Shown piece by piece: positions 1-34,537 of a stretch of DNA of 34,537 nt (position 1 is its first letter; the number at the start of each line of letters is the position of its first letter). The stretch lies in assembly GCF_001194135.2 (NCBI RefSeq), contig NC_068985.1, positions 126,421,086 through 126,455,622 of the forward strand. Direction: 5' to 3'. A program made the position numbers and the translations under genes. Origin of the DNA: Octopus bimaculoides (lineage: Eukaryota). The notes under the pieces were generated by a model, which made no database searches, had not been told where the DNA came from, and saw nothing but the letters and a program-made list of their open reading frames with translations.

Positions 1-312
1 GATGATGATGATGATGATATATGTATATGCATGTATATCTATATATATATATACATATGTATATATGTGTGTATGTATGTATGTATGTGTGTATATATAC
101 ATTTGTGTGTGTATGTGTATATATATATGTGTGTAATATATTACACACACAGCTGATGAAAATGCCTCAAAGCTTTTAGCTCCACCATTTAAAACTCTGA
201 GTTCTATTATGACAACTTACTGATTGTCCTATACTATATATATATATATGCTTGTATATACATGTATGTATATATGTATGTATGTGTGTGTATATGCAGA
301 TGTATATTCGTT

Positions 313-350
<38 letters not shown>
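1..350. repeat. Mixed (GAT)n/(TA)n/(TG)n/(TATG)n simple repeats
   Basis: Direct reading. Other pure tracts: (GT)n 901-931, (CA)n 22683-22725 and 23172-23223, (GT)n 28229-28280, (TA)n(TG)n 31868-31925. Confidence 0.95.
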
Positions 351-352
<2 letters not shown>

Positions 353-384
353 ATAGGCTTCTTTCAGTAATGTGTGTAGATGTG

Positions 385-610
385 TTTAAATGCACCCTTG
401 TCTTGACTTCTTCGGATGATTGTGAACAAGCATCGCCACCATACAAGCACCATTGTTCATTTCTGGTCATCCAAGAAAAACATGTCTCATCATGGGGAAA
501 CAGGTAGAGGTTGGTGACAGGAAGTGCATCCAGTTGTAGAAAAAAACCTGCTGCAACAAATTCTAGCTGACATATGCAAGCATAGAGAAAGTGGGCATCA
601 AATGATGATG
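385..610 (+). mobile_element. RTE-tail-type interspersed repeat ending in (GAT)n
   Basis: GGAAGTGCATCCAGTTGTAGAAAA...GCAAGCATAGAGAAAGTGGGCATCAAATGATGATG. The same motif family occurs at 6315-6468 (-), 7260-7550 (+) and 9955-10015 (-). Confidence 0.65.
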
Positions 611-895
611 TGTTGTCTCTTATTAATGTAGTGACTGTAACTAATCCTGCATCTGGAGTACTTTGCCAAAGTAGTGTTGTTGTCATTGTTGTTGATGTTG
701 GTGTTGGTGGTCAGTTTTGCCTGTTTAATATGGCTGCTACTAGTCTTGCATGTCTTAGTTACTTTAGCATAGCATTTGTGTTGCTGCTGCTTTTATTGTT
801 TAGCATTCAAGTAAGCTCTTATTGAGCAGATTCCTGAGCTAAATCATTCAAGCTATAACCATATTACCAGCCTTCATGTTTTTTTGTGTTTATGT

Positions 896-933
<38 letters not shown>

Positions 934-1270
934 AGATATGATATACTCCAAACTTCATTATCCTATGTATTTTTAACTTTAAGGAAATTTGCCTCTTATT
1001 TCTTGCACATCTTATGACCACATAGAGGCTCTCACTGATCGTTACTGCCACTGCTGCTGGGGACAGGGATGAGGATGGGCTGAATATTTTCATGGTATAA
1101 ATTATAGCCTAACAAATTCAGATCATAAACGTGGATTAGCCAAAATAGATAAGGTACCAGACAACCAAGCAAGAGGTCACCAGTTCATGTCATGTCACCA
1201 GTACTGCATCATATCTATGGCCAAAAAACTTATACCTGAACAGTCAAGTTCATTCAGCTGCAACTATGTG

Positions 1271-1473
1271 CCACAGGTTCGTATTACTCATTACCTACCA
1301 CAGGTTTATGTTACTAGATATCACAAGCTGGTATTACTAAATGCTACAGACTGGTCTTACACTCACTTAGTACCACAGGCTGGTATTACTTGCTGGTTAT
1401 CATAAATGGAGTTAGTAGGTTTCACAGGCTACATGCAAGATGGTTTTACCAAATATCACGGGTTGGTATTACT
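1271..1473 (+). repeat. Cryptic degenerate minisatellite, core CACAGGYTGGTATTACT
   Basis: Units start at about 1271, 1298, 1321, 1344, 1373, 1422 and 1456. Confidence 0.7.
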
Positions 1474-3469
1474 AACTAGTGTAAACAGTGTTAAAGAGTT
1501 AATACAGGGATTTGTTGGTTTGTAGAGCTAAATCTAATACCACATTCTCATATAAAAAAAATCTTCTTATGATAGATCAGTATTGTACCCAAGGAAAGGT
1601 CTGTTTTGCATTTACTTAACACCACAGAAAGAAGTAGTGACCCCAGTTTTTGAGATTTGGAAAGAGGAGTAATAGATACAACCCTTTGTAAATATGGTCA
1701 AACAATCATGTAACAATCTGGTCTGATTCAGATTCATATGTTACACTTTATCACACAGTCGCTTGTTGAGAAACAAAGCACTTGACCCAGCCTGTCTTGC
1801 AAAAGATGCAGCAAAATCATAAGGGTGTTGACCAAAATGTTTTGAGGGTCTGATTACAACCCTTTACATTCTGAGTTTAAATTTTTGCTGAGACTGTGTT
1901 TATCAACTGTTCTCTCCCACACAAATTCAAGACCTTATGCCTGTTTTGCCTGTTTTGCCTCTTTTCATTCAGAGTTCAAATCCTACTAAAGTCAACTTTA
2001 CCTTTCGTTCTTTTGAAATTGATAAAATAAAGCACCAGTCAAATACTAGAATAGATCTAATTGCCTCCCCTCTATATATATATATGCACAATAGATTATT
2101 GGTAGATTTAATTGATGAGCCCACTTCTCTCTAATTTCTCACCTTGTACCTATGTAAGAAATCCTTGTTTGCACTAACATATTGCTGAAGATCGAGTCTT
2201 TGGACTCACACGTACTATGTTAATTCCTTCTAAGTTGTTGATTAATTGAAAATAAGTTACATAGAGTAATCAAAAGAGAGTATCTGAAAGTTGAGATGGT
2301 CATGGTTGTTGGAACGTCTTTGATCTTAGATGTGACATAAAACTAAACTGCTGCAATGCAAACAGACCTAGGTGTGGTTCACATGCAGATTTCATACTAT
2401 CTTCTGTCATCATTTAGCCTTAATTTAGGATTTGTCGAGCAGACTCATGAAAGGCATTCCAGCCATGACTGCCCCATCTTTTATTGTGATATAACGTATA
2501 CTGACCTAAATAAATCATTGTATCTTTTTTTTTCTTTTTTAAGTGAGAGACTAATTCAACGGAGATTTAGCTGTTATTGCTAGCTTGTTGACTATGCGTG
2601 TAGATGCTACCTCACTGGATTGTGTCCGCTGCTTAAATAAATACTGCCTCCCTTCTCGCACAAGAGATTATTAATTAAGAATGTATCTTCCAAGTATTGC
2701 TAACTATTTTTTTTGCCTCTATTGAACTGCATGATATTCTCCTCTTAAAATGTATTGCACCCAACTGTAAAGTACATGGTATCTGTTCTTTGTAAATATA
2801 TATTGTCTTCTTTACTTTAATTCATTATTTGATTAGAAAGCATGACATTGCATGTTTTATTTCAAATTTTGATGTGTTTAAAGATATTTAGAAAATACAA
2901 TGGAAAGTCAGCATCTTGTTAAATAACCTAACAAATTAGCCATTTATGTCTTGTCATCACAACCACATGTTTTTGTGACCAAGGCACTCAGTTCCCAACA
3001 GCTCAGTTTACCTAGCTGAAAATAGGTACTCTGTCATGATGTAATTCCTCACAATGGACAGCAACATCATAGTAAAATTCATCAAGTGATCTGTTGGTTT
3101 GCGCAGCTAAGTTCAATTCCTCCACTAGAAACATTATGTCTATTAGTCAAGTATCCTATCCAGGAATAGTTTTATCTTTCACCTGTTTAACACAACACAA
3201 ATCAGTGATTATCAACAGCCCTGTGAATTTGTTAAAAGAAATTATATGTATTGCATTTACTGAAGAAATTTCTGAGCTAAAAGTCCAATATAAAGAGAGA
3301 ACATAGAATCAACAACACCCTCGTTATTCTTATCATCACTCTTCTTGTTGAAGTTGGTCCTCTACAGCAATATACTCGAGTTACTTGTTCCTTCACTTAT
3401 GCATGAGTACCACAAAGGAATATGACTCATCTCAAATAGGATATAGATATATATTCGACAAAATATTGG

Positions 3470-3865
3470 TTTCAAATTTTGGCACAAGGCCAGCAATTTC
3501 AGAGGAGGGGGAAAATCAATTACATTGACCCCAGTGTTCAACTGGTACTTATTTCATTGCAGCATTTGAAGTCCAAATGTAGGGTCAGAAGAAATGCTGC
3601 AGTTTACCTCTGCAGTGATGATTCTGCCAGTTCACTGTTTTACTTTGACAAAATATTGGTTTCAGATTTTGGCACAAGGCCAGCAATTTCAGAGGAGGGG
3701 GAAAATCAATTACATTGACCCCAGTGTTCAACTGGTACTTATTTTATTGACCCTGAAAGAATAAAAGCAAAGTCAATCCTAGCAGCATTTGAACTCAGAA
3801 GCTGGAAGAAATGCTGTCAGGCATTTCTTCCAGTCTGGTAACAGTTATGCCAGCTTACTGCCTTA
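3470..3865 (-). mobile_element. Two tandem SINE family A copies
   Basis: GGCACAAGGCCAGCAATTTC...GACCCCAGTGTTCAACTGGTACTTATTT occurs twice with a 190 bp period. Confidence 0.85.
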
Positions 3866-3907
3866 GTTTCGACAAATTATTAACGAGAAATTATCTGAAG
3901 TGATACA

Positions 3908-4080
3908 TGCATGGCTTTGTTTAAAAATTTTTCTTCAAAACCACATGGTTTTTAGTTCAATATTAGTTCATAGCATCTTAGGCAAATGCCTTCTTCCATT
4001 ACTCAGGCAGACCAAATCCTTGTAAATGAAACTTGACAGATGGAAACTGTGAAGAAGCCCATCAGATGTATGTATGTGTG
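3908..4080 (+). mobile_element. Degraded SINE family B, 5' half
   Basis: CCACATGGTT...CTTAGGCAAATGCCTTCT...GATGGAAACTGTGAAGAAGCCC. Confidence 0.65.
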
Positions 4081-5838
4081 TATTGAGGTTTGATTGCAAA
4101 AGTCAGTGTCAAATGAAAGTAATTTATTTATTGTTTTGTTTTTTCCCCGTCATTTTAATCTATCTTGGATAAATCTCTTTATGTCTGGTTAACTTTGTCT
4201 TCCAGCTACCTCTTAGGTTGATGAATTAAACACCTCTCACTAGTATTGAGAGGGATACATCAACAAAATCTTTGACAATACTAACCCCCCAGTCTGATCA
4301 CAGTCCAGTCACTGAAATCAGAAAATTAGTTAGCTACACAAAATGTAATGGCTGAAATTGAGAAATTTTTATTTTCAAGGATTATAATCCAGTAATTCCT
4401 TCAAAGTAAAACTAAATATATTTGTCTATAATGTACAAAAAAAGAACACATATATATGGTATCATGTGTGATTTTAATGTATTCACTTTCTAATTACCCA
4501 GTATTTTCTACTTAAATGGAATATTTTAATCATTCTGTGGGTATTTGGTGTGTTGTTTTTTTCATAATATCTCATCTTTTTACATATGTTGTGTTCTTTG
4601 TTTAACTGTTTCAGTCTACTCTGCATGAATGCACTGTACTCCCAGGAGTAAATTTTTTTTTTTTTGATAAGGTTTCACATCTCTTAGATATACATGTGTG
4701 TGTTTATGTGTATAATTCTCCCTGTTTGTCTAGACATGATGTTTTATATCAAATTATATGCCCAATCTCATCTATTCATACTTCCCTCTGTGTAAGTGTA
4801 TTGCATATAACATTCTGTCTTTTCACAGCATCTCTTGTGTAAGTATATAATCACCTCTCTTTGCTAACTTGCCTCACTCTAAATGTAAGGGAAACAAGAA
4901 ATATTTTTGACCAAATCAATCCCAATATTTCAGTAGTATTTATTTTATTGCACCTAGCGAGATGATAGGGAAACTCAACATTGGTGAACCTCTAACCTGA
5001 ACCTGTGAGAATATCAAACATCAAAGAAGACACTGGAAACATCCAACATGAGTTTTCAAAGATCTAGTATCATGTTGGAACAAATGTATTTTGGAAGAAT
5101 TTAACAATAAATACATGCAGGTTATGAATATTATTAGCTGAAAAGTTAAGGAATTACACAGACCTAACTGTTGAGCTAAAAGTATTGTAGTTATTAGGGA
5201 ATGTGCCCCATCAATCTAATTAGATATATACAGTTTTCTCTCTTAACATCATTGCTCCACACACCCCTAAATCATGAGCAGCACTCAACAAGAGCCTTCA
5301 TATATGCTCCAATTATTGGGTCTTGTTGCCAAGGATCCTTAACATGGCATCTCAACAACNNNNNNNNNNTTCTTTTCAGTACCAGAAGAGGACATGTCTG
5401 ATTTTTTTTTTTTTTTTTTTTTGCCAATAGACCCTTTTCATGATGCAGTTTAAGATGTCTTTGTGTGCATGTTACTGCAGCATCATTCCAGATGCCAGAA
5501 CAAATCTTTGTGGTTGTTCTTTGCTTGAGCTTTGTAGAGTATCAATTATTGCTTATAAAACCTATTAACGTTGCACCTTGCTCCAGATCCCACAAGTAAA
5601 AAGAAAAGAAAAAAAACTAGCTCCACCAGAACAATACACAACCACTTCTGGAAAAATATTGATAGATTCCATATAAGGATAGACACTGTACATTGTACAA
5701 AACAGCAATAATGGAATCTGTAAATTTTATTGGAACATTCTCACCATTTTTAAGCATGTTTTCCAAAATGTACATATTTTTTCTTCTTTCTTTTGTTCCT
5801 GATATCTCTCAAATGATGAGCAACAACAGCAATAATTA

Positions 5839-6697
5839 ATCCTTTCTACTATAGGCACAAGGCCTGAAATTGTAGGGAAGGGGTTAAGTTGAGTACATGA
5901 ACCCCAGTGTTTCATTGGTACTTAATTTCTCAACCCCAAAAGGATGAAAGGCAAAGTCAACCTTGGCAAAATTTGAACTCAAAATGTAAAGACGGACAAA
6001 ATGTCACTAAGCATTTCATCCAGTGTGCTAACAATTCTGCCAGCTCACCACCTTAACAACAACAATAATAATTCTTTCAAAATTTGGCCCAAGGCTGGCA
6101 ATTTAAGGGCACTGGGGCAAGTTGGTTACATCAAATACAATATGTGACTAGTATTTATTTTATCAACCCTGAAAGAATAAAAAGCAAAGTTGACTTTGGT
6201 GAGATTTTTGCTCACAACCTAGAGACCCAGAAGAAATGTTGCTATGATTTTTTATTTTTTTTTTTTATTTTTTTGTGATGTGCTAAAGATTCTGTCAACT
6301 CACTGACTTAACAGCAACATCATCATCATCGATTAACGTCCTCCTTCCATGCTGGCATGGGTTGGACGGTTTGACAGGAGCTGGCCAGGCAGGAGCCTGC
6401 ACCAGACTTCTGTGTCTGTTTTGACATGGTTTCTATGGCTGGATGCCCTTCCGAACACCAACCACCCTGCAGATAATAATAATAATCTTCCTACTGTAGG
6501 CAAAAGGCCTGACATTTGGGGGAGGGATCTAGTTGGTTACATTATAACAGTGCTGTAGTGGTACTTATTTTATCTACCCCAAAAGGATAAAAGACAAAGT
6601 TGACTTCAGTGGAACTTGAACTCAGAATGTGAAAATGGACAAAATGCCACTAAGCATTTTATCCAGTGTGCTAATGATTCTACCATTTCACCACTTT
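5839..6697 (-). mobile_element. Three SINE family A copies in the same orientation (about 5839-6054, 6071-6310, 6485-6697), CpG-decayed
   Basis: Reverse complement of the family A core (ACCCCAAAAGGATGAAAGGCAAAGTCAACCTTGGC...), separated by AAT/AAC tracts and one other repeat. Confidence 0.85.
6315..6468 (-). mobile_element. RTE-tail-type repeat with (GAT)n end
   Basis: + strand CATCATCATCGATTAACGTCC...CCATGCTGGCATGGGTTGGACGG...GGCTGGATGCCCTTCC...ACCAACCAC. Confidence 0.75.
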
Positions 6698-6794
6698 AGC
6701 AATGCCTTGTCTCTTTTGTCCACCAGGACCATGAGGTGGATTGACAAATCTTGTGTCTCTTAAATACAATGCCTATTAGCACAACTTTCACTCA

Positions 6795-6915
6795 TGGAAA
6801 GGTTCCTTTATTATCAGCATTGGTGAAATAAGTATCAGTTTTGTGCTGGGGTTGATGTAACCAACTCGCCCCTTCCCCACAAATTTCAGGCCTTGTGCCT
6901 AGAATAGAAAGGATT
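6795..6915 (+). mobile_element. SINE family A, 3' half
   Basis: Ends AAATTTCAGGCCTTGTGCCTAGAATAGAAAGG(ATT)n. Confidence 0.8.
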
Positions 6916-6939
6916 ATTATTATTTGTATTATTATTAGT

Positions 6940-7055
6940 GAGGACACATAGCTTAGTGGTTAGGATGTTGCACTCACAATCACAAGATCATGGTTTCAAT
7001 TCCTAGACCAGGTGGTACACTGTGTCCTTCAGCAAAACACTTCATCTGTGATCAC
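6940..7055 (+). mobile_element. SINE family C head, CpG-decayed
   Basis: GAGGACACATAGCTTAGTGGTTAGG...GGTTTCAATTCCTAGACCAGG...TGTGTCCTTCAGCAAAACACTTCAT. Confidence 0.7.
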
Positions 7056-8079
7056 TTCAACACCTGATGTGTGGTGCACCATGCAGCTGCTCAGGCAATG
7101 CCGCTTTGATAGAAGGAGTAGCTTATGCACAGCACATGCATTTTATCACTCTAACCAATTTATGCAGGTCATTCTGCAAAAAGCTGAACACTCATATATT
7201 GTCTTCAATATGAGAGTCCATTATTATTATTATTATTATTATTAATACATTCCATAAAATGACTGGCAAATGAAGTGAGTCAATGTATTGTGGAAAGAAC
7301 TCTTGGACAAGACAACCATGCTGACATCAAAATAAAATACATCCATTATACTCGGTAAAGAGATTTGTATAAGGATGGGTATTCAACCATATAAACAATG
7401 CAAAATGAAACATATATGAGTAAAACAATGTCTGGTCCCCACAAAACTTCTATGAGATCAGTAACTCTAAATAAGAACTGACTATGATGACCAGTCCAGA
7501 TGACCTCAGCATGAAAAACTAACATAATATGATATTGATGCTGATGGTTATCACAATAAAAGCAGCTATAGTGATAATCAACAGACTACGTTTTAGCAGT
7601 GGTCAACATCATAAAGTTGTCATCAATTATAGCTTAACAATGGAAAACCTACTCCACTTAAACAGTTGATTTCATATGGGAGAAAAAAACACAAGAGATT
7701 AGTTCCCTCTAGAGAAAGTATCCTACTCAGTCCCTACAACATGTCTTTGAGCAAGGTTTGACTCATCACTCTGCTGGTATCCTAGCCATTCTCCAAATAC
7801 TAAAGTCCAAAGACCTGTCTCGAATCTACATTTTCCTTCATTCATTGTCAATTATTATCTTGAATATTTCCAGTACATTATGATCTGTCTTTTTTTTTTT
7901 CTTTCCTTTTCAATTCTTCCTCTCTCTTTCACTGTATTTTTCTTTTTGCAGATATTTTTTTAAGAGATGATGTTTGAGTGGGATGGAGGCAACAGACAGA
8001 TGCATTTAAAAGCTATTTGTCTTGTGATGTCTCATAATGATGATACAGCTATTACTAATGATGATGATGATTTCTTACA

Positions 8080-8430
8080 GAGGTACAAGACCAGTCATTT
8101 GGAAGGAAGGGAACTATCAATGATATCAATTGACACTAATACTTACTTCAGCCATTTATCCACCCTGGACCAATGAAAACTAAAGTTGTCCCCGGTGGGA
8201 TGTGAACTCAGGATGTAAAAAGCTGTAACCAAAAACTACAAGACATTCTGCCAAACTTTCAAATGATTTTACTAATAAAACAAATAGTTGTTTCTAATGT
8301 AGGTACAAGGCCAGAAATTTGAGGAGAGGGGTAAATAGCTCAAATTAGCACCAGTGCTTGACTAGTGCTTTATTTTGTCAATCCTAAGAGGATGAAAGGC
8401 AAAGTTGAACTTGGAATATTAGAAGCTGGA
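8080..8430 (-). mobile_element. Two degraded SINE family A copies
   Basis: AAAGTTGTCCCCGGTGGGATGTGAACTCAGG and AGGATGAAAGGCAAAGTTGAACTTGG cores. Confidence 0.6.
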
Positions 8431-9034
8431 ATCAAGGAACAAAACACAGCTTTTGTCTTCCCATAATGAAAATTAATCTTAAGTTTCCAACAAGGAAACA
8501 CAAAAATAGTGGGGGGAAACATTTTCATTCGTATAATTCATTTACCAAGTTTATTCTTAGGTTTATAATAAAATTACAATGAAATTTAAATAATGATAAT
8601 AATTATAATAATACTAATAATTCAGAAATATATTTATGTATTATCATACTTTGAAAAGATGATTGTGACATTTTTGTCATAAAACAAAGACAACCTCAAT
8701 AGTCATTCAATAAAATTCTTGTGACATCAAAAACATACAATGCTCGCTGATAAGAATAAATATTCTAAAATGGATTGAGAAATTCAAAGCATTTATTTGG
8801 TCTGATAGTAGGACGCCTATCATATCTACAGGATATGCGAGTTTGAGTCTTATGGGCAGCCGTCAACATTTTCTGTCCAAAAGGATTTTTAACCCAGAAT
8901 TTATATGCTATTATCTATAGCTTTATGTGCTTTTATGTGTGTATATGTAGCAATATGTTACATGATTATTGAAGTTGTTTATGATATATCCTTGATGTAT
9001 TTGATTGCTTCATTAGTATCAAATATGTATATAA

Positions 9035-9215
9035 TTAGGTTGAGTGGTTAAAAAGTTCACTTCACAACTGCCTAGTGTATGGCATCTTGAACCCACCCAT
9101 GTCTCCTACTATAGCCTTGAGCTGACCAATGCCTTGAGAGGGAAACTTGTAGATGGAAACTGTACAGAATCCAGCAGTATACTGCATAAGTGCTTCCATG
9201 TTTGTCTTTACACTG
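9035..9215 (+). mobile_element. Degraded SINE family B, 5' half
   Basis: CTCCTACTATAGCCTTGAGCTGACCAATGCCTTG...GTAGATGGAAACTG. Confidence 0.6.
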
Positions 9216-9637
9216 GCACTCCTTAAAACTTACATCCTTTGTTCATGTCCTGTAACTCAGCGATTCAACAAATAGTCATTGATAAAATAAGTACTAGGCT
9301 TTAAAATAAAATATTAGGATCAATATCATCATTTCATCATCATCATCGTCATCTAACGTCCATGAATAAAAGAATGTCTTTTTCATTATTTTCAATGATG
9401 TCAAATATATATCAGTGATATTTTTTATCCTTATTCATATATTTTTGTTTCATTTCAACGATTAAAAATGGATGTTCTTTATATTTTATTGCTAAAACAA
9501 AATGAAATCAGCAAAAAAGTGAGATCAACTGAAAAGAAATTGAAATAAATAAGGAATTGGAAACAAAATCAGCAGCAGTTCCTTCAATCATTGCATGTTA
9601 ATTCTTCACTTATAAAATCTCATCTTTCTCTCTCTTT

Positions 9638-9668
<31 letters not shown>

Positions 9669-9680
9669 ATAAGTTTAAAA

Positions 9681-9857
9681 TTTTGGTACAAGGCCAGCAA
9701 TTGTGAGGGAAAGTGCAAGTTGATTATATCGACCCCAGTGCTCAACTGGTACTTAGTTTATTGAGACCAAAATGATGAAAGGGTAAGTCAAGCTTGGCAG
9801 AATTTGTACTCCTAAGCATTTCACTCAGCATACTGACATCTCTGCCAGCTCCCTGCC
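9681..9857 (-). mobile_element. SINE family A
   Basis: GGTACAAGGCCAGCAAT...TCGACCCCAGTGCTCAACTGGTACTT...CTGCCAGCTC. Confidence 0.8.
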
Positions 9858-10381
9858 TTTCTCGTATGTATATATTGAGACTGAATTGCAAATTGAAAAC
9901 ACATCTCACAATAGCGATCTATCTATCTGATATATATATATATATATATTACTGTCATTTACCATCCACTTTCTCGTGCTTGCATGGGTCAGGAGTCAGA
10001 TGTAATTTGTTGAGGCACACACATATGCATACATGTATTGTACTCGTTCACACACATGCACACACTCACACAGTGAACGTATGTCTGTTTGTCTTGGGTT
10101 GCTCAAAAATACCAAATGAATGCTCACAAAACCACATATATTATAACTTACTATCTCACACTTTATAGCATATGTTTTTATGTATACAGTATTGATGTAT
10201 TTGGATTAAATTCTAAATTCTTCATAAATGTGTAATCACAAAGCATTATATTTAATGTGAATTAAAAATATTCATTTTGAAATCCAGTTAACAAACCCCC
10301 ACTCACCAACACTCTGTATTTAAGTGTACTATCATCATGCCTAACTACTTTTAGTCTGCTGATCTGACTATCTCCTCTCTT

Positions 10382-10424
<43 letters not shown>

Positions 10425-10429
10425 TAATA

Positions 10430-10677
10430 AATGCGCCCTTTTAAAACCTAGCCAGGCTCATGGGCCCAGTTTCCTGGTTTCAATGGTGTATGTGTTCCCC
10501 AGCTGGACAGGACGCCAGTCCATCACAGCGTTACTCATTTTTGCCATCTGAATGGACTGGAGCAACATGAAATGAAGTGTTTTGCTCAAGAACACAATGC
10601 ATCGCCTGGTCCAGGAATCGAAATCACAATCTTACGATCATGGTGCCGACACCCTAACCACTAAGCCACGTGCCTCC
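10430..10677 (-). mobile_element. tRNA-derived SINE (family C) with CORE-like and V-like central segments
   Basis: Minus strand GGAGGCACGTGGCTTAGTGGTTAGG (A box)...GATTTCGATTCC (B box)...TGTGTTCTTGAGCAAAACACTT...GATGGACTGGCGTCCTGTCCAG. The domain naming is from memory. Confidence 0.8.
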
Positions 10678-11082
10678 CTCATCTATATATATATATATAG
10701 AGAGAGAGAGAGTATGAGGGCTTTAGTTCATTGATGATCTAAGCCAATAGGTACACTGCTATAGTTGGTCATCCATTAGGTTCCAAGCTCATTAGCTGAA
10801 GCTGGAGCTAGGGATCTGTAAGTAGGCTTCCAAGTCAGCAGGTATTTATTATAGGAAAAGGAAAACAAAACCAAGGCAGGACGAGCATCTCAGGTCATTT
10901 AGAATATTTAATGAGAGTAAAGTGAATCAAAAAAGAAGTAGATGTGATTATTGTCTTACAGGTGTTTCTGGGATATCCCAGAAATAGCTGTAAGACATTA
11001 ATTAATTCTTCTTATCCATTTTTGATTCACCTTACTCTCATTAAATACTTTCTTTTTCTCTCTAATATATATATGTATATAT

Positions 11083-11470
11083 GTTGTTTGTTGGCACTCC
11101 GTCGCTTACGACGTCGAGGGTTCCAGTTGATCCGATCAACGGAACAGCCTGCTCGTGAAATTAACGTGCAAGTGGCTGAGCACTCCACAGACACGTGTAC
11201 CCTTAACGTAGTTCTCGGGGAGATTCAGCGTGACACAGAGTGTGACAAGGCTGACCCTTTGAATTACAGGCACAACAGAAACAGGAAGTAAGAGTGAGAG
11301 AAAGTTGTGGTGGAAGAGTACAGCAGGGTTCGCCACCATCCCCTAACAGAGCCTCGTGGAGCTTTAGGTGTTTTCGCTCAATAAACACTCACAACGCCCG
11401 GTCTGGGAATCGAAACCGTGATCCTATGATCGCGAGTCCGCTGCCCTAACCACTGGGCCATTGCGCCTCC
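11083..11470 (-). mobile_element. Young tRNA-derived SINE (family D; tRNA-Arg-like head, possibly octopus OR-type)
   Basis: Minus strand GGAGGCGCAATGGCCCAGTGGTTAGGGCAGCGGACTCGCGATCATAGGATCACGGTTTCGATTCCCAGACCGG, with intact A/B boxes, abundant CpG and an (AAC)-like tail. Confidence 0.85.
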
Positions 11471-12447
11471 ACACACACATATATATATATATATACACGC
11501 ACACACATATATACACAGAAGAGAAACATTAAGCAGTGATGTGTATAAAGACAAACTTGTTATCAGTTCAAATATACTTGGGACATATTCAAACTTGTAA
11601 GAAAGCCATTCGGTATATTTTGTCATGGAGAAAATTTCTTGCTGTATACAAATAGGTGTAAACACACCAAACCAGTTCAAAGTGCTCTCTAACCAGACTA
11701 TTGGATCAATGCTTTCCAGAGAGCTGATCACTTCTTCAGCGTCAGACACTGGAAAGAGATCACTATGAACTGACAAGAGACGGATATCTTTTATTATATT
11801 TGCATCATTGTAATGAGACTGGCTGTACTAATCAGTGGTTCACCACAGATAAAATACAAACAAACGCAGCACGCACACCCACACACACACGCTGTATTTC
11901 ACGACTTATAAAGCAACCGTATTCATTTGAAAAAATTTCTTGCAAAAGATGAAATCCAAAGTTAATTAAAAACAAGATATACAAAATTTTGGATATCCCT
12001 CTGAGAAATTCTATTTCGTGTACACAATTGTAAGTTGTATATATATATTACAGCTCACCAAAATTTTACCACCTATACTCATTTCCTTTAAAGGTAATAA
12101 ATATTTATATCTATTATTAATACGAATACTTAATACTAATTTGAACATAGAAAATGAATGTATGTAGGCAGAATTTACAAGCATTCGCTTAGATTGCCTC
12201 CCTTGTATATAAATGACCCTTGAGAGTTACGTCCCTTAGATACTAACTTATGAAACTGATATTTGAATGGTTGAAGCAGTAGGGCCAAATGCCTCATGGT
12301 GTTTGATATTTTCTGCTCCATTCTCGCTGGAATCCATAACATAAGTATCGGTAAAATAATGGAATCAATATAATCGGCTACAAGCCCTCTAGATTTGTGT
12401 TTTCTTTCATATGTAAGAAAACATATTTAATGCATCTAAACATAATG

Positions 12448-12662
12448 CTGGTTTCAGATTTTGGCACAAGGCCAGCAATTTCGGGGGATGGGGTCAGTCG
12501 GTTAGATCGACCCCAGTGCTCAACTGCTACTTATTTAATCGACCCTGAAAGGATGAAAGGCAAAGATGACCTCGACGGAATTTGGACTCAGAACGTGAAG
12601 ACGGATGAAATGCCGCTAAGCATTTTACTCGGGGTGCCAACGATTCTGCCAACTCGCCCCCT
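12448..12662 (-). mobile_element. SINE family A, CpG-intact copy
   Basis: TCGACCCCAGTGCTCAACTG...ATCGACCCTGAAAGGATGAAAGGCAAAG...CAGAACGTGAAGACGG...ACGATTCTGCCAACTCGCC. Confidence 0.9.
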
Positions 12663-12911
12663 CATATTTAAACAAAATATTGAAAATAATTGCTTAAGTT
12701 GTTGTAAAATTGCGTAAGCAACTGGAGGGTCAGGGTCGATTGAATTAACACCACAGCGTTACTAGTAGTTATTTCCATCAACGCCGGAGGAATATAAGGC
12801 CAAGTGCAACTGGTCGGGATTTGAACCTACTTGTAAGTCCTAAATTAAATACCATCATATATCATATTTATATATAATATATATATAGTATATTTATATA
12901 AAATATATATA

Positions 12912-13218
12912 TTTTTTTTTTTTTATTGTAGTTTCAGCTTAGAGCTGCGGCCATGCTGATGCACCGCCGTGTTGCTACACTGTTATTACAGGGAGCTTCT
13001 TACAATTTGTGGCACTTGGTGAAGAATGGAGTTTGATTTAGCAACCCTCATTTGCACCTCCTGCCGCGAGGCAGGTTCATCTGGGACTCTCGACAGGAAG
13101 AGGTCCAGCTTTGATTTTAAAACCCCTACATCTACTTTGTGCCGGTTCCTCAGGCTCTTTGGGAGAATATTTAAAAGCTGTGGGCCCCTGAAACTCAAAC
13201 TGTTGCAGTAACTGGTCC
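12912..13218 (-). mobile_element. 3' end of a CR1/L2-group LINE (ORF2 C-terminus, 3' UTR, poly(A))
   Basis: Translation TSYCNSLSFRGPQLLNILPKSLRN...LKSKLDLFLSRVPDEP...AKSNSILHQV. The short 3' UTR GGCGGTGCATCAGCATGGCCGCAGCTCTAAGCTGAAACTACAAT is followed by an A-run (T13 on + at about 12912-12924). The 5' part is hidden in a gap. Confidence 0.8.
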
Positions 13219-13765
13219 NNNNNNNNNNNNNNNNNNNNNNNNNNNNNNNNNNNNNNNNNNNNNNNNNNNNNNNNNNNNNNNNNNNNNNNNNNNNNNNNNN
13301 NNNNNNNNNNNNNNNNNNNNNNNNNNNNNNNNNNNNNNNNNNNNNNNNNNNNNNNNNNNNNNNNNNNNNNNNNNNNNNNNNNNNNNNNNNNNNNNNNNNN
13401 NNNNNNNNNNNNNNNNNNNNNNNNNNNNNNNNNNNNNNNNNNNNNNNNNNNNNNNNNNNNNNNNNNNNNNNNNNNNNNNNNNNNNNNNNNNNNNNNNNNN
13501 NNNNNNNNNNNNNNNNNNNNNNNNNNNNNNNNNNNNNNNNNNNNNNNNNNNNNNNNNNNNNNNNNNNNNNNNNNNNNNNNNNNNNNNNNNNNNNNNNNNN
13601 NNNNNNNNNNNNNNNNNNNNNNNNNNNNNNNNNNNNNNNNNNNNNNNNNNNNNNNNNNNNNNNNNNNNNNNNNNNNNNNNNNNNNNNNNNNNNNNNNNNN
13701 NNNNNNNNNNNNNNNNNNNNNNNNNNNNNNNNNNNNNNNNNNNNNNNNNNNNNNNNNNNNNNNNN
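13219..13765. other. Assembly gap (others: 5360-5369, 19680-19872, 20112-20121, 27630-28228, 31069-31779, 32595-33076)
   Basis: N runs. Confidence 1.
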
Positions 13766-13801
<36 letters not shown>

Positions 13802-14422
13802 TATATATAAAATATATAGTATATTTATATATGATATATGTTTAAATATAATATATATCTCGCTCAACATGACACCAATGGTAGTCTTGTTAACCCATGG
13901 ATAAGGGATATTTATCCACTAATGCATTCTCACTATCCGATATAGCTGAGCGAGCCAGGATACTTAAAGACTCCCTTAGACCTGGCTCGCTGAATACTCG
14001 CCAAGAAATATTCACACAGTTTATCCATTTCAATCGCTACCTATAGTAAAATTAGGATCTCCCGTTCGCTGATTAAGCTCGTAAGACTCCTTACGATCCT
14101 TAACAGGCTAAGAAATAGATCGCTATTTCTCAAATAGCTGGTCTAGGGGAGATAACCCGTCCTCACCAACGTCGGACCTTTTATTCTCTGATGATTTTTT
14201 GACCAATTGACCGTAACAACTTTCTACACCCGAAAGGTGAAGAGTTAAATTTGTCTTTGTATAGAGCCTGATGACCTGTCCAAAAGGCTGCAGCTTTTGT
14301 GGATGCAAAACCATTGGTCACTCTATGACCAGACTTTAACTTTATTGCTTCAATAGTTTACTGCACTATACTTTAGTGGGCTTCTTATTCGGGTATATGA
14401 TTTATTGACTACATATATATAT

Positions 14423-14640
14423 ATTTGTTGTTGTACTTGGGGATGGTCATATTGCCAGTTTAGCCAATAAAAACACACGCACTGTATATTTGGTGTTAAT
14501 TTGCTTCAGCTTTATATTACATTAATCTTAATCTTATTTCGGCCAGAGTTCTTTCGTCACACTTCTGTGACCTCATCAGTGGTCCTTTGTTTCCTTCCTT
14601 CTTATGTGTGTCTCACCTTGCTAAATATCAGCCATTTTGT
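14423..14640 (-). mobile_element. Short non-coding element with a hammerhead motif (Penelope-like pLTR or retrozyme-like), bounded by (TA)n
   Basis: (TA)n tracts on both sides, an internal hammerhead core, and downstream GTGCGTGTGTTTTTATTGG resembling Penelope-like tails. Confidence 0.55.
14541..14585 (-). ncRNA. Minimal type I hammerhead ribozyme motif
   Basis: Minus strand reads GGACCA-CUGAUGA-G-GUCAC-AGAAGU-GUGAC-GAAA-G-AA-C-UC-UGGCC. It has the intact CUGAUGA and GAAA core, a 5-bp stem II, a minimal stem III, a CUC cleavage triplet and stem I CCA/UGG. One extra G at the base of stem II. Confidence 0.65.
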
Positions 14641-15000
14641 ATTTATATATATATATATTGTTGACGTCATAAGGATTTTATAAACTTTCAAGAGTATGCA
14701 GAATATTTCTCCTTTGGAGTAATTGTTCTCGAAGCAAACCACATACAGCTATAAAGAGCAGCATGTAAATATTGGGTTGAAAAACTCTTTTGGATTAATA
14801 ACATCGAAGGATCGCTTCGGTTCAATGGTAGAACGATTGTTATGTCTACTGGATATTGAGGTTCGTGTCCCACGATCAGCTTTCCACTTTTTCCATTATG
14901 TGTGCGTGTGTGTGTGTGTGTAGGGAGGTTATGTCTTTGTGTTTTTGTTTGTTTCTCCTCACCGCTTGATAACCGGTGTAAGTGGCCGCAATAAACACAG

Positions 15001-16150
15001 TTGACTGAATTTTGTACTCATCTCCAGCTAGAACTGGGAACGCCTGGAAGAAATGGACTCCTTTTTAGTTTATATATTAAGCGGGAAACGACACTGGGTG
15101 GTGGCAGCCATCTACAACAACGTGCAGAAATTCAAAGAATGACCGCAAGAAACACGTCCCAGTATTTTGGCATGGTTCCACTGTATATGCATGGAAGATG
15201 GTCTACCAACGTCACAGTCACCAATGTACCACCTCACAGGAATGAGGACGGGCTAATGCCAAAATTAGAACGGTAAAGGGAAATAATAGGACTAAGTTCG
15301 ACTTTCCTGCAAAATCGAACGGAAATAACAGTGGAGTTCCAATTGTTGGTTACTTTGGAAGACGTTCTTGATATCATCGTAAAATACTTTTACTTCGGAA
15401 AGTCGTAGAGGGTAAAAACTAAAGTAAATCCTACATTTTTTTTAGTAAAACAGATCACTTCGAAGGGTTCTGCTTCACTGATTGAGAGGAGGAGAGCGTT
15501 AAGACGCACTTTACTGTTGCTAAGAATGTTTTCAACTGCAGCATTCATAAAAAAAAGGTGGCGGTCACTGCAACTGCTAAAACAATATAAACGACAGCTA
15601 CAATTTCTGCGACAGGTGTGCAAGGTAGACATTACAGATCGATCTTCTTTCAACAAACAAAAGCAGCAAGCGAATTTGAAAACACAATCATACGTGTTTT
15701 CCCTGCTCCTTCAAATGATGAGGATACTGAGGAAGTCGGAGAGAGTCCGAAAATAGCAGAAGATAAAGCGTTCAACAAAGAGGTGGGGAGCCAAATAAAA
15801 TTAAATGAACTGACTCCACAAATCCAAAAGTCTGGATGCACCAGGTTAAACAGATGTCAAAAAAATTGCAACCAAACATTAAAAGCGGCTGATAGATCGA
15901 TAACAACAACAGTATCAACAAGAAAAACTACAACAGTAGCATCAACAAATAAGGTACAATAACAAGAACAACAACAACTATATCACAGTAACATGAACAA
16001 CAACAGCTACAACCAAAAATAACAACAGCAGAAAAAGAAACTTCAGCAAACAAGATACAAACCAACAGTTGCTCCAACGACAGCAACAGTAAGAGATGCA
16101 CCCCAACAGAAAGAGCTACAGTCACAGCAACAGCTTATAGGCAGAGTCTT
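15001..16150 (+). mobile_element. Degraded ORF1 region of an L1/Tx1-clade LINE
   Basis: Contains GRWSTNVTVTNVPP, a frameshifted CCHC-like knuckle at about 15608-15650 (C-D-R-C-x-Q-G-R-H-Y-R-S-I-F, last C to F), and a CAA-rich T/Q/N low-complexity tail. Lies directly upstream of an L1/Tx1-type RT on the same strand. Confidence 0.55.
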
Positions 16151-16979
16151 CAACTTCAGTTTACCAGAATGAGAACAGACATCTCATGAAGTCCGTATCT
16201 CGAAGATAAACGGGTGAGAACTTCGATGAGTTATCTCTCTAAAAAGCACCTATGGGAGACTCTGAGTACCATATCAGAAGCCTTTTGTAAATGACACGAG
16301 ACGTTTAAAAACATACAGGACAAGAGAATTTTAGAGAAAAACCTTAGGGCCCCGAAAAAAGTTTACTTTAAGAGCAAGATATGTAACCTATTTCCCTTTA
16401 TTGCCCCCCCCCCATTCAAACACGACCATACTGAGAATAAGCGGCATAGCTCCACATAGTGGGATCGTCGTGGAAACAAGGGCTCCAGCTCACTGACATT
16501 ACCGAGACCAGGATATCCGAGACGAACCCACCTGTCCAAAGGAACCCTGTTAATGGAACCTGAACGAGAGTACAAAATCTTTTCGGACTCTTCAGTACAA
16601 GATTTTTGGGTTGGATTAGCGAACTACTTCATAAGAAATTGACGCGGACTATTATCAACAACAGGTGGTAATTCTAACTATGAAAAGACAATTAAAGCAT
16701 CATTGATTATCTTTAGCAAGATATAACTGTAGAGAATAACAGAGCAGAGAAGGAATTAGTGGTATAAAAGAGACACATAGAAGTAGCATCGAAAACGATA
16801 CCTCTTCTATGCGCCTCTTAGGTTAACGAAAATATGAGCCTGCGACCATTTCTTATACGCGAAACACAAAGAAAGCGTTGTTCTTACTAAGGCAAGTGTA
16901 TTGTAGCACAAAGACTCGAAAGTCACTCAATGGACCCAATCAAAGAAAAGCAGCGTAGTAACATATGTTAGGAATAGGA

Positions 16980-17920
16980 AAGTGACACTCTCTGAATTTC
17001 ATCTCCACGCCACCTGGGGAAGATGTCTATGACAACTTCTACCTCATGCCATGCATCATAGAACAGGCCTGGAATAAAACTGGCTTCGGTGGTGTGCTTG
17101 CCAATTTGTATTAGCCCAAAGCTTCCGACAGGGATGACCATTGCTATCCAGAGATAACCGGTTCTGGTTCCCTTTTCATTAGCTAATTAGCTTGCTCGTG
17201 TTCTGCAATTTGTCTTCGCTATGTAGACTGGGCGGTCACCTCCCTGATTCGTTTGGTATCGTGCAATTGGCCAATCAATGATGTACTCTTTACTTTCCCC
17301 TAAAATGTGTTATCGTGAATCTATTGCTGCAGAGGATGGAATTTTTGAGAATTATTCCTTTCGTATTGAGCCAAAAGAAAGCAGTAGCGAACGACATCAC
17401 TGTTGTATCAGAAACAGATGTGGTCAGTTTCATACTGGAAAAGTATCAAGAGAAAACGGGTGCATGTTTCGACCGGAAAAAGTCGTTAGCAACTTGGCAA
17501 CTGGAGATGCATGTCCGCGTTACTAAGTAGTAATTTCTGTCACTAAACCGGGAGTCCGGTTAAGTTGCTCGGGTACTATTTTAAACCGATTCTTCGACAA
17601 AGAGGAACTTGAAGATGCTTCAAGAAGACTGGACGACTTACTTCACAAGTGTGCTGAGAGGAAGCTGTTCTTGAAACGTAGAACAGATGTGATGAACGTC
17701 TACATTGTTTCCGCTTGACGTCATGCTTTGTCTCAAGAAACATCTATCTAGATTGGCACGCATGCTTTTTCAATTTCCTCATTCTGCTGGTCAGAAAATC
17801 CATCTGCTCCCAGCCCCACCTCCATGCTGGTTTTGAAACACCGTCACTTGAAGCAGAGGTAAGCACTGAGGCTGACACACCTGACGAAGGCGAACAGGTA
17901 TCGGCGCCGTTCCTGTGACA
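16980..17920 (+). mobile_element. Degraded L1/Tx1-clade reverse transcriptase (ORF2 relic)
   Basis: Collinear motifs across frames: DVYDNFYLMPCIIE...GGVLANLY*PKASDRDDH (cf. IHDNLHLMRYII...GALINLDQSKAFDRVDH); NLLLQRMEFLRIIP...AVANDITVV...YQEKTGA..DRKKS (cf. EPLL.KL...YADD.TV...YE..TGA.IN.EKS); GSPVKLLGYYF; LVRKSICSQPHLHAGFETP (cf. VRRSIC..HP..GGLGMP). Many stops and frameshifts. Confidence 0.7.
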
Positions 17921-17949
17921 TATCATTCACAAACCGTCTCTTTTATCGA

Positions 17950-18690
17950 GTTACAAATTATTTGTTTCTGTGATGTTTTTTGTTCTGATGTATTTTAGAA
18001 TTTCATTCACATTTTTCGTTTCTAGGTTCAATTTCCACCGATCAACTTTTTTAAGGTTTCAAATAAAGTCGCTATCGTTCCCCTGTAGCCTTGCTTTTAT
18101 TCTGTTGTAGATTGCCTTTTGCCCATCTGGCATGACACCATTAATTTTATTGTCTTCTTCCAAACCATCTACATGTCTCTCATCGAGCAAGCTATCGCTG
18201 TTCTTTTCCTGTGGTTTATTAGAGATTTCAGCTGTTTTCTGTTATGAGATTACTTTTATCAGTAGGAACTGTGCTTTCATCGTTTCCTCTGCTGCTGTTT
18301 TCCAATACCCGTCTTCTGATAGCTTCGAGCTCTACTTCTGTGAACCAACGATTTTTTCTTATTGCTCTAGCTTGATCACATAATCTCTGTACCGTGAGCT
18401 GAAACAATCCTCTTTCTCTCCATTGATCATACATACGTTGTTGGCATCCCCTAATATGAACACCATTTTCGTCTACAGGGTTGCTCAGGTAGTAACACTC
18501 TATGACCACAGCATTGACTTGTTTGTTCTATTTACGCCGTGTGTGCTGGTCCATTGCTGGATGACGACAGGCTGGAGTCGGACCAGTATCTCTGAGCCTG
18601 CCGGGTGCAACACTGTCACCATCAAGAGCTTTAGTTTCATTACCACTGTTATTCACAATATTTTGTTTTTTCATTGTCACTCATATGAGG
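17950..18690 (-). mobile_element. 5' coding region of an R4/Dong-clade non-LTR retrotransposon (degraded, 3'-truncated)
   Basis: Minus-strand translation: RRK*NKQVNAVVIECYYLSNPVDENGVHIRGCQQRMYDQWRERGLFQLTVQRLCDQARAIRKNRWFTEVELEAIRRR, then after a frameshift NLKKVDRWKLNLETKNVNEILKYIRTKNITETNNL. This matches the N-terminal ECYY...RGY..RM...W...EQRL.DQ.R.IRKN.W and ITETN.L signature I associate with R4/Dong ORFs. An upstream (TAA)n tract lies at about 18791-18804. Confidence 0.7.
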
Positions 18691-19522
18691 TAGCGATTAT
18701 TGGGTTGCGCAATTACCAGTGTTTTTATTGTGACACCATCAATAGATGTATCAGCAATTAGGACATGGGGAGATTCCAACCGCTTCTTTTCATTATTATT
18801 ATTATCACTGATATCATTTTTTTTTTCATTTTTTTTTTTACTTTTTGAGTTTTTGCTGATTGTCATTAACACTTTCGTGTTAGTACTAGGCTCCGGGTCT
18901 TATCTATTAGCGTAGACAATTTGAAAGAGCGCCGCTTCTATAATTATAAACAAATAAATATAGTCAAACAAAACAAAGAAACAAACAAAAAACTAATATC
19001 CACCCATATTTTTTCCGTGGGGGGTATATATTTGTTTAATGCCGGGGTGGGGTGGGGGTATATATATGTATATCTGTTTAATGGTTTTGTGATCAATAAT
19101 GAGTAGTCTTTGTCGTTTGTTTTCATTCGATTCGCTTATGTGCGTGTGCGCTTGTTTATATATTACTTAATGTTATTTTGAAATATTAAAATGTGCTCAT
19201 GTAAAACTGGTGTGTATACGTAATTTAGTTTACGTACTTAGGTGTTTGTGATGTGTACGTACTCGGATATAGTCCAACACTTTTAATGAGTATTACTTAC
19301 TCGGATGTAATCCAGCGCTTTGTCAGTCTGGCGTGCGTGGTTACACGTGTTGTGCGAATGACGGAGGTAACACACAGTTAAAACATATCGTTTCATTCGG
19401 AAGCAGAAATGAATTTCAATGAGTATTACTTACTCGGATATAGTCCAACATTTTGTAATTTATTTTAGACTCCATTTGTTGTCTTTATTCCCGATGTTTT
19501 TGGAAGGTTTCGGATCAGACCG

Positions 19523-19535
19523 ATCATCATCATCA

Positions 19536-19579
<44 letters not shown>

Positions 19580-19586
19580 GTTATTA

Positions 19587-19679
<93 letters not shown>
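19523..19679. repeat. (CAT)n/(ATT)n microsatellite running into a gap
   Basis: Direct reading. Confidence 0.98.
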
Positions 19680-19872
19680 NNNNNNNNNNNNNNNNNNNNN
19701 NNNNNNNNNNNNNNNNNNNNNNNNNNNNNNNNNNNNNNNNNNNNNNNNNNNNNNNNNNNNNNNNNNNNNNNNNNNNNNNNNNNNNNNNNNNNNNNNNNNN
19801 NNNNNNNNNNNNNNNNNNNNNNNNNNNNNNNNNNNNNNNNNNNNNNNNNNNNNNNNNNNNNNNNNNNNNNNN

Positions 19873-20328
19873 CCCATCATAACTACCCGTCTGATAAGGG
19901 TACACCAGACACATGCATCACAACCATATGTGCGCGACATGGTGATCTCATATCAAGATAAACAGCGCGTTACCTTGCAGGTGGGGCCCAGTTAGAATTT
20001 TCTTCAGGTCGAGTGGCCCATCCCGCTGAAAAGGTCCCTGAATAAGGTTTGTTTAAGGATCTTGAGCAAAACACCCATCTTTCCAAAGGTGAATTATTCA
20101 AACCCCAAAGANNNNNNNNNNATCCAAACCCCAAAGAATTCCTCTCAACACATGGCTATGATGCTCCCGCATTACTTGTGTTTGTGATCTGAAATGCACA
20201 TATTGTCGGCCACTAAGGGACATGCTCAACTGGTTATGGTCAAACAACTGACAAGAAAGTCTGTAGTATTGTGCAGAATATTTACTGTAGCCCATCTTTT
20301 ATACCAAGACAAAGCAATTTACACGATT
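19873..20328. mobile_element. Non-coding interspersed repeat embedded between (ATT)n tracts (possible 3' UTR or non-autonomous derivative of a TAA-targeting element)
   Basis: Non-coding ~450 bp block with (ATT)n on the right and, across a gap, a long (ATT)n on the left. I recall it as a frequent octopus repeat; this is unverified. Confidence 0.4.
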
Positions 20329-20367
20329 ATTATTATTATTGTCGATATTATTATTATTAATATTATT

Positions 20368-21316
<949 letters not shown>

Positions 21317-21662
21317 ATAATTACTATTGTTGTTGTCATTATTGTTGTTTATTAGACATCTTGCACGTACACATGCATAATTTATTATATACATACAAAT
21401 ATAATATGCTGACACCGACAAATGTTAGAAGACTTCTGTTGCATCGTAGATAAATTACGATATAAACGCTGCTGCCTGTTGATTTATGATGACATGGGCT
21501 TACCAAAAGGACGTCAACAGCTGACTCTTTCATTTGGAGTGACTGTTCTTTAATTATCTCTACTAGGTTAAATTGGAAATTAATGGAGATTACCTCAATT
21601 ATTTTCTGCATGTTCTTATTTGCTTTTTATTATTATTTGCATGTGAAATATCTCGGTCCTCC

Positions 21663-21764
<102 letters not shown>

Positions 21765-21766
21765 CA

Positions 21767-21919
21767 ATGTGGTAAGAAGCTTGCTTCTAAACCACATGGT
21801 TCTGGATTCACTTCCACTGCGTGGTACCTTGGGCAAGCGTCTTCTACTATAGCCTCGGGCCGATGAAAGCCTTGTTAATAGAATTGGTAGACGGAAACTG
21901 AAAGAATCCTGTTGTATAT

Positions 21920-21956
<37 letters not shown>

Positions 21957-22152
21957 CGTGTGTGTATGTGTGAGTTTGTCCCACTACTATCGCTTGACAA
22001 CCGATATTGGTATGCTTATGTCCCCGTAACTTAGCAGTTCGGCAAAAGAGAACGGTAGAATAAGTACTAGGCTTACAAAGAATGTCCTAGGGTCAATTTT
22101 TTCGACTAAAGATGGTGTTCCAGTATAGCCGCAGTCAGACGACAGAAACAAT
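21767..22152 (+). mobile_element. Full-length tRNA-derived SINE (family B) with CORE-like segment and internal (TG)n
   Basis: Head GTGGTAAGAAGCTTGCTTC...CCACATGGTTCTGG, CORE-like CCTTGGGCAAG, internal TG repeat, 3' part CGCTTGACAACCG...AGAATAAGTACTAGGCTTACAAAG...CCGCAGTC...GAAAC. Confidence 0.85.
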
Positions 22153-22679
22153 ATTCTGAGAAAAAGTATTTTTTCACCACAACAAAACACACACACATAC
22201 TCAGAGGTGTCTCTGTGGCAACTTCAGCTACTAGAAATAGCAGCCAAATCTCTCTTAATACACACCCTTTCATCAAAAGAAAGACACAGATTTACAGTAT
22301 TTTAGGAAGGAAAAAACTATGTAGTGGGTCTGCTATATCAAAGGGAACACTGGGCTGAACAAAACACAAACATACTTCACATTAAAAGATTATCTACTAA
22401 TAAAGTTACCGTATATCTTCCAAGTTTCATTCCCTGGTAAATCTCTGTGTATCTTAAGATTGTTCAGGCAGAGTGGCCTCCCTTACTTAAAGACCTCAAA
22501 ATTGTGCGACTCGACCTCGTTTTCGGGGTTATTTTTCTAGTAAAGAAGGGTTGTTGTGCAAAAAACATACTTTATTTGGTAGCCAAATGATTACTAAATC
22601 TTTTGTACCTCATAAGTCAAAATCGGCAGCTTAGTTTTCGAATCTATAAGGAACATATGCGTGTGTGTGCGCGCACACA

Positions 22680-22729
<50 letters not shown>

Positions 22730-23169
22730 CTGTTTTATTATATAAAATATATATATTCTACGTTCGCCTGCTAACTCAAACCCGTCCAAATTTACTGTGA
22801 TATGGTGTATGCTTATATATTAGGCAAATTCAAGTAGTGTTAAAAAAATATACATATCGTACAAAACCACAAGAAAAAAGAATAATCGTGTACTAAAGGA
22901 ACACGTAGACCAATGGAAAAGGAAGAAAATATATTTTTTAATATTTCTTTCATATTAGTAGTTTCCATAGTTTCATTTTATTTTCGATGAAACACCTCTA
23001 GAAGTGAAAATCAAAAGAAAATTTGGTACGTCATTTTCATTGTTGTTTAATCCCAGATCGGTATTCCTCAATCATACCGATGATCAAGGTCCTCCAGCTG
23101 TGACCACTCACTTTTGTACATATGTTAAGGCGGTTGTGTACGTTTCGGGTGTGATTTGCGTGAAATATA

Positions 23170-23224
<55 letters not shown>

Positions 23225-23460
23225 TCTCACACACACACATAAATTATATATATGCTTAATTTAATACCCACAGTATTTAAACATGAGTTACTATGAGTTT
23301 CATGCTCTGAGAGTACAATAGTCGAACGAGCTTGTTTAGCATGCACAATCGTGCAATTTTTCAGGTTCAAAATAAAATCAAGTGTATGTTAAATGATATT
23401 TATATCTTGTTGGGTGGAGTACTATTTCGTTGATCCCACAAATAACGAAACAGTACACGA

Positions 23461-23484
23461 TAGCTAGCTAGCTAGCTAGAGAGA

Positions 23485-23556
<72 letters not shown>

Positions 23557-23650
23557 TGCATACATACATACATACGCACATACATATATTTTATACACAC
23601 GCACACACACACACACACTACACACAACACACACACACAAACACACATAT
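23461..23650. repeat. Compound microsatellite (TAGC)n-(GATA)n-(GACA)n-(CATA)n-(CA)n
   Basis: Direct reading. Confidence 0.97.
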
Positions 23651-24551
23651 ATAGTATAGTGTTCAGATATCCAGAATCTCTGGAAATATCAACATTCTGA
23701 ATTTTCAATTCATCTATTATTGTTGTTTATTATTAATATTTAATGTAATTCTGTCACAAAAATTAAAAATCAATTTAACGTAATCGGGATTTTCCTTCCT
23801 TGGATAAAAAAAATCCGGTAAATATATTAAACATTATTGAATATTAAAATCTATTATCTAAAAAGCTATTTGAGCGAATGAAAACATTTATTCACTGAAA
23901 ATTATTCGTTAATTTCTCTTTAGATAGCTGAATACAATAAACACAGGGAAATTATTGCTAATTGCTTAAATATGTTAAAATATGTTCCATATTCCATTAA
24001 AAAATATTCGCATTTTGCAAACAAATTCAAGCAATTTAAAAAAGAAAGACATTTGCGCATTTATGTAAATGTGCCGGAAATTTAAGAAATACTACGTTGA
24101 GAAATAAAACTTTCAAGTATAACGTAACAGATGTCTCCTTTGGTTAACGCGTAAATCGACGACCATTGAGACAGCTGCCAATAATTGTGCAGCAGTTTGA
24201 CTAAGTGTGGCGTCGTTATGGATGTCGATGTCGTAGGCAGCGACGGCATGAATTTATTAAGTAAATGAATACATTAGGACAAACTATTTTGGTCAGTTGA
24301 GCTGACCCGCTTACATAACATTTCATTTATTTCTTTTCTCTTTTTTTTTCTTGCTTTACTTTTTTCCTAAATTTTCTGCTGAACTGCTTTATGACAGTAA
24401 AGGTGTCTCTCAGAAATTGAACTCCGAATAATTCTACCACCAATATCAGGATCTCCTGATGAAAATACAATACAGAAATGGAGGTTTATGTACATACATA
24501 CATGTGTACCCACAATCATAAACATACATACATTCACGCACACACACACAC

Positions 24552-24554
<3 letters not shown>

Positions 24555-24604
<50 letters not shown>

Positions 24605-24612
24605 CATACATA
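24555..24612. repeat. (TACA)n microsatellite, 5' flank of R4-like copy 1
   Basis: Direct reading. Confidence 0.97.
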
Positions 24613-25411
24613 AACAACTGATGCAGACTTTGTGGACTTAACACTGAAGATATCATACACATCATAAGCAGAGGTCCGAAAATGTCATCCTGGTATTATC
24701 TACCGATGAGGCATGATGTTGCTAGGACACTCTATAATGAAATCCGTCGGAAGGATTATATCGAGGACACAGAAATAAGAACCCACAATATAGTAGAAGC
24801 CATAGCTACTTATAATAAAAAGGAGTACTGGTGGAATGTCCCAGTGAAGACCTCAATAAAATTTGAGCACAACAAACCTGATATAATGATTTGGGATAAA
24901 GAAGAGAAACTGTGTACAGTTGTGGAAATTAGCTGCCCAGCGGATATTAACATAAAGCTGAAGATCAATGAAAGGAGAATGCCTACGCTGAACTATTGAG
25001 AAATCTGTAGTTACTCCATGCAGACTACAAGTTCAGGTTTATACCTGTAATTATTGGGATTCTGGAATATGTAACACACTTCCTAAATACCAACCTTGAA
25101 AAATTAGGCTTCTCAAAACCAGAAAGGAGAAAGCTAATGCGAAGACTACACATTCAATCCATCACTGGAACTTTAAAAATCTGTAAAACTTTCCAGAAGT
25201 TTATCATTTAAATATATATGAGCTTATCTAGATATGCAACTATATGCATGAGAATACATGCATAAACAAAACATACAGATCTGCACATATACATACATAC
25301 AAAAATACCCAGTTGTTGATGTTGAAATTCCAATGAAGGAGCCTTGGATCTAGGTTAGAAACCGGTTCTTTCTCTATTGGCAGGAAATCTTGAAATAAAA
25401 CTGAATAATGA
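24613..25411 (+). mobile_element. 5'-truncated R4/Dong-like (RLE-type) non-LTR retrotransposon, copy 1: CCHC knuckle, restriction-like endonuclease and 3' UTR
   Basis: Translation gives CRLCGLNTEDIIHIISRG (degenerate CCHC), RHD motif (YYLPMRHDVAR), HNKPDIMIWD...VVEISCPADINI (PD-(D/E)xK-type RLE), and after a frameshift YKFRFIPVIIGILEY...ICKTFQKFII* (stop 25209-25211). The 3' UTR ends CTGAATAATGA, followed by (CATA)n. Confidence 0.85.
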
Positions 25412-25475
25412 CATACATACATACATACATACATACATACATACATACATACATACATACATACATACATACATA
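25411..25475. repeat. (ACAT)16 microsatellite between the two R4-like copies
   Basis: Direct reading. Confidence 0.97.
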
Positions 25476-25931
25476 AAACTGTGTACAGTTGTAGAAATCA
25501 GCTGCCCAGCGAAAAAAAAAAGCCTATGCTGAACTACTGAGGAATCTACAGCTACTCTATCCAGATTACAAATTCAGGTTTATACCTGTAATTATTGGGG
25601 CACTGGGATATGTAACACGTTTCCTAAATACCAAACTTGAGAAATTAGTCTTCTCAAAACCAGAGAGGGGAAAGCTAATTCGAAGACTAAAGATTCAACC
25701 TATCACTGGAACTGTAAACATCTGTAAACCGTTCCAGTTTATCATTTGACTATAGATGAGCGTGTCTAGACATGCAACTATACGCATAAGAATACATACA
25801 TAAAACAAGACATACAAATCTGCAAAAATACCCTGTTGGTGTTGAAATTCCAGTGAAGGGGCCTTGGATCTGGGTTAGAAACCGGTTCTTTCTCTATTGG
25901 CAAGAAATCTTGAAATAAATCTGAATAATGA
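25476..25931 (+). mobile_element. 5'-truncated R4/Dong-like element, copy 2 of the same family
   Basis: Starts AAACTGTGTACAGTTGTAGAAATCAGCTGCCCAGCG, matching copy 1 near 24908. Encodes AYAELLRNLQLLYPDYKFRFIPVIIGALGYV...FQFII*. Same 3' UTR and same CTGAATAATGA end before (TACA)n. Confidence 0.85.
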
Positions 25932-26064
25932 TATACATACATACATACATACATACATACATACATACATACGTACATATATATATGCATACATGCATAC
26001 ACATACATATACATATATACGTATAGATATGTATATATACACACACACATATACACATACATAC

Positions 26065-26106
<42 letters not shown>

Positions 26107-26214
26107 AAATCATCAACGCATACAGGTTTTTAAGAGGCCTTCTTTTAGAACACTCAAAGGAACAGCCGGTTGCATGTGTAGGTGATATTTGTTTACCTTT
26201 TAAGTGGACATAAT

Positions 26215-26330
26215 GATATTAAATGTCTTGACAATGATCACAGCGCAGCGTCGACAGAAAGACACGAACCATCGATCTTTTGACTGCAAGTTCCACATAG
26301 CATTGACCTGATCAGCTACGGATCTTCGTT
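26215..26330 (-). mobile_element. Degraded tRNA-like SINE head
   Basis: TAGCTGATCAGG...GGTTCGTGTC followed by CORE-like TGTGATCATTGTCAAGACATTTAA. Confidence 0.45.
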
Positions 26331-26554
26331 TACATGACAACGAAACTATTTCGACTGTCATCGATTGCTGATACCTTTGCGATTAATGATAAAATAACAA
26401 AGATTCAGGACATTTAATATATTTGTTGCTTGGAAGCCATTCTATTTTATATCCTTATTGTTATAAATAAAACAATAGTTTAAACTTCTTGGTAGCAGGT
26501 GTAAGTGTACGAATTTACAATTGTTGGCTTCATCAGGATTAGGTTTAACATTTC

Positions 26555-26880
26555 ACTTCCCCACTTCTTCATTGCTATGCTTACATATGTCGGTGATCAC
26601 GGACCTCCACGCCCTCTTATCCTATACAACACTTAGTTAGCAAGTTATTAGGCCAGTCTTTCTAAAGCCAGAGGCCATTGAGTATCTTCTCTTTCAGACT
26701 TCCTCGGCTCTTTTTTTTCTTCTTCTCATGTGCTATCCAATGAACTTAGCCCGTTGTTTTTTATGTTGTTAGGAAGCTTCCTAGTTGTCTATGTTCGTAT
26801 AAGTATAAAGGCTTCGATATTTGTCCCTGTCTGCATAAGATACTTTCAGCATTTAGGTAAGGAAACATATTTCATATTAA
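26555..26880 (-). mobile_element. Highly degraded RTE-clade LINE 3' coding end
   Basis: Minus-strand fragments EICFLT*MLKVSYADR, KSRGSLKEKILNGL and DKRAWRSVITDICKHS follow the RTE C-terminal pattern EMW..RRML.ISW..R...KR.RGR.R...DR..WR..I. Confidence 0.55.
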
Positions 26881-28228
26881 TCAGATAAACACTGAGCCAA
26901 CCTAGTCTATCAGTTCAATACGGCAGTAAAGCTATGAGATAGATAAATGATAAACGTAAAGCGATTTTCTTGTGATAAGTTATAAAGGTGATAATGTAAA
27001 ACAGTCCTTCTGAAGTGAACACATTAGATTAGAGGCACATTGTTTAATGTATACTGGAATTTAAAGAGTTAAAGATTTCGTAAGTTCTTATATATGCATA
27101 AGTACACAAATGATAGAAAAGAACTGAAATGAGATGTGATGTCTGTATTTCTGAAGAGTATTATTCGAGTAACTGAATTGGAAATAAAACAGGTTGAAAC
27201 CAAGTATCTGACACGACTAACCACTAGTTTATCTCTTATAATAGGTACGCTATCGTATAATAATTATATGATTATTCCGTAGTTAAGTACAAGGTTAATT
27301 ATTGTAGAGACTGGGTATAGCCAAATGATTCTCGAGTGTTTTTTTGTTGTTTTTTTTGTCCTCCACCCGTTTGGCTCCACATGTCACTCTCACCCAACAC
27401 AATCGTATCATCCAGAAGAACGGTGATGGGTCAGAATACAGCAAAAAGATAATGCATTTATAAAAAGGAACAATAAACCCAACACCAGCTTATCAATGTT
27501 TTCTTTCTTAACATTTCCATAATTCGCAGCAACAAAACTACTCGAGCTCAGAGCATCTTACAAAATGTATAGTTTTAGTAGTGTATTGAGAATTCAGTAA
27601 TTAGGCAATTTTAAAAAATGGCTTTGGAANNNNNNNNNNNNNNNNNNNNNNNNNNNNNNNNNNNNNNNNNNNNNNNNNNNNNNNNNNNNNNNNNNNNNNN
27701 NNNNNNNNNNNNNNNNNNNNNNNNNNNNNNNNNNNNNNNNNNNNNNNNNNNNNNNNNNNNNNNNNNNNNNNNNNNNNNNNNNNNNNNNNNNNNNNNNNNN
27801 NNNNNNNNNNNNNNNNNNNNNNNNNNNNNNNNNNNNNNNNNNNNNNNNNNNNNNNNNNNNNNNNNNNNNNNNNNNNNNNNNNNNNNNNNNNNNNNNNNNN
27901 NNNNNNNNNNNNNNNNNNNNNNNNNNNNNNNNNNNNNNNNNNNNNNNNNNNNNNNNNNNNNNNNNNNNNNNNNNNNNNNNNNNNNNNNNNNNNNNNNNNN
28001 NNNNNNNNNNNNNNNNNNNNNNNNNNNNNNNNNNNNNNNNNNNNNNNNNNNNNNNNNNNNNNNNNNNNNNNNNNNNNNNNNNNNNNNNNNNNNNNNNNNN
28101 NNNNNNNNNNNNNNNNNNNNNNNNNNNNNNNNNNNNNNNNNNNNNNNNNNNNNNNNNNNNNNNNNNNNNNNNNNNNNNNNNNNNNNNNNNNNNNNNNNNN
28201 NNNNNNNNNNNNNNNNNNNNNNNNNNNN

Positions 28229-28282
<54 letters not shown>

Positions 28283-28799
28283 CTATATCCGATTTTATGA
28301 TATTGTATGGATGAAAGATAAATTTCCCCTGGACAGAATACCAGTCTATTCTCTGATAATTTAGTAGCACATTTGATTAGACAATTAGTTAACTTGTACT
28401 ATGTAGAATAATAGTACTATGTAGAATAATAGAATAATGTCTTCTGTCCTGAAACACAACAAAACGTTTGCAGAAGTTTCGAACCCACATCCTAGGAGCT
28501 AGCCGTCTAATACTGCCTTATCCACCCAGACATTTCCCTGCCACATTAATATCAGTTACAGCATTTGGTTACAACTTCATTAACTAAGGCTGTCACTTAA
28601 AAAGAATTGATCCCCTCTAGGTCTGCGTCGCCTAGGTACACAACGACGATGATAATAAATATTCAAATGAATTGTATGAATTATCTACAATTAAACTTTT
28701 CTAGCAGCAATCTAAGACTCCTGTGGATAAAGAGATGACATCAACACAGATGTTGTGTAATAAAGCAAACGTATTGATACTTCACAATTAAATGTCAAT

Positions 28800-29000
28800 T
28801 TAAATGAAGCAGATGTGCAGGCGGACCTGACTCTACGAAAATCTAACAAATGGTTCTAAACGATATAGAACTAAGTAGCCTTGGCTGTCTATGGACATGA
28901 AAACTTCCAACTTCTCTGATGGTTCTGTCGAAGAAATAGATGTGTTCTGCTATCTATTTGACGAGTTAAGAGAGCGTTCTCGACCGGCTAGAAATAGCAA
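28800..29000 (+). mobile_element. Possible degraded RTE RT fragment
   Basis: RCAG...GSVEEIDVFCYL resembles the RTE LEVVD.F.YLG motif. Short and very diverged. Confidence 0.35.
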
Positions 29001-29469
29001 CCATATCTCTCTAAAATCAAATCCTATCATCTTAAAAGATGATATGGTTCTAGGTGTAGTAAGGGAAAAAAGCAAAATTATTAACCATTGACTAATAATA
29101 TTTTAAGGATTTCTACAAATAACGAAAACACATTTTGATCTTACTATGGCCCCATCAGTGAAACGTAGACTTCACCGGCCGAAATATTGATAAGTAATAA
29201 GAATGTTCGTTGGTTGCTGTAGAAAATTAGAATTACACGTACAATAAATCTGATAAACTGTGTAAAAAATTCTAGTCCTGATCGCTTTTTTAATACATTT
29301 TGTAGCCAACCATAATGGTTGGCTTGATTAGTTTCTGTTAGATTATCAGGAATTGTACTATGTGTTCTGAGGCGAAAGGCCGAAGGTCAGCTTTGAAAGC
29401 TGAGACCGAAGACCTACTGATAGCAGTGCAAAATTAGTGCCTGTCCACCAATATTTCTTTATTGGCATT

Positions 29470-29645
29470 ATTAAAATGCGTTCATCCAGTCCTTTACGTT
29501 CCGAGTTCAACTTCTGCCAAGGTCGATTTTGCCTTTCATCCTTTCGGGGTCGATAAAATAGGTATTGGTTAAGCACCGGGGTCGATATAATTGACTTACC
29601 TCTTCGCTGAAATTGCTGACCTTGTGCTACCAAAATTTGAAACAA
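29470..29645 (+). mobile_element. SINE family A
   Basis: GAGTTCAACTTCTGCCAAGGTCGATTTTGCCTTTCATCCTTTCGGGGTCGATAAAATAGG...CCTTGTGC..CCAAAATTTGAAAC. Confidence 0.85.
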
Positions 29646-29756
29646 TTATAACAATGTGTTCTCGGATGATTGTGAAATATAGCAAAGTCACAAAGAAAAA
29701 ATACAATCGATCATGTAGATTCAGATACACAAAAGGTGTATATACACACACACAAA

Positions 29757-29932
29757 GAGGCGTGGTTGTGTGGTAAGAAGTTTGCTTCTCAACCACATGG
29801 TCTCGGGTTCAGTACCGTTGCGTGGCACCTTAGGCGAGTATCTTCTACTATAGCTTCGGGCCGACTAAAGCCTTGTGAGTGTATTTGGTTGACGGAAACT
29901 AAAAGAAGCCCGTCGTATGTATGTGTGTGTGT
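29757..29932 (+). mobile_element. SINE family B, 5' half
   Basis: GAGGCGTGGTTGTGTGGTAAGAAG...CTATAGCTTCGGGCCG...GACGGAAACTAAAAGAAGCCCGTCGT(ATGT)(GT)n. Confidence 0.85.
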
Positions 29933-29940
29933 TTAGACAC

Positions 29941-31068
29941 CATTCCCTCTAACCAGCTCCCGAAGAAATTCTTTAGACTCAGGTTATACACCGAAACAGC
30001 TCTTATCCCAGTCTGTTCTTCCGGTATTCAAACAGAGAAACAGATCCCTCGCGGTCAACTATCGCCCAATCTCACTCACCTCCCATATCATTAAAGTGTT
30101 TGAAAGGGTGGGGTGATGAGATCCTAAATTCAAAGCAGCATGGCTTTCGCTGCGGCAGGGACTGTCTAACCCAGCTCTTACACTACATCGATGATATCCT
30201 TAAAACCTTGGGTTCAGGTTCAAACTCTGATGTCGTATCTTGACTTAAGTAAAGCGTTCGACAGAGTCGTCCATAATATCCTACTGTCAAAATTGTCAAA
30301 TGTTGGAATCCGTGGAGAACTACTACACTGGATCGAGTATTTCCTGGAGAACAGAACACAACATACTGTGATCGGTGGAATCCACTCAATCCCAGCAAAA
30401 GTCATCAGTGGTGTCCCTCAGGGGACTGTCTAGGGCCCGCTTCTCTTTATAGTCTATATAAACGATCTTTCCAGCGTCATAAAACACAGCAAAGGGAAAT
30501 ATTCGCTGATGACTCTAAGCTCCAGAAAATTATCAATGAAGCAGAAGAAGGAACTGAACTCCGGTCTGATCTCCATGCCGTAAGTCAAGGGGCAGGCAAA
30601 AGAAAATGCAACTAAACGAGGGAAGATTTGAGCTGATGCATTTTGGAAGAAAGACTATGCTAAAACAGCCATACACGCTTCCTTCAGAGGAACCGCTCGT
30701 GGTAGCGAACAATATCAGAGACCTGGGTGTAATTGTTGATAACAATCTCAGCTGAAGCGCCCACATCAACAATATAGCTCGTAGGAAGAGCTCCTGAATC
30801 ATAAGAACCGTCCGGTCCAGAGAACAAGGTGTCATCATTCCTCTTTTCTCCTCCTTTGTACGGCCACACCTCGAATACTGCTGCCCCTGTGGTCTCCCCA
30901 TACAAAACAAAGCATTTCGAAAACTGAATCACCCCAGAGGTCATACACTAAAAGAATTAAGGGCATGACTGATCTCGATTATTGGGACCGCCTTAAAGCA
31001 TTGAAACTCTATTCTTTCCAGCGCCGCCGTGAGTGATACATCATTTGCACGATGTGGAGAATATACTT
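29941..31068 (+). mobile_element. CR1/L2-group LINE reverse transcriptase pseudogene fragment (runs into a gap)
   Basis: Motifs NYRPISLTSHIIKVFERV, KQHGFRCGRDCLTQLL, YLDLSKAFDRV, SGVPQGTV*GPLLF, IFADDSKL, RDLGVIVDNNLS, VRPHLEYC, YWDRLKALKLYSFQRRRE, with stops and frameshifts. Confidence 0.92.
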
Positions 31069-31865
31069 NNNNNNNNNNNNNNNNNNNNNNNNNNNNNNNN
31101 NNNNNNNNNNNNNNNNNNNNNNNNNNNNNNNNNNNNNNNNNNNNNNNNNNNNNNNNNNNNNNNNNNNNNNNNNNNNNNNNNNNNNNNNNNNNNNNNNNNN
31201 NNNNNNNNNNNNNNNNNNNNNNNNNNNNNNNNNNNNNNNNNNNNNNNNNNNNNNNNNNNNNNNNNNNNNNNNNNNNNNNNNNNNNNNNNNNNNNNNNNNN
31301 NNNNNNNNNNNNNNNNNNNNNNNNNNNNNNNNNNNNNNNNNNNNNNNNNNNNNNNNNNNNNNNNNNNNNNNNNNNNNNNNNNNNNNNNNNNNNNNNNNNN
31401 NNNNNNNNNNNNNNNNNNNNNNNNNNNNNNNNNNNNNNNNNNNNNNNNNNNNNNNNNNNNNNNNNNNNNNNNNNNNNNNNNNNNNNNNNNNNNNNNNNNN
31501 NNNNNNNNNNNNNNNNNNNNNNNNNNNNNNNNNNNNNNNNNNNNNNNNNNNNNNNNNNNNNNNNNNNNNNNNNNNNNNNNNNNNNNNNNNNNNNNNNNNN
31601 NNNNNNNNNNNNNNNNNNNNNNNNNNNNNNNNNNNNNNNNNNNNNNNNNNNNNNNNNNNNNNNNNNNNNNNNNNNNNNNNNNNNNNNNNNNNNNNNNNNN
31701 NNNNNNNNNNNNNNNNNNNNNNNNNNNNNNNNNNNNNNNNNNNNNNNNNNNNNNNNNNNNNNNNNNNNNNNNNNNNNNNGACACAGCGAAAATATATTGC
31801 TCAAACTACACAACAATGAAGACAACAGAATAGCTGGGACATGTACATATATTACACACGACAAC

Positions 31866-31904
<39 letters not shown>

Positions 31905-31929
<25 letters not shown>

Positions 31930-32101
31930 GAGTGTGTATGTGTCTGTGTTTGTCCCCCTATCGTCGCTTGACAACCGATGTTGGTGTATTTACGTCCCTG
32001 TAACTTAGCGGTTTAGCAAAAGAGGCCGATAGAATAAGTACTGGGCTTACAAAGAATATTCGATTCGTTCGACTAAAAACCTTTTAAGGTGGTGCTCCAG
32101 C

Positions 32102-32103
<2 letters not shown>
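31905..32103 (+). mobile_element. SINE family B, 3' half (tail cut at CCAGCAT)
   Basis: (TG)n TTTGTCCCCC...CGCTTGACAACCGATGTTGGTG...AGAATAAGTACTGGGCTTACAAAG...GGTGGTGCTCCAGCAT. Confidence 0.85.
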
Positions 32104-32132
<29 letters not shown>

Positions 32133-32184
32133 TACACATATGCATATAAATATACATACATGCATACTATATAAAAAAACATTA

Positions 32185-32281
32185 TTTTACTCCTTTACTT
32201 GTTTCAGTCGTTTGACTGCAACCATGCTGGAGCACCACCTTAAAAGGTTTTTAGTCGAACGAATCGAATATTCTTTGTAAG
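32185..32281 (-). mobile_element. SINE family B 3' terminus, inverted copy
   Basis: Minus strand CTTACAAAG...GGTGGTGCTCCAGCATGGTTGCAGTCAAACGACTGAAACAAGTAAAGGAG. Confidence 0.85.
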
Positions 32282-32282
32282 T

Positions 32283-32578
32283 GTGTACAACATTGGTCTC
32301 TGGATCAAGTTTCATATCCATGGACAGTTCTCTCACGGATGTTGTTGGGTCTTTCGAACATTTGGCTTTGAAAGACTTAAGAAATGCATTATCCCGTTTT
32401 TTATTTATGTCTCCACTTCCTTGCTTTCTCTTGATGCCTTCAATATCCAGCATTCGGTTCTTAACGTTGTATAACAGTGCTCACAGAGGCCCCCAATAGT
32501 CTGAGCAATACGTCTAATTGCAACCCCGGCACGAAGCAAATCTGCAATGTGTTGTCTCTTGGCTTCTTAAGTGAACAT
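32283..32578 (-). mobile_element. Tc1/mariner-superfamily transposase 5' fragment (N-terminal HTH region), with stop and frameshift
   Basis: Translation MFT*EAKRQHIADLLRAGVAIRRIAQTIG/ASVSTVYNVKNRMLDIEGIKRKQGSGDINKKRDNAFLKSFKAKCSKDPTTSVRELSMDMKLDPET. It has the HTH plus RK.GSG linker and P..S.R.L(A) second-HTH pattern. Interrupted at about 32282 by a SINE fragment. Confidence 0.75.
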
Positions 32579-33076
32579 GTTAGATCGTATGACTNNNNNN
32601 NNNNNNNNNNNNNNNNNNNNNNNNNNNNNNNNNNNNNNNNNNNNNNNNNNNNNNNNNNNNNNNNNNNNNNNNNNNNNNNNNNNNNNNNNNNNNNNNNNNN
32701 NNNNNNNNNNNNNNNNNNNNNNNNNNNNNNNNNNNNNNNNNNNNNNNNNNNNNNNNNNNNNNNNNNNNNNNNNNNNNNNNNNNNNNNNNNNNNNNNNNNN
32801 NNNNNNNNNNNNNNNNNNNNNNNNNNNNNNNNNNNNNNNNNNNNNNNNNNNNNNNNNNNNNNNNNNNNNNNNNNNNNNNNNNNNNNNNNNNNNNNNNNNN
32901 NNNNNNNNNNNNNNNNNNNNNNNNNNNNNNNNNNNNNNNNNNNNNNNNNNNNNNNNNNNNNNNNNNNNNNNNNNNNNNNNNNNNNNNNNNNNNNNNNNNN
33001 NNNNNNNNNNNNNNNNNNNNNNNNNNNNNNNNNNNNNNNNNNNNNNNNNNNNNNNNNNNNNNNNNNNNNNNNNNNN

Positions 33077-33117
<41 letters not shown>

Positions 33118-33519
33118 TATATTTATATATTATAATTGTATACATAATTATAACAAGGGCTTGGCTTGCGTCTCACCACGCACTGAAGAATAGACGTCAA
33201 AAGACACTATTGCCACCATAAATTCTCTGAGAAAAGCACACTACATATAGGCTAGTAGAAGAAAGAAAATGAATTACAAACTTTGGTTAACCGCGTGCAT
33301 GATAGTGTTTCGGGCTTAAAGTAATAAAAAACATTACCTTTTTGCTTTCATCAGCGACGGTATACCCAGGCATATAAATACGAGTGGCTACGTGTATGCA
33401 AGCGAGCTGCGCCATCGCTTATCTTATACCCGTTGAGACTCGCAGATATATGCTGCGAAGTAGAATTCATATCCTTCTCTCAAATATTAATTATAATAAT
33501 AATAAAGGGTAAAATCATA

Positions 33520-33752
33520 AATGATTTTTTCCAAGTGGTCAGCGCGGAAATAACACCTCGTAGTATTTATGGTGGCAATAATAACACCTCGGAGAATTTA
33601 TGGTGGCAATAGTGTCTTTTGACGTCTGTTTTTCACTGCATGGTGAGGCGCAAGCCAAGCCCTTGTTATAATTATGTATATAATTATAAAATATTCATAT
33701 TAATTTACCTAGGAGGTGTTATTTCCGCGCTGACCACTTGGTAAAAATCATT
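33520..33752. mobile_element. MITE-like unit with 44-bp terminal inverted repeats
   Basis: 33520-33563 AATGATTTTTTCCAAGTGGTCAGCGCGGAAATAACACCTCGTAG is the reverse complement of 33709-33752 with 2 mismatches. Confidence 0.55.
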
Positions 33753-34140
33753 GGTAAAAATATATGCACATTCGCGGATTCCCTTGACTCTCTGACACCA
33801 TCCAATTCGATTATTATGAATTTGAATTGGTTGGAAGCTTGAATTATAGTGAATTTCTCATTAGCTGGTTACACAACAATGGACGCCGCCCCTATGGATG
33901 CGTTACACTCACTCTCCTGATAGAGATTGGTGATCCTGACCGTTGATCTTCCAGGCTTCCACCGCTCACCGTCAATGTAAGTTACACTGTTGGCTCAGTT
34001 GAGCTCTTCTGCTTCCACTTCACAATTTCCCTGACAGGGTGGTTGAACGGGTGCTATAACTTGCTAAAGGATAGCACGTAACTATGCAGGGCACGGTCAT
34101 CCCTCGTGACGTATTTTCAAAATACCTCCTTACCCTCTAT

Positions 34141-34536
34141 ATGTATATAGAGGCCAGGATGATGCAAGCAGGGCAGGAGAGACATTTAAGGAAAAAGGTG
34201 AAGACTGAGAAGGTGAATGACAAGGACCTTTTTGTGTGCACAGTCTGTGACAGACCATGTCTGTCCTTGGCTGGCCTCAAATCTCACCTGCGAACCCATG
34301 GAAAACAAACCTCACCCAGCTATTCTGATTATATGTCTGTGCACACGTTTGAATGTGGTGTGTGCCAGAGGGTTTGCAAATCCAATGGGGGTCTTAAAAG
34401 ACATGTTAGGATCCACAATGAGCAGAACTTACTTGCAGGTATTGGTAGTGCAAATCAGAGGTGCAATCTGTGTGGGTGTTTTTTCAAAACACTGTCTGGT
34501 TTAAAAAGCCACATCAGACGCCATGAAAGGGCTAAG
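34141..34536 (+). CDS. Open frame (runs off window end) with three C2H2 zinc fingers; probably the C-terminus of a 5'-truncated RTE-clade LINE ORF, alternatively an exon of a host ZNF gene
   Basis: Manual translation has no stop: MYIEARMMQAGQERHLRKKVKTEKVNDKDLFV-CTVCDRPCLSLAGLKSHLRTH-GKQTSPSYSDYMSVHTFE-CGVCQRVCKSNGGLKRHVRIH-NEQNLLAGIGSANQR-CNLCGCFFKTLSGLKSHIRRH-ERAK. All three fingers fit C-x2-C-x12-H-x3-H. Linkers are long and not TGEKP. The E-x-R...R..RK helix before finger 1 and the GLxSH motif resemble RTE/BovB C-termini. Confidence 0.8.
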   Translation, partial: MYIEARMMQAGQERHLRKKVKTEKVNDKDLFVCTVCDRPCLSLAGLKSHLRTHGKQTSPSYSDYMSVHTFECGVCQRVCKSNGGLKRHVRIHNEQNLLAGIGSANQRCNLCGCFFKTLSGLKSHIRRHERAK

Positions 34537-34537
34537 G

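Follow-up and report, generated by a model that had tools for sequence, protein, structure and literature searches.

Target-specific LINEs are natural models for site-directed gene insertion, and R2 is already used in this way. In R2 and Dong, the element-encoded protein nicks a strand of the target and uses the nick to start reverse transcription from the RNA 3' end, and elements of the R4 clade are not known to have an APE endonuclease or N-terminal zinc-finger/Myb DNA-binding domains. LINEs that target microsatellites include Dong, which is found at (TAA)n and has a member in a snail, Waldo at (ACAY)n, Mino at (AC)n, Kibi at (TC)n and Koshi at (TTC)n (PMC3812793), as well as Togen at (TG)n, which is placed near NeSL/HERO, and some microsatellite-specific HERO families (PMC4640811). 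R4 and Dong carry an HDV-like ribozyme at their 5' ends (PMC3774820). In Octopus vulgaris, Dong-R4 elements encompass 92.7 Mb in 51 families, which corresponds to ∼90% of the DNA of LINEs with a restriction-like endonuclease (RLE) and makes them the second largest LINE group, while Hero (8.2 Mb), CRE (1.9 Mb) and R2 (0.1 Mb) are minorities (PMC13282606); the repeat library of Octopus bimaculoides includes a full-length Dong (PMC9115989).

Here we describe a locus of O. bimaculoides at which two LINE copies are found inside a tetranucleotide microsatellite. Considering the locus together with other copies of the family and of related families, we find it probable that an octopus family of RLE LINEs, most likely of the Dong/R4 group, inserts by target-primed reverse transcription into (CATA)n in a fixed orientation.

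Two LINE copies inside a (CATA)n microsatellite

The window, i.e., the whole stretch of 34,537 nucleotides of O. bimaculoides DNA that was analysed, contains a (CATA)n microsatellite in which two LINE copies follow each other head to tail (Table 1). Copy 1 is 799 bp long (3' boundary at 25410/11), while copy 2, whose 5' truncation is more severe, is 456 bp long (3' boundary at 25930/31) and terminates in the same CTGAATAATGA. After this shared 3' end the sequence continues with CATACATA in copy 1 and with TATACATA in copy 2, where the final A of the copies may be assigned either to the element or to the repeat. The 5' junction of copy 1 reads ...catacata/AACAAC. The tract between the copies is described by TRF as (ACAT)16.2 with 100% matches (25411-25475), and the downstream tract has about 10 good units and then decays into AT/AC-rich repeats. 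This is the layout of repeat, copy 1, (ACAT)16, copy 2 and repeat that was given in a preliminary description of the locus, and it matches both the sequence and the TRF result; likewise, the identical 3' ends before CATA and the 5' junctions abutting CATA reported there are both seen in the sequence. Perfect (CATA) runs of at least 4 units, as collected with a regular expression, make up 0.46% of the window, and since such runs are few and three of the four sit at copy junctions, a chance association is excluded. No further copies of the family were found in the 34.5-kb window by tblastn. A candidate (TAA)n-flanked Dong at 19538-20690, an (ATT)n-flanked segment, was rejected, as it is actually a pair of SINEs with (ATT)n tails together with assembly gaps.

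Table 1. Features of the locus, in coordinates of the window, with the evidence on which each was delimited.
Feature	Positions	Strand	Evidence or remark
Upstream (ACAT)n tract, imperfect, 5' flank of copy 1	24522-24612	+	TRF, 22.2 copies, 87% matches
Copy 1, dead LINE copy, 5'-truncated	24613-25411	+	translations, tblastn matches in the window
Copy 1, end of the ORF	24613-25211 (stop TAA 25209-25211)	+	
Copy 1, C-terminal zinc knuckle remnant, C-x2-C-x8-H-x3-(C mutated to R)	24622-24672	+	alignment with relatives
Copy 1, restriction-like endonuclease core	24709-24945	+	invariant and near-invariant columns in an alignment of 10-11 relatives
Copy 1, RHD motif	24709-24717	+	
Copy 1, HNKPD motif	24868-24882	+	
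Copy 1, KPD...E endonuclease core	24874-24927	+	
Copy 1, VVEISCPAD motif	24919-24945	+	
Copy 1, 3'UTR	25212-25411	+	terminates in CTGAATAATGA
ACAT-rich stretch within the copy 1 3'UTR	25270-25300	+	three-way alignment; length varies among copies
Perfect (CATA)16, 3' flank of copy 1 and 5' flank of copy 2	25412-25475	+	TRF, regex runs
Copy 2, dead, same family, 5'-truncated	25476-25931	+	alignments, tblastn
Downstream (ATAC)n tract, 3' flank of copy 2	25932-26103	+	TRF, unit count

The conceptual product of copy 1, as read from the translations, represents the last ∼196 residues of the protein and is 44-73% identical to 17 database proteins (P0001-P0017), 3 of which are annotated in O. bimaculoides or O. 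vulgaris. Pfam gave no domain match for this C-terminal piece alone. Its knuckle region reads CRLCGLNTEDIIHIISRGP, versus CRLCKSN.EDITHIISSCP in the relatives, and aligns to the CRHC...H...C knuckle of R2; the fourth ligand is mutated (codon 24670-24672, within SRGP in copy 1 versus SSCP in the relatives). Compared to the aligned relatives, copy 1 also retains YLP.RHD, which is invariant, EYWWN and E.SCPAD. As judged from the alignment, these retained motifs are those of a zinc knuckle and of a PD-(D/E)xK restriction-like endonuclease core, so that the RHD and PD-(D/E)xK motifs previously ascribed to copy 1 are present, while the CCHC motif, which had been taken to be intact, reads CCH-R. In addition, copy 1 has two in-frame stops, TGA at 24619-24621 and TAG at 25018-25020, and a frameshift near 24975. 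Both window copies are dead, and they are 3' fragments of one octopus family of RLE-bearing LINEs.

Copy 2 aligns to copy 1 from position ∼295 of the latter onwards, is 83-88% identical to it over alignments and tblastn matches, and has three deletions, one of 28 bp, in place of which there is a run of A, and two more of 3 bp and 19 bp. A third copy of the family, L001, is found on chromosome OX597824.1 of O. vulgaris and was included in a three-way alignment, in which pairwise identities are 88.5% (copy 1 and copy 2), 87.9% and 86.4%, and private substitutions number 14 in copy 1, 24 in copy 2 and 23 in L001. The pattern is star-like, with the window copies about as far apart from each other as from L001, and taken with the differing truncation points it speaks for two insertions rather than for a local duplication, in which a single insertion and its flanking repeat would have been duplicated by unequal crossing-over between CATA tracts and the second unit shortened later. 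Such a duplication would be in line with an inter-copy tract that is perfect by TRF next to outer tracts that are degenerate, and with the 88.5% identity of copies 1 and 2, which is slightly above that of either to L001. However, copies 1 and 2 share no surplus of substitutions relative to L001, their 5' ends are not the same, and arrays of the same repeat-copy-repeat-copy type recur elsewhere with clearly distinct families adjacent to each other, as in copies A and B at L023 and in copies 1 and 2 at L004, the latter only ∼48% identical at the protein level. On these grounds, we rejected local duplication as the origin of the array and hold it to be very improbable. Copies 1 and 2 are, in all probability short of certainty, independent, old, 5'-truncated insertions; their independence and the private deletion of copy 2 had both been proposed in the preliminary description, and the former is upheld by the comparison with L001 and the different truncation points, the latter by the three deletions in the alignment.

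Architecture of full-length relatives and clade placement

Full-length relatives of the family have a single ORF of ∼1,170 aa. One is encoded at L023 (P0181, 1,126 aa as called and ∼1,169 aa from an upstream ATG) and another at L005, where the ORF is in two pieces of 440 aa and 734 aa. In both, ∼420 N-terminal residues without a Pfam domain are followed by RVT_1 and then by zf-RVT and the endonuclease, giving the order RT, CCHC, RLE, and P0181 and P0035 combine RVT_1 and zf-RVT with the same knuckle and endonuclease motifs as copy 1. Pfam had no match in the 440 N-terminal residues of L005 and, in P0181/P0039, none beyond RVT_1 and zf-RVT, with no APE (Exo_endo_phos), zinc-finger or Myb domain. 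The best matches in the PDB are R2 proteins (9nl3, 9dou R2Tg and 8gh6 R2Bm, with E-values of 1e-14 to 1e-24), and these alignments extend over the knuckle/RH(D/N) region. By its sequence features, the family is classified as an RLE LINE outside R2 proper, and the initial identification of the window copies as RLE-bearing LINEs is borne out by the endonuclease motifs and by the domain order of the relatives.

Within the RLE LINEs, the family can likely be assigned to Dong/R4, with which its domain order and its nearest solved relatives, the R2 proteins, are compatible. R4-type elements combine in one ORF a reverse transcriptase and, C-terminal to it, a CCHC knuckle and a PD-(D/E)xK endonuclease, as do the relatives here, and the lack of APE, zinc-finger and Myb domains that goes with this architecture is seen in the full-length relatives, on which it was judged, the window copies being truncated. 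The (TAA)n repeat of Dong proper is replaced by (CATA)n at the window, L001, L003, L022, L023 and L024, and by (CTTA)n in sister families. The relatives also lack the N-terminal zinc-finger/Myb domains of the R2 clade and are flanked by microsatellite instead of 28S rDNA, and the N-terminal APE of Waldo/R1 is absent from the full-length relatives, which have a C-terminal RLE instead. Database hits and clusters of the relatives carry no clade names. Dong/R4 is favoured because Dong-R4 dominates the RLE-LINE DNA of O. vulgaris and because a full-length Dong is present in the O. bimaculoides library.

The same mechanism might instead be that of a microsatellite-targeting RLE LINE of HERO, the main alternative clade, or of an unnamed RLE lineage, which we consider rather unlikely. 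Pointing in this direction are the microsatellite specificity of some HERO families (PMC4640811), the 14 Hero families found in O. vulgaris (PMC13282606), and the absence of Rfam ribozyme matches. Rfam searches of the 5' ends of L004, L005, L006, L012, L015, L016 and L023 gave no match to an HDV-like ribozyme, a type that such models often miss. HERO is, on the other hand, disfavoured by the abundance of Dong-R4 in O. vulgaris, which is ∼11 times that of Hero (PMC13282606), by the full-length Dong in the O. bimaculoides repeat library (PMC9115989), and by DongBg, a Dong relative known from another mollusc (PMC3812793). As for other RNA features, the terminal 115 nt of the 3'UTR show no significant predicted folding (z-score −0.62), and the energies of the 5'-terminal hairpins of the relatives are not significant either.

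Junctions of related copies and the role of the repeat

We surveyed 17 copies from ∼8 related families, found through their proteins and in a scan of metagenome contigs; the families are 45-55% identical at the amino-acid level. The repeat is (CATA)n in five of the families and (CTTA)n in the remaining ones, and its orientation relative to the ORF is constant, with the same strand of the repeat on the sense strand in every copy. Instead of lying mostly outside the repeat, as would be expected from a mere tail according to the preliminary description, 13 of the 14 readable 5' junctions abut the typical repeat of their family, and all seven 5'-truncated copies have the repeat at their 5' junction. 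The phase of the 3' junction is fixed within each group, at /ACAT or /CTTA, and all readable 3' junctions fit the repeat except those of L003 and L006, after which 0-1 units follow. Outside octopus, (CATA)n specificity is found in four other families in ENA assemblies.

The octopus family itself contributes only three informative sets of junctions, two of them in one array. The third is that of L001, which stands alone and is 5'-truncated. It borders on (CATC)n(CATA)n at its 5' junction, and only actgacatatatattt, at most two units (∼1-2), comes after its 3' end, CTGAATAATG/A. A fourth octopus copy, L002, is an internal fragment with only a degenerate, ambiguous AC-rich stretch as its 5' flank. 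Of further candidates, the Logan contigs L007-L009 end in a SINE right behind the stop codon, and L010 and L011 correspond to an old copy that lacks definable ends. Copies of the octopus family are scarce in the protein database, and an exact-pattern scan of JGI metagenomes for its 3' end gave no match.

In the (CATA)n group of related families, L003 is 5'-truncated and has 49 units upstream, which its 5' end meets through a 2-nt microhomology, and 0-1 units downstream; L022, also 5'-truncated, has 19 units upstream and 3 downstream; L024, another locus of the young family of L022 (99.4% identical), has a full-length copy between 57 upstream and 26 downstream units; and L023 is intact and full length, with ∼95 units upstream, a tract on which a second, different family also ends, and 15 downstream. 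At L006, there are 10 units upstream, beyond which the element sits in an adjoining (AT)n. Particularly conspicuous is the target-site duplication of L022, in which the 20 bp ACATACATACATATATATTT, made up of the final three units of the tract together with 8-10 bp of unique flank, are found on both sides of the element. Since this duplication includes unique flank, the downstream units of L022 are pre-existing target DNA and not a tail. In the (CTTA)n group, the array at L004 consists of two tandem copies, the 4.7-kb element L016 has the repeat at either end of its contig, the 5' junctions of L012 and L015 and the 3' junction of L014 lie inside the repeat, and L018 is followed by (CTTA)3 and preceded by a tract that runs from (CTTA)n through (CTCA)n to (CTGA)n, the latter beside the 5' end. 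The sole exception among the 5' junctions is L005, which has no 5' tract and lies head to head with another LINE.

An explanation that dispenses with target recognition is that (CATA)n is only a 3' tail produced by slippage of the reverse transcriptase, in the manner of RTE, CR1 or L2-type elements, and that the array arose by chance insertion or recombination. The repeat does follow both window copies, the phase of the 3' junction is constant, the 3'UTR itself has an ACAT-rich stretch, and L003 and L005 hold the tract within a longer 3' end, so the RNA can contain the repeat; RTE elements are, besides, well known for microsatellite tails (PMC2887409, as cited in PMC9115989). RTE and CR1/L2-type LINEs resemble the window copies in having a microsatellite directly at the 3' end, but they have the repeat only there and unique DNA at their 5' junctions, whereas the truncated copies here have repeat at their 5' junctions. 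The solitary, truncated copies L001, L003 (49 units upstream, 0-1 downstream) and L022 (19 upstream, 3 downstream) are rich in repeat on the 5' side, and the DNA 5' of their tracts holds no further copy whose tail these could be. In L001, a long 5' repeat with at most two 3' units cannot be explained by a self-made tail, and at L022 the duplicated 20 bp take in unique flank. Together, L001, the junctions of the related families and the target-site duplication of L022 led us to reject a tail as the sole origin of the repeat, which we regard as decidedly improbable, and support targeted insertion.

We conclude that the repeat is the insertion target and not merely a tail, as the preliminary description had surmised from the two window copies and as L001 and the 5' junctions of related families now substantiate. 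Targeted insertion is well supported for the lineage and, with three informative copies, moderately supported for the octopus family itself. It counts against the case that (ACAT)n is common in these genomes. Tracts also change in length after insertion, so that the lengths of the flanks are poor guides to the original site.

With the repeat as target, insertion would begin with a first nick inside the repeat, at which the 3' end of the element (...AATAATG/A) would be joined to ...ACATACAT. The second strand would then be cut nearby and the often incomplete cDNA joined upstream, by analogy with R2 and Dong, so that the 5' end is rejoined to the repeat or just past the end of the tract, in some cases via a microhomology of 1-2 nt or with a target-site duplication. 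As each insertion would leave repeat on either side, later insertions could adjoin earlier ones and give rise to repeat-copy-repeat-copy arrays such as that in the window. The repeat is probably recognised by the protein. L003 and L005 have 18 nt (TTATTTGATWACGCAGGT) in common after the 3' tract that are missing from the intact L023, for which the simplest reading is a 3' transduction of tract and flank from one source copy; that L003 was inserted even so where a (CATA)50 tract ends suggests that the target is located by the protein and not just through pairing of a repeat-bearing RNA tail.

Copies that are solitary or terminal mostly have a 5' tract far longer than their 3' tract, and at one locus represented in four assemblies (L018-L021) 56, 71, 156 and 172 units are found in the 5' tract. 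The longer 5' tract possibly reflects a preference for insertion at the downstream edge of a tract, or later growth of the upstream tract, and this excess of upstream length is the sole hint in line with the preliminary proposal that the element may regenerate its own target and might seed (CATA)n tracts across the genome. A more far-reaching and, in our view, doubtful reading is that the lineage has a quickly re-targetable reader of tetranucleotide repeats, set to (CATA)n or (CTTA)n in sister families, in a protein region without a known DNA-binding domain, and that it would also shape its target through insertions clustered at the downstream edge of a tract, growth of the 5' tract to hundreds of units and read-through RNAs that carry the repeat.

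Implications and comparison with known systems

By itself the locus is modest, as it comprises two dead copies. If the more far-reaching reading is true, such elements would be what makes tetranucleotide microsatellites arise and expand in the genomes of cephalopods and other invertebrates. Closely related RLE elements with different four-base targets would provide a compact system in which to study DNA reading and the switching of specificity. A link of at least one family to (CATA)n would account for some of the tandem LINE arrays and of the flank-sharing microsatellite families in octopus, and is of relevance to marker design and to assembly breaks in octopus genomics.

The nearest solved structures are those of R2 (R2Bm, R2Tg), which has a reverse transcriptase, a CCHC knuckle and RH(D/N)...PD...E in common with the elements described here and, as would be the case here, employs target-primed reverse transcription at a specific, repeated target. 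They differ in that R2 carries zinc-finger and Myb domains at its N-terminus and targets 28S rDNA, whereas the relatives of the octopus family have ∼420 domainless N-terminal residues and are found at tetranucleotide repeats. Dong, from Bombyx mori, Anopheles gambiae and Biomphalaria glabrata, has the same single ORF with reverse transcriptase, CCHC and RLE, inserts into a microsatellite in one orientation, and has a known mollusc member (PMC3812793; PMC4640811). However, its target is (TAA)n and not (CATA)n or the (CTTA)n of the sister families, and it has a 5' HDV-like ribozyme (PMC3774820), which Rfam did not detect in the relatives here. Waldo (WaldoAg1/2 and WaldoFs1, of the R1 clade) is the one whose target, (ACAY)n, covers (ACAT)n and thus (CATA)n (PMC3812793), but it carries an N-terminal APE endonuclease, in contrast to the C-terminal RLE without APE found here, and the common target would be convergent. 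Togen and the microsatellite-specific HERO families are, like the elements here, RLE LINEs that target microsatellites (PMC4640811), but they differ in the repeat and lie elsewhere in the reverse transcriptase tree.

An (ACAT)n target is, therefore, already known from an APE-type lineage, and the targeting of microsatellites is known in the R4 clade with a different repeat. In the literature, including the octopus repeat papers and with Repbase and Dfam outside its scope, we found no description of an R4/Dong family specific for (CATA)n or (CTTA)n, which agrees with the new target specificity put forward in the preliminary description; that claim was, however, overstated in view of the (ACAY)n of Waldo, the microsatellite targets of Dong and the (CATA)n families outside octopus. 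What is new is probably the (CATA)n and (CTTA)n targets, for a kind of element that is itself known.

Repeat tracts adjoining the element copies

The 5' tract at L018-L021, a (CTTA)n-group locus of a related family, is extremely unstable: the element copy is directly preceded there by (CTTA)n, then (CTCA)n and then (CTGA)n, and the last block counts 56, 71, 156 or 172 units in four assemblies that are otherwise 99% identical. At L023, in the (CATA)n group, an (ACAT)n tract of about 390 bp is common to two different RLE-LINE families arranged in tandem. At L003 and L005, which carry copies of one related family, the same 18 nt follow the 3' (ACAT)n tract and are absent from the intact L023 copy; to judge from sequence, this looks like 3' transduction of repeat and flank from a single source copy. 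Within the octopus-family 3'UTR itself lies an ACAT-rich stretch whose length differs from copy to copy, and which may be a captured old target tract.

Coordinates of the features discussed
Feature	Position	Remark
RLE-LINE pair	L023 428-4254 and 4653-8542	two different families
18 nt after 3' (ACAT)n tract	L003 9072-9100; L005 9488-9512	compared with L023 8543-8620
Hairpin and GGAYGTG	L023 4653-4672; L016 105-125; L015 66-88	GC-rich
ACAT-rich stretch in 3'UTR	window 25270-25300; L001 6425-6470	
Microsatellite	L018-L021 3600-3995	one locus in four ENA assemblies
tRNA-derived SINE	L001 6000-6075; L006 6300-6400	minus strand
LOC106878562 (P0014)	L002 7710-8865	O. bimaculoides gene model
(ATT)47 and (ATT)35 arrays, gaps, SINE copies	window 19538-20690	
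Assembly gaps	window 19680-19873 and 20113-20122	N runs
Further octopus SINE copy	window 21763-21915	flanked by (TC)n(TA)n on one side and (TG)n on the other
(CTAG)n(ATAG)n(ACAG)n(ACAT)n(AC)n	window 23460-23650	composite microsatellite
(TATG)7	window 32103-32133	

5' ends of full-length relatives

Directly after the repeat, the full-length copies at L023 and at the (CTTA)n-group loci L016 and L015, which represent three different families, start with a small hairpin rich in GC, and GGAYGTG comes next; the motif is absent from L024, a further (CATA)n-group locus. Rfam returned no ribozyme match at these three 5' ends, and the folding energy of their hairpins was not significant.

SINEs, a fused gene model and tracts lacking an element

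At two unrelated loci (L001, the O. vulgaris octopus-family copy, and L006, from a related family), the repeat tract on the 5' side of the LINE copy is itself immediately preceded by a minus-strand tRNA-derived SINE. At window 19538-20690, tRNA-derived SINE copies carry (ATT)n as tails, and a candidate Dong copy was rejected there, the region consisting of these copies, (ATT)n arrays and gaps. The gene model LOC106878562 fuses an octopus-family LINE fragment to C2H2 zinc-finger repeats, probably as an annotation artefact. The composite microsatellite and (TATG)7, both in the window, show that CATA-type tracts can also exist with no element beside them.
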